From an uncultured Bacteroidota bacterium (GTDB taxonomy: Bacteria > Bacteroidota > Bacteroidia > Bacteroidales > VadinHA17), in NCBI GenBank assembly GCA_963772715.1, contig CAVYYM010000029.1:306063-370062 (forward strand): a stretch of DNA of 64,000 nucleotides. Reading direction: 5' to 3'. Below the pieces are notes generated by a model. It was not told the DNA's origin. It worked only from the letters and a program-made list of their open reading frames with translations, and searched no databases. The stretch's first letter is position 1. Each line of letters opens with the position of its first letter. The translations under genes were made by a program, and so were the position numbers. Positions 1 through 64,000 of this stretch are shown here, piece after piece.

Positions 1-1
1 T

Positions 2-353
2 GAAGGCTATTCCATATATGAGGAAACCAATGCAGAAACGGGCAAGGATACTTCACGGATGCTGAAAGCGGGTGCCAGGAGAGTATTTTTTGCCAAGGTT
101 ACAGACAATTATCTTCAAGCTGCCTTTATGGCAATCATGGGATATGTTCCGGAAAAAGCTCCAATAGTCTGTGAATCGCCTGCCCTCAGGTATTTTACCG
201 AGCCCGGAATTTTCGTAATAATGAAGTCTGATAATCCAGATAACAACAAGAATATTAGCCAACTGATTAAGCTACCTCATGTAATGTTTCAACTCGAGGA
301 AATTCAGATAATGGAAGAAATTCCGGTTCATTTTAAAGAAGGTAAATGGATGA
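2..353 (+). CDS. Partial (5'-truncated) hypothetical protein, MobB-like
   Basis: Open frame from the window edge: ...IYEETNAETGKDTSRMLKAGARRV..., resembling the GKDT-R-KAGA motif of MobB-type proteins. The track ORF runs on to 799 across the repressor gene; the real stop is probably lost to an indel (TGA at 351-353 is in the +1 frame), so the end is approximate. Confidence 0.45.
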
Positions 354-382
354 CGGCGACCGGCGAAAAAGTAATCATACCC

Positions 383-415
383 AATCACCAATCACTAATC
401 ACTATTCACTATTCA
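383..415. repeat. Heptamer tandem array AATCACT/ATTCACT, ~4.7 copies
   Basis: aatcacc aatcact aatcact attcact attca; the last unit contains the TGA stop of the minus-strand repressor gene. Confidence 0.8.
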
Positions 416-1240
416 ATTAACTTCCTTTACATCGGTAATATCCTTCCCTATCTTCGCCTTGATTCTTTCGAGGTCGTTTTTCATTGCTGCGACTGCCTTT
501 ATCAGCTGCTTTTCAGGCAGTACAGGTTCCGGAAGCTCGTTGCTGATATAGTTCACGAACTTCCATATCTCCTTTACCTCGTTGATATGGACCTCATATG
601 GCTCATAAACAGGGTTAAGCGAATAGAGGACCAGCCTGCCGTCGGATTCAAGGTTATTCTCGACGATCTTGAAAACTATCCCGTCATTGATTGTGAAGAC
701 CACATATGCTTTCCCGTTCCTTATATCCCTCCAGTCCTGCACGAATTCGCCTGTCACCCAGGACCCGTCGGGTATCGGAAGCATCGAGTCGCCCTTTAGC
801 TGGAAAGTTCTGTACTTTCTCTTGTCTGAGAGGAACGGGAGCCTGAACCTCGGGAGCTCGCCAATATACTCCGGATCGGCATAGCCTGTTGCATAACCTG
901 CCTTGGCCTTTTCAGGTACAAGCTCAATGTTTTCAAGGTTGTCATCATTGACGGTAGTGGTAAGCACCCTGAGGTTGCTTCCCTTCACATAGGCATCATA
1001 TCCTCTCTCCAGCTCTCCCAGCTGGCTCTCGGAGAGCTTCGACACATCGATCTTCAGCATGGTGTCGATCGACATGTTGTAATAGCGGGAAAAGGAAACC
1101 AGAACTTCAATTCCCGGTTGCGCAACGCCGTTCTCATACCCGCTCAGGGTGGAACGCTTGAGGTTTAAGGCAACGGCAACATCATCCTGTGTCCTGCCCC
1201 TCCTTTTTCTTAAAAATTTTATGTTCGACGCGAAGTGCAT
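413..1240 (-). CDS. XRE-HTH / S24 peptidase LexA-like SOS repressor
   Basis: N-terminal HTH_3 (LRKRRGRTQDDVA...TLSGYENG), Ala-Gly cleavage site (KAKAGY), catalytic Ser (GDSM) and Lys (IVFK); divergent from dinB-dnaE2. Confidence 0.9.
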   Translation of the reverse strand: MHFASNIKFLRKRRGRTQDDVAVALNLKRSTLSGYENGVAQPGIEVLVSFSRYYNMSIDTMLKIDVSKLSESQLGELERGYDAYVKGSNLRVLTTTVNDDNLENIELVPEKAKAGYATGYADPEYIGELPRFRLPFLSDKRKYRTFQLKGDSMLPIPDGSWVTGEFVQDWRDIRNGKAYVVFTINDGIVFKIVENNLESDGRLVLYSLNPVYEPYEVHINEVKEIWKFVNYISNELPEPVLPEKQLIKAVAAMKNDLERIKAKIGKDITDVKEVN

Positions 1241-1250
1241 AATAAAAATT

Positions 1251-1290
1251 TGATTATATTGTAATCATATAATTGATTATATTTTAATCA
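1251..1290. promoter_or_regulatory. Two tandem palindromic operators TGATTA-N5-TAATCA
   Basis: TGATTATATTGTAATCA (1251-1267) and TGATTATATTTTAATCA (1274-1290) in the divergent intergenic region. Confidence 0.75.
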
Positions 1291-1296
1291 AAACTA
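1289..1296 (-). promoter_or_regulatory. Bacteroidetes -7 promoter element (TAGTTTTG) for the repressor gene
   Basis: Matches TAnnTTTG on the minus strand and overlaps the edge of operator 2. Confidence 0.55.
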
Positions 1297-1340
1297 AAAT
1301 TTATTTGTTATATAAACAAATTATTTAAGAAAAAAGTTAC

Positions 1341-1373
1341 GAGTGCCTAGAGTTTGGAGTACTTAAAGTTAAA
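1341..1373. repeat. Left arm of 9-mer repeat element (GAGTGCCTA/GAGTACTTA)
   Basis: gagtgccta gagtttg gagtactta aagttaaa; 32/33 identical to 3049-3081. Confidence 0.9.
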
Positions 1374-1377
1374 TAAT

Positions 1378-1737
1378 ATGGAAAATAAAGAGTTTAGTAA
1401 AAGACTTGAGAAAAGAACAAAGGCTTTTGCAATAAGTGTGATCAAATTATCTGTCAATCTTCCGAATACTGTTGAAGGGAAGGTGATCAGAAACCAGTTA
1501 ACAAAGTCCGGAACCAGTATCGGGGCAAATTATCGCGAGGCAAACAGGGCAAGGAGCAAGGCTGATTTTAAGAACAAAATCAAAATCTCTGAAAGCGAAA
1601 CTAACGAGACGTGTTACTGGCTTGAAATCATCGGAGATCTTAAATGGACCGAGCTTCAATTATTGGAATCTGCTCTTAATGAAGCAAATGAATTGCTTGC
1701 AATTTTTACATCAATCGGAAAAAATTTACAACTCTAA
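1378..1737 (+). CDS. Four helix bundle protein (TIGR02436 / 23S rRNA IVS protein / bAvd-like fold)
   Basis: Signature QLTKSGTSIGANYREA-RARSKADF--KI-I---E--ET-YWLEI; 119 aa from ATG 1378. Confidence 0.92.
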   Translation: MENKEFSKRLEKRTKAFAISVIKLSVNLPNTVEGKVIRNQLTKSGTSIGANYREANRARSKADFKNKIKISESETNETCYWLEIIGDLKWTELQLLESALNEANELLAIFTSIGKNLQL

Positions 1738-1773
1738 GTACTTTAAGTACTACTAGGCACTCTAGGCACTTTA
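1730..1773. repeat. Right arm (inverted) of 9-mer repeat element (TAGGCACTC/TAAGTACTT)
   Basis: aactc taagtactt taagtactac taggcactc taggcactt ta; units are reverse complements of the left-arm units. Contains the stop codon of the four-helix-bundle gene and ends just before the dinB ATG. Confidence 0.9.
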
Positions 1774-1775
1774 TT

Positions 1776-3041
1776 ATGTTTATAGTCGGCGACATAGAAC
1801 GTTCCATACTGCATCTTGACCTCGACACCTTCTTCGTATCGGTGGAGAGGCTCAGGAACAGCAGGCTCATCGGCAAGCCGGTGATAATCGGCGGCATGTC
1901 GGACCGTGGCGTGGTGTCGAGCTGCAGCTATGAGGCCAGGAAATACGGGGTGAGCTCTGCCATGCCCATGAAGATGGCCCGCAACATGTGTCCCGATGCC
2001 ATAATAATACGCGGCGACCATGAAGCTTACAGCAGCTACTCGAATATGGTGACCGGGATAATTGCCGAAAGAGCGCCCCTTTATGAAAAGTCATCGATCG
2101 ACGAGCACTATGTCGACATCACGGGAATGGACCGCTTCTACGGATGCTACAAGTGGTCGCACGAGCTGAGGCAGTATATAATAAAGGAGACCGGACTGCC
2201 TATCTCGATAGGGCTCTCAGTTAACAAGACCGTATCGAAGATCGCTACCGGTGAGGCAAAGCCAAATGGCGAGATAGAAGTCAGAAGAGATGTGGTACTC
2301 CCCTTTCTCGACCCCCTCTCCATCAGCAAGATACCGATGATCGGACAGAAGACATATCACGTGCTCCGCTCAATGGGCATAGCAACCATTTACACGCTGC
2401 GGAACATCCCGGCGGAGATGCTCGAAAAGCTGATGGGAAAGAACGGCATAGAGGTATGGAAAAGGGCAAACGGCATCGACTCCACTCCCGTCATAAGCTA
2501 CTCGGAGCAGAAGTCGATAAGCACCGAGCATACCTTCGAGAAGGATACCACCGACCTGGCAAGGCTTAACCAGCTGCTGGTGAGCATGGTGGAGAAAATA
2601 GCATACGATCTCAGGAAGCAGGAGAAGCTCACCTCATGCGTGACGGTGAAGATAAGATACTCGAATTTCGACACCCACACCCTGCAGAAGCGTATCCCTT
2701 ACACCGCCTTCGACCATGTTCTCACCGAAATTGCAAAAGAGCTCTTCAGCAGGATCTACCAGCGGAGAATGCTCATCCGTCTCATCGGCGTCAGGTTCAG
2801 TCACCTGGTGCGGGGAGTGCAGCAGCTCGACATGTTCGACGACACTCCCGAGAAAGTGAGCCTGTATATGGCCATGGACAAGCTCAGGAAGCGCTTCGGG
2901 CGCGATGCGGTGCGCAGGGCTGCCGGAGTGATGACCAGCAGCGAAAGGGAGGAAAAAGCCCGGAAACAGCTTGAAAACGCTGTAAAAGAGCAGGAAATGA
3001 TGGAGGAAAGATTACGCGGGTATTTTGCATATGGAAGATAG
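1776..3041 (+). CDS. dinB: DNA polymerase IV (Y family)
   Basis: HLDLDTFFVSVE, SYEARKYGV and SIDE catalytic motifs; clamp motif QLDMF; C-terminal MDKLRKRFGRDAV. Confidence 0.95.
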   Translation: MFIVGDIERSILHLDLDTFFVSVERLRNSRLIGKPVIIGGMSDRGVVSSCSYEARKYGVSSAMPMKMARNMCPDAIIIRGDHEAYSSYSNMVTGIIAERAPLYEKSSIDEHYVDITGMDRFYGCYKWSHELRQYIIKETGLPISIGLSVNKTVSKIATGEAKPNGEIEVRRDVVLPFLDPLSISKIPMIGQKTYHVLRSMGIATIYTLRNIPAEMLEKLMGKNGIEVWKRANGIDSTPVISYSEQKSISTEHTFEKDTTDLARLNQLLVSMVEKIAYDLRKQEKLTSCVTVKIRYSNFDTHTLQKRIPYTAFDHVLTEIAKELFSRIYQRRMLIRLIGVRFSHLVRGVQQLDMFDDTPEKVSLYMAMDKLRKRFGRDAVRRAAGVMTSSEREEKARKQLENAVKEQEMMEERLRGYFAYGR

Positions 3042-3123
3042 AAGTTTGGAGTGCCTAAAGTTTGGAGTACTTAAAGTTAAAAAACTCTAAGTACTTTAGG
3101 CACTCTAGGCACTTTAGGCACTT
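3042..3123. repeat. Empty copy of the 9-mer element: left and right arms joined
   Basis: aagtttg gagtgccta aagtttg gagtactta aagtt aaaa aactc taagtactt taggcactc taggcactt taggcactt; fills the dinB-dnaE2 intergenic gap. Confidence 0.9.
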
Positions 3124-3126
3124 AAT

Positions 3127-6060
3127 ATGTTTTTAAACTGTCACTCATATTACAGTCTCCGCTACGGAACAATGTCCGTGGAACAGCTGGTGCAGAAGGC
3201 TAAAGCCGCTGGTGCGGATACTATTGCCCTGACAGATATCAACAATTCGACTGCCATACCTGAATTCGCAGGCGAGTGCGCCAGGAACAGCATAAGACCG
3301 GTTGCCGGCATCGAGTTCAGGAACGGCAATGAGCTGGAATATATCGGTATAGCCCGCAACAACAAAGGAGTGAGGGAACTGAACGAGTTCCTCTCAAAGC
3401 AGAATTTCGAAAAAACGGAGGTCCCATTTCCTGCACCCCGCTTCTCCGATGCATACGTCATTTATTCACAATCGAAGCTGCCGGGACGCAAGCTTCTCGA
3501 AAATGAGCGCAAGGGAATAAGAACCGGAGAGATAAACAGGCTTCTTACCCTTCCTTCGGCCGACAGGAGCAGAATGGTAATGCTTCAGCCTGTGACATTC
3601 GCCGGCGGTGACGATATCTTCATTCACAGGAGCCTCAGGGCTGTCGACAACAATATCCTCCTCTCCCATCTCAAGCCGTCTCAATGTGCCGGTGAAAATG
3701 AATTCTTTATTCCCATGGAGCAGATAAGAAGATCTTTCGAAAGCTATCCTGATATTGTAAATGAAACTGTTAACCTGCTTAATGACTGTAATTTATCATT
3801 CGATTTCGAAAGCCATAAAAACAAGAAGCTCTTTTCTGCAAGCAGGTATGACGACAAGCTTCTTCTCGAAAAGCTTGCCTGGGACGGGATGATATACAGG
3901 TATGGAAAAAACAATAGTGAAGCACGCAAACGCATACAGCATGAGCTTGAGATAATCGACAAGCTTGGATTTTCCGCATATTTTCTCATAACCTGGGATA
4001 TCGTAAGATACTCCATGGCAAGAGGCTTTTACCACGTCGGCAGGGGAAGCGGGGCTAATTCTATAGTTGCTTACTGCCTGAAAATCACCAATGTTGACCC
4101 TATCGACCTGAACCTTTACTTCGAGAGGTTCATAAATCCGAAAAGAAGCTCCCCTCCCGATTTCGATATCGACTACTCCTGGAAGGAAAGGGACGAGGTA
4201 ATTGATTATATCTTCAAGAGATATGGTTACAGCCATACCGCCCTGCTCGGTACGATAAGCACCTTCAGGGGAAAATCGATAGTCAGGGAGCTGGGAAAGG
4301 TGCACGGACTGCCAAAGGAGGAAATTGATAATCTGATAGATAATCCTTCATCAGAGACAAACCGCAACGAAATAACCGATATCATCTTCTCAACAGGCAG
4401 CAAGATCGCAGATTTCCCCAACATGAGGAGCATACATGCAGGCGGCATACTTATCTCAGAAGAACCAGTGTCGTGCTATACCGCCCTCGACATGCCGCCA
4501 AAAGGCTTCCCCACGACACAGTGGGACATGTACACCGCAGAGGAGATCGGCTTCGAAAAACTCGACATACTGAGCCAGAGGGGAATAGGACATATCCGCG
4601 AAAGCGCCGAGATCATTCTCCGGAACCGCTCGATAGATGTGGACGTTCATGCAATACAGAAATTCAAGAGCGATCCGAAGATCAAGGAGTTCCTGAAGAG
4701 CGGCGAGACTAAAGGATGCTTCTATGTCGAGAGTCCGTCGATGCGCGGACTTCTTCAAAAACTGAGGTGCGATGATTACACGACACTTGTTGCCGCCAGC
4801 TCGATAATAAGGCCAGGCGTTGCACGCTCCGGGATGATGAGGGAATACATTTACAGATTTCATAACCCCGACAAATTCAAGTATTTGCATCCAGTAATGA
4901 AAGAACAGCTTGAGGAGACCTTCGGGGTGATGGTATACCAGGAGGATGTGCTGAAGGTTTGCCATCATTTTGCAGGACTCGACCTTGCAGATGCCGATAC
5001 ACTCCGCAGGGCAATGAGCGGAAAATACCGCTCGAAACAGGAGATGCAGAGAATAGTGGAGAAGTTTTTCTCCAACTGCCGCGAAAAGGGATACAGTGAC
5101 GAGCTGACAAAAGAGGTGTGGCGGCAGATAGAGTCGTTCGCAGGCTATTCCTTTTCGAAGGCACACTCCGCATCCTATGCAGTGGAAAGCTTTCAGAGCC
5201 TTTACCTGAAGGCTCACTACCCTATCGAATTCATGGTTGCAGTGATAAACAACTTCGGCGGTTTTTACCGCACATGGGTATATGTACACGAGGCCAAAAG
5301 GTACGGGGCATCTATTCAACTGCCCTGTGTGAACAAGAGCAACTACAAAACAACCATTTATGGCACAGATATTTATCTTGGATTTATTCATGTAATGAGC
5401 CTGGAGGACCGTCTTGGGGTTTCGATCGAAGAGAACCGCCGGGCTGAGGGTCCCTACAGGGATATGAACGACTTTGTGACAAGACTTAATCCCGGGCTCG
5501 AGCAGATGATACTTCTTATCAGGACAGGTGCATTCAGGTTCACGGGAAAGAAAAAAGGAGAGCTGCTTTGGGAGGCTCACCTGCTGATGAATAAGAGCAA
5601 GCCTGAGCCGATGAGACCGCTATTCTCTCCTCCTGTTAAAAAGTTCATCCTTCCCGATCTGGAACACAGCAGTCTCGACGACGCATATGATGAGATCGAG
5701 CTGTTAAGCTTCCCGGTATCCATGACCTGGTTCGACATGCTCGAGACATCATTCCGCGGCGAGGTTCCGGCAGATGAGCTGATCAGGAATGTGGGCAGAA
5801 AAGTCAGGATGGTCGGGCATCTTGTTACGATCAAGTATATCAAGACAATAAAAAGGGAATGGATGAATTTCGGATGCTTCATCGATCATGAAGGCAATTT
5901 CTTTGACACCACGCATTTCCCGCAATCACTTGTCAGCTACCCGTTCAAGGGAGCAGGAACTTACCTGATCCTCGGCAAGGTAGTCGAAGAGTTCGGCTAT
6001 GCATCAGTCGAGGTGGAGAAGATGGCCAAGCTGCCGGTAAAACCGGATAAGAGATATTGA
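3127..6060 (+). CDS. dnaE2: DNA polymerase III alpha subunit, error-prone DnaE2 type
   Basis: PHP domain, GRGSGANS, PDFDID, KLDILS and FSKAHS motifs, C-terminal OB fold; short (977 aa) and in an operon with dinB. Confidence 0.9.
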   Translation: MFLNCHSYYSLRYGTMSVEQLVQKAKAAGADTIALTDINNSTAIPEFAGECARNSIRPVAGIEFRNGNELEYIGIARNNKGVRELNEFLSKQNFEKTEVPFPAPRFSDAYVIYSQSKLPGRKLLENERKGIRTGEINRLLTLPSADRSRMVMLQPVTFAGGDDIFIHRSLRAVDNNILLSHLKPSQCAGENEFFIPMEQIRRSFESYPDIVNETVNLLNDCNLSFDFESHKNKKLFSASRYDDKLLLEKLAWDGMIYRYGKNNSEARKRIQHELEIIDKLGFSAYFLITWDIVRYSMARGFYHVGRGSGANSIVAYCLKITNVDPIDLNLYFERFINPKRSSPPDFDIDYSWKERDEVIDYIFKRYGYSHTALLGTISTFRGKSIVRELGKVHGLPKEEIDNLIDNPSSETNRNEITDIIFSTGSKIADFPNMRSIHAGGILISEEPVSCYTALDMPPKGFPTTQWDMYTAEEIGFEKLDILSQRGIGHIRESAEIILRNRSIDVDVHAIQKFKSDPKIKEFLKSGETKGCFYVESPSMRGLLQKLRCDDYTTLVAASSIIRPGVARSGMMREYIYRFHNPDKFKYLHPVMKEQLEETFGVMVYQEDVLKVCHHFAGLDLADADTLRRAMSGKYRSKQEMQRIVEKFFSNCREKGYSDELTKEVWRQIESFAGYSFSKAHSASYAVESFQSLYLKAHYPIEFMVAVINNFGGFYRTWVYVHEAKRYGASIQLPCVNKSNYKTTIYGTDIYLGFIHVMSLEDRLGVSIEENRRAEGPYRDMNDFVTRLNPGLEQMILLIRTGAFRFTGKKKGELLWEAHLLMNKSKPEPMRPLFSPPVKKFILPDLEHSSLDDAYDEIELLSFPVSMTWFDMLETSFRGEVPADELIRNVGRKVRMVGHLVTIKYIKTIKREWMNFGCFIDHEGNFFDTTHFPQSLVSYPFKGAGTYLILGKVVEEFGYASVEVEKMAKLPVKPDKRY

Positions 6061-6066
6061 CAGAGC

Positions 6067-6780
6067 CTATTGACGGGTGGTTCCGGTTGAATCCTGGTCA
6101 TTATTTGCGATGTTCCTGAAAACCGATTCATCCGAAAACTTCTTCATTTTCCGGAATCCGACGATCCAGTAAAGGATGAACAAGGGAAGAAAAACGGTCA
6201 TCATGACAGGCCTGTTGCCCATTAGCAGGAAATCATATGCCCCATGTGCAATAAATGGAAGGGAAAAAGCAGCAATAAGGTTCAGTCCCCTGTATTTCTC
6301 ATTGAAACGCGCCAGCCCGAAATTGTATCCCATCATTATGCCGAAAAGTGCATGAGCTGGAACCGCGGTGAGTGCTCTCATTAATCCAACACTATAACCT
6401 CCCTGAAATACATAAAGGATATTCTCGATGCCTGCAAAGCCAAGCGCTATATAGACAGCATATACGATTGCATCAAACTTCTCATTGAAGTTCCTGTTCC
6501 TCCAGAAGAAGAGAAACAGAGCCAGGAACTTGATACCTTCTTCAGTAAGTCCGGCAATTATAAATGCAGTGTAGGCAGCTTCACTGATGCCTTCAGGTCC
6601 GCTGTAAAATCTCGTGAGCAGCCCTTCGATCAATAATATAGGTAATACACATAAAACACCTATAAATAAGGCTTTTATTAAAAGCGATACTGGCTCCTTC
6701 TCATACCTGTCCCGGCTATAGATATAGAATGCGATTATAAGAACAGGAGCGAGTGAAATGAACAAAAGAGTGTTGAACAT
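6067..6780 (-). CDS. PrsW family intramembrane metalloprotease
   Basis: DRYEKEP, EE-IK, GFAGIEN and AH...HGAYD motifs; multiple TM segments. Confidence 0.9.
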   Translation of the reverse strand: MFNTLLFISLAPVLIIAFYIYSRDRYEKEPVSLLIKALFIGVLCVLPILLIEGLLTRFYSGPEGISEAAYTAFIIAGLTEEGIKFLALFLFFWRNRNFNEKFDAIVYAVYIALGFAGIENILYVFQGGYSVGLMRALTAVPAHALFGIMMGYNFGLARFNEKYRGLNLIAAFSLPFIAHGAYDFLLMGNRPVMMTVFLPLFILYWIVGFRKMKKFSDESVFRNIANNDQDSTGTTRQ

Positions 6781-6796
6781 ATCTGTTCCGGCTAAA

Positions 6797-8969
6797 TTAA
6801 TCATTCTGACGGTTCACTTTGAGCACACCTTTTATGGCATTTATCTTTCTGATGATCCCGTAAAGCACATCGTTGTTGGGTACCAGGAGGTTCAGGGTCC
6901 CCTCGAACATACCATCTTCCATGCTGTAATTGAAGTTCCTGATACTCACGCTGTAAGCAGAGATCACATCTGCGATCTTGTTAACAATCCCCATATCTTC
7001 AACTCCAGTGATCCTGATAGATGAGATGAATGATGTGATGCTTTTTGATTTGGTCCATTTAGCCGCCACCACCCTGTAAGGATACCGTGAAATCATATTA
7101 TGGGCATTTGGACAACTGGCACGGTGTATCTTGATTCCTTCGGAGATCGTGACAAAGCCAAACACCGAATCTCCAAAAACCGGATTGCAACACTTAGACA
7201 GCTTGTAATCAAGGCCTTCCACCCTATCCTCAATAACAAGGAAATCGCTGTACTGTGCATCCGGTATTTCCTTTGCCTCCTTCTCCTGAACGGCTGTTGG
7301 CTGAGCAATCACCCGGAGTTGCTTCATCCTTCAGAAGTATATCCTTTATCTCAAGAAGCTCTATTTTTCCGGTCGAAATAAGAAAATAAAGATCCTGTGC
7401 TGTTTTGAAATTATAATGGTTGATCAGCTTCTGGATAACTGTATCTCCATACGGCATCTTCCAGTTCTTCAATCGCCTCATCAGCAGCTCCTTGCCTTCC
7501 GCAGCCGCTTTCATCTTCTCTTCATTCAGGGCCAGCTTTATCTTGGACCTGGCCTTGTTTGTTACGACAAATGAGAGCCAGTCCTGCTTTGGCATCTGGT
7601 TCTTCGACCTTATAATGTCGACATGATCGCCGTTCTGGAGCACATGCCTGATCGTGACATTTTTCCCGTTGACTTTTCCTCCCACGCATGAAGCGCCGAC
7701 AGCAGTATGTATATCGAAAGCAAAATCAAGAACGGTGGCTCCGGCAGGCAGCTGCCTCAGGTCTCCTTTCGGCGTGAACACGAATACTTCATCAGTATAT
7801 AGTCCCGATCTCACCTGGTCGAGGAATGCCGCATCCTCTTTTTCCGGTGATTCGAGTATTTCACGCATCCTTGTAAGCCAGGAATCGAGACCTCCCTCTC
7901 CCTTTATACCCTTGTACTTGAAATGGGCCGCAAGTCCTTTTTCAGCTATTTCGTCCATTCTCACGGAGCGTATCTGGACCTCCACCCATTTTCCTCTCGG
8001 GCCTATAACCGTTGTATGCAGCGATTCGTATCCGTTCGATTTCGGAACTGATATCCAGTCACGGAGCCTGCTCGGATTTGGCTGGTAGAGATCTGTCACA
8101 ACCGAGTATGCACGCCAGCAATCAGATTTTTCATTCTGGCCGGTTGTATCGATGATGATCCTCACGGCAAAGAGATCATAGACTTCCTCAAACTCCACAC
8201 CCTGCTTCTTCATCTTAAGCATTATGGAATGGATTGATTTTGTGCGGCTTTTAATGGTGAACTTAAAGCCCTGCTTTTCGAGTTTTTCCTGGAGAGGTAC
8301 CGAGAATTCCCTGATGAGCCTGTTTCTCGATGCGGTTGTCTGCTTCAGGCGGTTCTCGACAAAACTGTATTGTTCCGGTTCAAGATATTTGACTGCCAGG
8401 TCTTCCATCTCCGATTTGATGTTATAGAATCCCAGCCTGTGAGCCAATGGTGCATACAAAAAATATGTTTCCGAAGCCAGCGGTATTTTTTCCTTTTCAG
8501 GTGCCATATCGAGGTTCCGCATGTATTCGAGCCGTTCGACAAGCTTGATAAGTATGACCCTGACATCATCGGCGAGGCTTAGAAGGAGCTTACGGAAATT
8601 CTCAGCCTGGTATGATGATTGCATCGATTCGATGCCTTCGATCCTTGCAAAGCCTTCAAGGATCTCGACAACTTTCCTGCCGAATTCCTTCTCAAGGGCT
8701 TTTGCATCTGTTTCAAGGTCTTTATGGGAATCATGAAGCAAGGCGGTAATTATTGAGGTCAGCCCAAGGCCCATCTCTCCTGCTATGATCCTGGCCACGG
8801 AAAGTGCATGGAGTATCTTAGGTTCTCCCGTGAGTGTGTTTTTTTCTCCGCAGGATCTAATGGCAAGATCCAGCGCTTTCCTGATTTTGCTGTAATCCTC
8901 CCGGGAGACGTTGTTTTTAGCCGCCTTAAGCAAAGCCCTGTAACCTGATTGTATTTTTACAGATAACAC
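6797..8969 (-). CDS. RelA/SpoT (p)ppGpp synthetase/hydrolase, one frameshift near 7320
   Basis: HD-like domain, YAPLAHRLG, NGYESLHTTV, EVQIR and TGS in ORF 7230-8969; CC (SKCCNPV) and ACT domains in ORF 6797-7327. Confidence 0.9.
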
Positions 8970-8977
8970 CTGGTCAA

Positions 8978-9796
8978 TTATTTCAACGGTGAATCAGGTT
9001 CATGGGCCATTTCGATATAGTAGCCTCTGTCGACCGTATTCGGAAGGATCCTCTGGAGAAGGGCCGTGAGCTTGCCTATAAATGGAAGTATCTTGGTCCT
9101 CTTCCTTTTTCTGATCCCCTTGAGCATACATTTTGCGACAAATTCAGGGGTCATGAGCTTTTCTTCCTCTCTTGGCGAGCTTCCCTGCTCAGAACCATCT
9201 GCCAGGAGCGCATGCCTTCTTATTTCGGATGAAGTAAATCCGGGAGCGATGATCATGACATGAAGGCCTTTTTTCAGGTTTTCGATCCTGATCGTTTCCA
9301 GGAATCCGTGCATGGCGAACTTCGATGCCGAGTATCCTGTTCTTCCGGGCAGTCCGTGAAATCCTGCAACAGATGAAACGCCTACCAGTGAACCCTTGTT
9401 TGCCACCAGGTATGGAAGTGCATATTTTGTGCAATATACCGTTCCCCAGAAGTTCACATCCATCAGCTTATGGAGCACTTTCAGATCCACATCATCAAAA
9501 ACCGCTCTCATGGAGACGCCGGCATTGTTGATCAGTATATTTATGGTTCCGTACTTCTCGACCGTTTTTCTGACAAGGTTACGGCAATCCTCTTCCTTTT
9601 CCACATCCGTCACCACATAGCTTGCCTCCTGATTCAGGGCTTTTATTTCTGCAACCAGAGCTGTAAGCTTTTCCTCCGATCTGGCGCCAAGCATCACTTT
9701 GCTGCCATTGGCGGCAAATTCACGTGCTGTTGCAGCTCCTATGCCGTATGAGGCACCAGTTATGATAACCACTTTATCCCTGAAAAATTCCTTCAT
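8978..9796 (-). CDS. SDR family oxidoreductase
   Basis: TGASYGIG, NNAG and YSASK motifs. Confidence 0.92.
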   Translation of the reverse strand: MKEFFRDKVVIITGASYGIGAATAREFAANGSKVMLGARSEEKLTALVAEIKALNQEASYVVTDVEKEEDCRNLVRKTVEKYGTINILINNAGVSMRAVFDDVDLKVLHKLMDVNFWGTVYCTKYALPYLVANKGSLVGVSSVAGFHGLPGRTGYSASKFAMHGFLETIRIENLKKGLHVMIIAPGFTSSEIRRHALLADGSEQGSSPREEEKLMTPEFVAKCMLKGIRKRKRTKILPFIGKLTALLQRILPNTVDRGYYIEMAHEPDSPLK

Positions 9797-9920
9797 GAGC
9801 TTTGACAGTTACACAATGTGCGAAAATATGATTAATTATCGGCTGACGAAATATTTCAATGGATTTCGGAGATGTTATGAAAAAGAAATAATATATACTT
9901 GTATAAAATTAATTTTAATA

Positions 9921-9928
9921 TACCTTTG
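9921..9928 (+). promoter_or_regulatory. Bacteroidetes -7 element (TACCTTTG) upstream of tRNA-Lys
   Basis: TAnnTTTG match 20 bp upstream of the tRNA. Confidence 0.65.
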
Positions 9929-9948
9929 CACTCGCAAAAACAGGGAAT

Positions 9949-10021
9949 GATTTAGTAGCTCAGCTGGTAGAGCACATCCCTTTTAAGGATGGGGTCCTGG
10001 GTTCGAATCCCAGCTAGATCA
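9949..10021 (+). tRNA. tRNA-Lys (anticodon TTT)
   Basis: Acceptor stem GATTTAG/CTAGATC, D arm GCTCAGCTGGTAGAGC, anticodon arm CATCC-CTTTTAA-GGATG, T loop GTTCGAATC; CCA not encoded. Confidence 0.95.
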
Positions 10022-10022
10022 C

Positions 10023-10047
10023 GAGGCAGCCAATGGCTGCCTTTTTC
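10023..10047 (+). terminator. Intrinsic terminator after tRNA-Lys
   Basis: aggcagcca-a-tggctgcct inverted repeat followed by a T run. Confidence 0.7.
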
Positions 10048-10124
10048 ATTTGCAGGTACAATGCCCCGCGGCATGCTGGCCCCTTCGCTAAAATTGCCCA
10101 CAGGGCAATTTTTTCGCTCGGTCC

Positions 10125-10148
10125 GGGTTCGAATCCCAGCTAGATCAC
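10125..10148 (+). repeat. Exact 24-bp duplicate of the tRNA-Lys 3' end (att-like)
   Basis: gggttcgaatcccagctagatcac is identical to 9999-10022. Confidence 0.9.
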
Positions 10149-10192
10149 AAAGACAGGATGAGAGTGAAAGCCAGAGCATTACTCTCATTTTT

Positions 10193-10663
10193 TCATTTCG
10201 AGAGAACCGGTATCTGCCTGTTTATTGATTCTTCAAGAGAGATAAGGGTTTCAGTCCTGACGATACCCGGAATATTCTGGATCTTTTCCGTAAGGATATC
10301 CTTCAGGTGCTCATTATTCCTGGTATAGACTTTGATGAACAAAGAGTAATTACCAGTGGTATAATGACATTCTATGATCTCCGGTATTTCCTTAAACCGC
10401 TTAACAACCTCCCGGAAATGGCCGGGATGCTCAAGGAAGATGCCAATATAGGCACATGTGTGAAAACCCACGAGTACAGGATCGACCTTGAACTCAGAGC
10501 CTTTAATGACTCCCAGCTTGATCAGTCTCTGAACACGCTGATGGATCGCAGCTCCGGAAACACCGCAATCCCTTGCAACTTCAAGGTAAGGAATCCTCGC
10601 ATTCTTCGTTATGATATCCAATATCTTCCTGTCGAGGTCGTCGATGTGTAAAATTTCAGCCAT
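10193..10663 (-). CDS. Lrp/AsnC family transcriptional regulator
   Basis: IDDLDRKIL...NARIPYLEVARDCGVSGAAIHQRV HTH; ECHYTTGNYS ligand-binding domain. Confidence 0.92.
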   Translation of the reverse strand: MAEILHIDDLDRKILDIITKNARIPYLEVARDCGVSGAAIHQRVQRLIKLGVIKGSEFKVDPVLVGFHTCAYIGIFLEHPGHFREVVKRFKEIPEIIECHYTTGNYSLFIKVYTRNNEHLKDILTEKIQNIPGIVRTETLISLEESINRQIPVLSK

Positions 10664-10770
10664 AATTTGATTTCTAATTAACAAAACTATATAACCGGAC
10701 AGCTATCTTTAAAAAACTCAAGCAAAAGATAAGGAAAATTTTCCGGATTGACAAATTGAAGAGTAAACAT

Positions 10771-10805
10771 AAGGTTCAGGGCACACGGTGCATGGTAGAA
10801 GGTAA
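10771..10805. repeat. Degenerate heptamer array (ANGGTNN), 5 copies
   Basis: aaggttc agggcac acggtgc atggtag aaggtaa, immediately downstream of the pyrD stop; same unit family as 41354-41411. Confidence 0.6.
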
Positions 10806-10808
10806 TTA

Positions 10809-11720
10809 TTATTTGTTTATGAAGCCGATAATTTCCTTTATATCGGAGAAACCCCGGGAGATGAGGTATTTTTCAATGCCTTCCAGTATCTTCACCGAAG
10901 CCTGAGGATCTATAAATGAAGCTGTTCCCACCTGAACCGCAGAAGCTCCGGCTAGTATGAATTCAAGAGCGTCGTTTGACGACATGATCCCTCCGATGCC
11001 TATTACCGGTATCCTGACAGCCTTTGCCACCTGCCATACCATTCTCAGAGCAACCGGCTTCACGGCAGGACCGGACAATCCGCCCGTGATCGTCGACAGG
11101 GCTGGTTTCATCCTTCTGACATCCACTGCCATTCCCAGAAGGGTATTGATAAGGGAGATCGAATCGGCACCCTCCTGCTCCACTGCCAGTGCAAAATCGA
11201 CTATGTTCGTGACGTTTGGCGAGAGCTTGACAATAAGCTTTTTCGAATAGACATTCCTGACAGCCTTTGTGACCTCCCTGGCAGAATCCAGGTTTGTTCC
11301 GAAGGCCATTCCTCCCATTCTGACATTCGGGCACGATATGTTCAACTCGATTGCCGGTATCTTGTCAAGCCTGTTTATTCTGTCTGCAAGAGCCACATAA
11401 TCATCTATATAGCTCCCGTTTATATTCACGATTACGTTGGTTTTATAAGCAGAGACCTGTGGATATATGTTCTTTTCGAAATAATCTATCCCCTTGTTCT
11501 GAAGTCCTACAGAGTTCAGCATCCCGGAGGGTGTCTCAGCCATCCTTGGATATGGATTTCCCTCCCTTGGTTCCATTGTGGTGCCTTTTACTATTATGCC
11601 TCCCAGGCGCGAAACATCAAGGAAATCGTCGAATTCGGAGCCATAGCCAAACGTTCCCGACGCTGTTAGGACGGGATTCCTGAAGTGCAGATCGCCTATT
11701 GAAAAACCAAGATTCACCAT
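10809..11720 (-). CDS. pyrD: Dihydroorotate dehydrogenase B, catalytic subunit
   Basis: [28 protein letters not shown] and GGLSG motifs. Confidence 0.95.
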
Positions 11721-12481
11721 TTCAACTCGTTAATATTGAATACCGGACCATCAGTGCATGTGCACAGGTTGCCTCTAACCGTATCGACAACACAGCACAG
11801 ACAGGCTCCTATGCCACATCCCATCAGGTTTTCCAATGATACTTCACATTCAATGTTCCTTTGCCTGCAATATTCTGCAACAGCTTTCATCATCGGGTCG
11901 GGTCCGCAGCAATAGACCATGTCATATTTTGCAGACCTCAGCATCGGGTGATCTGTCAGGAATCCTTTTTCACCCGCTGAGCCATCCTCGGTTGTAAGAA
12001 AAACCTCACCAAGCTCCGCATATTCTTCATATTCAATAATCCGGCCCTTATTGCGAAATCCGAGCAAAATATCAGGTGTGAAGCCATTTGCCTTCAGGTG
12101 CCTGGCCATAAACAGCAGAGGAGCTATTCCGCATCCGCCGCCTGCCAGGAGCGGTTTACGGCCTTCAGGAGGCAGGGAGAATGAATTTCCAAGAGGGAAA
12201 ATAATATTAAGGGAATCGTCACTTTTAAGCTTTGAGAGCGTCTCAGTGCCCTTTCCGGCAATCTGGATGAGGAATTTGACTCTGTTCTTTACCGTATTTA
12301 CATCATGGATTGAAATTGGTCTGCGAAGAAAGGTCTCAGGACTTCCCTCCACCTTTACCTGTGCGAACTGTCCCGGCTTCATTTCAGGCAATTTCGCGTC
12401 AGAAGAAAGCTCAAGAGTGAAATATTCGTTATTAAGTCGTTTATTTTCAATAATTCTCAGGCTTTCGATCCGCTTTGTCAT
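11714..12481 (-). CDS. pyrK: Dihydroorotate dehydrogenase electron transfer subunit
   Basis: LRRPISI, GGCGIAP, CGPDPM and [11 protein letters not shown]...C-DGPVF motifs. Confidence 0.95.
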
Positions 12482-12546
12482 CAGACAATATTTGCCGTAA
12501 ATATAGCTCTAAACATTAATTTCAGAAAATTCAGGAACATATTCTC

Positions 12547-12963
12547 CTATCGTTTTCCAGGGGAGTACTCTTTAAACGAGCCGTCATCGAAGAACCAGAC
12601 TATCCTCTCGAGTACAGGTTTAACATCTTCATTATCAATAGATAAAACATCTAATGATTCACTCTTTTTGTTTATAACAGGCGTTACTTTCAACTTTTTA
12701 TCATCTGGTTCATCCATATTAGCGGATTCGTCAAACAGTTGCTGCATTTCAGGGTCCCTGTACATATTTCCCTTTCCGAATAAAAGCCATTCAACAGACA
12801 GGAACTTGTATTTCTCGAGCATTTTCATCACAAAATCGAGACTTGGCTTGTTTCTGCCTGAAAGAATATGGGAAATTCCGGATGGCTGCACGCCAATTTC
12901 CTCTGCAAGCTGGGCAGATGATTTGTTTTCTGATTTCAGGAACTGTAAAATACGGTCTTTCAT
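12547..12963 (-). CDS. XRE family HTH protein
   Basis: LAEEIGVQPSGISHILSGRNKPSLDF...EWLLFGKG; C-terminal RIVWFFDDGSFKEY. Confidence 0.88.
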   Translation of the reverse strand: MKDRILQFLKSENKSSAQLAEEIGVQPSGISHILSGRNKPSLDFVMKMLEKYKFLSVEWLLFGKGNMYRDPEMQQLFDESANMDEPDDKKLKVTPVINKKSESLDVLSIDNEDVKPVLERIVWFFDDGSFKEYSPGKR

Positions 12964-12979
12964 TGTACAATTCTTTTAT

Positions 12980-13389
12980 TTACAAATGTAAATCACAATA
13001 ACTTTACAAATGTATATTTATTTAATGACATGTGTAATCTGAAAGAAATTTTGTATATTGATATTAATTTAATCTGAATCTATATAATTGATATCCAATA
13101 TATTATAGTAAATACACTATCTGATGCATAACTGTAGTTTAGCCATATATAATACTGGTATATAATAAATTATAATGTATATCTAAATTATAATCTTAAA
13201 AAATGTATGTTCCCAACCTGAAATATCAGCATTAAAATTTAGGATAACCATCTATAATATATTGATTTTGTTGTTATTATTGCAATTCTATAAATTCTGT
13301 GAATATGTTTACATCTGTAACATAATTTATGTGAAATATCTGTGTTACATAAGTGAATTTACAAGCTAAACACGGGTTTACATTTGTAA
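12980..13389. promoter_or_regulatory. AT-rich region bracketed by TTACA-N2-TGTAA palindromes
   Basis: Sites at 12980 (perfect), 13004, 13026, 13309 (perfect), 13345 (weak) and 13378 (perfect); 13021-13320 is about 21% GC by hand count. Confidence 0.7.
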
Positions 13390-13569
13390 TTTCAGATTTT
13401 GTCATCCCTGGAAATACTCAAATCCGTTTTAAATTCATTTTTTGACTTGCTCCCACCCTTTCCGGTCAAATATTGAAATCTCAGGGGGAAAGGAGATCGA
13501 AACGAAGTGAAGATTCCGCTTCAGCGGAAAAGGAGAAAGGGGAAGAGATTGGATAATACTAGAAACGTA

Positions 13570-13667
13570 GACTGGAGACTGAAGACCGAAGATGGAATGG
13601 GGACGGAAGATGGAGAGACGGAAGACGGAAGACGGAAGACGGAAGACGGAAGACGGTGAAGACGGAA
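13570..13667. repeat. Heptamer tandem array GACGGAA
   Basis: Five perfect copies at 13617-13651 plus degenerate copies (gactgga, gactgaa, gaccgaa, gatggaa); lies 12 bp past the stop of the 13680-14240 gene. Confidence 0.9.
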
Positions 13668-13679
13668 GTTGTAGCCGTC

Positions 13680-14240
13680 CTAAAAAGTGAAGCTGATGCG
13701 GAATTCGGGCTGGGAGTAAATGCCGTAATAGTCATTCAGTGCCCATAGAACCATTATATTAAGAGAGGCTCTCCTCCCCAAAGGCTGGCTTATTCCTCCT
13801 CCCAGCAGCGGAACATCTATGAAGGTGCTTTGGGAGTCGAATCCATTGGTATAATCATATTGAAAAAACTCATATTCGCCATGAAGGAAAAAACCCAGAT
13901 GAACTCCCATCGGAAGCATGTTGTTAAGATCTTTAATGATTACAAACTGCGAATAAACCCGGCCGCCATAAATATTCGCCTTTTCATCATAATACTTGAG
14001 ATATCTGAATTCCGGCCCTGCAGCTATGTTCAACCTTGGAAGAACCCACAATCCGATTATCGGAGAAATGTCAATGTCTGTATAGGTTCCGAACATTAAA
14101 CCAAGGCTCCCGCCGAAGAAGAGCCTCTCTCTCAGCGGAGGCTTCTCATCTCTGGCATTCTGTGCCAAAACAGCTGCAAATGAGATATTAAGAAGAAGGA
14201 GGACAACAACAATACGGGCCAGTGATTTCGGTTTCAACAT
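13680..14240 (-). CDS. Hypothetical protein, likely small outer-membrane beta-barrel
   Basis: Signal peptide, alternating beta-strand pattern, C-terminal RISFTF. Confidence 0.7.
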   Translation of the reverse strand: MLKPKSLARIVVVLLLLNISFAAVLAQNARDEKPPLRERLFFGGSLGLMFGTYTDIDISPIIGLWVLPRLNIAAGPEFRYLKYYDEKANIYGGRVYSQFVIIKDLNNMLPMGVHLGFFLHGEYEFFQYDYTNGFDSQSTFIDVPLLGGGISQPLGRRASLNIMVLWALNDYYGIYSQPEFRISFTF

Positions 14241-14309
14241 TTTTATAACTTTGATGCAGTGTTACAAATAAACGAAAAAATCCGACCTTATAATATAACC
14301 TGACCAAAA

Positions 14310-15001
14310 ATGAATGTAATCGTAAACGGAGGCACAAGGGGAATTGGCAAAGAGATCGTTCTTCTGCTGGCAAAGGAAAAAAGCAATAAAGTGCTTGTGA
14401 CAGGCAGGAACGGGAAAATCCTGCAGCGCCTCTCCTCAGGAGCCGTACATAAAAATATAGCCACCGTGGTGGTCGACCTTTCGAAATTTGACAGTCAGCA
14501 GGTATCATTTCTGAAGGCAGTGTCAAAAACCTTGAAAAATGTTGATATTCTTATCAATACAGCCGGATCGATTACAGTTAATGACTTCATGAAGTTCTCC
14601 AATGAAATGGCAAGGGAGATGATGGAGACAAATTTTTTCGGTCCTGCTTCGGTAATAAGAACACTCAGACCCCTTATGAATAAGGGAGCGCATATTGTCA
14701 ATATTTCAAGCATGGGAGGCTATCAGGGCAGCTCAAAATACAGGGGTCTTTCCTATTACAGCGCCTCAAAAGCGGCTATATCGTGCCTGTCGGAATGCCT
14801 TGCAGAGGAATTCAGCGGTACGGGGATCTCGGTAAACTGCCTTGCCCTGGGAGCTGTGCAGACTGAGATGTTCGAACAGGCTTTTCCAGGCAGTCAGGCC
14901 CCTGTAAGCGCCAGGAAGATGGCGGAGTTCATTGTGGATTTTGCGCTGAATGGCAACAGGTTCTTCAATGGAAAGGTTCTGCCGGTGGCGATATCAAATC
15001 C

Positions 15002-15005
<4 letters not shown>
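14310..15005 (+). CDS. SDR family oxidoreductase
   Basis: GGTRGIG, NISSMGG and YSASK motifs. Confidence 0.9.
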
Positions 15006-16117
<1,112 letters not shown>

Positions 16118-16130
16118 AAACAATTGTTTT

Positions 16131-17040
16131 TTAAGCCTGTGCCATCAGGCATGACAGGGCAATGCAATAATATTTGGATCTTTCACTTTCGCTTCTTGAC
16201 ATTACAACAACCGGTTTCCTTGTTCCTCTTATAAGTCCTGCAATCTCACCTTTAGCAAAGAGCATGAGCGCTTTATAGAAAGGATTGGCAGACTCAAGTG
16301 ACGGGAAGAGGAGGATATCGGCATCGCCATCCACCGGTGTATCGACACCCTTGATCTCAACGCTCTTTCTGTCGCATGCCAGGAAGAGATCAAGAGGTCC
16401 ATCCATTATGCAGTTTTTAATTCTTCCGTCTTTTGCCATATTGCACATTTCAGCATAGTCGGCGGTGTTAGGAAAATGGCGGCTCATCTTTTCTGATGCG
16501 CCTATCAGCGCAATCCTGGGCTTTTCTATCCCGAATTTACGTGCCATTTCGATGGCATACTCTGCCATGGCGATCTTCTGGCCAAGATCCGGAAAAGGAA
16601 TGACAGCCAGATCTGTAAGAAACAGAAGCTTATGATAATCAGGTATCTCTACTGCTCCGACATAGGCTGAGTGTGGCTCCGGGAATCATAAGGCCATTCT
16701 CTTTATCCATCACTGCCTTCAGGAATTTGTCGGTCCCGATCAATCCCTTCATCACGATGTCAGCTTCTCCTGAAACTGCAAGCCTTACGGCTTCCGCAGC
16801 AGAATCTGTTTCATTATCAGCTGAAACGATACTGAAAAGAGAATGATCAATATTGTTTTCCGTGCACAGCTTTCTTATCGCAGAAGGATCTCCGATCATT
16901 ATTGCTTCTGCAAAGCCCTCTTTTACAGCTTTATTAACAGCTCCGATTGTATTCGAATCCTGTGCCCATGCGATGGCAATCCTCTGCTTCCTCTCCAGAG
17001 AAAGAACCTTCTCAACCATCTGATCGAGGGACCGGATCAT
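16131..17040 (-). CDS. ptb: Phosphate acyltransferase (phosphate butyryltransferase-like) copy 2, frameshifted
   Basis: ADIVMKG in the N-terminal ORF; DGPLD, DADILLFPSLESAN and VVMSRS in the C-terminal ORF. Confidence 0.8.
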
Positions 17041-17047
17041 AGCATGA

Positions 17048-17949
17048 TTATTTGCTGGCTGCAGCAGACAACAGGATACTGATCGTATTTCGCCTGCTCT
17101 GAATCGGATCTTGAAGTCAGAACAATGGGGACCCTGGCACCAAGTATGACTGCAGCCACCTTTGCCCTGGCAAAGAAAACGAGCGATTTGTACAGCACAT
17201 TTCCTACCTCAATGTCTGGCATAAGCAGAAGGTCGGTATCCCCGGCTACTTCACTCCGGATACCTTTAAGCTTAGCGCTTTCCAGGCTGACTGCGTTATC
17301 GAAGGCCAGGGGGCCGTCAATGATGCAGTTCCTTATCTGGTCGCGTTGATTCATCTTGGAGAGAAGGCTGCATCGAGTGTGGCTTCCATGCTTTCATTCA
17401 CCATTTCAACGGCGCCCAGGATTGCGACTTTTGGCATAACATAACCAAGCTTAATAAGGCAATACAGAGTTATTGATAATTGCTATCTTATCTTTCAGAT
17501 TTGGTGCGATGTTCATTGCCACATCAGTAACAGCGATGACCTTGTGGTATGTTTCAACTTCGAAAAGGGCAAAGTGGGAAAGGAGATTGCCTGTACGCAG
17601 ATCCCCACTCCTTATTCAAGACATACTTCAGCAATGTGGATGTGCCTATCTTTCCTTTCATCAGGACATCAGCCTGCTTGTTGTTCACCATTTTGACAGA
17701 CATCTCGACGGCCATCTCCATATCGGGTTCATGGATGATCCTAACTCCCGTAATGTCATAATTATTTGCCGTGCATATATTCTGGATGCTTTCCTTATCG
17801 CCGACAAGTATAGGTTCGATAATGTTATCTTTCCATGCTCGTACGACGGCTCCCAGTGAATGCTGGTCCTGGGCAGCGGCAAGCACCAGTTTCCTCATTG
17901 GACCTCCTGCAACAATCGCCTTGAGGTCTGAAAGGGTCTTTAATACCAT
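17048..17949 (-). CDS. ptb: Phosphate butyryltransferase copy 1, frameshifted
   Basis: LAAAQD, ADVLMKG, DGPLAFDNAVS, PDIEVGN and PIVLTSRSD across several frames. Confidence 0.82.
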
Positions 17950-17971
17950 TTATACAGTGTTTAGGTTTATA

Positions 17972-19183
17972 TTAAACTCTTTGTTGCTCAACAATCGAAC
18001 GTGTATCGGATGCAATAACGAATTCCTCGTCAGTTGTAACTGCCATCACAGTTACTTTTGATTCAGGTTTTGAAAGCACGATGTCACATCCTCTTGATCC
18101 CTTGTTCTTCTCGTCGTCAAAGATGATCCCGAGTCCCTCCATATCCGCACAGATCATTCTCCTCATATTGAAATCATTTTCCCCGATACCTCCGGTGAAC
18201 ACAATAACATCAACGCCATTCAGGGCGGCAATATATGAACCTATGAATTTCTTAGCCTTGTAAGCATACATTTTAAGGGCTAAAATCGCTTTTTTATTGC
18301 CTGCTTCGGCGGCAGTTTCCAGGTCGCGCATATCGGAAGATATCTGGGAGATACCGAATACGCCGCTCTTCTTATTGATCATATTTGCAACACCGGTCAC
18401 ATTAAGATGTTCTTTATCAGCTATATATACCAGGACCCCGGGATCCACCTCGCCGGTTCGGGTTCCCATTATCAATCCGTCAGTAGGGGTAAATCCCATC
18501 GATGTATCAACTGATAATCCATTCTTGACAGCAGTTATCGAAGCTCCGTTCCCAAGGTGGCAAGTAATTATCTTAAGGTTTTTAATGTCTTTGCCCAGTA
18601 TTTTTGCAGCCTTGCCTGCGATAAACTTGTGGCTGGTTCCGTGGTACCCGTATTTTCTTATTTTGTATTTATCGTAATATTCATAAGGAATTGCGTACAT
18701 ATATGCATAATCAGGCATTGTCTGATGGAAAGATGTATCAAAGACTGCAACCTGAGGAACCCCCGGGATCAGCTTCTCTACCGAAAGTATACCTTTCAGG
18801 TTGGCAGGATTATGCAGCGGAGCCAGTTCGATGCATTGCTCGATTGTTTTCTTCACATCATTATCGATGAGCACACTTTCCTTGTAAGCCTCACCCCCGT
18901 TAACCACCCTGTGTCCGACTGCCTTGATCTCGTTGACGCTCTTTATCACACCATGCTCCGGATCGCAAAGCACATCCATCACCATATTAATGCCTGTAGT
19001 ATGATCGGGTATATCGGTTATAAGCTTATAGGGTTCTCCTCCCGTGGGTTTATGAGTAAGAATGCTTTCATTCAGTCCGATGCGTTCCAGAAGCCCTTTT
19101 GCAAGCATTTCGTATCCGTCGGACATGTCGAATATCTGGTACTTGATCGAAGAACTGCCGCAGTTTAAAACCAGAATTATCAT
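17972..19183 (-). CDS. ackA: Acetate kinase
   Basis: LNCGSSSIK, GHRVV, APLHNP, GYHGTSH, HLGNG and FTGGIGEN motifs. Confidence 0.95.
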   Translation of the reverse strand: MIILVLNCGSSSIKYQIFDMSDGYEMLAKGLLERIGLNESILTHKPTGGEPYKLITDIPDHTTGINMVMDVLCDPEHGVIKSVNEIKAVGHRVVNGGEAYKESVLIDNDVKKTIEQCIELAPLHNPANLKGILSVEKLIPGVPQVAVFDTSFHQTMPDYAYMYAIPYEYYDKYKIRKYGYHGTSHKFIAGKAAKILGKDIKNLKIITCHLGNGASITAVKNGLSVDTSMGFTPTDGLIMGTRTGEVDPGVLVYIADKEHLNVTGVANMINKKSGVFGISQISSDMRDLETAAEAGNKKAILALKMYAYKAKKFIGSYIAALNGVDVIVFTGGIGENDFNMRRMICADMEGLGIIFDDEKNKGSRGCDIVLSKPESKVTVMAVTTDEEFVIASDTRSIVEQQRV

Positions 19184-19210
19184 TATCTGAAATATGTATT
19201 TATAATACTT

Positions 19211-20220
19211 CTATTTTTTCACTCCTGCAGCCTGATTAGCTGCAATTGCTATCATGCAGACAATGTCATTCACTGAGCATCCGCGGGAGAGATCATTTAT
19301 CGGTGCTGCCATTCCCTGAAGAATCGGCCCGATAGCTTCAGCGTGAGCAAGGCGCTGAACGAGCTTATATGCAATGTTTCCGCAGTTGAGGTCAGGGAAT
19401 ATAAGAACATTGGCCTTACCTGCAATTTTGCTTCCCGGAGCTTTCTTCTGTCCTATAGATTCGACAAGGGCTGCATCGCCCTGAAGTTCGCCTTCGATCA
19501 TAATGTCGGGAGCCATCTGCTTGGCGATAGCGGCTGCGCTTATGACTTTGTCGACCAGCTCATGTTTTGCACTGCCCTTTGTGGAGAAGCTGAGGAGAGC
19601 TACTTTAGGCTCGAATCCGCAGAACGTCCTTGCGGTATGAGCTGTTGCAACTGCAATTTCTGCAAGTTGCTTGTCTGTCGGATCAGGGATGAACGCGCTG
19701 ATCTGCAAAAATGAGAATTCCATTTTCGCCAAAGCTCTTATCCTGGAGTATCATAATAAAAGCTCCTGAAACAACTGAAATTCCCGGGGCAGTTTTGACA
19801 TAGTGGAATGCAGGCCTGCAGCACATCTCCCGTTGCATGGTCAGCTCCTGAAACTTCTCCGTCGGCATCACCGTTCTTAATCATCAGAACACCAAGATAA
19901 AGAGGATCCTCGATCAGCTTTGAAGCCTCTTCAGTGGTCATTCCCTTGCTCTTCCGGAGCTCTACCATCATATCGATATAATGCTGTTTTCTTGCATGCG
20001 ACTTAGGATCAACAAATGTGGCTTTTCCAAGATTCGTCAGTCCCAGCTTTGCTGCATGAGCCTTTATTTCAGCAGGATCACCGAGTAGGATAATCTGAGC
20101 CAATCCCTCTGCAATTGCAATATCAGCCGCTTTTATTGTTCTTTCCTCATAACCTTCCGGAAGCACAATTCTTTTGTTATGTTTCCTTGCATTCTGTTTG
20201 ATACTATCCAATAATTCCAT
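19211..20220 (-). CDS. pta: Phosphate acetyltransferase, frameshifted
   Basis: RIVLPEG, LSFSTKGSA, GELQGDAA and NDLSRGC motifs split over several frames. Confidence 0.9.
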
Positions 20221-20348
20221 TGATATTCAGTAGTTTAAGTAGTTCGAGATCTTTTTCTAAATGTACGAAAAAAAAAATCTATTAAACAACCATTAAAATC
20301 ATGATTGTGTGAAAGTTCTTTATTTTTAAATTAGCAGGTCTAAAATCT

Positions 20349-23288
20349 ATGGAAAAAGAGCGCTTTTATTCACGTCTCGATGCCCTTGCAGAAACACTGG
20401 AGGGAGATCTCAGGCATGACAAGACAACCAGAACAATCTATTCGACGGATGCCTCGGCATACAAGGAAGAGCCTCTTGCGGTCATCTGGCCAAAGAACGT
20501 CCTGGATATTAAGAAGATAATTGCATTTGCAAGGGAGGAGAAAACCAGCATAACCATGAGGGCAGCGGGAACATCGCTGGCAGGACAGGTTGTAAGCGCA
20601 GGTATTATTGTCGACATCTCGAGATATATGAAAAAGATCATCGAGGTGAACAAGGAAGAGATGTGGGTAAAGGCAGAGCCGGGAGTGGTGCTGGACGAAC
20701 TGAACATGCACCTGAAAAAATACGGACTCTTCTTTGGTCCTGAAACTTCCACATCGAACAGATGCAATATCGGCGGAATGGTCGGCAACAATGCATGCGG
20801 ATCACATTCGATAATTTATGGTTCGACAAGGGATCATTTGATTGAGTTGAAGACTATCCTGAGCGACGGCAGCGAAGCAGTCTTCAAAGACATCGGCAGG
20901 GAAGCTTACGATAAGAAGTGCAGCCAGGATGACCTCGAAGGAAGGATTTACCGGCTGACAAAGGAAATGCTGGCTGATCAGACCAACAGGAAAAAGATCA
21001 GGGAAGATTACCCTGATCCGTCGATACCAAGAAGAAATACCGGTTACGCACTTGACCTCCTTGCAGACTCTGAAGTATTTGAGGATTCAGGTGAGAGAAA
21101 GTTCAACTTCTGCAACATACTTGCAGGTTCAGAGGGCACCCTTGCGATAACAACAGAAATAAAGCTTAACCTCGTAAAGCTGCCGCCGCCTGAAAAAGCT
21201 CTTGTATGTGTACACCTGAAAAAGAGGAATGAGGCATTTCTTGCCAATCTTATTGCCCTGAAATATAATCCGTCAGCCGTTGAGATGATGGACGACAGGA
21301 TCCTCAGGCTGACTGAAAACAATCTGAGCCAGAAAAAGAACAGGTTCTTTCTCGAAGGTGAACCTGAATCGATAGTGATCGTGGAATTTGCAAAGGATGA
21401 CTCCGGAGAACTGGATACCGTGATCAGGGCAATGGTAAATGAATTAAAATCAGCAGGATACGGGTATGCCTTCCCTGTCGTAACGGGTAAAGATATAACC
21501 AGGGTCTGGGACCTCCGCAAGGCAGGCCTGGGAGTTCTCACCAACATGAAGGGGGATCCCAAGCCAGTATCGCTTATCGAGGATACTGCAATAAATGTCA
21601 GACAGATGCCTGAATACATTGCAGATTTCGAAAAGATGCTTTCATCATATGGCAAGGAAGTGGTTTACCATGCTCACATCGGCACCGGAGAACTTCATAT
21701 CAGGCCTATCCTGAATCTTAAGGATCCTTCAGATGTCGAGCTTTTCAGGACTATAGGATTGGAAACTGCCAGACTGGTCAAAAAGTACAGGGGATCCATG
21801 AGCGGCGAACATGGAGATGGAAGGCTGAGGGGAGAATTCATACCCATCATAATCGGGGAGCATAATTACAACCTGCTGAAAGAGGTAAAGAAGACCTGGG
21901 ATCCGGGTAATATTCTGAATCCGGGAAAGATAACGGACACACCCCGGATGAATACTCACCTGAGGTATGAACCCGGGATCAAAACACCGGATATCGAAAC
22001 TATCTATGATTTTTCATCCTCGGATGGAATTATCCGGGCAGCTGAAAGATGCAACGGTTCGGGAGATTGCAGGAAAACCAATATTATAGGGGGAACCATG
22101 TGCCCCACTTTCATGGCAACCGGCGATGAGCAGCTGTGCACAAGGGCGAGAGCAAACATCCTGAGGGAGTTTCTCAGCGCTGATGAAAACAATCCATGGA
22201 ACCACAGGGAGATATACGATGTACTGGACCTCTGTATAGCCTGCAAGGGCTGCAAAGCTGAATGTCCTTCAGGCGTCGATATCGCAAAACTTAAATCGGA
22301 ATTCCTTCAGCACTGGTACGACAAGCACGGAATTCCATTGAGGACAAGATTAATAGCTTATATTTCCACAATTGACAGAATCGGATCAGTTGCTCCATCA
22401 ATCTTTAATTTCTTTGCAAGCAACCAGGCATTATCGTCGCTGATAAAAAAAGCAACAGGCTTTGCAGAAAACAGATCCATACCATTATTATATAAGGTAA
22501 CTCTAAGGAAGTGGATAAGAAAGAATCTTGCTTCCCTGAATCCAGCAGATCCCAAAGGAAAGATTTGCCTCTTTATAGACGAATTCACGAATTTCAATGA
22601 CACCGCAACCGGTATTGCGGCTATCAAACTCCTTACTTCTCTTGGCTACAGTATCAGGACTGTCAATCATTCAGAGAGTGCAAGGACTTTCATTTCGAAA
22701 GGTATGATAAGAAAAGCGAGGAAGGTGATCAGGAAGAATATAGAAGTTCTCGGGAAGATAATAAGTGAGGAATTGCCCCTGGTGGGAATAGAACCATCGG
22801 CAATACTAGGGTTCAGGGACGAATACCCTGAACTTGCCGGAGATGACATGAAGGAAACAGCTGAGAAGATTGCTGCAAACGCCTGGTTTATAGATGAATT
22901 CATAGAACACGAATATGAGGCTGGAAGAATACATGCAGGGGTATTCGCAGACACTAAGGCTGACATTTTGCTTCATGCGCACTGCCAGCAGAAGGCAATC
23001 TGCTCATCAGGCTGCACGATGAAAATTCTTTCAATTCCTCCCAACCATTCAGTAAGGGAAATCCCGTCAGGGTGCTGCGGCATGGCAGGTTCATTCGGTT
23101 ATGAAAAGGAACATTATGACCTTTCGAATAAAATCGGTGAAATGATCCTGTTCCCTGAAATAAGGGAAGCAGGTGTGAATACAATTATTGCAGCACCGGG
23201 AACAAGTTGCAGGCATCATATAAAAGACGGTACGGGAAGGATAGCGAAACACCCGGTTGAGATATTGTATCAGGCATTAAAGAAATGA
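20349..23288 (+). CDS. FAD-binding / Fe-S oxidoreductase (YdiJ/GlcD-GlcF fusion type)
   Basis: GTSLAGQ, GSEGTL, GEHGDG, CNGSGDC, CIACKGC...CP and CCGMAGSFG motifs. Confidence 0.9.
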   Translation: MEKERFYSRLDALAETLEGDLRHDKTTRTIYSTDASAYKEEPLAVIWPKNVLDIKKIIAFAREEKTSITMRAAGTSLAGQVVSAGIIVDISRYMKKIIEVNKEEMWVKAEPGVVLDELNMHLKKYGLFFGPETSTSNRCNIGGMVGNNACGSHSIIYGSTRDHLIELKTILSDGSEAVFKDIGREAYDKKCSQDDLEGRIYRLTKEMLADQTNRKKIREDYPDPSIPRRNTGYALDLLADSEVFEDSGERKFNFCNILAGSEGTLAITTEIKLNLVKLPPPEKALVCVHLKKRNEAFLANLIALKYNPSAVEMMDDRILRLTENNLSQKKNRFFLEGEPESIVIVEFAKDDSGELDTVIRAMVNELKSAGYGYAFPVVTGKDITRVWDLRKAGLGVLTNMKGDPKPVSLIEDTAINVRQMPEYIADFEKMLSSYGKEVVYHAHIGTGELHIRPILNLKDPSDVELFRTIGLETARLVKKYRGSMSGEHGDGRLRGEFIPIIIGEHNYNLLKEVKKTWDPGNILNPGKITDTPRMNTHLRYEPGIKTPDIETIYDFSSSDGIIRAAERCNGSGDCRKTNIIGGTMCPTFMATGDEQLCTRARANILREFLSADENNPWNHREIYDVLDLCIACKGCKAECPSGVDIAKLKSEFLQHWYDKHGIPLRTRLIAYISTIDRIGSVAPSIFNFFASNQALSSLIKKATGFAENRSIPLLYKVTLRKWIRKNLASLNPADPKGKICLFIDEFTNFNDTATGIAAIKLLTSLGYSIRTVNHSESARTFISKGMIRKARKVIRKNIEVLGKIISEELPLVGIEPSAILGFRDEYPELAGDDMKETAEKIAANAWFIDEFIEHEYEAGRIHAGVFADTKADILLHAHCQQKAICSSGCTMKILSIPPNHSVREIPSGCCGMAGSFGYEKEHYDLSNKIGEMILFPEIREAGVNTIIAAPGTSCRHHIKDGTGRIAKHPVEILYQALKK

Positions 23289-23291
23289 AAA

Positions 23292-23333
23292 GGATTGCGT
23301 CGTCTCCGCTATTCTGCGGATCCTCGCAATGAC
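23292..23333. repeat. REP-like palindromic element (GATTGC...CTCGCAATGAC type)
   Basis: ggattgcgtcgtctccgctattctgcggatcctcgcaatgac between convergent stops; resembles a widespread REP-like family. Single copy here. Confidence 0.55.
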
Positions 23334-23336
23334 GGA

Positions 23337-24104
23337 TTACACTTGAATTGTGAATTTATCTGCATCCAGATGAGCGGGGAATTTTTTACGGAAATCCTTA
23401 AGATCTGTAAGTGACAGAACTGCGGTAACCGAGCATTCACTATTCTTTCCGGCAGATGCCAGCTCCTCTCCTTTCGGGCCTATTATCATTGAATCGCCGC
23501 AATATTTGATACCCGCACCGTCAGTTCCTATGCGGTTGGCGCCGGCGACGAAGCTGAGATTTTCTATTGCCCTGGCTTTCAGAAGTGTTATCCAGACATC
23601 GCGGCGTGCCATGGGCCAGTTAGCTGAATTGATAAGCAAGTCATAGTCATTTCTGTTCCTGCTCCAGACCGGGAACCTGAGATCGTAACAAATGTTAGGG
23701 CTGATACTGAATCCCCTGAATTTGAATACAAGGCGTTTTTCACCCGCGGTGAAATTGTTCTCAACATTATTCATTCTGAACAGGTGCCGCTTATCGTAAT
23801 ACCATGACCTATTATTCGGGGAGACAAAAACCCATCTGTTGAAATAGTTATCTCCCACCCTGACTATATAGCTGCCGCAAATACCAGAGGAGCTCTTCTC
23901 CGCGATATGGATCATCCAGTTGAAAGTTTCACCGCGTGCAGGTTCGCTCAGGCTTTCAGAACTGGAAGTAAAACCTGTGGAGAACATTTCAGGAAGTATG
24001 ATGATATCTGGATTGTCGAGCTGGGATATCATTCGTTCATATTTCCGGAAATTCTGAGATTTATTTTCCCAGGTGATATCAGGTTGAAGAATTGATACTC
24101 TCAT
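23337..24104 (-). CDS. Carbon-nitrogen hydrolase (omega-amidase, YafV-like)
   Basis: LPEMF, YDKRHLF and ICYDLRFP triad; ARAIEN. Confidence 0.9.
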   Translation of the reverse strand: MRVSILQPDITWENKSQNFRKYERMISQLDNPDIIILPEMFSTGFTSSSESLSEPARGETFNWMIHIAEKSSSGICGSYIVRVGDNYFNRWVFVSPNNRSWYYDKRHLFRMNNVENNFTAGEKRLVFKFRGFSISPNICYDLRFPVWSRNRNDYDLLINSANWPMARRDVWITLLKARAIENLSFVAGANRIGTDGAGIKYCGDSMIIGPKGEELASAGKNSECSVTAVLSLTDLKDFRKKFPAHLDADKFTIQV

Positions 24105-24136
24105 TTTTTATGAAATTGGATCAATAATTTAAGAGT

Positions 24137-24170
24137 AAAAAAAAGCACAGGCAAGCTTGCCTGTACTTTT
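24137..24170 (-). terminator. Intrinsic terminator
   Basis: A-run, then gcacaggcaa-gc-ttgcctgtac, then tttt; downstream of the 24195 gene. Confidence 0.6.
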
Positions 24171-24194
24171 ATAAATCATAACCTTATTGCTATA

Positions 24195-25362
24195 TTATTT
24201 CTTTTCCAGGGATGTATAGTAATCATCGAATATGCCTTCGATGAGTGGTTTATAATATACCCAGAAGAATCTCCGCAGGTCATCCGGCTTCTTGGAATAG
24301 AGTAATCCCTTCATTTTCTCGACACTCTTGAAATGTGATGTCCAGTATGGAATATTCGTATGGCAGAAATCGCCTGAGAAGTAGAATGTTCTTTGAGATA
24401 CGGAATCTGTAATAACTGCAGGGAATTCGCTTGTAAGTCCGTATTTTGCCAGAAGAGTATCGGCTATCGGCGTTGTTTGCAAGCTTGAATTTGGAAATGA
24501 CAGTGTTTTGCATAGGGTCGATGATATCGAACCACTGGTCGAAAGATACAGATTCTGCCAGACCCCATTTTTCGACATATGCCGGAGTGGATACTATGGC
24601 GGGCAGAGCCTTGTCAAGCATAGGTCCTTCTTCCAATACGATTATGGCTTTGTCTTTAAGAAGCACAATTCCAGGTTTTGTAAAAGTCCATGGTTCCTTA
24701 TATTGTTTCCTGTACATTGCTGTCATCCACAATGGGAAATCCTCATTACGTTTTTTTGCTGTATCAAGGGATTCGAAATATTTGCCTGTCCAGCCTGACC
24801 ATTTGATTCCGAGCCTGTCCTGGAGTCTGAATGATTCATATTCACCTGTCGGCCAGTCGAATGTGTTATACTCAAGGATGACAAGCTTGTTCTTGTTTTT
24901 CATCTCCTGGATTAGATTGTTATCATTGCCGTTTAATGCGCCCTCGAGTTTACGTGTTCGTCTGGGTGGACTGAATGTAGGGAACCAGTCGGCGATGAAA
25001 ACTCCATAGGTATCGGTAAAATAAACTGCATCATTGTTTTCAGGAAGAATCCTGATTGCCTCTTCAAGATTATATCTGACATTATTCCATTGTTTTTCCT
25101 TGAGAGGCCTCATGGGATAGAAGCCAAAATAATCTTTCCTGTACGAATAACTTGTGTTCTTCTCCTTTTTGACATATCTGTTATTCGTCATAATCCAGTT
25201 AAAAGACTTGTGCTTATCGCGATCAAGGGAAGGAACTGTCTTATCGACAATAACCAGGCCTATGGGTTTTTTGGCCTCGAAGGTCCAGCGGAGGAGATTT
25301 ATTACCGGCAGGGCAAGTAATACCGCGAGGATAATAACAATAATTAGCAGGGCTTTTTTCAT
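24195..25362 (-). CDS. Hypothetical membrane-anchored protein, one frameshift near 24480
   Basis: N-terminal TM anchor; ORFs 24280-25362 and 24195-24578 join into a coherent protein ending FWVYYKPLIEGIF. Confidence 0.7.
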
Positions 25363-25514
25363 AACTGAATTAATATCTGAAAGTATTCAAATACAATAAA
25401 CACCTTAAAAATTATCTCAATATGTCTATTTTAATTGTTAAAAGTATTAATTAATTTTTTGTAATGAAAATAAAATCGTAGCAATTTAGTAAAAAATATT
25501 CAACATAAAAACTC

Positions 25515-27223
25515 TCAGTACCCGCATGCTGAGTTATCCCCGCGTCTGTCGGCTGCACCTGCAAGCCTGCCATCCTGTCAAAATGCCGACAGCATTCACC
25601 CTGCCAAGAGCCCCTGTCTGACGCATTTCATGTCCCATAAGTTTCAAGGCAGCCATCTCTGTTGAATCGATGCTGTTTCTCTCGTAACTGATAAAGTCGG
25701 GCAGCCATTGATGATGAAACCTCCCAGTATCAACGGCCTGCCATATATTCATATTGTAATCAACAACATTTATTACTACCTGTAAAACTGTTGTCGGAAT
25801 AGTCGATCCGCCAGGTGAACCGGCGACAAGGAGAAGTTTTCCGTCTTTTTCGATTATAACCGGAGTCATGGAGCTCAGCATCCGCTTGCCGGGTTCAATC
25901 GCATTTGCGTCCGATCCGGTAAGCCCGAACATATTCGGGAAACCAGGTTTGACAGAAAAATCATCCATCTCATTGTTCAGCAGGAATCCGGCGCCGGCGA
26001 CAACAATGCTGCTGCCATAACCACCATTGAGAGTGGTAGTTGCGGATACAGCATTGCCTTCCCTGTCGACCACCGAATAATGCGTCGTCTCCGTCTTTTC
26101 ATAATTCCGGGGCAGACCAGCAGCAATTTCTGAAGAGAGCGAAGCTTTCTTTTCATCGAAATCCGAGATTCTGCCAGCCAGGTATTCACTGTTAAGGAGT
26201 CCGGCAACAGGCACATTCACAAAATCAGCATCTCCTGCGTACTCAGCCCTGTCGGCAAATGCTCTTCTCTCTGCTTCAGTAATAAGGTGTACCATTTCAG
26301 AGGAATGAAATTCAAATTCATTCAGAGGAAAGCTTTCGACCATTTCAAGGATCTGAAGCAGTATTATTCCGCCTGCAGACGGAGGCGGGCATGTCACAAT
26401 CCTGTAATTCCTGTATATGGAGGACAATGGTTTCCTGAACTCCGAGCTGTACTGCCCGAGATCGTCGGCTGAAATAATCCCGCCGCCTCTTTTCATTTCT
26501 TTTACAATAAGCTCTGCCGTTTTGCCGGAATAAAATCCTGCACGGCCATGTTTGCTGAATCCTTTCAAGGGTTTCTGCCAGCTCGGGTTGTCTGAGTGTG
26601 TCACCGGCCTTCCATCCTGACTCTTTGATAAAGGCGCATCCTGAAGGATTCCTGCTCAGGAAGACCTTTGAATTCCAGTTCATGCCCTGTGCCTGTTCGG
26701 GTGTAAGGATGAAGCCGTTCCTTGCGAGATCGATGGCAGGCTGAATTATTTCCCTGAACCTGAGCCTGCCATATTTTTCATGCACCTTTATCAATCCGTC
26801 TACCGATCCCGGAACTCCAGCGGCGAGATGGGTTTCAGTGCTCAGCCTGCCAATTACATTTTCAGCACTATCAAGATACATATCCCTTGATGCTTCCAGC
26901 GGAGCCTTTTCCCTGTAGTCGATCAGATCATATTCCCCGCCGGCAGTGCGTATAAGCATGAAACCACCTCCCCCTATGTTTCCTGCTGCGGGAAAGCATA
27001 CCGCCAGTGCAAAGCCGGTAGCCACGGCGGCATCAACAGCATTCCCCCCCTGCTTAAGAATCATTGCTCCGGCCTGCGAGCCCTGGAAATGCGCAGAGAC
27101 CACCATGCCATTATCAGCCGTAATATGCTTGCCTTCTATATATTGTGCACTATCAGTCTTTGTTCCCGGATTACATGCTGCAATGATGCAGGCGAGAGAA
27201 ATGATTACAGTAATTCTTTTCAT
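25515..27223 (-). CDS. ggt: Gamma-glutamyltransferase (lipoprotein), frameshifted
   Basis: Lipobox IAAC, GGNAVDAA, DYREKAP, catalytic ETTHYS, NNEMDDF, SSMTP and GSPGG motifs. Confidence 0.9.
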
Positions 27224-27283
27224 GATTGAGAACTTCGTTTTTAATAAGCTCAAATTTAATTACTTTTACGCAAACGGGAATTT

Positions 27284-28589
27284 ATGCTGGCAAATCAACC
27301 GCTTGCGGACAGGCTGAGGCCTAAAAGCCTCGATGAGTTCTGCGGACAGGAGCATCTTGTCGGTAAGGGTGCGGTACTTCGAAAAGTTATAGAATCGGGG
27401 AATATTCCGTCATTCATTCTATGGGGTCCTCCCGGTGTCGGGAAAACAACGCTTGCGTGGATCATCTCCAACACCCTGAAGCGCCCCTTTTTTCATCTGA
27501 GTGCCGTTCATTCAGGCGTGAAGGATGTGAGAGAAACAATTGAAAAGGCAAAGAAGCAACAGTTCTTCAATCAGCCCAATCCTGTTTTATTCATCGACGA
27601 GATTCACCGTTTCAACAAATCCCAGCAGGATTCGCTGCTGAGCGCCGTGGAGCAGGGAATAATCACTCTTATCGGCGCAACGACGGAAAATCCTTCATTT
27701 GAAGTTATTTCTCCGCTCCTCTCCCGCTGCCAGGTATACACAATGAATCCACTTAGCGAGGAGCAGCTTCTGGAATTGATGAACAGGGCACTGAAAAAAG
27801 ACACTTACCTGGCAACCTACAACATCGAAATTAAGGAACATGAAGCTCTTATTCGCATCTCCGGAGGCGATGCGAGGAAGCTGTACAATGCAATTGAACT
27901 GGTTGTTTCTTCAGAAGCAGACAGAGCCGGTGGTGAAAAAATAATAATTACCAATGAGAAGGTTCTAACAATAGTGCAGAAGAACCTCGCAATGTACGAC
28001 AAGAACGGAGAGCAGCATTATGACATCATTTCAGCATTCATAAAATCGCTCAGGGGCAGTGATCCGAATGCAGCTGTTTACTGGCTTGCAAGAATGGTTG
28101 CAGGCGGCGAGGATCCAAAATTCATAGCAAGACGAATGGTGATACTTGCTGCTGAGGATATAGGCCTGGCGAATCCAAATGCGATCCTGATGGCGCAAAC
28201 ATGCTTTGAGGCAGTAAATGTGATCGGATGGCCCGAGTGCAGGATAATTCTTTCCGAGGCAGCTGTTTACCTGGCGACATCGCCGAAGAGCAATGCATCT
28301 TATATGGCAATTGAAAATGCAACAGAAGCATTAAGGGAGCACGGAGACCTGCCTGTTCCGCTTCACCTGAGAAATGCGCCAACAAAACTCATGAAGGATC
28401 TCGGATACCACAAGGGATTACAAATATGCTCACGATTTCGAGGGCAACTTCGTGAAAGACAATTATCTGCCGGAAGAGATCAGAGGAACTCAGTTTTACG
28501 ATCCGGGAAATACTCCAAAAGAGGAGGAAATAAGAAAGAGACTAAAAGATCTGTGGAAAGATATCTATGATTACTATAAGTTGCAGTAA
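27284..28589 (+). CDS. rarA: Replication-associated recombination protein A, C-terminal frameshift
   Basis: PLADRLRP, GPPGVGKTT, DEIHRF, ISAFIKSLRGSD and PLHLRNAP; C-terminus (YAHDF...) continues in another frame, so the end is approximate. Confidence 0.9.
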
Positions 28590-28719
28590 TCGAACTATCA
28601 ACTTCGGCTAGAAGGGTGCAATCATTGAGCATGTAATTCATTATCTTAGGGAGGGAGAAAAAGGGAAATTGGTACGGTATTTGAAATTAAGGAGAATATT
28701 TTGTTACCTTTACGCTTGA

Positions 28720-29553
28720 ATGAATAGAAGCCTGAAAGAAATCCCCGGTATAAAATACGGAGAGACTGATAATTTTCTTCTGATTGCAGGACCATGTGTC
28801 GTGGAGGATGAGAAGATTGTCCTGAAGATTGCAGAGCACCTTTCAGAGCTATCAGAAAAATATCATCTCCCCTTCGTTTTCAAGGCATCTTACAGAAAAG
28901 CTAACAGGTCAAAAATAGATTCGTTCTCGGGGATAGGCGATGAAAAAGCGCTGAAGATACTTGCAGGCGTGAGGGAGAAATTTTCGATACCCGTCATTAC
29001 CGATATCCATAATCCCTTTGAAGCAAACCTGGCTGCACAATATGTAGATATACTTCAGATACCAGCGTTCCTTTGCCGTCAGACGGACCTGCTTGTCGCT
29101 GCCGCAAAAACAGGCAAATGGATCAACATAAAAAAAGGGCAGTTCCTGTCGGGATCTTCGATGAGGTTTGCAGTGGAAAAAGTGAGGGATTCAGGCAATG
29201 ACAGAATAATGGTGACTGACCGGGGCAATATGTTCGGCTACCAGGATATCGTAGTTGATTTCAGGAACATACCCCTGATGCAGAAAGCTGAAGTGCCGGT
29301 AATTATGGATATAACCCATTCACTTCAGCAGCCGAACCAGGAGGCCGGAGTTTCGGGAGGCAATCCGGAAATGATCGAGACTATTGGCAAGGCCGCAATC
29401 AGCGTAGGTGCCGACGGAATTTTCATTGAAACGCATCCCGATCCTGCAAATGCAAAATCGGATGGAGCGAATATGCTGAACCTCGCAGGGATGGACAACC
29501 TTTTACACAAGCTCGTTGCAATAAGAAAAACGATAAATTCATTTGACAATTAA
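28720..29553 (+). CDS. kdsA: 3-deoxy-8-phosphooctulonate synthase
   Basis: AGPCVVE, KANRS, QIPAFLCRQTDL, NIKKGQF and SDG motifs. Confidence 0.95.
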   Translation: MNRSLKEIPGIKYGETDNFLLIAGPCVVEDEKIVLKIAEHLSELSEKYHLPFVFKASYRKANRSKIDSFSGIGDEKALKILAGVREKFSIPVITDIHNPFEANLAAQYVDILQIPAFLCRQTDLLVAAAKTGKWINIKKGQFLSGSSMRFAVEKVRDSGNDRIMVTDRGNMFGYQDIVVDFRNIPLMQKAEVPVIMDITHSLQQPNQEAGVSGGNPEMIETIGKAAISVGADGIFIETHPDPANAKSDGANMLNLAGMDNLLHKLVAIRKTINSFDN

Positions 29554-29571
29554 ACCTTAATTAAAATTTTT

Positions 29572-30276
29572 ATGAAAAAGTTATTTTTAATGCTGACATG
29601 TCTTCTGGCTGTTGCAGTAGTCAGCGCTCAATCGCTTGAGGAAATAGTGAAGAAGTATTCTGCAGCCAACAAGCTCGACAAGGTCGGCACACTTAAGACC
29701 ATCAAGATCACTGGAAATATGTCGGTGATGGGCATGGATGTTCCGATGGAGATGTGGATGAAGAATCCTGATAAGGTCAAGTCTGTTTCCAACTTCAATG
29801 GTCAGGAAATGGTTTCGGCATTTGATGGTGTAAAAGGCTATACAATCAATCCGATGATGGGTTCAACGGAACCTGTCGAGATGACTGCCGATCAGCTGAA
29901 AAACATACAGAGAAACAATATGTTCCAGAATTATCTGGAAAATTATTTAAAGAACGGACAGCTTGCCCTTGGTGGCGAGGAGTCAGTTAACGGCAGTCCT
30001 GCATATAAGATCAATGCAACATTGGATGGCGGCACGGTGGTGAACTTGTTTATTGACAAATCATCATACCTGCTTACAAAGCAATCTGTGAACATGTCAG
30101 CAGAAGGTCAGACAATGGTTATGGATTCATATCCCTCAGATTATAAGGATGTCAATGGATTGTTCATACCGATGAAAACTACCATGTCTATGATGGGACA
30201 GGAGTTTACAACGACATTTACCAAAGTGGAAATTGATGTTCCAATGGATGACAGCATATTTCAACTGAAGAAATAA
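29572..30276 (+). CDS. Secreted LolA-like / lipoprotein-sorting fold protein
   Basis: Signal peptide and beta-rich LolA-like pattern (SDYKDVNGLFIP...DDSIF). Confidence 0.7.
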   Translation: MKKLFLMLTCLLAVAVVSAQSLEEIVKKYSAANKLDKVGTLKTIKITGNMSVMGMDVPMEMWMKNPDKVKSVSNFNGQEMVSAFDGVKGYTINPMMGSTEPVEMTADQLKNIQRNNMFQNYLENYLKNGQLALGGEESVNGSPAYKINATLDGGTVVNLFIDKSSYLLTKQSVNMSAEGQTMVMDSYPSDYKDVNGLFIPMKTTMSMMGQEFTTTFTKVEIDVPMDDSIFQLKK

Positions 30277-30282
30277 TAATGA

Positions 30283-30314
30283 CCCTTCCCCCAGCCCCCA
30301 GCCCCTGGGAAGGG
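30283..30314. repeat. GC-rich hairpin containing CCCCCAG x2
   Basis: cccttccc...gggaaggg arms right after the stop codons TAA TAA TGA. Confidence 0.45.
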
Positions 30315-30333
30315 CGGTTAAGGTCCAACAAAT

Positions 30334-30361
30334 AAAAGGGACGCGATTGTGCGTCCCTTTT
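30334..30361. terminator. Bidirectional terminator downstream of rnpB
   Basis: aaaagggacgc-gattgt-gcgtccctttt. Confidence 0.75.
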
Positions 30362-30369
30362 ATATTTTG

Positions 30370-30709
30370 CAGCCAGCCTGTAAGCCGGGTTCTGTCGGGT
30401 TCCATCATTTATCTTGTCCCGTCATTGCTGACGGGATCATACGACCTACCCCCCGGCATCGGACGAGCAGCCCTTAGCGCCGGTATACATGGTCTTTCAA
30501 TCCATCGGGTGTACGGCTTCCTGCGTTGCCGCAGGAACCGGTGAGCTCTTACCTCGCCTTTTCACCCTTACCCTGACGTTTCGGCCAGGGCGGTTATTTT
30601 CTGTTACACTACCATACCCTCGCAGATATCTTCCCGTTAAGAAGCATGGTGCTCTGCATTGCCCGGACTTTCCTTCCCCGATACCGCGGGGCGATGGAAC
30701 GGCTGACTG
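30370..30709 (-). ncRNA. rnpB: RNase P RNA (type A)
   Basis: Minus strand has GGAAAGTCCGGGC (CR-I) and ACAGAACCCGGCTTA (CR-V); P1 CAGTCAGCC/GGCTGGCTG; TAATTTTG -7 element upstream (30715-30722). Confidence 0.95.
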
Positions 30710-30797
30710 TGTTGCAAAATTAAGCAAAAATGAGCTGAATTTAAAATTGGTTACTTTTGCAGGAATGTTCGCTATTCAATGAAACGTTTGAAAGTAT

Positions 30798-32015
30798 ATG
30801 AAAAAAGGATTACCCAAGATAAATATTGAAGACTATTTTTATGAACTTCCGCCGGAGAGAATAGCGCAATATCCTGTGAAGGAAAGGGACGGTTCAAAAC
30901 TGCTCCTATATAATAAAGGTAAGATCTCACACGACATATTCAGGAACATCGACGGTTATCTTAACTCAGATTCACTGGTGGTATTCAATAATACCAGGGT
31001 GATCAGGGCAAGGCTTTTATTCTGGAAAGAAACAGGGGCCGCCATCGAAATATTCTGCCTGGAGCCACTCCTTCCGTCCGATTATGAAAAATCATTCGGT
31101 TCAGTAAATCCGGTGGAATGGAAATGCATAATTGGAAACCTTAAAAAATGGAAGGGCGGGACAATTGCGTTAAAATTCTTTTTTAAAGGCAAAGAGCATG
31201 AATTGAAAGCAGAGAAGGTCAGCCCGGAAGGAGATGCGTGGCGAATCAGGTTTTCCTGGGACAATGCGGGGATGTCCTTCAGCGAAGTTATGGAAGCAGC
31301 AGGACACATCCCTCTCCCGCCTTACGTTAAAAGGGAGGATGAGAGCGAGGATAATATCCGTTATCAGACGGTATATTCCAGAATCAGGGGATCTGTTGCT
31401 GCACCGACTGCCGGACTGCATTTCACGCAGGAAGTTATTTCGGCCATTATGAAAAAGGACATAAAAAGCGCCGAGCTGACACTTCATATAGGGGCAGGCA
31501 CATTCAAACCTGTAAAGACTAATGATATTTCAAAACATGAAATGCACTGCGAGCATTTCTTCGTTACAAGGGAACTGATCAAAGAACTCCTGATACACCA
31601 GGGAAGAATAATAGCAGTGGGAACAACCAGCGTCAGAACCCTGGAGAGTCTTTACTGGCTTGGCGCCGGACTGATCAGCGATCCGGAAGAAAATGATGAT
31701 CTGACGATAGGTCAATGGCATCCATATATTAAGTCAGGCGATGTCACCCTTCAGGAATCTATGCAGGCATTGCTGAACCTGATGAAAAGGAAAGGCACCG
31801 GTTTATTGCATGGCTCAACAACGATGATGATCGTGCCCGGATACAGGTTCAGGGTCATTAACGGAATTATCACCAATTTCCATCAACCGGGAAGCACTCT
31901 TCTGCTTCTCATAGCTGCATATGCCGGCAAAGACTGGAAGCAGATCTACGATTATGCCTTAACTAACGGATTCAGGTTTCTGAGCTTCGGAGACGGTTCC
32001 CTTCTGATAGCATAG
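30798..32015 (+). CDS. queA: S-adenosylmethionine:tRNA ribosyltransferase-isomerase
   Basis: PLPPY, AAPTAGLHF, LHIGAGTF, VGTTSVRTLE and TNFHQP motifs. Confidence 0.95.
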   Translation: MKKGLPKINIEDYFYELPPERIAQYPVKERDGSKLLLYNKGKISHDIFRNIDGYLNSDSLVVFNNTRVIRARLLFWKETGAAIEIFCLEPLLPSDYEKSFGSVNPVEWKCIIGNLKKWKGGTIALKFFFKGKEHELKAEKVSPEGDAWRIRFSWDNAGMSFSEVMEAAGHIPLPPYVKREDESEDNIRYQTVYSRIRGSVAAPTAGLHFTQEVISAIMKKDIKSAELTLHIGAGTFKPVKTNDISKHEMHCEHFFVTRELIKELLIHQGRIIAVGTTSVRTLESLYWLGAGLISDPEENDDLTIGQWHPYIKSGDVTLQESMQALLNLMKRKGTGLLHGSTTMMIVPGYRFRVINGIITNFHQPGSTLLLLIAAYAGKDWKQIYDYALTNGFRFLSFGDGSLLIA

Positions 32016-32113
32016 CCTTGACGGGGATATTTCATTCACTGGTCAATAAGTACCTTCATAACCTTTGAAATTATGTTGAATTTTATTTTATTTGCCATCA
32101 AACCTGTCAAGCC

Positions 32114-32350
32114 ATGAACGGAAACAAGATTATGCAGCAATTCCACGCCATGTTCGGAATCTTCATGGTCGTATTTTACATCGGCATTGGGGTATTCATG
32201 CTGTTTTATGCTGACCGGATGTTCGTGATTGATAAGGCTATACGCATGATAATGGGATCAACTTTCCTTTTCTTCGGCGTATACAGGATCTTTGTTTCAT
32301 ATAAGCAGATACGGGAGGCTTTTTTCACAAGTGATAATGATGAGGATTGA
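32114..32350 (+). CDS. Small two-TM membrane protein
   Basis: Two hydrophobic helices and FGVYR; precedes the PstS-like gene. Confidence 0.7.
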   Translation: MNGNKIMQQFHAMFGIFMVVFYIGIGVFMLFYADRMFVIDKAIRMIMGSTFLFFGVYRIFVSYKQIREAFFTSDNDED

Positions 32351-32538
32351 ATCCATCCATCAGACTGCCGGTTTTTATGACCATCCGGAGGCAACAATAT
32401 GTCTTGGCATGCACTTTGCAGTACAAAAACTGAAAAAGTGTCAAACAATTAACAATATAAACTATGAATCTAGTTATAAATACGGGAAAATTGATTATAA
32501 TTGCGCTCCACAATACTAATTCTGATTTCACAGGCAAA

Positions 32539-33498
32539 GTGATCAGGAGATATAATCGCACGCTGAGGTCAGGTTTGCAATTAATGTTAATTGCATCGCT
32601 GGTCTTTTTTGTATCCTGCAAAAGCAATCCCAGGTTACCTGATGAATCACCTACCAGGGGAAACATCAGGATCATCTCTGATGAATCCTACAAGCCTCTG
32701 ATTGATGCTGAGATTTCTACCTTCACCGTGCTTTACAATAACGCAAAGGTCAGAGCTTCCTATAAGCCTGAAGTGGATGTCATCAATGATTTCATGAATG
32801 ACTCTGTAAAAGTAATCGTTACCAGCAAGAAGCTGACCGAGGACCAGATTCAATTTCTGAGGGACACGCTGGTTATTGCCCGTACTACAACTTTCGCCTA
32901 TGATGCCCTCGCTCTCATTACCAACAAGGCGAACAGGGATACCATTTTAATGTACAAAACCGTGAAGGATATATTCCTTGGGCAGATAACACTATGGAAA
33001 GAAGTCAATCCGAGATCAAGGCTCGGTGAGATAAAAGTAGTTTTCGATAATACCAAGTCGGGAAATATAAGATACTTCAAGGAGCTTTTTGAAATAAAGA
33101 CCGGTCTGCCTTACAATTTCTATGCATTGAACAGCAACGAAGAAGTTGTGGATTACGTTGCAAGGAATCCTGAAGCCATCGGCATTATAAGTGTCAACTG
33201 GATAAGCGATAAAGATGATGCCAGGAGCAAAAGTCTTCTTAATAAGATAAACAGAGTTGGAGTTTCCCAGCAGCTTTCTGATGACGGATCGTATTACCGT
33301 CCCGACCCGGGATTCATTTATACTAAAGAGTATCCCTTTACAAGGGAGGTTTATCTGATCTCCAGAGAAACCTTCAAGGGGCTCGGATCAGGTTTCATTC
33401 AGTGGGCGACAGCGGACCAGGGACAGACGATCGTGCTGAAGTCGGGGCTTGTTCCCGCCACGATGCCGATAAGGATAGTTCAGATGAAGACGGAATAA
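32539..33498 (+). CDS. PstS-like substrate-binding lipoprotein
   Basis: Lipobox FVSC, DES-KP, AYDALAL, YPFTREVY and GQTIVLKSGL; start (GTG 32539) inferred. Confidence 0.85.
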   Translation: MIRRYNRTLRSGLQLMLIASLVFFVSCKSNPRLPDESPTRGNIRIISDESYKPLIDAEISTFTVLYNNAKVRASYKPEVDVINDFMNDSVKVIVTSKKLTEDQIQFLRDTLVIARTTTFAYDALALITNKANRDTILMYKTVKDIFLGQITLWKEVNPRSRLGEIKVVFDNTKSGNIRYFKELFEIKTGLPYNFYALNSNEEVVDYVARNPEAIGIISVNWISDKDDARSKSLLNKINRVGVSQQLSDDGSYYRPDPGFIYTKEYPFTREVYLISRETFKGLGSGFIQWATADQGQTIVLKSGLVPATMPIRIVQMKTE

Positions 33499-33502
33499 GA
33501 TC

Positions 33503-33537
33503 AAAGACAAAAGACAAAAGACAAAAGATAAAAGAAC
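33503..33537. repeat. Heptamer array AAAGACA, ~5 copies
   Basis: aaagaca x3, aaagata, aaagaac; starts 4 bp after the stop codon. Confidence 0.75.
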
Positions 33538-33601
33538 AAAGTAAAAAGGAAGGACGAACAGTAAAATTTAGTAATATTGACAACAAAATAAAAGTTTAGC
33601 T

Positions 33602-35844
33602 ATGAAACGTTCATTATTCAAAAAGGGTTTAGTTCTGACTGCAGCGGCTGCAGGGCTTTTGACAGGAAATTTATTTGCGCAGGACCTTGCTTCCGCACTG
33701 CTTCTGACGAAGAGTGAGCAGTATGACAAAGCTGAAGCAATGTTAAACCAGCTGATACAGAAGGAGCCCGCAAACAGTAAATACTATTTCTATCATGGGT
33801 GAGAACAAGCTCCTTGATTACTATTCTGATACCATTTCCAACTCTCTTGCCATTTACACTAAAGCAGCAAAGGAAATTTTCCAGAAGGGAGTTACTGCAA
33901 ATGCAAATGATCCACTTAATTATGTGGGGCTGGCAAAAGTAGCCACTTATCTAGGGGATTACGCAACCGCAACTGCGATGAGAGCAAAGGCTAAAAGTTT
34001 TCTACTTCCCTATAAAAACCTCAAGAAGATCGTGCCTCCGGCCAAGGATTATGCTTTTGCGCTTGCAAAGATAGCCGAATCATATATTGATGATCGTGCA
34101 GTCGATACTGCTGCTGCTCTCCCCCTTATAAGGCAGGCATTAAAGATTCGATTCGAAGAATCCGGAGATTTATCTCATCCTCGGCGACATATATATATTA
34201 GGAAATGATGGCACAAATTCAATAAAGCAGTACAACTTCGCTCAGTATCTTGATCCCAAGTCACCGACAGCCTGTATGAAGATCGGCAATATCTATACCA
34301 GGGGAAAAAGCCTTAATGCTGCAAGGGAGAAGCTGGAGGAGGCAATTTCCCTGGATCCCAACTATGCTCCTGCTTATCGTGAACTGGGTCAGGTTTACTA
34401 TATGTCGAACAGGTATGACCAATCAAAGGCAAACTTTGCAAAATACCTGGAGCTTTCCGCAGGCAACATACCTGCAAAGACGAGATATGTAAACTCCCTC
34501 TTCTATGCAGGCGACTATGACGAAGTTATCAAGAATGTGGAAGAGATACTTGCTGTTGATGATTCCAGAGCTTACATGAACCGTCTTGCAGGTTATTCCT
34601 ATACCGACAAGAAGAATCCGGATTACACCAAAGCCCTTATGTACATGGACAAGCTTTTTGAAACGGTCTCGGAGGACAGAATAACTTTGAAAGACCATCA
34701 TTATACCGCAAGGATCATAATGAAGAAGAATCAGGATCTTCCCAAAATGGTTGATGAGCTTGAAAATCTTAACCAGCAGGTTCAGAGAAGCAAATCGAGA
34801 TATAATTCTGCTCCTGCTGCCGAAAAGACAAAGCTAAAGCCTGCACTTGACGAGCTTACTGCAAAATATGAAAAAATGAAAGCCGATGTTGCCGCTTCGC
34901 AGAAAGAGGTTGAGAGAGGATTTCAGGAATATGCAAAAGTAATTGAACTGAAACCACAGGACGCCACTCTTAAAAATGAAGTCGCAGCAAGCTATTACTC
35001 ATTCAAGAGATATGACGATGCAGCCAGGACATGGGCCAAGCTTATCGATCCGGCAAAAAATGACATCAATGCTTACATGAAAATAGGCAGGGCGTACAAC
35101 AATGGAAATAACCTGAAGGCTGCGGATTCAATATTCAAGATAGTAATCCAGAAGAATCCCGATTACCTCGATGCTTATATCTGGGATGCCCGCACTTATT
35201 CGAAAATGGATCCTGATTACAAGATGGGTCTGGCAAAGCCGAAATTTGAAAAGGTGGTTGAAGTGGCCAGCAAGGACTCGGTTGGAAACAGCAGCGAATT
35301 GATGGAAGCTTTTGGTTATCTTGGATGGTATCATTCGGAAAAAGGAAATTACGCAGCAGCCAGGTCATATTATAACAGGATGATAAACCTTGACCCGAAG
35401 AGCAAGGAGAACAAGATAAAGGGATACAACGGACTGGGACAGCTTGAATCTAAACTGGCTCCTGAAGAGAAAACACTCGAAGGAAAGCTTGCCATCCTTG
35501 GAAGAGCAAGCGATGCATATGAAAAAAGCCTTGCACTCGATCCCAACAATGCTTTAACTAAAAAGAATCTCGGGTGGGTTCAGGAATATATTGTATCTGT
35601 CAAGAAGGGAATTAACCCGAACGAGATCAAGGGAACGGTTAAAAACGCATCTGGCCAACCAATCGCTTTTGCCTCGGTAAAGATAAAAGACACTGCCGCT
35701 GAAACCTTCACCAATGGCAAGGGCGAATACAAGTTCGAAATTTCCCAGTCGTCTGAAATACTGGTAATCAGTGCAAAAGAATATGTCACCAAAGAGGTGC
35801 CCATAACAAAGTCGAGAATTTACAATGTAGTACTTCAAAAATAG
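33602..35844 (+). CDS. Secreted TPR protein with C-terminal carboxypeptidase-regulatory-like domain, two frameshifts
   Basis: Signal peptide; TPRs (LDPNYAPAYRELG); C-terminal IKGTVKNASGQPIAFASVKIK...TNGKGEY; three track ORFs join. Confidence 0.8.
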
Positions 35845-36031
35845 GACTTAAACTGATCTGAATATCTTTGATTTCATGATAGGGGGAAAAGAGTTTTAAA
35901 GGTCTTATATATTGGATTTTATAACTAAACCGTTCAAAAGAACAACATTCTTTTATACAATGTTGGAAAAGAAAAATTGATAATATATATTTGCGAATTG
36001 TAAAATCTTAAACCTAAACAAATCGATAAAA

Positions 36032-36850
36032 ATGAGTAAACAAGGAAGTTCGTTCAAAGATGCGCTGTCAAACATTTTTTCAGCTAGTGTTATACTGATA
36101 GCATTGGTGGTATCCTATGTATTGTTTGAAAACATCATGGGTAATCCGGTTCACTTCGAAGGCGGTAATCCGGAAGGAGCTGCACTTCAGGGAGACTACC
36201 TGGGTATTATTTACAAAGGTGGTATGATCGTTCCTATTCTTATGACCTGTGTTCTTGTTCTAATTGTTTTCATTATTGAAAGGGCAATCACTCTTTCAAG
36301 AGCAAAAGGAAAAGGCAGGATAAATTCATTTGTTCACAAACTTCAGGGTCTTCTTAATGAGGATAAAATTGAGGAAGCACTTGAGGCATGCGACAAGCAG
36401 AGAGGTTCACTTGCAAATGTCATGAAAGCCGGACTGATACGTTACCGCGACCTTCAGAAAGACAAGGAACTTGAAAAAGACCAGAAGATCCTTTCGATCC
36501 AGAAATCATTCGAAGAAGCAACAGCTCTTGAGCTGCCGATGCTTTCAAAGAACATGGTTATGTTCTCGACACTCGCATCAATATCAGTGCTTATCGGTCT
36601 TATCGGTACAGTGCTTGGTATGATCCGTGCATTCGGCGCCCTTGCACAATCAGGTGCTCCCGACGCCCTTGCCCTTGCAGAAGGTATATCAGAAGCACTT
36701 GTCAATACAGCATTCGGTATCACAGGTTCAACCCTTTCGATTATCGCTTTCAACTTTTTCACAACATCAATTGATTCGTACACCTTTAAAATTGATGAAG
36801 CAGGATTCAGCCTGACGCAAAGTTTCGCTGCCTCGCTGAAGACAACCTAA
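36032..36850 (+). CDS. exbB: MotA/TolQ/ExbB proton channel
   Basis: GLIGTVLGMIRAF and GISEALVNTAFG; -7 element TATATTTG at 35986. Confidence 0.92.
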   Translation: MSKQGSSFKDALSNIFSASVILIALVVSYVLFENIMGNPVHFEGGNPEGAALQGDYLGIIYKGGMIVPILMTCVLVLIVFIIERAITLSRAKGKGRINSFVHKLQGLLNEDKIEEALEACDKQRGSLANVMKAGLIRYRDLQKDKELEKDQKILSIQKSFEEATALELPMLSKNMVMFSTLASISVLIGLIGTVLGMIRAFGALAQSGAPDALALAEGISEALVNTAFGITGSTLSIIAFNFFTTSIDSYTFKIDEAGFSLTQSFAASLKTT

Positions 36851-36894
36851 TTGTGAATTTATCTTTTGGTCTAAACCTATAACTGGAAAAACTA

Positions 36895-37533
36895 ATGCCA
36901 AAGATTAAATTACCAACAAAGTCGCCTAGAATCGACATGACGCCGATGGTTGATACATTTGCAGTGATTCTTACATTCCTTATGCTCACCGCGACAATGA
37001 GACAAACCGAGCCGGCCAATGTCGTTACGCCTTTCTCAATATCAGAAAAACCTACTCCTGATTTCAACAACATGACTTTCCTCATTTCCCCTGAAGGCAA
37101 GGTGTTTATGAATATGGATAACGGACCTGACACCCTTTATAAATTCAGACGCAAGATCCTTGAAGAGATGGGAAAGAGATACACTATCGAATTTACCGAA
37201 AAAGAATTGAGGGAATTTGAGAAGTTTCCATCATCCATGGGTGTTCCAATCATGAAGATGAAGGAGTTCCTTGCAGGAAAAAATATGAAGGAGCGAGATC
37301 CCTTCCAGGTTGGAATACCGGTTGACTCAGCCGATAACCAGCTGGCAATGTGGATTCTCTGCGCACGTCAGGTTAATCCGGGAATAAATGCAAGCATCAA
37401 GGGAGATTCTGAAACTCCATTCCCTGCAGTTAAGAAAGTTCTGGACAATCTGCAGGACAAGAAGATCAACAGGTTTATGCTGGTTACGAGCCTTGAAGCT
37501 ACTAAGATTAATCTAGAAGAAATACAACAGTGA
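36895..37533 (+). CDS. exbD: ExbD/TolR family protein
   Basis: IDMTPMVD TM motif; IKGD. Confidence 0.9.
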   Translation: MPKIKLPTKSPRIDMTPMVDTFAVILTFLMLTATMRQTEPANVVTPFSISEKPTPDFNNMTFLISPEGKVFMNMDNGPDTLYKFRRKILEEMGKRYTIEFTEKELREFEKFPSSMGVPIMKMKEFLAGKNMKERDPFQVGIPVDSADNQLAMWILCARQVNPGINASIKGDSETPFPAVKKVLDNLQDKKINRFMLVTSLEATKINLEEIQQ

Positions 37534-37534
37534 T

Positions 37535-38203
37535 ATGGCAGAAATAATTCAAGAGGAAAAGGCAAAAGGCGGGAAGAGGAAATCGAAGAAGCATCCGCCG
37601 CATATCGACATGACACCGATGGTCGACCTTATGTGTCTGCTGATCACATTCTTTATGCTTACCACTGCCTTCGCAAAAGCTAAAGTCATGGAGATCGTTC
37701 TTCCTGAAAAGATCGAAAATCCTGAACAACAGAATACGCCTACGGTTGCAAAAAGCCGAAACGTTAATATCCTTCTTGGTCCCGATGACAGAATATTCTG
37801 GTATCCCGGATCTGTTGATGCAGCTGATTATAATAACAATGTATTCCCTCCCCTTCAGGAGCTGGATTATAGTCCAACCGGAGTACGTCAGCTGCTTCTC
37901 GACAAGAACAAGACTCTGGCAAGAAAAATTGCCGAGTTCCAGGATAAGGTATTGAGAGGTGAGCTTGTACTGTCTCAGGATTCAATCGCTGGTTCAATCA
38001 GGAAACTTAAATCCGATGATGATACAGGTCCTTTTGTGCAAATTAAAGCATCTAAGGAAGCTACTTACGGCAACTTCGTGGATATACTCGATGAGATGAA
38101 TATCTGCGGGATAGGCCGGTATATGTTTGTTGACATCGCATGGTATGAAGAAAAGATGGTGGAACTGGCAACAGGCAAAACTACTCTGGCTTCTACCAAA
38201 TAA
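37535..38203 (+). CDS. exbD: ExbD/TolR family protein
   Basis: IDMTPMVDLMCLLITFFML; YGNFVDILDEM. Confidence 0.9.
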   Translation: MAEIIQEEKAKGGKRKSKKHPPHIDMTPMVDLMCLLITFFMLTTAFAKAKVMEIVLPEKIENPEQQNTPTVAKSRNVNILLGPDDRIFWYPGSVDAADYNNNVFPPLQELDYSPTGVRQLLLDKNKTLARKIAEFQDKVLRGELVLSQDSIAGSIRKLKSDDDTGPFVQIKASKEATYGNFVDILDEMNICGIGRYMFVDIAWYEEKMVELATGKTTLASTK

Positions 38204-38222
38204 AACGTAAACCCAAATCGAA

Positions 38223-38999
38223 ATGGCACGTGAAAAAGAAAAAGCTCCATCCTTAAACGACATAGTGTTCGAGCTAAGGAATAAGGAGTACGGCGCATAC
38301 AAGTTGCGGAAGAAATACAACCGCAATGTGTTAATTGGTGTGCTTATAGGGATTCTGCTTTTGGGTACAGCAGTAATAACTCCCCATATCTATGCGAAAG
38401 CAATGGAGAGTAAAAAAGCTCGCGAGGAAAGACAGGTAGAGATGATCATGGAGAATCTGGATCAGCCGGCTGAACAGGTTGCACCGCCACCACCACCTCC
38501 TCCCCCGGCTGAAGCTCAACAGCAGAACAGATATGTTCCACCGGTTGTCGTTGATTCAGTAAAACCCGAAGATAATGTTCAGCTTTTAACAGCTGACCAG
38601 GCAGCAGTTGAAGTAGTCAACGAAGAGTATATCGAAGCAGTTGAAGAGGTTAAGGAAGAAGTCCAGGAAGAAGAAGCTGAACCCGAACCATTCGTGGTTG
38701 TCGAGGAGATGCCTGAATTTCCGGGTGGTCAGATTGAACTTCTGAAGTATATCTTCGAGCATACCAACTATCCGGAAGTTGCCAAGGAAAACAACATCCA
38801 GGGCAAGGTAATCGTAAGATTCTGTGTTACAGCGAAAGGAACGGTCAGTCAGATCAGCATCCTAAAGGGTGTCGATACTGAACTCGACAAGGAAGCAATG
38901 AGAGTTGTTTCGACACTTCCTACATTTAAGCCAGGTAAACAGGGCGGGAAACCGGTTCCTGTATGGTACATGGTACCAATTTCCTTCACGCTTAAGTAA
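38223..38999 (+). CDS. tonB: Energy transducer TonB
   Basis: NKEYGAYKLR, poly-Pro linker, MPEFPGG, YP--A-ENNIQGKV and PGKQGGKPV. Confidence 0.92.
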   Translation: MAREKEKAPSLNDIVFELRNKEYGAYKLRKKYNRNVLIGVLIGILLLGTAVITPHIYAKAMESKKAREERQVEMIMENLDQPAEQVAPPPPPPPPAEAQQQNRYVPPVVVDSVKPEDNVQLLTADQAAVEVVNEEYIEAVEEVKEEVQEEEAEPEPFVVVEEMPEFPGGQIELLKYIFEHTNYPEVAKENNIQGKVIVRFCVTAKGTVSQISILKGVDTELDKEAMRVVSTLPTFKPGKQGGKPVPVWYMVPISFTLK

Positions 39000-39020
39000 G
39001 CTCATTTTATTGATTATATG

Positions 39021-39049
39021 AAAAGGGCTCCGGAAACCGGAGCCCTTTT
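39021..39049. terminator. Bidirectional intrinsic terminator
   Basis: aaaagggctccgg-aaa-ccggagccctttt. Confidence 0.85.
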
Positions 39050-39087
39050 CTGTTTATTTATCCCTCATCTCCTCCGCAGGGGGGTTC

Positions 39088-40117
39088 TCAGTTCAGTTCC
39101 TTTGTCAGTAAGGACACAAATTCCTCAATATCCTCCTCCGTCGTATCCCAGCTTGTCATTAGCCTGTATTCAGAGGTCGATTCATTCCAGGGATAAAAGA
39201 AGAAGATGCTTCATAACCTTTTCAGCAGCTGCTTTGGGGATGATGACAAACACACCATTCGACTGAACTTCCTGCGTGATCCTGACATTCTTTATTCCCT
39301 TTAGCTTACCTGCAAGAATGGCAGCCATGGCATTGGAATGAGACGCACATCGCTTCCATAGATCGTTCCGGAAATAGGCAATATACTGAGCTGATATAAA
39401 CCTCATTTTCGAGGCCAGCTGCATACCCTGCTTCCTTATATACTTAAAATCAGCTGACAATCCCGGCTTCAGGAAACAGACCGCCTCCCCCATCATCATG
39501 CCGTTCTTGGTTCCTCCAAAAGAGAGAACATCAACACCGGCATCAGTTGTGAATGACTTGAAAGGCAACCCCAGCGAGACAGCCGCATTTGCTATCCTGG
39601 CGCCGTCCATGTGAAGATACAAGCCCATGGAATGAACATAGTCAGCCAGCCTTCGAATCTCTTCCACACTATATACCGTGCCCATCTCAGTCGACTGGGT
39701 GATGGAAACCACCTTTGGCTGAGCATGATGCTCGAAATCGAATCCGTGCATATGCTTTGCTATCAGTTCCGGGGTTATCTTGCCATCAGGTGTTTCAACA
39801 GTCAGGACTTTGCATCCCGTGAATTTTTCCGGTGCACCACATTCATCAGCCTCAAGGTGTGCGGTTTCAGCAGTAATGATAGAATTCCATGAACGGGTTA
39901 TAGCAGTAATTCCCAATACGTTGGCAGCAGTTCCTGTAAATGCGAAAAATACTTCGGTGTCAGGACCGAGCTGCTCTCTAAAGAGCTGTTTAGCCTGCTC
40001 CGTATAAATATCTGATCCATAGCCAATCACATGGCCGGTATTAACAAATGCAAGTTCATTAATAATGCCGGGATGTACCCCGGCATTATTATCACTTGCG
40101 AAACCTCGTTTAATCAT
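39088..40117 (-). CDS. ltaE: Low-specificity L-threonine aldolase, C-terminal frameshift
   Basis: FASDN, GTAAN, HMDGAR, SFGGTKNG and SKMRF; last part (FYPWNE...TSWDTTEEDI) is in another frame. Confidence 0.85.
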
Positions 40118-41326
40118 TTATCTGATCTTTGAACCTTTTACTGCGAAGTAGGTAATATATGCGTAGTAAATGAACAGGCAGCAGATAGCTACAACAAGTC
40201 CAATACCTCTCTGAATGCCTCCCATCATTATCGGAAGCAATGCTGCTCCGATCACTGAAGTGGCAATTACACCCGAACCAACTTTTGAATGAGGACCCAG
40301 GTCTTCAAGGGCAAGGTTGAAAATGCATGGCCACATGATCGAATGCATCAGGCCTGTTCCAAGGAACAATACAAGAGCAACCCAGCTCATTCCCATCTTG
40401 CCGAGTACAAGTGAAAGCAAAAGCATCACTGCACCGAAGATGGCATTGAAGCTGAGTATTTTCCTTGCAGAATATTTACGCAGGATAAAAATACCGGCAA
40501 TACGGCCAACCATCAGTCCGGCCCAGTAATAAGCCAATAGTTTTGTCCTCATCTCACCATCAAAGGTGAATCCGAGTTTGTCCTGATAATCAGCAAAAAA
40601 GCTCGGGATGCCTATTTCAACGCCCATGTAGAAGAAGATGGCCAGTGAACCGAGCCACATGTGTGTGTACTTGTATGCGCTGGATTTATATTGTTTAACT
40701 ACTCCACCTTCTGAGGCTTCACCTTCTTTTATCTCCGGAAGCTTCATGAAGAACATGACGACAACGATGATAAGAGTAGCTATTCCGATACCGGCAAAAG
40801 GTCCCTGAACAGCTTTAGGATCAGATGCACCTCCTGTATTTGCTGAGACTATCAGCATTGAAACAAATATGGGAGCTATAACCGTTGCCAGGGAGTTAAG
40901 CGCATTGGTAAGAGTCAGTCGGCTTGCAGCTGTTTCAGGAGTTCCAAGGGCGTTAACATAAGGATTGGCGGCCACCTGTAGTATAACTACACCAATTGCA
41001 AATACAGATACTGCACTCAGAAAGCCATAATAACCAAGGGCTACTCCGGGAATGCACAGAAAGAAACCCAGGGCGATCAGGGCCAGCGAACTCAGAACTC
41101 CCCACCTGTATCCAATCTTGTTCAGAAGATAACCTACTGGAATTGAAAGGATGTATGCGCCATAAAAAAACGTGTTGGGCAGCTGCTTTTCAACCTCATT
41201 CAGGTTAAAGGCGCTTTTAAGGTAGTCTATGAGTGAGTTGTTCATTGTTGTGATGAAGCCCAGCAGAAAGAACATGGCAGCCATCACGATCAGGGGGAAC
41301 AGAAATTTGTTTTTGTTGTCAGTCAT
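40118..41326 (-). CDS. MFS sugar transporter, FucP/GluP family
   Basis: LQVAANPYV, RLTL--ALNS, YMGVE and SIMWP motifs. Confidence 0.88.
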   Translation of the reverse strand: MTDNKNKFLFPLIVMAAMFFLLGFITTMNNSLIDYLKSAFNLNEVEKQLPNTFFYGAYILSIPVGYLLNKIGYRWGVLSSLALIALGFFLCIPGVALGYYGFLSAVSVFAIGVVILQVAANPYVNALGTPETAASRLTLTNALNSLATVIAPIFVSMLIVSANTGGASDPKAVQGPFAGIGIATLIIVVVMFFMKLPEIKEGEASEGGVVKQYKSSAYKYTHMWLGSLAIFFYMGVEIGIPSFFADYQDKLGFTFDGEMRTKLLAYYWAGLMVGRIAGIFILRKYSARKILSFNAIFGAVMLLLSLVLGKMGMSWVALVLFLGTGLMHSIMWPCIFNLALEDLGPHSKVGSGVIATSVIGAALLPIMMGGIQRGIGLVVAICCLFIYYAYITYFAVKGSKIR

Positions 41327-41353
41327 GGTATAAATTATTATGTTAGTATTTAA

Positions 41354-41411
41354 AAGGTTTAAGGTTTAAGGTGCAAGGTAAAGACCATATACCGTGTACC
41401 GTATACCGCTA
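41354..41411. repeat. Inverted pair of heptamer arrays (AAGGTNN x4 / ACCRNNN x4)
   Basis: aaggttt aaggttt aaggtgc aaggtaa ag accatat accgtgt accgtat accgcta; abuts the galM stop. Confidence 0.75.
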
Positions 41412-42464
41412 TCATTTTACTCTAAATTTATAAATGCAGCAGTGTTTATATTCTTCTCCGGGATTAAGAATTGTCGAAGGGAAGTGTGGTTTGTTGACTG
41501 CGTCGGCGAAATGCTGTGTTTCGAGGCAGAAGGACCACCTTCGCTGGTATTTTTTGCCGCCTTTGCCCTTTTCATTGTCGATCCAGTTGGCAGAATAAAA
41601 CTGAACACCCGGCTGTGTCGTATATACTTCCATGATGCGTCCGGAATCCGGATCGCGAGCAACTACAGCAAGTCCCAATGTGCCTGTGCGGTGCTTTAGA
41701 ACCCAGTTGTGATCGTAACCTGCACCATATTTTATCTGTGTGTCATCCATATCAATTCCTGCTCCAATTTTTCTCGGAATTGTGAAATCCATGGGTGTTC
41801 CTTTGACCGGACGGATCTCCCCTGTAGGAACATTTGAGTCATCGGTGGGAGTAAAAAAATCACCGTTTATCATCAATTCCTGATCATAGATGCTTCCCGA
41901 TCCTTCTCCGGCCAGATTGAAATATGAATGCGAGGCCAGATTTACTACTGTCGGTTTGTCGGTTGTCGCATCATAATCGAGCCTCAGCTCATTATCATCT
42001 GTAAGAGTGTAATTAACAGATACTTTTACTTTTCCGGGGTATCCCTCCTCTCCGTCCGGAGAAACATATTCCATTTTCACGGATGAATCAGTCTTTTTCA
42101 CGATATCCCAAACCACTTTGCTGAATCCGGTTATCCCTCCGTGCAGATGGTTCGGGCCATTGTTCACCGCAAGTGTGTAATCCTTTCCCAGGAGCGAGAA
42201 TTTACCTCTGCCAATCCGGTTTGCGCAGCGTCCGCATACCGCCCCCATATAGGGACCGTTGCCATCGATATATTCCCTGATGGTATCATAACCCTGGACA
42301 ATATCTTCAAAATTGCCTTCCCGGTCAGGAACATGAATGCTGACAATAATGGCGCCATAGTTTGTAACCTGGGCAACGAGGCCGTTTTTATTCTTAAGTG
42401 TGTAAAGGGAGGTCGTTTTTCCTTTATGAACACCTTTAAATGATTCTTCAGGAATAATATTCAT
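41412..42464 (-). CDS. galM: Aldose 1-epimerase (galactose mutarotase)
   Basis: GRCANRI, HLHGG, HSYFNL, YDHN and CLETQ motifs. Confidence 0.93.
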   Translation of the reverse strand: MNIIPEESFKGVHKGKTTSLYTLKNKNGLVAQVTNYGAIIVSIHVPDREGNFEDIVQGYDTIREYIDGNGPYMGAVCGRCANRIGRGKFSLLGKDYTLAVNNGPNHLHGGITGFSKVVWDIVKKTDSSVKMEYVSPDGEEGYPGKVKVSVNYTLTDDNELRLDYDATTDKPTVVNLASHSYFNLAGEGSGSIYDQELMINGDFFTPTDDSNVPTGEIRPVKGTPMDFTIPRKIGAGIDMDDTQIKYGAGYDHNWVLKHRTGTLGLAVVARDPDSGRIMEVYTTQPGVQFYSANWIDNEKGKGGKKYQRRWSFCLETQHFADAVNKPHFPSTILNPGEEYKHCCIYKFRVK

Positions 42465-42476
42465 GATTTTATCTGA

Positions 42477-43760
42477 TTATAGTGTCACTTTACCGGCTCC
42501 CTGATGTCTGATGAACAGTTTCCGGCATGCACCTTTTCCATAAACATGTTCAATGGTACTGACGTATTTGGCAAGGAGTTTCTTTGGAACAAATGCCTGG
42601 ATGGTGCCTGCAAATCCGCCTCCGTGAACACGCCATGCACCCTGGCCTTTCAGCACCAGCTCACTAAGTGCAAGTGCAAGCGAGACACCCTGCTCCTTCA
42701 CATTGTTAACCGGGTAAATATTCTGGTTGTACATATATGAACTGAATCCGGAATCAACTACCATTCCCAGAAAAGCTTTAAAATTATTCTTTTCGAGGGC
42801 TGCTACCTGATCAACCACACGCTGGTTATCGCCCTGGAAATGAATCGCACGCAGGATAGCCCTGTCTCCTACTTTCTTACGAATCTTCGGAATGATCTCA
42901 ATTACCTGATCGAGGCTTACCTGTCGCAGAACCTTTGCTTTCAGCTCCGCTGCGACGGCTTTCATATCGATGGGAAGCGATGCATATTCATCGTTAAGAT
43001 CAGCATGATTGCCTCCTGTATCTGTGATGACAAGTGAAAAACCTGTAGCGACAAAATCGAAATTTACCTTTTTCACGACAGGCTTTGATGGATCCTTGAA
43101 ATCGATCGTAATTAGTCCGCCCATTGCACAGGCAGTCTGGTCCATAAGTCCGCAGGGCTTGCCGAAATAGTTGTTTTCAGAGTATTGTCCGATAATTGCA
43201 TTCTGGATAGGATCGACCTTTCCTTTATTGAAAAGCTGACTGAGGATAGCACCTATCAGCACCTCAAACGAAGCCGAAGAACTTAATCCTGAGCCTTTGG
43301 GAACGCCGCCATCGATGCAAGCATCAAAGCCGCCTATTGCATGTTTGAGTTCCTTAAAGCGCGAACAAATGCCCCTTACGAGCGCTGCTGAAGAAAAGAG
43401 TTCGCTTTTGACCGGTTTCAATGAGGACAGGTCCACTTCGAACCTGGGATAACCTTCTGACAGGATACGGATGACATTTGAATTATTTTTACCTGCAACA
43501 GCCACATTATCAAGATTAACGGCGCCGGCAAGAACCCTCCCCCAGTTGTGATCAGTGTGATTTCCTCCTATTTCCGTGCGGCCCGGAGAGCTGAAAAATT
43601 CGACATCTGTTTTGCCGAATTCCTTGTTAAACTGTTTGAGAAGCGCGGTATACCTTTTTGCGTTTCTCCTGAGTTCGGCTGGATCATTGCCATAAAGTTC
43701 ACGGAAAGCTTTGTTATCGCCGTTATTGATCTTGACGATCAGTTTTTCTGTTGTTGCCAT
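42477..43760 (-). CDS. galK: Galactokinase
   Basis: PGRTEIGGNHTDH, PKGSGLSSSA, CGLMDQ and GGGFAG; start at MATTEK inferred. Confidence 0.92.
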   Translation of the reverse strand: MATTEKLIVKINNGDNKAFRELYGNDPAELRRNAKRYTALLKQFNKEFGKTDVEFFSSPGRTEIGGNHTDHNWGRVLAGAVNLDNVAVAGKNNSNVIRILSEGYPRFEVDLSSLKPVKSELFSSAALVRGICSRFKELKHAIGGFDACIDGGVPKGSGLSSSASFEVLIGAILSQLFNKGKVDPIQNAIIGQYSENNYFGKPCGLMDQTACAMGGLITIDFKDPSKPVVKKVNFDFVATGFSLVITDTGGNHADLNDEYASLPIDMKAVAAELKAKVLRQVSLDQVIEIIPKIRKKVGDRAILRAIHFQGDNQRVVDQVAALEKNNFKAFLGMVVDSGFSSYMYNQNIYPVNNVKEQGVSLALALSELVLKGQGAWRVHGGGFAGTIQAFVPKKLLAKYVSTIEHVYGKGACRKLFIRHQGAGKVTL

Positions 43761-43816
43761 AGGATTTTTATTTTTCGATTTAATGTAAAAATAGCAAATT
43801 CGGTTAATTATGAACA

Positions 43817-43845
43817 GAGGCTGTCTCAGGCTATGAGACAGCCTC
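43817..43845. terminator. 12-bp hairpin between the MFS gene and galK
   Basis: gaggctgtctca-ggcta-tgagacagcctc; weak U tract. Confidence 0.5.
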
Positions 43846-43879
43846 ATTGTATCCTTAATATTCTCTATTGTCAATGCAA

Positions 43880-45214
43880 CTATTTATGTTTACTCCCAAC
43901 CAGAGCGAAGAACACGATGTACAGGTAGCAGATGATCGGAAGGATAAATGAGAATTTCACTCCCATTCCGTCAGCAATAAGGCCCATAAGTACGGGAACA
44001 ACTGCACCGCCGACGATAAGGGTATTTATGAGTCCCGAGGCCATGCTCAGCTCACCTTTATCGAGTCCGTCGACACCGAGTGCAAAAATATTCGGGAACA
44101 TGATGGAGTTAAAGAATCCTATCGACAATCCAAGCCACAATAATATACCGTTTCCCGTCGACATCACCACGACGAGCAGAAGTGCCGCAACAAGTCCGAA
44201 TACTGCAAGCGACCTTGCTGCCTTGCCTCTTCCAAGCTGCATTAAAAGGTAGTTTACGATAGCAATTCCTGCAAAGATAAGCCCATCGGTTATTTCACGT
44301 CTTACAAACCATCCGACAAATACTGCGAGTGCAACAACGAGTCCGGCATACAGGTATTTTTTCGAATTTGATGTATTTGAAAGCATGAATGATCCATAGA
44401 ACCTTCCGACCATGGAACCGCCCCAGTAAAGGGCTATCATTTTGGCAGCGTCTGATCTTGCCATATCGAGCGCTTCCTGAAAATACCTCTGCAGCATCGC
44501 TGCGGTTCCAACTTCAGCACCGACGTAGCAAAATATCCCTACCGCTCCAAGAACTACATGCGGGTACTTCCATACACTTTTTTTCTCAACACCCTGAGTG
44601 GAAATTTCGGGGAGTTTGAGGAAATATATGACGACTGCTATTATAAGGACAGTAATACCAATGATCAGGAATGGTGCAGGCACCGATTTTGCTGCCTCGG
44701 CAGGTGAAAGAGCATCAGAAGCGGCTTTGAATACAAATGCACTTGCCACGAGCGGGGCAAGATAAGTAGCGATGGAGTTGAGTGCCTGTGTCAGGTTAAG
44801 TCTTCCGGAAGCTGTTTCGGAAGGTCCGAGAGCCGTAACGTATGGATTGGCGGCGACCTGCAGGAATACGACACCTCCAGCCATTATGAAGATAGCTACC
44901 AGGAAGAATGGAAAGGACAGAACCTTTGCGGCAGGGAAAAACAGAAAGCTCCCTGCGGCAACCAGGACCAATCCGAGAATAACACCTGCCTTATAGCCTA
45001 TCTTTTTAATAATGCCTCCGGCGGTAAAAGATAAAACGAAGTATGTAAAAAAGAAAGCTCCATTGACCAGCTGTGCCTGAAAGTTCGACAGTTCAAAGAC
45101 TGCCTTGAATTTATCAGCCAGCGTAATGTTGAATGTGGTCACGAAGCCGAAGAGGAAGAAGATCATGCCCATAAAGGCCATTCCGGCTGCCTGTGTATTT
45201 TTTTGTTCTGTCAT
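43880..45214 (-). CDS. gluP: Glucose/galactose MFS transporter
   Basis: LQVAANPYV, RLNLTQALNS, YVGAEV and SIMFP motifs. Confidence 0.85.
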   Translation of the reverse strand: MTEQKNTQAAGMAFMGMIFFLFGFVTTFNITLADKFKAVFELSNFQAQLVNGAFFFTYFVLSFTAGGIIKKIGYKAGVILGLVLVAAGSFLFFPAAKVLSFPFFLVAIFIMAGGVVFLQVAANPYVTALGPSETASGRLNLTQALNSIATYLAPLVASAFVFKAASDALSPAEAAKSVPAPFLIIGITVLIIAVVIYFLKLPEISTQGVEKKSVWKYPHVVLGAVGIFCYVGAEVGTAAMLQRYFQEALDMARSDAAKMIALYWGGSMVGRFYGSFMLSNTSNSKKYLYAGLVVALAVFVGWFVRREITDGLIFAGIAIVNYLLMQLGRGKAARSLAVFGLVAALLLVVVMSTGNGILLWLGLSIGFFNSIMFPNIFALGVDGLDKGELSMASGLINTLIVGGAVVPVLMGLIADGMGVKFSFILPIICYLYIVFFALVGSKHK

Positions 45215-45363
45215 CGTGTAATTATTAGGTTTTACAAGAAATTCTTTTTTTTGGCAGAGGTAAAATTACATTTTAAGATCGATTTTCAAAGTTTTAAGAC
45301 TGATTAATTATCAATTTATAATACCCCCAAATAGCTATATTTGTATAATGTATAAATATACTC

Positions 45364-46122
45364 GTGAAAACCAGATATTTCATATATATTTCCTTTAAGG
45401 GCACCTCTTATCATGGGTGGCAGGTACAGCCTAATTCCGTAACTGTTCAGAAGGTTATTGATGAAGCCCTGAGCACCATCCTTAATGAAAAGGTCTCCAC
45501 AACAGGTGCAGGCCGGACAGACACCGGTGTCCATGCAAAAGTATTCTGCGCGCATTTTGACTGCAATTCAGCTGACCTCACAGGCAGGAAGAACCTGGTT
45601 TACAGGCTGAACCGCTTCCTTCCAAAAGATATCTCCGTCTCCAGGATCGTAAGGGTTGCACCCGACGCTCATGCCAGGTTCAGCGCCGTATCGAGGACAT
45701 ACCGTTATAATATATCAAAAATCAAAGATCCTTTCTGGGACGAAAATTCGTGGTATATTCACGGTAAGACCGACATCAATGCAATGAACGAAGTGTGCGG
45801 AATGCTCCTGAATTACAATGATTTTACCAGTTTCAGCCGGCTTCATTCAGATAACAAGACGAACCTCTGCAGGATATTCTATGCTGTCTGGGAGGAAGCC
45901 GATAACAGGCTTGTTTTCACTATCAAGGCCGACAGATTCCTGAGAAACATGGTAAGAGCACTTGTAGGTACGATGGCAGAGGTAGGTGCAGGAAAGATGA
46001 GCACGAAGCAATTTGAAGAAATTATCCTCGCAAAGGACCGCTGCAAAGCTGGAAAATCTGCTCCCGCGAAAGGATTGCACCTTGTCGATATCGAATATCC
46101 CGATACGATAATTCCCAGGTGA
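45364..46122 (+). CDS. truA: tRNA pseudouridine(38-40) synthase
   Basis: YHGWQ, GRTDTGVHA, HARFSA and FLRNMVR motifs. Confidence 0.95.
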   Translation: MKTRYFIYISFKGTSYHGWQVQPNSVTVQKVIDEALSTILNEKVSTTGAGRTDTGVHAKVFCAHFDCNSADLTGRKNLVYRLNRFLPKDISVSRIVRVAPDAHARFSAVSRTYRYNISKIKDPFWDENSWYIHGKTDINAMNEVCGMLLNYNDFTSFSRLHSDNKTNLCRIFYAVWEEADNRLVFTIKADRFLRNMVRALVGTMAEVGAGKMSTKQFEEIILAKDRCKAGKSAPAKGLHLVDIEYPDTIIPR

Positions 46123-46212
46123 TAATTATCACTTTAATTTACTGTTAATCGTTTCACAGTAGAAAAAATAATTATCTATTTTTGGGCGGCCTGAAACCAA
46201 AAAAATATACAA

Positions 46213-46563
46213 ATGAAACAGGATTGGCTCATCCTCTTTTTTCTTATTGGGGCGATATTTGTCGGCCTGGTTCTTATACTCTCATGGATTATCGCTCCCC
46301 GATCGACAAATCCCCAGAAGTTTGAACCCTATGAATGCGGAATGCCGACGCAGGGGGTAACGTGGCTGCAGTTCAATGTCGGGTATTACCTGTTCGCCAT
46401 TCTTTTCCTTGTTTTTGACGTCGAAACGGTTCTTGTCTTTCCATGGGCTGTAGTGATGAAGGAAATCGGCATAATGGCATTTATCGAGATACTTATTTTC
46501 TTCATTATACTGGGTCTGGGTCTTCTCTATGCCTGGAAAAAACATGCTCTGATATGGGAATAA
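46213..46563 (+). CDS. nuoA: NADH-quinone oxidoreductase subunit A
   Basis: PYECG, FLVFDVE, YAWKK. Confidence 0.93.
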
Positions 46564-47114
46564 AAGGAATGAAATATGAAGAATTCAAGGATAATGAAAG
46601 CCTTGAGAAATTAAGGGGATCCGGCTCGAACATACTTCTTACTACAATAGATGATATAATTAACTGGGGAAGAAAGAGTTCCTTATGGCCGCTTACATTT
46701 GCAACCAGCTGTTGCGGTATTGAGATGATGGCAACAGGAGCCCCGCGTCATGATTTCGCCCGCTTCGGAATGGAAGTTTACAGGGCCAGTCCCCGCCAGG
46801 CTGATGTGATTGTCGTGGCAGGAACAATAGTTAACAAGATGGCACCTGTTCTCAAGCGTCTGTACGATCAGATGTCGGAACCAAAATATGTGGTGGCCAT
46901 GGGCGCATGTGCCATCTCCGGAGGACCATTCTTTCTTAACTCATACTGCGTAGTCAAGGGTGTTGAGCATGTCATACCTGTCGACGTTTATATTCCGGGA
47001 TGCCCTCCCCGGCCTGAGGCATTATTATATGGTATGCTCCAGCTTCAGAGAAAAATTGAAACCGAAAACATAAAGTCGAGAAGAAAGCGCAATGCCGAGC
47101 ACTCTTCAGAATAG
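46554..47114 (+). CDS. nuoB: NADH-quinone oxidoreductase subunit B
   Basis: [22 protein letters not shown]; start inferred. Confidence 0.93.
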
Positions 47115-47129
47115 ATAACCGTAATTGAA

Positions 47130-47586
47130 ATGAATAAAACGGAACTCACAGAATATATAAAGTCTCTTGATCAGCAATGCGAGGTCAGGGAAGGCAGGCA
47201 GTTTGCCGAGGCTACGGTACCACCTGCAGGGCTTCATGAACTGGCACAAAAACTCAGGGAAAACGAAGAAGCATGCTTCGATTTCCTTGTATGCATAACA
47301 GGAATGGATTACGGACAGGAACTCGGTGTGGTTTATCATCTGAGGTCAACAAAGCATAGTCATGACCTGGTTGTTGAAAAGCAGAACTACTGACAGGCAG
47401 GATCCTCATTTTGATTCTGTTACAGATATCTGGAAGAGTGCTGATTTACTTGAAAGGGAAGTTTATGATCTTCTGGGAATCAAGTTCACGAATCATCCTG
47501 ATCTCAGAAGACTCTTCCTCGACAAATCATGGGGATTCCCGCTGAGGAAAGATTATGTTGATGATATAAACATTGTCACTAAGTAG
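47130..47586 (+). CDS. nuoC: NADH-quinone oxidoreductase subunit C, frameshifted
   Basis: [17 protein letters not shown] and FPLRKD; two ORFs join. Confidence 0.88.
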
Positions 47587-47589
47587 GGT

Positions 47590-48714
47590 ATGGAAGAACA
47601 GGTTATAAATCCGGTCATCAGCGAGGAGGAGGAATATATTATTAACATGGGTCCCCAGCACCCATCGACGCATGGTGTGCTGCGGCTGGTCGTTTCACTG
47701 AAAGGAGAAATTGTAAAGAATGTGGAACCACATGTCGGGTATATTCACAGGGGCATCGAAAAAATGTGCGAGAGCATCACCTATCCGCAGATTATACACC
47801 TTACCGACAGGATGGATTATCTCTCTGCACACATAAACAATGAATCGGTATGCCTGACTGTCGAAAAAGCCCTCGATATTGAAATCCCGGAAAGGATAAA
47901 GGTCATCAGAACATTAATGGCGGAGCTTACCAGAATCCAGTCACACCAGCTGTTCTGGGCATCCTATGGCATGGATCTGGGAGGACAGACTTGCTTCTTT
48001 TATGGTCTTCGCGACAGGGAGAAAGTGCTTGATATTTTTGAAGAAACAACCGGAGGCAGAATGATCGTCAGCTACAGCTGTCCGGGAGGATTGATGTATG
48101 ATATCCATCCAAATTTTCAGAAAAGGGTAAAGGAATTCATAAAATACTTCAGATCAGTCCTATGGGAATACGATGCAATACTCACCGGGAATGTGATATT
48201 CCGTGAGAGAAGCATTGGAATAGGGAAGCTTTCGCTTGAAGATGCTGTTTCCTATGGTATTACAGGGCCTTCAGGCAGGGCATCAGGATTTTCATGCGAT
48301 GTCAGGAAACATGAACCCTACAGTGCATACGACAGGGTAAAATTCAATGAGGTTCTGTTTACAGAGGGAGATACATATCACAGGTACATTGCAAGGATCG
48401 AGGAAATGAAAGAGTCGATGAATATTATCGATCAGCTCATTGATAATATTCCCGAGGGCCCCTACGCCGTAAAGATGAAACCTGTCATCAAATTGCCTGA
48501 GGGAGAATATTTCCAGAGAGTTGAAACTGCGCGCGGAGAGCTTGATGTATACATAGTAAGCGACGGAAACAAGAATCCGTACAGAGTGAAATTCAGGACG
48601 CCAAACTTCGTCAATCTGGGAGTCCTTAATCATATCTCAAAGGATTTCAAAATTGCAGATCTTATAGCAATATCCGGGTCTCTCGATTTTGTTATTCCGG
48701 ATATTGACAGATAA
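47590..48714 (+). CDS. nuoD: NADH-quinone oxidoreductase subunit D
   Basis: NMGPQHPSTHGVLR, GYIHRGIEK, C-terminal DIDR; no NiFe CxxC motifs. Confidence 0.95.
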   Translation: MEEQVINPVISEEEEYIINMGPQHPSTHGVLRLVVSLKGEIVKNVEPHVGYIHRGIEKMCESITYPQIIHLTDRMDYLSAHINNESVCLTVEKALDIEIPERIKVIRTLMAELTRIQSHQLFWASYGMDLGGQTCFFYGLRDREKVLDIFEETTGGRMIVSYSCPGGLMYDIHPNFQKRVKEFIKYFRSVLWEYDAILTGNVIFRERSIGIGKLSLEDAVSYGITGPSGRASGFSCDVRKHEPYSAYDRVKFNEVLFTEGDTYHRYIARIEEMKESMNIIDQLIDNIPEGPYAVKMKPVIKLPEGEYFQRVETARGELDVYIVSDGNKNPYRVKFRTPNFVNLGVLNHISKDFKIADLIAISGSLDFVIPDIDR

Positions 48715-48748
48715 AAGTTTGGAGTGCCTAGAGTGCCTAGAGTGCCTA
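48715..48748. repeat. Lone left arm of the 9-mer element (GAGTGCCTA x3)
   Basis: aagtttg gagtgccta gagtgccta gagtgccta starting at the base after the nuoD stop; first 16 bp identical to 3042-3057. Confidence 0.88.
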
Positions 48749-48794
48749 GGAGAGTGTAGAAGAGTTAAAAAATGATTGGTAATTGAAGTAATAT

Positions 48795-49925
48795 ATGCGA
48801 ATGGCTGTTCAGAATATATTAATGGCTTCGGAGCCCTGGTGGAGAGTCTTTTATGATTTTACATCACTCACCAGGTCAATAGACGAAGGACTCAGGAGTT
48901 CGATGTCATCATTCTGGGCTGTAACGGTTGAGATGTTGATAGTAGGCGTTCTTTTCCTTCTCTTCTATGCAGCTGTCGGCCTTTTCCTGGTGTATTGGGA
49001 GAGAAAAGTATGCGCATTCATCCAGAACAGGCTTGGGCCAAACAGAATCGGACCATACGGGATATTTCAGACAGTAGCGGACCTGGTTAAACTCCTTTTC
49101 AAGGAGCTCATTCCCATCAAGAATGCAGACGGCTTCCTGTTTAACCTGGCACCATACATTGTTATAATAGTGAACTTTATGGTACTGGCGGCTATCCCGT
49201 TTTCTTTGGGTTTGCATGCGATTGATTTCAACATCGGTATATTTTACGTGATTGCAGTTTCATCGATGAGTGTGATAGGAGTTCTGCTGGCCGGATGGTC
49301 AAGCAACAGCAAGTATTCACTCATCGGAGCCATGCGAAGTGGTGCCATGATCGTAAGTTACGAATTGTCCCTGGGGCTTGCGCTCATTACAATGGTCATA
49401 CTTGCGGGATCAATGCAGCTTTCAGATATAGTTGAAGCTCAGAGAACCGGATGGTTCATATTCAAAGGGCATATTCCGGCTTTCATAGCTTTTGTAATAT
49501 ACATCATATCCGGAACAGCCGAAACTAACCGCGGACCATTTGACCTTGCTGAAGCGGAATCAGAACTTACGGCAGGTTATCACACCGAGTACTCGGGAAT
49601 GAAATTTGCCTTCTTCTATCTTGCCGAATTCATAAACATGTTCATAGTTGCCTCCATTGCTTCAACTATGTTCCTCGGAGGATGGATGCCATTTCATATT
49701 GGAAGCTGGGAAGGGTTCAATAATATAATGGATATAATTCCTCCATTCATCTGGTACCTTGGGAAAACATTCTTCGTGATATATCTTATAATGTTGTTCA
49801 AATGGACATTTCCCCGACTCAGGATAGACCAGCTTCTTACGCTCGAATGGAAATACCTGCTTCCGATAAACCTTGTCAATGTACTGATTATGGCTTTTCT
49901 GGTTCTCATGGGATGGCATTTCTGA
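48795..49925 (+). CDS. nuoH: NADH-quinone oxidoreductase subunit H
   Basis: ERK---IQNRLGP, ETNRGPFDLAEAESEL, PRLRIDQ. Confidence 0.95.
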   Translation: MRMAVQNILMASEPWWRVFYDFTSLTRSIDEGLRSSMSSFWAVTVEMLIVGVLFLLFYAAVGLFLVYWERKVCAFIQNRLGPNRIGPYGIFQTVADLVKLLFKELIPIKNADGFLFNLAPYIVIIVNFMVLAAIPFSLGLHAIDFNIGIFYVIAVSSMSVIGVLLAGWSSNSKYSLIGAMRSGAMIVSYELSLGLALITMVILAGSMQLSDIVEAQRTGWFIFKGHIPAFIAFVIYIISGTAETNRGPFDLAEAESELTAGYHTEYSGMKFAFFYLAEFINMFIVASIASTMFLGGWMPFHIGSWEGFNNIMDIIPPFIWYLGKTFFVIYLIMLFKWTFPRLRIDQLLTLEWKYLLPINLVNVLIMAFLVLMGWHF

Positions 49926-49953
49926 TCGTGGAAACCGAAAAAAATATGTCTTT

Positions 49954-50433
49954 ATGAATAGTGTAGTTCAATATTTTAAAGAAATAACAGACGGCATCAG
50001 GTCGCTCCTGAAAGGAATGAGAGTGACCAACCGCTACTTTTTCAGTCCCGGGAAGATTGTCACCCAGAAATATCCGGAGAACAGGAAGGATCTTGTGATG
50101 TTCGAAAGGTTCAAGGGTGAAGTCGTGATGCCGCATAATGAAAATAATGAGCATAAATGCACAGGCTGTGGCATTTGCGAAATCAATTGCCCCAACGGGT
50201 CCATAGAAATTATTCCGAAAACCATAGTCACCGAAGATGGCAAGAAAAAGAGGGCTATCGATAAGCATATTTATCGTCTCGGCATGTGCACTTTCTGTGC
50301 TCTATGCGTTAAAACATGTCCGTCAAATGCACTTGCATTCTCACAACAGTTTGAGCATGCCGTCTTCAACAGAGCCTTATTGATTAAGGTACTGAATAAG
50401 CCCGGATCTAAATTAATGAAAGGAGTCGAGTGA
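49954..50433 (+). CDS. nuoI: NADH-quinone oxidoreductase subunit I
   Basis: Two CxxCxxCxxxCP motifs. Confidence 0.93.
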   Translation: MNSVVQYFKEITDGIRSLLKGMRVTNRYFFSPGKIVTQKYPENRKDLVMFERFKGEVVMPHNENNEHKCTGCGICEINCPNGSIEIIPKTIVTEDGKKKRAIDKHIYRLGMCTFCALCVKTCPSNALAFSQQFEHAVFNRALLIKVLNKPGSKLMKGVE

Positions 50434-50972
50434 TGACAGGAAACCAGATCATGTTCTTATTATTCTCAGTCATGATAGTAGTTTTTTCTATCCTGACAGT
50501 AACCACCCGAAAGATACTTAGGGCGGCTGTCTTCCTGCTGTTTGTGCTAATATCGACCTCGGGTCTTTATTTCATGCTGAATTATCAGTTTCTTGCAGCT
50601 GTACAGCTGACACTCTATGCAGGAGGAATTGTTGTCCTTATAATATTCTCGATACTTTTGACCAGCCATATCAGCCAGAAATTCGAGCCTGCGGAGTTGA
50701 AGAAATCCTTGTTTTCAGCGCTGGCTGTAATTGCCGGCGCTATTGTAACAATTGTTACAATTCTGGATTTCCGTTTTGCGGCTTCAAACCAGGCCGAAGT
50801 CGAGGTTAACATGAATCTCATTGGGAAAAGTCTCCTTGGAATCGGAGTTGAGGGATATGCCCTTCCGTTTGAGGTTATCTCAATCCTTCTTATAGCAGCA
50901 ATGGTTGCAGCAATAGTAATTGCAAAAAAAGGGGGGCCCTCCAAATCAGAATCTCAAACCTTAAAACAGTAA
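50430..50972 (+). CDS. nuoJ: NADH-quinone oxidoreductase subunit J
   Basis: YAGGIVVL, PFEVIS. Confidence 0.92.
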   Translation: MMTGNQIMFLLFSVMIVVFSILTVTTRKILRAAVFLLFVLISTSGLYFMLNYQFLAAVQLTLYAGGIVVLIIFSILLTSHISQKFEPAELKKSLFSALAVIAGAIVTIVTILDFRFAASNQAEVEVNMNLIGKSLLGIGVEGYALPFEVISILLIAAMVAAIVIAKKGGPSKSESQTLKQ

Positions 50973-50976
50973 TCAG

Positions 50977-51294
50977 ATGAATGCAGGAATACCTTTACAA
51001 TATTTTCTTGTGCTGGCGACGATTATGTTCTTTACAGGAGTCTATGGCTTCCTGACGCGCAGAAACCTGATCACCATCCTTATGTCCACCGAGCTGATAC
51101 TTAACTCAGTGAATATCAACTTTATGGCATTCAACCGGTATCTGTTCCCGCATAAGCTTGACGGGATGTTTTTCAGCCTTTTCATCATTGCCGTTGCAGC
51201 GGCGGAGGCTGCGGTGGCTATTGCAATAATAATCAATATATACAGGCGATTCACGACAATAAATGTCGAGGACGTGGACGAAATGAAACACTGA
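50977..51294 (+). CDS. nuoK: NADH-quinone oxidoreductase subunit K
   Basis: RRNLI...ELILN, AAAEAAV. Confidence 0.93.
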   Translation: MNAGIPLQYFLVLATIMFFTGVYGFLTRRNLITILMSTELILNSVNINFMAFNRYLFPHKLDGMFFSLFIIAVAAAEAAVAIAIIINIYRRFTTINVEDVDEMKH

Positions 51295-51319
51295 CCCAAA
51301 TCTACAGGAGAGACCATAT

Positions 51320-53239
51320 ATGATAAACTTCTCATATTCGATTTTGCTGCTGGTGATACCCTTTGTGATGTTCCTGATCCTGGGGCTTGGCGGACATAAG
51401 CTCAAACCCAGGCTTTCGGGTTTGCTCGGAACGGCAGGACTGGCATTGGTGTTTATACTTTCCTGTATCATTGCATATAGCTATTTCTTTGGTGCACATG
51501 AGAATGGCGAAGGATTCAAACCGGTGCTTGCCTTTAGCGCCACATGGCTGCGATTCAATGACAATCTGCATATAGATATCGGAGTTTTGCTCGATCCGAT
51601 ATCCGTCATGATGCTGATAGTTGTCAGCACTGTCTCTTTCATGGTTCACATTTACAGCCTTGGTTATATGAAAGGGGAAAGAGGCTTCGAGCGCTTCTTT
51701 GCATTTCTTTCGCTTTTTACATTTTCGATGCTGGGGCTGGTTGTTGCCACCAATATATTCCAGATGTACATTTTCTGGGAGCTTGTCGGCATCTCATCTT
51801 ACCTTCTGATAGGCTTTTATTATCAAAAGCCTTCTGCGGTGGCAGCATCGAAAAAAGCATTCATTGTGACACGCTTCGCCGATATGGGATTCCTTATCGG
51901 CATTCTGATATTATCATTTTACACCAAAACCTTTGACTTTATTTCGCTTACGGATCCGGCAGGACCTGCGATCGTTCAGAAAGGCGGAGCCACCTTCATG
52001 GGTCTTTCAGTGATTACCTGGTCCATGATCTTTGTCTATATGGGAGGTGTCGGAAAGTCGGCAATGTTCCCGTTCCATATCTGGCTTCCCGATGCCATGG
52101 AAGGTCCCACGCCCGTCTCTGCCCTTATCCATGCAGCCACAATGGTTGTTGCCGGTGTTTATCTTGTAGCCAGGCTGTTTCCCGTATATGCAATGGCAGC
52201 TCCGGAAGCTCTTAAAATAGTTGCCTACGTTGGCGCATTTTCTTCACTCTTTGCGGCGGTGATTGCCTGCACGCAGACTGACATTAAACGGGTCCTGGCC
52301 TACTCCACCATGTCGCAGATAGGCTATATGATGCTGGCTCTGGGTGTTTCAGGCTATGGCGGTCATGAAGGTCTTGGTTTCATGGCTTCGATGTTCCATC
52401 TCTTCACTCATGCCATGTTCAAGGCGCTGTTGTTCCTTGGTGCCGGTGCTATCATACATGCAGTTCACAGTAACTCATGACAGATATGGGCGGCTTGCGA
52501 AAGCACCTTCCGATAACTCATCTGACCTTCCTGATAGCTTGTCTTACGATTGCCGGGGTACCTCCTCTTGCGGGCTTCTTCAGCAAGGATGAAATTCTGA
52601 CGGCGGCATTCGATAACAGCAAATTCCTTTTTGCAATTGAGTATGCAGTCGCCGGACTTACAGCATTTTACATGTTCAGACTCTATTTCAGTATTTTCTG
52701 GGGAAAAGAGACACATTATCACCATACACCGCATGAAGCTCCTTTGACGATGACGGTTCCGCTTATTGTTCTTGCAATCGGATCTGCGCTTGCAGGCTTC
52801 ATCCCTTTCAGCAGGCTTGTCACAAGCGATGGCCTGCCATTTGAATCACATATAGAATGGAGTGTTGCGATCCCATCAGTGCTTATCGGCCTTATAGGCA
52901 TCTCAATCGCCTGGGTCATGTACAGCAGGAGCACCAGTCTTCCCGACAAGGTGGCATCTGCTTTCAGGCTATGGCTATAAATGGGCATATAACAAATTCT
53001 ATATGGATGAAATCTATCTTTTTGTCACAAAGAAGATAATATTCAGGTACATATCAGAACCTGTAGCATGGTTTGACCGTCACATTGTCGACGGCACAAT
53101 GAACGCCATAGCCACCGTTACGCAGGAAACTTCCTTCAGGATAAGGAATTTCCAGTCAGGACAGCTTCAGAAGTATGCCTTTGTATTTATTTCAGGGGTC
53201 ATATTGCTGGTTTTACTTATTGTTTACCTATGGCGATAA
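51320..53239 (+). CDS. nuoL: NADH-quinone oxidoreductase subunit L, two frameshifts
   Basis: WLPDAMEGPTPVSALIHAATMV, HAMFKALLFL, GFFSKDEIL and QSGQLQKY across three ORFs. Confidence 0.92.
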
Positions 53240-53263
53240 TCTAAATTGAAATAATATGTCGAT

Positions 53264-54769
53264 ATGGATATTCTGAGTCTTTTTATAATAATACCACTGC
53301 TGACAATTACCGGCATCATCCTGGTAAGGGATATGAGGAGTGTGAAAATTGTGGCGGCCCTCGGTATGGGTATTCAGCTGATATTGTCGGCCATACTTAT
53401 TTTTCTTTATGTTTCAGAGCGCAAGGGAGGCAATACCGATGAAATGCTCTTTATTAAAGATGTTGTATGGTTCACGAGCCTGAACATTCATTATGCAGTC
53501 GGCGTTGACGGGATCTCTGTAGCCATGATCGGACTTACCTCCATAGTAGTTTTTGCAGGGATTTTTGCATCGTGGGAGGTTGAATTCCTGAGAAAGGAAT
53601 TCTTCGTATCACTTATCCTTCTGGCCACAGGGGTTTTCGGTTTCTTCATCTCCATCGATCTTTTTACCCTTTTTCTGTTCTACGAACTTGCAGTGATTCC
53701 AATGTATCTGCTTATAGGCATCTGGGGAAGCGGACCCAAGGAATACTCGGCAATGAAGCTTACCCTCATGCTGATGGGCGCATCGGCGCTTCTTCTTGTT
53801 GGCATTATTGGCATATACATGAACTCTGCTCCTGATGGCATTCAGAGGACATTCAACATGCTGGAGATCAAGCAATATATGATACCGATGAATGCCCAGA
53901 GGATTTTCTTCCCGCTTACATTTGTCGGATTTGGTGTTCTTGGCGCTCTTTTCCCGTTTCATACCTGGTCGCCTGATGGTCACTCATCTGCGCCAACGGC
54001 AGTATCGATGCTTCATGCCGGAGTGCTGATGAAGCTGGGAGGGTACGGTGCCTTCAGGGTGGCTATTTATCTTATGCCTGAAGCAGCGAAGGAATTATCA
54101 TGGATATTCCTGATTCTTACCACAATAAGTGTTATTTACGGAGCTTTTGGGGCCATTGTCCAGAAGGATCTTAAGTACATCAATGCATATTCTTCAGTCA
54201 GTCATTGCGGACTCGTACTCTTTGCAATACTTATGATGAACAAGACCGCAATGAACGGTGCAGTGATCCAGATGATATCGCACGGGTTGATGACTGCGCT
54301 TTTCTTCGCCCTTATAGGGATGATATACGGCCGTACACATACGAGGATAATCAGCGAGATGGGCGGACTCATGAAGGTGATCCCATTCCTTTCGGTCTGT
54401 TACGTGATTGCAGGCCTTGCCTCATTGGGACTTCCCGGATTAAGCGGTTTTGTGGCAGAGATGACAATATTTGTGGGTGCATTCCAGCATCCGGATTTAT
54501 TTCACAGGATCCTGACGATAGTTGCAATTACCTCAATGGTGATCACGGCAGTTTACATTTTGAGAGTCATTGCAATTCTCCTGCTTGGTCCTTTGAAGAA
54601 TACGCAATATGAGAATTTCAGCGATGCAAAGTGGTATGAAAAGACATCTACCATTGCACTGATTTTGCCTGTTGCAGCGATTGGATTAGCGCCTTTCTGG
54701 CTTTCTTCCATGATCGGAGCAAGTATGCAGCCGATAATTGACAAGATTTTGTCAATCAGTTTATTTTGA
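53264..54769 (+). CDS. nuoM: NADH-quinone oxidoreductase subunit M
   Basis: FPFHTWSPD, LMKLGGYG, AYSSVSH, GLPGLSGFVAE. Confidence 0.93.
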   Translation: MDILSLFIIIPLLTITGIILVRDMRSVKIVAALGMGIQLILSAILIFLYVSERKGGNTDEMLFIKDVVWFTSLNIHYAVGVDGISVAMIGLTSIVVFAGIFASWEVEFLRKEFFVSLILLATGVFGFFISIDLFTLFLFYELAVIPMYLLIGIWGSGPKEYSAMKLTLMLMGASALLLVGIIGIYMNSAPDGIQRTFNMLEIKQYMIPMNAQRIFFPLTFVGFGVLGALFPFHTWSPDGHSSAPTAVSMLHAGVLMKLGGYGAFRVAIYLMPEAAKELSWIFLILTTISVIYGAFGAIVQKDLKYINAYSSVSHCGLVLFAILMMNKTAMNGAVIQMISHGLMTALFFALIGMIYGRTHTRIISEMGGLMKVIPFLSVCYVIAGLASLGLPGLSGFVAEMTIFVGAFQHPDLFHRILTIVAITSMVITAVYILRVIAILLLGPLKNTQYENFSDAKWYEKTSTIALILPVAAIGLAPFWLSSMIGASMQPIIDKILSISLF

Positions 54770-54794
54770 TTTTGGATAAAGAGTAAATAGGTAT

Positions 54795-56216
54795 ATGAAT
54801 TTACAAGATTTATTATTAATGCGTCAGGAGTTGCTGCTTGTACTTGTGGCGATAACAATTCTGGCTGCTGAAATATTCCGGAATCCTGCAGGAAGGAATT
54901 CGATAAGCCTTTTCGCAGTAATTTTGTTTTCAGTGGTTACTGCAGCAGGAATGATCCCTTCGGAAGAGGGGATTCTCTTCGGAGGCATGTATATAGCCTC
55001 CCCTCTGACAACATTGATGAAGAACATATTGAATATCGGAGTATTGATCGTTCTGATTCAATCCTTCACATGGCTCAGAAAACCTGAAAATTCAGAACGT
55101 GTAAGCGAATATTTCATTCTTATTTTTTCAACCCTCGCCGGCATGTATTTTATGATCTCGGCTGGTCATTTCCTTATGTTTTACCTTGGACTTGAGCTTG
55201 CCACTATTCCAATAGCTGCACTTGCCGCTTTCGAGCGATACAAAAACAAATCGGCAGAAGCCGGGATAAAGCTGATACTTATCTCGGCCCTTTCATCGGG
55301 AGTGCTTCTTTATGGATTGTCAATGATATATGGCACTTCGGGAACATTGTACTTTTCTGATCTTTCCAAGGTTTTTATAGCAGGCAATCTTCAGATCCTG
55401 GGATTTATCTTCTTTTTTGCAGGGATGGCATTCAAGATCTCCATCGTGCCGTTCCATCTCTGGACCGCAGATGTATATGAAGGAGCTCCAATCAACGTAA
55501 CATCATATCTTTCTGTTATTTCCAAGGGCGCAGCCTTATTCATCCTTATCCTGATCCTTTATTCGGTCTTTCCAGTTATCACGATCTCCTGGCAGAAGAC
55601 GATTTTAGTCACCTCCATACTGACGATGACCATAGGAAATCTTTTTGCCATTCGTCAGCAGAACCTCAAGCGCTTCCTTGCATTCTCTTCCATATCGCAG
55701 GCAGGATACATACTGCTGGGTATTATCGGAGCCAACCAGCTTGGAATGACATCAGTGGTTTATTATATGATTGTTTACATATTCTCAAACCTTGGCGCAT
55801 TCGGAGTGGTGACTGCCATTTCCAATGCCACCGGCAAGGAGAATATAGATGATTACAACGGTCTTTATCAAACCAATCCCGGGCTAAGCCTGACGATGAC
55901 TCTTGCCTTATTTTCACTCGCCGGGATACCTCCTGTGGCAGGATTTTTCGGCAAGTTCTTCCTGTTTACTGCGGCTGCTGAGAAAGGATTCTACTTTCTT
56001 GTTCTTGTAGCTGTGCTTAATACCATAATTTCACTCTACTACTACCTTCTTGTTGTGAAGGCGATGTTCATAAATAAAAATGAAAATCCGATAACCAGAT
56101 TTAAAAGCGACCTGCCGACACGTGTTGGCCTGACAATCTGCATTGCAGGCATCTTTGCGACAGGATTTGCCAGCATCATTTTTGAATATATCAGGAGTAT
56201 CAGTTTTGGAGCTTAA
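54795..56216 (+). CDS. nuoN: NADH-quinone oxidoreductase subunit N
   Basis: FKISIVPFHLWTADVYEGAP, SLAGIPP. Confidence 0.93.
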   Translation: MNLQDLLLMRQELLLVLVAITILAAEIFRNPAGRNSISLFAVILFSVVTAAGMIPSEEGILFGGMYIASPLTTLMKNILNIGVLIVLIQSFTWLRKPENSERVSEYFILIFSTLAGMYFMISAGHFLMFYLGLELATIPIAALAAFERYKNKSAEAGIKLILISALSSGVLLYGLSMIYGTSGTLYFSDLSKVFIAGNLQILGFIFFFAGMAFKISIVPFHLWTADVYEGAPINVTSYLSVISKGAALFILILILYSVFPVITISWQKTILVTSILTMTIGNLFAIRQQNLKRFLAFSSISQAGYILLGIIGANQLGMTSVVYYMIVYIFSNLGAFGVVTAISNATGKENIDDYNGLYQTNPGLSLTMTLALFSLAGIPPVAGFFGKFFLFTAAAEKGFYFLVLVAVLNTIISLYYYLLVVKAMFINKNENPITRFKSDLPTRVGLTICIAGIFATGFASIIFEYIRSISFGA

Positions 56217-56228
56217 ACTTTTACGGTC

Positions 56229-56561
56229 ATGGCAATTAATAATGCAAAGCATATTGTAGGTGAGATCGACGGGGTACGATGTACGATCGTCGAATCGTCA
56301 GTTCCCCTGGAGCGGGTTGCTTTTCTGAAAGAGCTGCTAGAATTCAACAATTATGATGTAAGGAAGCAAGTGATTCAGCCGGAGTCAGAAGGCGGTGAAA
56401 CCAAATATACAGTCGGAGTTACTGATCTGGTTTTCAACCCGGTTTTTGCAATATACGAACGACTGTTGAAAACACCTGAAGGAGATCATGTTACACCGGG
56501 TTACTGGAATCAGAAGTGCATTAAATGCGATCCGATGTACTGGATGAGGAGAAAAGCCTAA
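56229..56561 (+). CDS. Small soluble hypothetical protein with C-terminal CxxC
   Basis: 110 aa, 12 bp after the nuoN stop on the same strand; ends YWNQKCIKCDPMYW. Confidence 0.75.
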   Translation: MAINNAKHIVGEIDGVRCTIVESSVPLERVAFLKELLEFNNYDVRKQVIQPESEGGETKYTVGVTDLVFNPVFAIYERLLKTPEGDHVTPGYWNQKCIKCDPMYWMRRKA

Positions 56562-57310
56562 TAATTGTCTTCATTCCATATCTCCCAGGAACGGTCGGCC
56601 TGAGAGCGAAGCATCTTCATCCCCGTAATTATTTTACACCCTCTCTCCTTTCCCATTTTAAGGAATTCAGTCATTTCAGGATTGTATACCAGATCGAAGA
56701 GGATATGTCTGCTGGTAATTAGGTTATAATCGATATCAGGTTTTGATCCTATATCAGGGAACATGCCTACCGGTGTGGTATTAACAATAAGCTGCACGGC
56801 ATCAAGGATTTCTGAGTTGAGATCCTGGTAGCTCAGGACTCCTTGCCTGGCGTTCCGTGATACCATGACAGCCTCACATCCCATTTTCTTTATTGTCCAG
56901 GCTACGGCCTTGCTGCTTCCTCCTGTTCCAAGTATCAATGCTTTATGTGCTTTCCCTTTTGCGCAAGGAATCAGGGAATCCCTTATGCCGTACACATCGC
57001 TGTTGTGTGCGGAGATATATGTCTTGCCGTTTTCCCTTTTTATTTTGAGTACGTTGGCCGCACCGATCTGATCCACTATATCTTCAGTGATATTGACATA
57101 TTTAAGAATATCCGATTTGTACGGGATTGTAACATTAAGCCCGTAAAGATCACGGTTCTTCCTGATCAGGTCAGGGAATTCATCAAGTGACTTTATCGGA
57201 AAATTTTCATATGAACAATCAGTGATCTTCTCGCGGTTGAATTTTTCGGTGAAATATTCCTGTGAGAAAGAGTGCCCGAGAGGAAAACCGATAAGACCGA
57301 ATTTTCTCAT
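56558..57310 (-). CDS. aroE: Shikimate dehydrogenase
   Basis: HSFS, NVTIPYK, N-D, LGTGGS, NTTPVGM and DLVYNP motifs. Confidence 0.93.
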   Translation of the reverse strand: MRKFGLIGFPLGHSFSQEYFTEKFNREKITDCSYENFPIKSLDEFPDLIRKNRDLYGLNVTIPYKSDILKYVNITEDIVDQIGAANVLKIKRENGKTYISAHNSDVYGIRDSLIPCAKGKAHKALILGTGGSSKAVAWTIKKMGCEAVMVSRNARQGVLSYQDLNSEILDAVQLIVNTTPVGMFPDIGSKPDIDYNLITSRHILFDLVYNPEMTEFLKMGKERGCKIITGMKMLRSQADRSWEIWNEDNY

Positions 57311-58083
57311 TTATTCTTCAGATCGTCCGGAAGAAACTGGAAGAAGGTATCTCCCCGCAGGCCCAGACGCAGTGTCTCGAGTGAAATTATCTCATTAGGC
57401 GCAATATTACCGAGGTTCACGTTTGCCCCGAAATTCTTTATGAACCAGGCCTGCTGTGATTTCATGGGCGCTTCCCATATTACATTTTCAAGCTTTACAT
57501 TTTCGGATATGGCGCTTATTATTTTGTTGTTTATCGATCCATCTTCATTATAGATACCTGTGGTTCCCGACTCCCTGGCTTCGGCAATAACTTTAACAGA
57601 ACCTGCATCCAGTTCGGCTTTCATCATGGCAACCCACTGATCTGGCGTATATACCACTTCTTTCTTCTTGGAGCCCACTTCAGATATAACGGTACGGTGT
57701 TTTGACAGCTTGCGTATGTATTCAAGCTTTTGACCGGATTCGATATCATAAGATCCGTCTGACACTTCCACAAGGTCTATCTTGTATTTATCAAGGAATT
57801 TAACATATTCCCTGAACATGTCCCGGATAATAAACGCTTCGAACAGAGTACCCCCGAAATAGGGAATTATTCCCGCCTTCTTGTAAACAGAAATTTTCTT
57901 GCTTAAGCCAGGTGTTACCAGTGAGGTTCCGAATCCGAGCTTCACGAAGTCGGTATAGTTGCTTCCTACATGCATGAAATCTTCAGCTTCCCTGATGCTG
58001 AGGCCTTTATCCATAACCATCGTAAGTCCTGAATTTCTTGGTTTTTCGGGACGTTTTGGCAAAAAAGGGAGTACTTTTTTCAT
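57307..58083 (-). CDS. comA: Phosphosulfolactate synthase (ComA family)
   Basis: KPR--GLTMVMDKG, VKLGFGT, EVGSK, EARESG, GANVNLGN and LETLRLGL motifs. Confidence 0.9.
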   Translation of the reverse strand: MKKVLPFLPKRPEKPRNSGLTMVMDKGLSIREAEDFMHVGSNYTDFVKLGFGTSLVTPGLSKKISVYKKAGIIPYFGGTLFEAFIIRDMFREYVKFLDKYKIDLVEVSDGSYDIESGQKLEYIRKLSKHRTVISEVGSKKKEVVYTPDQWVAMMKAELDAGSVKVIAEARESGTTGIYNEDGSINNKIISAISENVKLENVIWEAPMKSQQAWFIKNFGANVNLGNIAPNEIISLETLRLGLRGDTFFQFLPDDLKNK

Positions 58084-58112
58084 AATATAATTGAATAATG
58101 AAGGATTTACTT

Positions 58113-59526
58113 TCAGATCAGGCTATTCGTTTTCAGAAGCCTGATGATCTTCCTTGTAAGAATGGAGCGAGGGAAAAATTCACTGAAATCGGTAAAAAGC
58201 TCCTTGTCCATCTCGAGGGCTAGCGACAGGTGGGTGTAAGCCTTGTCGTGGCTCCCTGCCTGGAGATAGAATGAGGCAAGCAGGTAGTTTATTCCAGGGA
58301 CATCCCCGGTTGACCTTATATGCGTTTTCAAGATAAGATATCGCTCTAGATGCAAGGTCTTCCTTCCGGATGATCCTGCCCAGGTCGAACCAGACTTCAT
58401 CGTAATACGGATCAAGTTTAAGGGCTTCCCGGAAACAGGCGATCGAATCCTTGATTTCATTCCTGACGTAGTGTGCCTTCCCCATGAGATACCAGTATTC
58501 CGGATTTTCATCATCGAGACGCACCGCTTTTCTGAAGAAGATCAGGCTGTCATCAGGATTGCCGGTGTTGAGTTCAACAACTCCAAGTCCAAACCAGGGT
58601 TCGGCATATTCCGGGGCAAGTTCGATAGCGTCGTGATAGTATTTTTTTGCCAGATGGACATCGCCTGTTTTCTCATAGCATTCAGCCAGATAATTCATTG
58701 CCTCGAAGCTATCAGGCTCATTATCAAGGTATTCATGGTAAACCGGTATAGCTTCCTCATACCTCTCCATATTACTGAGAATATTGCCTTTATTGAACAG
58801 GGCGAAGGTATTCTGTGAGTTTACCGCAAGTGCATAATCATATGCTTCCACGGCTTTTTCAGTCTCATCAAGCTTATTATAGATTATTCCCAGGTTATAC
58901 CAGGCGCTGTCGGAGAATGGATCTTCCTCAAGATATTTAAGGTAGCAGGCAATGCTGTTTGTAAAATCCTCGGTTTTTTCATAAGCATAAGCCAGATCAT
59001 AGAGATGTGATTTGAAATCAGGTTCCATCCCGATAAGTATGAGCAGATAAGGAATAACCTGCTCATAATAATTGAGGTTCTGCAAAACTGAAACTATTGA
59101 GAAGAGTATATTGGCGGCATCATCGGAATCTAGAGACAGGGCATAGTCGAACATTTTCCTTGCGCCCTGGATATCACCGAGCATCCCCATTGCCGTTCCC
59201 TTGGCAATATAAATCTCATGGTTACCGGGTTCTATATTCTCGAGCCGCTTTAGTATTTTGAGAGTTTCAACCGCCCGACCCTTGTCGAGAAGAACCCTGG
59301 CTTTTCTTAGTTGTATAGAAACCGAATTTGGATGTTGTCTTGTAGCAAGCGCTGCGGCTTCGTAAGCCTTCGCAGAGTTATTGCTCTCGATATAATAGTC
59401 TATTATTGATTCAAATTCAATGACATCAAAGAAATAACTTTCATTATTCCTGGTCATCCTTTCGAACTTCTGAACGGCCTGCTTCACTTCCTCCTCCCAG
59501 GAGTATCCATTCTTTTCCTCTTCCAT
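58113..59526 (-). CDS. Tetratricopeptide repeat protein, C-terminal frameshift
   Basis: N-terminal YFFDVIEFESIIDYY; multiple TPRs (DPFSDSAWYNLG). Confidence 0.85.
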
Positions 59527-59776
59527 AGCTCATTCGTTTCATTACAAAAATAACACTAATTTCCACAAGGTTTATTTGAACAGTATGCAATTATCAACAA
59601 TGAGTTATTTTTATAAACACCTGTATTTCAAAATGATACATATTTACATTGATTTTTTCTGATTTTTTTGTCTGATCAACGCAACCTCCGGAGCGAAATC
59701 TTCATCTACTGTTTATAAAACGAATTTAATTACCCTATACCCAAATTACCCTAGAATTAACCTAAATTCTACCTCA

Positions 59777-59804
59777 GAAAAACCGGGCACCCACCCGGTT
59801 TTTC
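59777..59804 (+). terminator. Intrinsic terminator with no upstream + strand gene
   Basis: gaaaaaccggg-caccca-cccggtttttc. Confidence 0.75.
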
Positions 59805-59858
59805 ATTTGATACTAAATTTAATATCTTTGCGTTAATACCTTTGTTCAACTGCACATC

Positions 59859-60873
59859 ATGAAAAAATCGGCACTTAAAGCAAGCATAGCACTTGCATCA
59901 GGGATATTGATTTCTGCCTCAGTCTTGACTTCGTGCAATAAGGATGACAATCCCATCAAATTTCCCTACGGAACCGTTCCCGATACTGTCACCACTCCCC
60001 TGACAGGAATTAATTCACAGTATGACGACTATAACATGGACATTTATCAGATGATGACAAGCTTCATACTTATCTTCTCCAGCAACAGGAACAGTTCCGG
60101 TGAATGAGTTCGACCTGGTGCAGGGAGGGGTATCCTTTAGGTGGGATCAGACCAATGGTACATTCGAGAATTTTGAGGAAATGACCTCTGATGCGTTCAT
60201 TGCCTCACTTCTCAGTACAGCCAATACCGAAGGCAACGATTTCGGACCATATCGCTTTTTCAGCACTGTGGACGGATATGAATATACGCTGCTCGCTTCA
60301 GAAAACGGAGCACAAGGACTTGACTTGTACTATCTCAAGAATTTACCTGCGTTTAACAGTCAGATCCCGACAGTCAACGGCCCCTATCCCGCCACACTTA
60401 TAAACACAGCGAGCGATGATGCTTACATAAGCTTCGATCTGAACCAGGATACTGCATATTTTTCTTCGGACCGGAGCGGGAATTTTGAAATATACACTAT
60501 CCGCAGAACCGGGGAAACGACCATATCAAACTGGCTCAATGGAGCCTTTTCACCTGCCACCCTTGTCGACAGCCTTAACAGCACAAGCGCAGACAAGTGT
60601 CCGTTCGTTTACAAGAAGATCATGGTTTTTGCCTCCGACAGACCAGGAGGAATGGGAGGATATGATCTCTACTATGCAATCTATAAAAACGGGAAATGGA
60701 GCACAGCTGAAAATTTCGGGCCGGATGTAAATACTGCTTCTGATGAATACCGTCCTGTTCTGGGACTATTGCCAGATTACACCAATTACATACTGTTGTT
60801 TTCATCGGACAGGCCAGGCGGAAAAGGAGGCTTCGACCTCTATTTCAGGGGCGTATCCATTGATACAGACTGA
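59859..60873 (+). CDS. Lipoprotein with PD40 (WD40-like) repeats, one frameshift
   Basis: Lipobox LTSC; repeated FSSDRPGG-GG-DLY; -7 element TATCTTTG at 59823. Confidence 0.8.
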
Positions 60874-60881
60874 ATCCGTCC

Positions 60882-61754
60882 TTACTTTCTGTTTTTTACG
60901 GCAAAAAGAGTGTTGCGCAGCAGCGAGACCCTTGTCATGGGTCCTACGCCGCCGGGAACAGGTGTTATGTATGAACACCGGGGCGCCACGTTTTCAAAAT
61001 CGACGTCACCTGCAAGCCTGAATCCCGTTTTAGTACCAGGAGCTGCAATCCTGGTAGTGCCTACGTCAATCACAACAGCACCCTCCTTTATCATTTCTGC
61101 CTTCACAAACCCCGGTGATCCCATGGCGGCGATAACAATATCTGAATCCCTAACGATGCTTCCGATATTCCTGGTTCTGCTGTGTACAACTGTCACCGTT
61201 GCATCCATACCTTTCTGCGAAAGAAGTATGCTTGCGGGCCGGCCTACAATATTGCTTCTTCCGATAACAACGCAGCTCTTTCCGGAAGTTTCAATCTTAT
61301 ATCTCCTTAAGAGCTCGACAATTCCGTAAGGAGTCGCAGGAAGGAATCCGGGAAGCCCGATGACCATTTTTCCCAGGTTGACCGGATGAAAACCATCCGC
61401 ATCCTTTGAAGGATCAATGGATTCTATTACCCTGTTTTCCGAGATATGCTCCGGCAGGGGAAGCTGTACTATGAAAGCGTCGATGTCGCTGACAGCATTG
61501 AATTCCGAGATCTTTGCGAGAAGGACTTCTTCCGTTATTCCCTTTTCGAATCTTACAAGAGTAGAGAGAAAGCCGACCTCTTCACAGTCCCTGACCTTAT
61601 TTGCAACGTATGTCTGGCTCGAAGGATCATTTCCCACAAGTATAGCAGCAAGATGAGGGACTCTCACTCCTGCTGATCTCATTTTTCCGACCTCACCGGC
61701 TATTTCATGCCTGATGTCGGATGCTGTTTTCCTGCCGTCGATGATCGTATACAT
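60882..61754 (-). CDS. folD: Methylenetetrahydrofolate dehydrogenase/cyclohydrolase
   Basis: VQLPLP, KDADG, GRSNIVGRP and TPVPGGVGPMT motifs. Confidence 0.95.
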   Translation of the reverse strand: MYTIIDGRKTASDIRHEIAGEVGKMRSAGVRVPHLAAILVGNDPSSQTYVANKVRDCEEVGFLSTLVRFEKGITEEVLLAKISEFNAVSDIDAFIVQLPLPEHISENRVIESIDPSKDADGFHPVNLGKMVIGLPGFLPATPYGIVELLRRYKIETSGKSCVVIGRSNIVGRPASILLSQKGMDATVTVVHSRTRNIGSIVRDSDIVIAAMGSPGFVKAEMIKEGAVVIDVGTTRIAAPGTKTGFRLAGDVDFENVAPRCSYITPVPGGVGPMTRVSLLRNTLFAVKNRK

Positions 61755-61762
61755 ATAATGGC

Positions 61763-63082
61763 TTATCTTCTTCCCATTAACTTCGCTGCATTGCCGCTTT
61801 TTGTCACCATCTTCATCATCTTCCTGGTCTCATCGAACTGCTTCAGGAGCTTATTCACTTCCTGCACCGTTGTTCCGCTGCCGGTTGCTATCCTTTTTCT
61901 CCTGCTGCCGTTGAGGACCACCGGATTCGTCCTTTCTTCCGGAGTCATGCTTCTTATTATGGCTTCAATGCTCTTAAAAGAATTGTCATCGATATCAAGG
62001 TCTTTCACTGCCTTGCCCACTCCGGGTATCATCGCCATCAGATCCTTGACGTTGCCCATCTTTTTAATCTGCTGTATCTGGGATATGAAATCATTGAAGT
62101 CGAACTGGTCCTTTGCGATCTTCTTCTGGAGCTTTCTCGCCTCTTCAGAATCGAACTGTTCCTGGGCCTTTTCGACCAGTGATACGATGTCGCCCATACC
62201 GAGGATCCGGTCGGCCATCCTGACAGGGTAAAAGATGTCGATGGCATCGAGCTTTTCGCCGGAGCTCACGAACTTGATAGGCTTGTTCACCACCGAACGT
62301 ATCGAAAGCGCAGCACCACCTCGTGTATCGCCATCAAGCTTTGTAAGGACCACACCGTCGAAATCGAGACGTTCATTGAATTCCTTTGCAGTGTTGACTG
62401 CATCCTGTCCTGTCATTGAATCGACGACAAACAATATCTCATGAGGATTAACAGCATCCCTGATTGCGGCGATCTCCTTCATCATCTCCTCGTCAATTGC
62501 AAGACGGCCGGCGGTATCGATAATGACGACATCGTTGCCTTTCAGCTTTGCCTCCCTGACAGCATTTTTTGCTATCTGTACAGGATTGAGATTCCCGTCC
62601 TCCATGTATACAGGCACTTCAGCCTGCGATGCTATTATCTTCAGCTGTTCTATGGCTGCAGGCCGGTAAACGTCGCCTGCAACAAGTACAGGATTCTTGC
62701 TTCGTTTGGTTTTCACCCACTTTGCAAGCTTACCGCTGAAAGTAGTTTTTCCGGATCCCTGTAGACCTGCAATAAGAATAATTGCCGGATTGATCTTTAT
62801 GTTGATATCGGTCTTGTCGCCACCCATGAGATCCGCAAGTTCATCGTGGACTATCTTCACCATCATCTGTGAAGGATTGACCGATTTCAGAACTTCCTGC
62901 CCCAGCGCCTTTGTCTTGACTGTGTCGGTGAACTGCTTTGCTATCCTGAAGTTGACATCGGCATCAAGCAGTGCCCTGCGAATTTCCTTAAGTGTTTCGG
63001 CAATGTTTATTTCCGTAATTCTTCCCTGGCCTTTAAGCAGCTTAAAGGATTTCTCCAGCCGTTCACTTAAATTCTCAAACAT
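61763..63082 (-). CDS. ffh: Signal recognition particle protein
   Basis: GLQGSGKTT, DTAGR, TKLDG and SRRKRIA-GSG motifs. Confidence 0.96.
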   Translation of the reverse strand: MFENLSERLEKSFKLLKGQGRITEINIAETLKEIRRALLDADVNFRIAKQFTDTVKTKALGQEVLKSVNPSQMMVKIVHDELADLMGGDKTDINIKINPAIILIAGLQGSGKTTFSGKLAKWVKTKRSKNPVLVAGDVYRPAAIEQLKIIASQAEVPVYMEDGNLNPVQIAKNAVREAKLKGNDVVIIDTAGRLAIDEEMMKEIAAIRDAVNPHEILFVVDSMTGQDAVNTAKEFNERLDFDGVVLTKLDGDTRGGAALSIRSVVNKPIKFVSSGEKLDAIDIFYPVRMADRILGMGDIVSLVEKAQEQFDSEEARKLQKKIAKDQFDFNDFISQIQQIKKMGNVKDLMAMIPGVGKAVKDLDIDDNSFKSIEAIIRSMTPEERTNPVVLNGSRRKRIATGSGTTVQEVNKLLKQFDETRKMMKMVTKSGNAAKLMGRR

Positions 63083-63111
63083 ATCTGATCAAGTATAATT
63101 CTGTTAATTTA

Positions 63112-63999
63112 TTACATTCTTTCAGGCATCTCGATTCCCAGAAGCCACATTCCTCTTCCAAGCACCTCGCTGGTGACATGTGAAAGTCCCATTCGCAGGT
63201 TGCGAACTTCAGGGTCAGGCTCTCCCAGAATGCTGAAATCATGGTAGAACTGGTTGTATTCCTTAGCCAGTTCATAGCAATAGTTTGCCACCAGTGCAGG
63301 GCTGTATGAAGAAGCTGCTTCGGTAACCGTAAGAGTAAACCTGCGTAAAAGCTTGATGAGAGCAACTTCTTTTTCACCGGCTTTCGATTCGGATAATAGC
63401 TTCGGATCGTACTTGATACCAGTCTGTTCCGCCTTTCTGAATACCGATTTTATCCTTGCATATGTATATTGAATAAATGGTCCGGTGTTTCCGTTGAAAT
63501 CAATGGATTCTGCGGGATTGAAAGTCATATTTTTCTTCGGATCGACTTTCAGGATAAAATATTTCAAGGCACCAAGGCCGATCTTCCTGAATATTTCTTC
63601 CTTCTCTTCATCAGAATATTCTGAGAGCTTTCCAAGCTCCGTCGATACATCCCTGGCAGTCTGCTTCATTTCAACGATCAGGTCGTCGGCATCTACAACA
63701 GTTCCTTCGCGCGATTTCATTTTGCCTTCCGGCAGCTCTACCATTCCGTATGAGAAATGATACAGACCGGCGGACCATTCGTAGCCCATTTTCTTCAGGA
63801 CTGCCTTGAGCACCTGAAAATGATAGTTCTGCTCATTGCCCACGACATAGAGACAGCGTTTGAAACCGTATTCTTCATGACGAAGTACAGCCGTTCCAAG
63901 GTCCTGTGTCATATATACCGCGGTTCCGTCGGATCTGAGCAGAAGTTTCTGATCGAGACCTTCACCACTGAGGTCGACCCAGATCGAGCTGTCATCATG
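63112..63999 (-). CDS. argS: Arginine--tRNA ligase (5' part outside the window)
   Basis: RSDGTAVY-TQD, KMKSR, GNTGPFIQYTYARI, C-terminal PERM; frame open to the window edge. Confidence 0.95.
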   Translation of the reverse strand, partial: HDDSSIWVDLSGEGLDQKLLLRSDGTAVYMTQDLGTAVLRHEEYGFKRCLYVVGNEQNYHFQVLKAVLKKMGYEWSAGLYHFSYGMVELPEGKMKSREGTVVDADDLIVEMKQTARDVSTELGKLSEYSDEEKEEIFRKIGLGALKYFILKVDPKKNMTFNPAESIDFNGNTGPFIQYTYARIKSVFRKAEQTGIKYDPKLLSESKAGEKEVALIKLLRRFTLTVTEAASSYSPALVANYCYELAKEYNQFYHDFSILGEPDPEVRNLRMGLSHVTSEVLGRGMWLLGIEMPERM

Positions 64000-64000
64000 T

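What the first reader, a model, noticed from the sequence alone, without database searches (positions are those of the whole stretch)
1341..3123. Four-helix-bundle gene in an inverted-repeat cassette, with an empty copy of the same cassette 1.3 kb away
Seen: left arm 1341-1373 and inverted right arm 1730-1773 enclose the four-helix-bundle ORF, whose stop codon lies in the right arm. At 3042-3123 the same arms (left 32/33 identical, right starting with the same AACTCTAAGTACTTTA) are joined directly, with one A in place of the 356-bp gene segment (1374-1729). In the transcript the arms can pair, looping out either the ORF or just AAAA. Both right arms end 3-4 nt before an ATG. No transposase or integrase is nearby. 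Known: this family was first found inside stem-loop intervening sequences of 23S rRNA and shares the fold of Avd, the accessory protein of diversity-generating retroelements. Inference: an 'mRNA intervening-sequence' element in which the gene is gained or lost between repeat arms, possibly via an excised RNA, without disrupting flanking genes.
Basis: partly seen in the sequence, partly recalled or inferred. Interest (0 to 1): 0.85.

Follow-up and report, generated by a model that had tools for sequence, protein, structure and literature searches.

The report
Small gene inside a repeat-built hairpin
A small four-helix-bundle gene sits in the loop of a DNA hairpin whose arms are strings of a 9-letter repeat, the same hairpin occurs many times without the gene, and this design recurs around related genes in many bacterial phyla, linking two long-unexplained features of bacterial genomes.

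Summary
The arms, the 32/33 identity and the gene-less copy are as described.

The arms are tandem 9-nt units (AGTGCCTAA type on the 5' side, TTAGGCACT on the 3' side). The 'empty copy' is one of about 13-15 gene-less hairpins, plus about 10 one-armed arrays, of this unit family in a genome with a single TIGR02436 gene.

At both junctions of the dinB operon, genus relatives show three states: no hairpin, empty hairpin, or filled hairpin. The gene has moved between the two junctions.

The same nonamers flank this protein lineage in Bacteroidota and in loci labelled as five other phyla (68 of 76 loci, against 2 of 62 control windows). This holds although fourfold sites are saturated (36.6% identical).

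Other lineages of the family, including those on Nostoc, Planktothrix, Chlorohelix and Treponema plasmids, carry their own 7-10-nt units.

The cassette has no transposase, integrase or reverse transcriptase nearby. It is co-oriented with the downstream gene in 70 of 72 loci.

It is the same kind of element as the ORF-bearing 23S rRNA intervening sequence, but it lives between genes of ordinary operons and has dispersed gene-less copies.

RNase III excision and binding of the repeats by the protein are inferred, not shown. Two tests found no RNA-strand signature. RNA-mediated gain or loss is unsupported; recombination between homologous arms is the simpler route.

The parts
413..1240 (-). LexA-like repressor gene (HTH_3 + Peptidase_S24), divergent from the operon that holds the cassette
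   Evidence: HTH_3 1.4e-13, Peptidase_S24 6e-09. The same gene stands upstream in related cassette loci L062, L063 and L107.
1249..1292 (.). Operator-like palindrome pair (TTGATTATATTGTAATCA / TGATTATATTTTAATCAAA) in the promoter region. The cassette lies downstream of it, in the operon leader.
   Evidence: I1, D8. The same motif precedes dinB in relatives that lack the cassette (L034, L037, L055, L053). Its role as an operator is inferred.
1341..1373 (+). 5' arm of the filled hairpin: units AGTGCCTAG, AGTTTGGAG and TACTTAAAG, then AGTT at the top of the stem
1378..1737 (+). Four-helix-bundle gene (119 aa, TIGR02436 / PF05635), the only one found in this genome
   Evidence: Closest solved structure is 2rld_A, 1.8e-17.
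1730..1773 (+). 3' arm of the filled hairpin: AACT, then CTAAGTACT, TTAAGTACT, (A)CTAGGCACT and CTAGGCACT. It contains the stop codon.
   Evidence: (D1, D2, I13, I17, I18).
1776..3041 (+). dinB (DNA polymerase IV family)
3042..3123 (+). Gene-less hairpin of the same nonamer family, at the junction between dinB and the DnaE-like gene
   Evidence: (I7, I15, I20). The same junction is filled with a 4HB gene in G016, G018 and G044.
3127..6060 (+). DnaE-family polymerase gene. DnaE2-like by context, but below the NCBIfam cut-off for 'error-prone DNA polymerase'.
48722..48749 (+). One-armed array of the same nonamer (AGTGCCTAG x3) elsewhere in the window

Best explanation
This is a foldback cassette of the 23S-IVS type that lives in an mRNA operon. 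A promoter-less gene for a four-helix-bundle (4HB) protein (TIGR02436/PF05635, the family that includes the DGR accessory protein Avd) lies in the loop of a long hairpin. The hairpin arms are arrays of a short unit specific to that protein lineage. Here the unit is 9 nt: AGTGCCTAA type in the 5' arm and its complement in the 3' arm.

Shown:
1. The cassette sits in the leader of a dinB / DnaE-like operon, co-oriented with it, and no mobility enzyme lies nearby.
2. The 'empty copy' is one of about 13-15 gene-less hairpins and about 10 one-armed arrays of the same unit in this genome.
3. At orthologous intercistronic sites, relatives show no hairpin, an empty hairpin or a filled hairpin.
4. The gene has moved between the two junctions of the same operon.
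5. The unit family travels with the protein lineage across phyla and stays conserved while neutral sites are saturated. The protein is under purifying selection.
6. Other lineages of the family, in at least eight phyla, have arms built of their own 7-10-nt units.

Inferred:
1. The gene is expressed by read-through from the host operon.
2. In that transcript the arms form a duplex of about 30 bp that RNase III cuts, as in the Coxiella IVS. This would free the loop and uncouple the neighbouring cistrons.
3. The 4HB oligomer recognises its own repeat unit, as RNA or DNA, and so controls processing or maintenance of both filled and gene-less copies.
4. The gene enters and leaves hairpins by homologous recombination between arms. 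Gene-less copies arise by deletion and may also spread on their own.
For: Family and architecture:
- Family membership.
- Arms and folds.
- One TIGR02436 match in G000, against 28 clusters of units. These are 1 filled hairpin (2 clusters), 13 two-armed gene-less hairpins, 2 with a diverged partner arm, 10 one-armed arrays and 1 spurious cluster.
- All 15 gene-less hairpins are intergenic.

dinB loci of 30 genus genomes:
- 4HB upstream of dinB in 5, between dinB and the DnaE-like gene in 3, and a truncated remnant in G005.
- Empty nonamer hairpins at the same sites in G050, G024, G008 and G012.
- Spacers of 4-19 nt with no hairpin in others.

Three further gene-less hairpins are present in G000 and G050 (one also in G001 and G009). 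In other relatives they are absent, and a spacer of 12-13 nt or less (anchors nearly abutting at the second site) or unrelated sequence of 44-74 nt stands there instead.

Movement: in a tree of 20 proteins the two G044 copies are sisters (100/98). An upstream-site copy also nests among downstream-site copies (92/90).

The unit travels with the lineage:
- Of 80 loci encoding 63-88% identical proteins, 76 had enough flank. Of these, 63 had inverted arms above the maximum of 30 shuffles and 52 scored 30 or more.
- 68 of 76 have two or more phased AGT units, against 2 of 62 control windows. AGTGCCTAA is the commonest unit both in the 56 remaining loci (mostly named Bacteroidota) and in the 20 loci from other phyla.
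- Fourfold sites are identical at 630 of 1721 positions, 36.6%.

Other lineages:
- 24 of 31 loci in relatives.
- 15 of 17 loci in five genomes of other phyla.
- 8 of 8 plasmid loci examined of 30 records with a match.
- In each set the unit differs by lineage. Arms share 6-mers in 3 of the 4 pairs at 55% protein identity or more (the three above 65%); below 55% the only such pair is 1 of 186.

Orientation and context:
- The downstream gene is co-oriented in 70 of 72 loci and the upstream gene in 62 of 74. The contexts are many unrelated operons.
- Array counts in 41 genus genomes have a median of 21 in the 11 with the lineage and 1.5 in the 30 without it. Kin are not independent.

Feasibility and precedent:
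- An RNase III gene is present.
- In the Coxiella IVS a 28-bp stem is cut by RNase III, and tandem GACAGAT heptamers of variable number precede the S23p ORF (passages of PMC4990558).
Against: - No RNA data exist for this organism. No listed run is RNA.
- Three tests for an RNA-strand signature were null. G:U-compatible mismatches were 98 sense and 92 antisense, p 0.72. The arm duplex was more stable on the sense strand in 41 of 81 loci. 8 of 12 gene-less hairpins fold better on the transcribed strand. So pairing is kept at Watson-Crick level on both strands. That fits a DNA-level constraint at least as well as an RNA one.
- Binding of the repeats by the protein is untested.
- Nonamer arrays persist in 14 of 30 genus genomes in which the lineage was not found. 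G000 also holds hairpins of at least seven other unit families with no second 4HB gene. The hairpins therefore do not need the gene in order to persist.
- In this genus 9 of 11 lineage-positive genomes carry the gene at the dinB locus. Much of the pattern there is vertical descent with loss.
- No target-site duplication was seen, and no insertion mechanism is shown.
- 7 of 31, 13 of 76 and 2 of 17 loci showed no arms above the shuffle maximum.
Confidence: 0.6

Rival explanations
1. The element works at DNA level. The arms act as DNA, either as cruciforms or single-strand hairpins, or simply as portable homology. They are the substrates for insertion, copying and deletion by host recombination or replication functions. 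The 4HB protein is a DNA-binding accessory factor of the element. Pairing of the arms in RNA is a by-product.
For: - Complementarity is kept symmetrically on both strands.
- Gene-less hairpins are present or absent at orthologous sites.
- The gene moved between two hairpins of one operon.
- In G005 a deletion ends exactly at the start of the 3' arm.
- The lineage is spread over several phyla, in unrelated operons.
Against: - No enzyme is encoded in the cassette or nearby.
- No target-site duplication was seen.
- The near-universal co-orientation with the downstream gene (70 of 72) points to a need for read-through transcription.
- The homologous IVS is processed as RNA.
- This reading is not exclusive of the best explanation.
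Confidence: 0.2
2. This is a host regulatory system. The hairpins are REP-like elements for mRNA processing or stability at intercistronic sites. The 4HB protein is a trans-acting regulator of that regulon, induced here together with the damage-inducible operon. Nothing about it is selfish or mobile.
For: - The unit sequence and the protein are both under purifying selection.
- The hairpins sit between co-directional genes.
- In Flavobacteriaceae the cassette keeps one context, an HTH_1 gene followed by TauE, across four named genera.
Against: - The gene is missing from most close relatives, which nevertheless keep hairpins.
- Contexts differ from genome to genome.
- The lineage's distribution over phyla at 63-75% identity does not follow host relationships.
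- Pseudogenes and remnants occur: G023 has a TGA inside the gene, and G005 holds a truncated copy.
Confidence: 0.12
3. The gene is gained or lost through an excised RNA that is copied back into DNA at another pair of arms.
For: It rests only on analogy: the fold is shared with Avd of diversity-generating retroelements, and the IVS is excised as RNA.
Against: - No RVT_1 match in G000, which is 87% complete.
- No template/variable repeat pair or reverse transcriptase next to the gene.
- Recombination between arms explains the sister copies at the two junctions without any RNA step.
Confidence: 0.03
4. Coincidence. Short tandem repeats arise by slippage in AT-rich spacers of these genomes, and the small gene merely happens to lie between two such arrays.
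For: G000 has about 300 arrays of period 6-12, of which 155 stand alone.
Against: - The two flanks carry the same unit in inverted order in 63 of 76, 24 of 31, 15 of 17 and 8 of 8 loci.
- The unit follows the protein lineage across phyla.
- Control windows score 2 of 62.
Confidence: 0.03

Closest known systems
ORF-bearing intervening sequences of 23S rRNA (Coxiella burnetii, Leptospira; S23p ORF). Passages of PMC4990558 were read.
   Same: The same protein family lies in the loop of a stem formed by terminal inverted repeats. Tandem heptamers of variable number stand before the ORF. The element is transcribed as part of a host transcript and carries no mobility enzyme.
   Different: This element is not in rRNA. 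It sits in the leader and the intercistronic spacers of protein-coding operons (Rfam found nothing real here, and no rRNA in 30 related loci). Both arms are whole arrays of units, dispersed gene-less copies exist, and the protein is under purifying selection rather than decaying.
REP/REPIN sequences with their RAYT gene (recalled from the literature; no paper was read for it)
   Same: A single-copy gene is flanked by inverted copies of a short repeat, which also occurs as many gene-less hairpins in intergenic sites.
   Different: RAYT is a Y1 transposase, whereas the 4HB protein has no known catalytic motif. G000 has two Y1_Tnp genes, each with its own unrelated REP hairpins. The arms here are tandem arrays, not a single palindrome.
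Intergenic heptamer repeats of unknown function: GGGAATC in Xanthomonas with 70-75 convergent pairs and GGGGA(C/T)T in Nostoc (passages of PMC4692102); TAACTGA in Beggiatoaceae (passages of PMC4679880); cyanobacterial STRR (name recalled)
   Same: These are short tandem units of 7-9 nt in intergenic spacers. They are often paired in convergent orientation so that they can form stem-loops, and they are conserved in position between close species.
   Different: Neither paper connects them with a gene. The terms '23S' and 'S23' occur 0 times in both. Here a 4HB gene lies between the paired arrays, and the unit follows the protein lineage.
Avd, accessory protein of diversity-generating retroelements (passage of PMC10053308)
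   Same: It is homologous by sequence and structure to PF05635 proteins, per the passage of PMC10053308 read; the basic pentamer and its partners are recalled.
   Different: There is no reverse transcriptase and no template/variable repeat pair at this locus or in the genome.
Foldback transposons of Drosophila and integron gene cassettes (both recalled; no paper was read)
   Same: Foldback elements have long inverted ends built of short tandem subrepeats and mostly have no coding loop. Integron cassettes are promoter-less ORFs with a hairpin-forming site, inserted co-oriented behind a host promoter.
   Different: Neither shares any homology with this element, and neither has a 4HB protein. No integrase lies near this cassette.

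Membership tests
TIGR02436 / PF05635 four-helix-bundle (23S rRNA IVS) protein family | Match to the family profile above its curated cut-off | tested here: met
   PF05635 scores 68.8 bits against 33.8. TIGR02436 scores 86.2 bits against 24. 2rld_A matches at 1.8e-17.
23S rRNA intervening sequence (IVS) element | Inserted in a 23S rRNA gene (helix 25 or 45) | tested here: not met
   It lies between a repressor gene and dinB. Rfam gives only chance miRNA-like matches.
23S rRNA intervening sequence (IVS) element | ORF enclosed by terminal inverted repeats that form a long stem | tested here: met
   (29-bp closing stem).
23S rRNA intervening sequence (IVS) element | Excision from the transcript by RNase III | not testable with these tools
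   No RNA run holds the region. An RNase III gene is present.
Diversity-generating retroelement (Avd role) | Adjacent reverse transcriptase and a template/variable repeat pair | tested here: not met
   No RVT_1 match in G000. The neighbours are a LexA-like gene and dinB.
REP/REPIN-RAYT system | The flanked single-copy gene is a Y1 (IS200/IS605-type) transposase | tested here: not met
   The gene is a 4HB protein. The two Y1_Tnp genes of G000 have other repeats.
REP/REPIN-RAYT system | Many gene-less hairpin copies of the flanking repeat in intergenic sites | tested here: met
MITE / classical DNA transposon | Target-site duplication and a related transposase-encoding master copy | tested here: not met
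   No duplication was seen at three sites that are occupied in some genomes and empty in others. No transposase lies in the cassette.
Integron gene cassette | attC site next to an integron integrase and a cassette array | tested here: not met
   No integrase family was found among 17 ORFs within about 12 kb on either side. The rest of the genome was not searched for IntI.

The most novel reading that the evidence does not exclude
Four-helix-bundle proteins of the TIGR02436 family are the missing partners of STRR-type short tandem repeats. Each protein lineage recognises its own 7-10-nt unit. Together with foldback hairpins built of that unit, it forms a class of genetic element that needs no transposase, moves by recombination between arms, and rides inside operons. 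The ORF-bearing 23S rRNA intervening sequences, the paired GGGAATC repeats of Xanthomonas and many cyanobacterial heptamer arrays would all be members or relics of this class.
Probability: 0.25. Interest if true: 0.92.

Novelty: new variant of a known kind. Interest (0 to 1): 0.78.

Why it matters
Three puzzles have stood apart for about three decades:
- what the ORF-bearing intervening sequences of 23S rRNA are;
- what the very common 'four helix bundle protein' genes do;
- why some bacteria are full of intergenic heptamer-to-nonamer tandem repeats.

This locus and its relatives put all three into one architecture: a small gene in the loop of a hairpin built of lineage-specific repeat units, with many gene-less copies.

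That gives a concrete, cheap test: does the protein bind its own unit, and does RNase III cut the stem? It also provides cultivable carriers to do it in, such as Flavivirga, Seonamhaeicola and Nostoc punctiforme.

There is a practical warning too. These cassettes sit inside operons, including cas1-cas2 and restriction or defence operons on cyanobacterial plasmids. Guilt-by-association screens may therefore mistake the gene for a component of those systems.

Eight full-text searches found no paper that links the gene family with flanking repeat arrays outside the Coxiella IVS. Supplementary files were not open, and most subscription journals are not held, so prior description cannot be excluded.

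Tried and rejected
- A profile-based scan of genome contigs failed because alignment A1 has no conserved stretch.
- The first Pfam call on neighbours exceeded the residue limit. It was resent with 140 of the 146 neighbour ORFs; the last six were not scanned.
- TRF-based pairing of arrays found only 10 inverted pairs, because the arms mix units. The k-mer 'far partner' class of 86 arrays was mostly noise. The three I read were solo 8-mer arrays upstream of or beside ordinary genes, with no cargo.
- RNA-strand tests gave no signal.
- No RNA holder was listed for the region.
- Laid contigs show no filled/empty heterogeneity at high identity. The joints from 1370-1373 to 3079-3093 carry other loop letters and are other family members. 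The joint 1279 to 1818 in X3/X4 (depth 3.7, side 29) is probably a relative without the cassette, and is too weak to use.
- Rfam found no described RNA family for the hairpin.
- RAYT as the driver is rejected, and so is a reverse transcriptase.
- 'Stop codon inside the right arm' is not a general rule: it holds in 9 of 52 loci.
- None of the 30 related 4HB loci lies in rRNA.
- Structure prediction, complex prediction, the protein atlas and the large protein searches were not used. Family membership was already clear, and none of them tests binding of nucleic acid.
Full report
**1. The observation**

- The 33-nt left arm at 1341-1373 recurs at 3049-3081 with one change.
- A single A (3082) then stands in place of 1374-1729.
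- 3083-3098 equals 1730-1745.
- The ORF at 1378-1737 ends inside the first unit of the right arm.

The repeat finder recovers the direct and inverted relations. It also shows that the arms are periodic, with a 9-nt spacing.

The ORF is a clear member of PF05635 and TIGR02436. Its closest solved relative is 2rld_A.

Its neighbours are a divergent LexA-like HTH-S24 gene, dinB and a DnaE-family polymerase gene.

As RNA the gene-less copy folds at -37.2 kcal/mol (z -5.4, 0 of 200 shuffles as good). In the filled copy the arms close a stem around the whole ORF.

No transposase or integrase family is found among 17 ORFs within about 12 kb on either side.

**2. The arms are a genome-wide repeat family**

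The arms are arrays of nonamers: AGTGCCTAA, AGTACTTAA, AGTTTGGAG and AGTGAGCTAA in the 5' arm, and their complements in the 3' arm.

The window's genome (3.97 Mb, 87% complete) has one TIGR02436 gene but 28 clusters of these units:
- the filled hairpin (2 clusters);
- 13 two-armed gene-less hairpins;
- 2 more with a diverged partner arm;
- 10 one-armed arrays, three of them at contig ends;
- 1 chance palindrome.

All 15 gene-less hairpins are intergenic, and most lie between co-directional ORFs. The 5' arm is always the AGTGCCTAA-type strand, on whichever DNA strand one reads.

One copy, C33:42402-42475, is nearly identical to the window's empty copy. So the 'empty cassette' is an ordinary member of a dispersed family, and the filled one is the exception.

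The genome also has about 300 short-unit arrays of period 6-12. These give 48 hairpin loci from at least eight unit families, plus many solo arrays upstream of genes.

Its two Y1 transposase genes carry their own unrelated REP hairpins. No reverse transcriptase family match was found.

**3. Gain and loss at orthologous sites**

I examined dinB loci of 30 genomes of the genus.
- A 4HB gene of the same lineage lies upstream of dinB in 5: G000, G002, G023 (with an internal TGA), G044 and G054.
- It lies between dinB and the DnaE-like gene in 3: G016, G018 and G044.
- G005 keeps only the first ~33-39 codons (residues 1-39 match), ending in a TGA that runs straight into the 3' arm.
- The five relatives with the most similar DinB (91-95% identical) have no 4HB gene at either site.

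At the same two sites other genomes show different states:
- gene-less nonamer hairpins (G050, G024, G008 and G012 downstream; G008 upstream);
- hairpins of other unit families;
- plain spacers of 4-19 nt.

Three further gene-less hairpins of G000 were compared with five relatives.
- All three are present in G050, and one also in G001 and G009.
- Elsewhere they are absent. A spacer of 12-13 nt or less (anchors nearly abutting at the second site) or unrelated sequence of 44-74 nt stands there instead.
- No target-site duplication is seen.

In a tree of 20 lineage proteins the two G044 copies are sisters (100/98). An upstream-site copy nests among downstream-site copies (92/90). The site label needs four changes on the tree, at least two of them forced.

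The gene has therefore moved between the two hairpins of one operon. Because the arms of the two sites are homologous (32/33 in G000), recombination or gene conversion between arms is the simplest route. This is an inference.

**4. The design is general and the unit follows the protein**

The family occurs in 36 of 41 relatives searched, with 1-19 matches each.

Around the best match of each genome, the upstream flank aligns to the reverse complement of the downstream flank above the maximum of 20 shuffles in 24 of 31 loci. The arms are arrays of 7-10-nt units that differ from locus to locus, for example GATCAGG, AGTGACA, GTTGTCA, GGTATGC, ACGACGC, TAATGCT, AGGTCTTGC and AGTTCCAA.

A scan of species genomes with the window's protein gave 509 relatives. 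The best 80 (63-88% identical) come from:
- Bacteroidales, Prolixibacteraceae, Saprospiraceae and Flavobacteriaceae isolates;
- records labelled Thermodesulfobacteriota/Desulfobacterales, Pirellulales, Phycisphaerae, Acidobacteriota and Calditrichaceae.

Of the 76 loci with enough flank:
- 63 exceed all 30 shuffles and 52 score 30 or more;
- 68 carry two or more phased AGT units, against 2 of 62 control windows 850-1000 nt away;
- AGTGCCTAA is the commonest unit both in the 56 remaining loci (mostly named Bacteroidota) and in the 20 loci from other phyla.

Fourfold-degenerate sites at conserved residues are identical at 630 of 1721 positions (36.6%), which is close to saturation. Two things follow. 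The unit sequence itself, not just complementarity, is being kept. And the protein is under purifying selection.

Among other lineages, arms share 6-mers in 3 of the 4 pairs at 55% protein identity or more (the three above 65%). Below 55% the only such pair is 1 of 186.

Two further sets gave the same picture:
- Five genomes of other phyla: 15 of 17 loci with arms, each lineage with its own unit.
- Complete plasmids of isolates: 8 of 8 examined, out of 30 records with a match. Examples are CAATTCG x4-5 on Nostoc punctiforme pNPUN02, GGTCGGA on pNPUN01 and AATCCCC/AATCGTA in Planktothrix. Others examined are Gloeocapsa, Anabaena, Pseudanabaena, Chlorohelix and Treponema.

**5. How it sits in the host**

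- The gene after the cassette is co-oriented in 70 of 72 loci.
- The gene before it is co-oriented in 62 of 74.
- Median gaps are 80-96 nt.

Contexts are unrelated operons (140 of 146 neighbour ORFs scanned). Examples by Pfam domain:
- Mur ligase - FtsW/RodA family;
- two ABC-2 permease genes;
- complex I chain 4L - Proton_antipo subunit;
- Rnf subunits;
- phosphate acetyltransferase - acetate kinase;
- two ABC ATPase genes with the oligopeptide C-terminal domain;
- histidine kinase - response regulator;
- PorP/SprF - OmpA-domain gene;
- TetR - outer membrane efflux protein.

In the window the cassette lies between a conserved operator-like palindrome and dinB, that is, in the operon leader.

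The cassette thus looks promoter-less and dependent on read-through. In that case both arms are in one transcript and can pair; the mean arm duplex is about -50 kcal/mol.

**6. Mechanism: what is shown and what is not**

The closest experimental precedent is the Coxiella IVS (passages of PMC4990558):
- a 28-bp stem of terminal inverted repeats, cut within the stem by RNase III;
- an S23p ORF in the loop;
- three tandem GACAGAT heptamers of strain-variable number before the ATG.

G000 has an RNase III gene. I therefore think RNase III processing of the arm duplex is the most likely RNA-level consequence. It remains an inference.

Three tests for a strand-specific RNA signature were null, and no RNA run holds the region.

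Conservation of the unit far beyond neutral saturation argues for sequence-specific recognition. The co-inherited 4HB protein is the obvious candidate. It belongs to a family that forms homopentameric toroids, as cited in PMC4990558, and that includes Avd (passage of PMC10053308). This too is untested.

The gene is not needed for hairpins to persist:
- 14 of the 30 genus genomes without the lineage still have 4-55 nonamer dimers;
- counts are nevertheless higher with the lineage, median 21 against 1.5, Mann-Whitney p 0.0006 (kin are not independent).

**7. Comparison with what is known**

The element works like, and is built like, an ORF-bearing 23S IVS. It fails the defining feature of lying in rRNA (and none of 30 related loci).

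It resembles the REPIN-RAYT arrangement but has no Y1 transposase. It is not a DGR.

Intergenic heptamer repeats, including 70-75 convergent pairs of GGGAATC in Xanthomonas, have been described with no known function and no associated gene (passages of PMC4692102; PMC4679880).

Eight full-text searches found no paper that links TIGR02436/PF05635 genes to flanking repeat arrays apart from the Coxiella IVS. Supplements and most subscription journals were not searchable.

**8. Verdict**

It is unsupported in its RNA-mediated mechanism.

What is new is the generality. Lineage-specific short-tandem-repeat foldback arms surround 4HB genes in many phyla. The cassettes ride inside operons. Gene-less copies are dispersed. 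The gene moves between homologous arms.

I rate it a new variant of a known kind, interest 0.78.

Noticed in passing
window 1249-1292: A pair of near-identical palindromic 18-19-mers (TTGATTATATTGTAATCA type) lies between the LexA-like gene and the operon. It is conserved upstream of dinB in relatives with and without the cassette. It is probably the repressor's operator.
   Followed up: partly
window 383-415, 13569-13668, 33503-33540, 41384-41408, 48722-48749: Further short-unit tandem arrays: AATCACT x4.7, AGACGGA-type x14, AAAGACA x5, ACCGTAT x3.6, and a one-armed AGTGCCTAG x3 array. They belong to about 300 such arrays in the genome.
   Followed up: partly
G000:C4:48226-48269, C4:34983-35022, C41:152620-152664: Solo direct arrays of the 8-mer GATTGCAC lie just upstream of or beside ordinary genes. 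They recall the TAACTGA and STRR repeats described in Beggiatoaceae and cyanobacteria. No cargo gene lies between partners.
   Followed up: partly
G000:C33:215938-216279 and C30:50386-50730: Two Y1 (IS200/IS605-type) transposase genes, each flanked by its own REP-like hairpins (for example GTCGGCTAAAGCCGAC). This is a classical RAYT-like arrangement, unrelated to the nonamers.
   Followed up: partly
L189 (Anabaena cylindrica PCC 7122 plasmid) and L192 (Pseudanabaena galeata plasmid): A 4HB gene with repeat arms lies between cas2 and cas1 on the opposite strand in L189, and just upstream of cas1 in L192. Insertions of this kind could produce the reported statistical association of '23S rRNA IVP' with CRISPR adaptation modules (figure legend of PMC10910872).
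   Followed up: no
L188 (Gloeocapsa), L187 (Planktothrix), L191 (Chlorohelix): Cassettes lie between genes of apparent restriction or defence operons: DUF1156 - Swt1-family HEPN, a helicase-domain gene and a large hypothetical gene (L187), and helicase - N-6 DNA methylase.
   Followed up: no
L005, L020, L025, L026 (tRNA) and L011 (SAM riboswitch): Several 4HB loci of other lineages lie within 70-200 nt of a tRNA gene. One lies about 350 nt from a SAM riboswitch. Stable-RNA operons may be another preferred home besides rRNA.
   Followed up: no
L043 (G005), upstream of dinB: A decayed cassette. The first ~33-39 codons of the 4HB gene (residues 1-39 match) run into a TGA that overlaps the start of the 3' arm (ACTCTAAGTACT...). 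The deletion therefore ended at the boundary between loop and arm.
   Followed up: partly
L161 (G009:C1), orthologue of the hairpin at G000:C23:218925-219017: The same gene-less hairpin here carries roughly 90 extra, non-coding-looking bases in its loop. It is a second kind of loop content besides the 4HB gene.
   Followed up: no
G009:C195:485-2008: In the relative with the most similar 4HB protein (93%), DinB matches only from residue 174 onward, a few hundred bases after the cassette. The 5' half of dinB may be deleted there, or the small contig may be misassembled.
   Followed up: no
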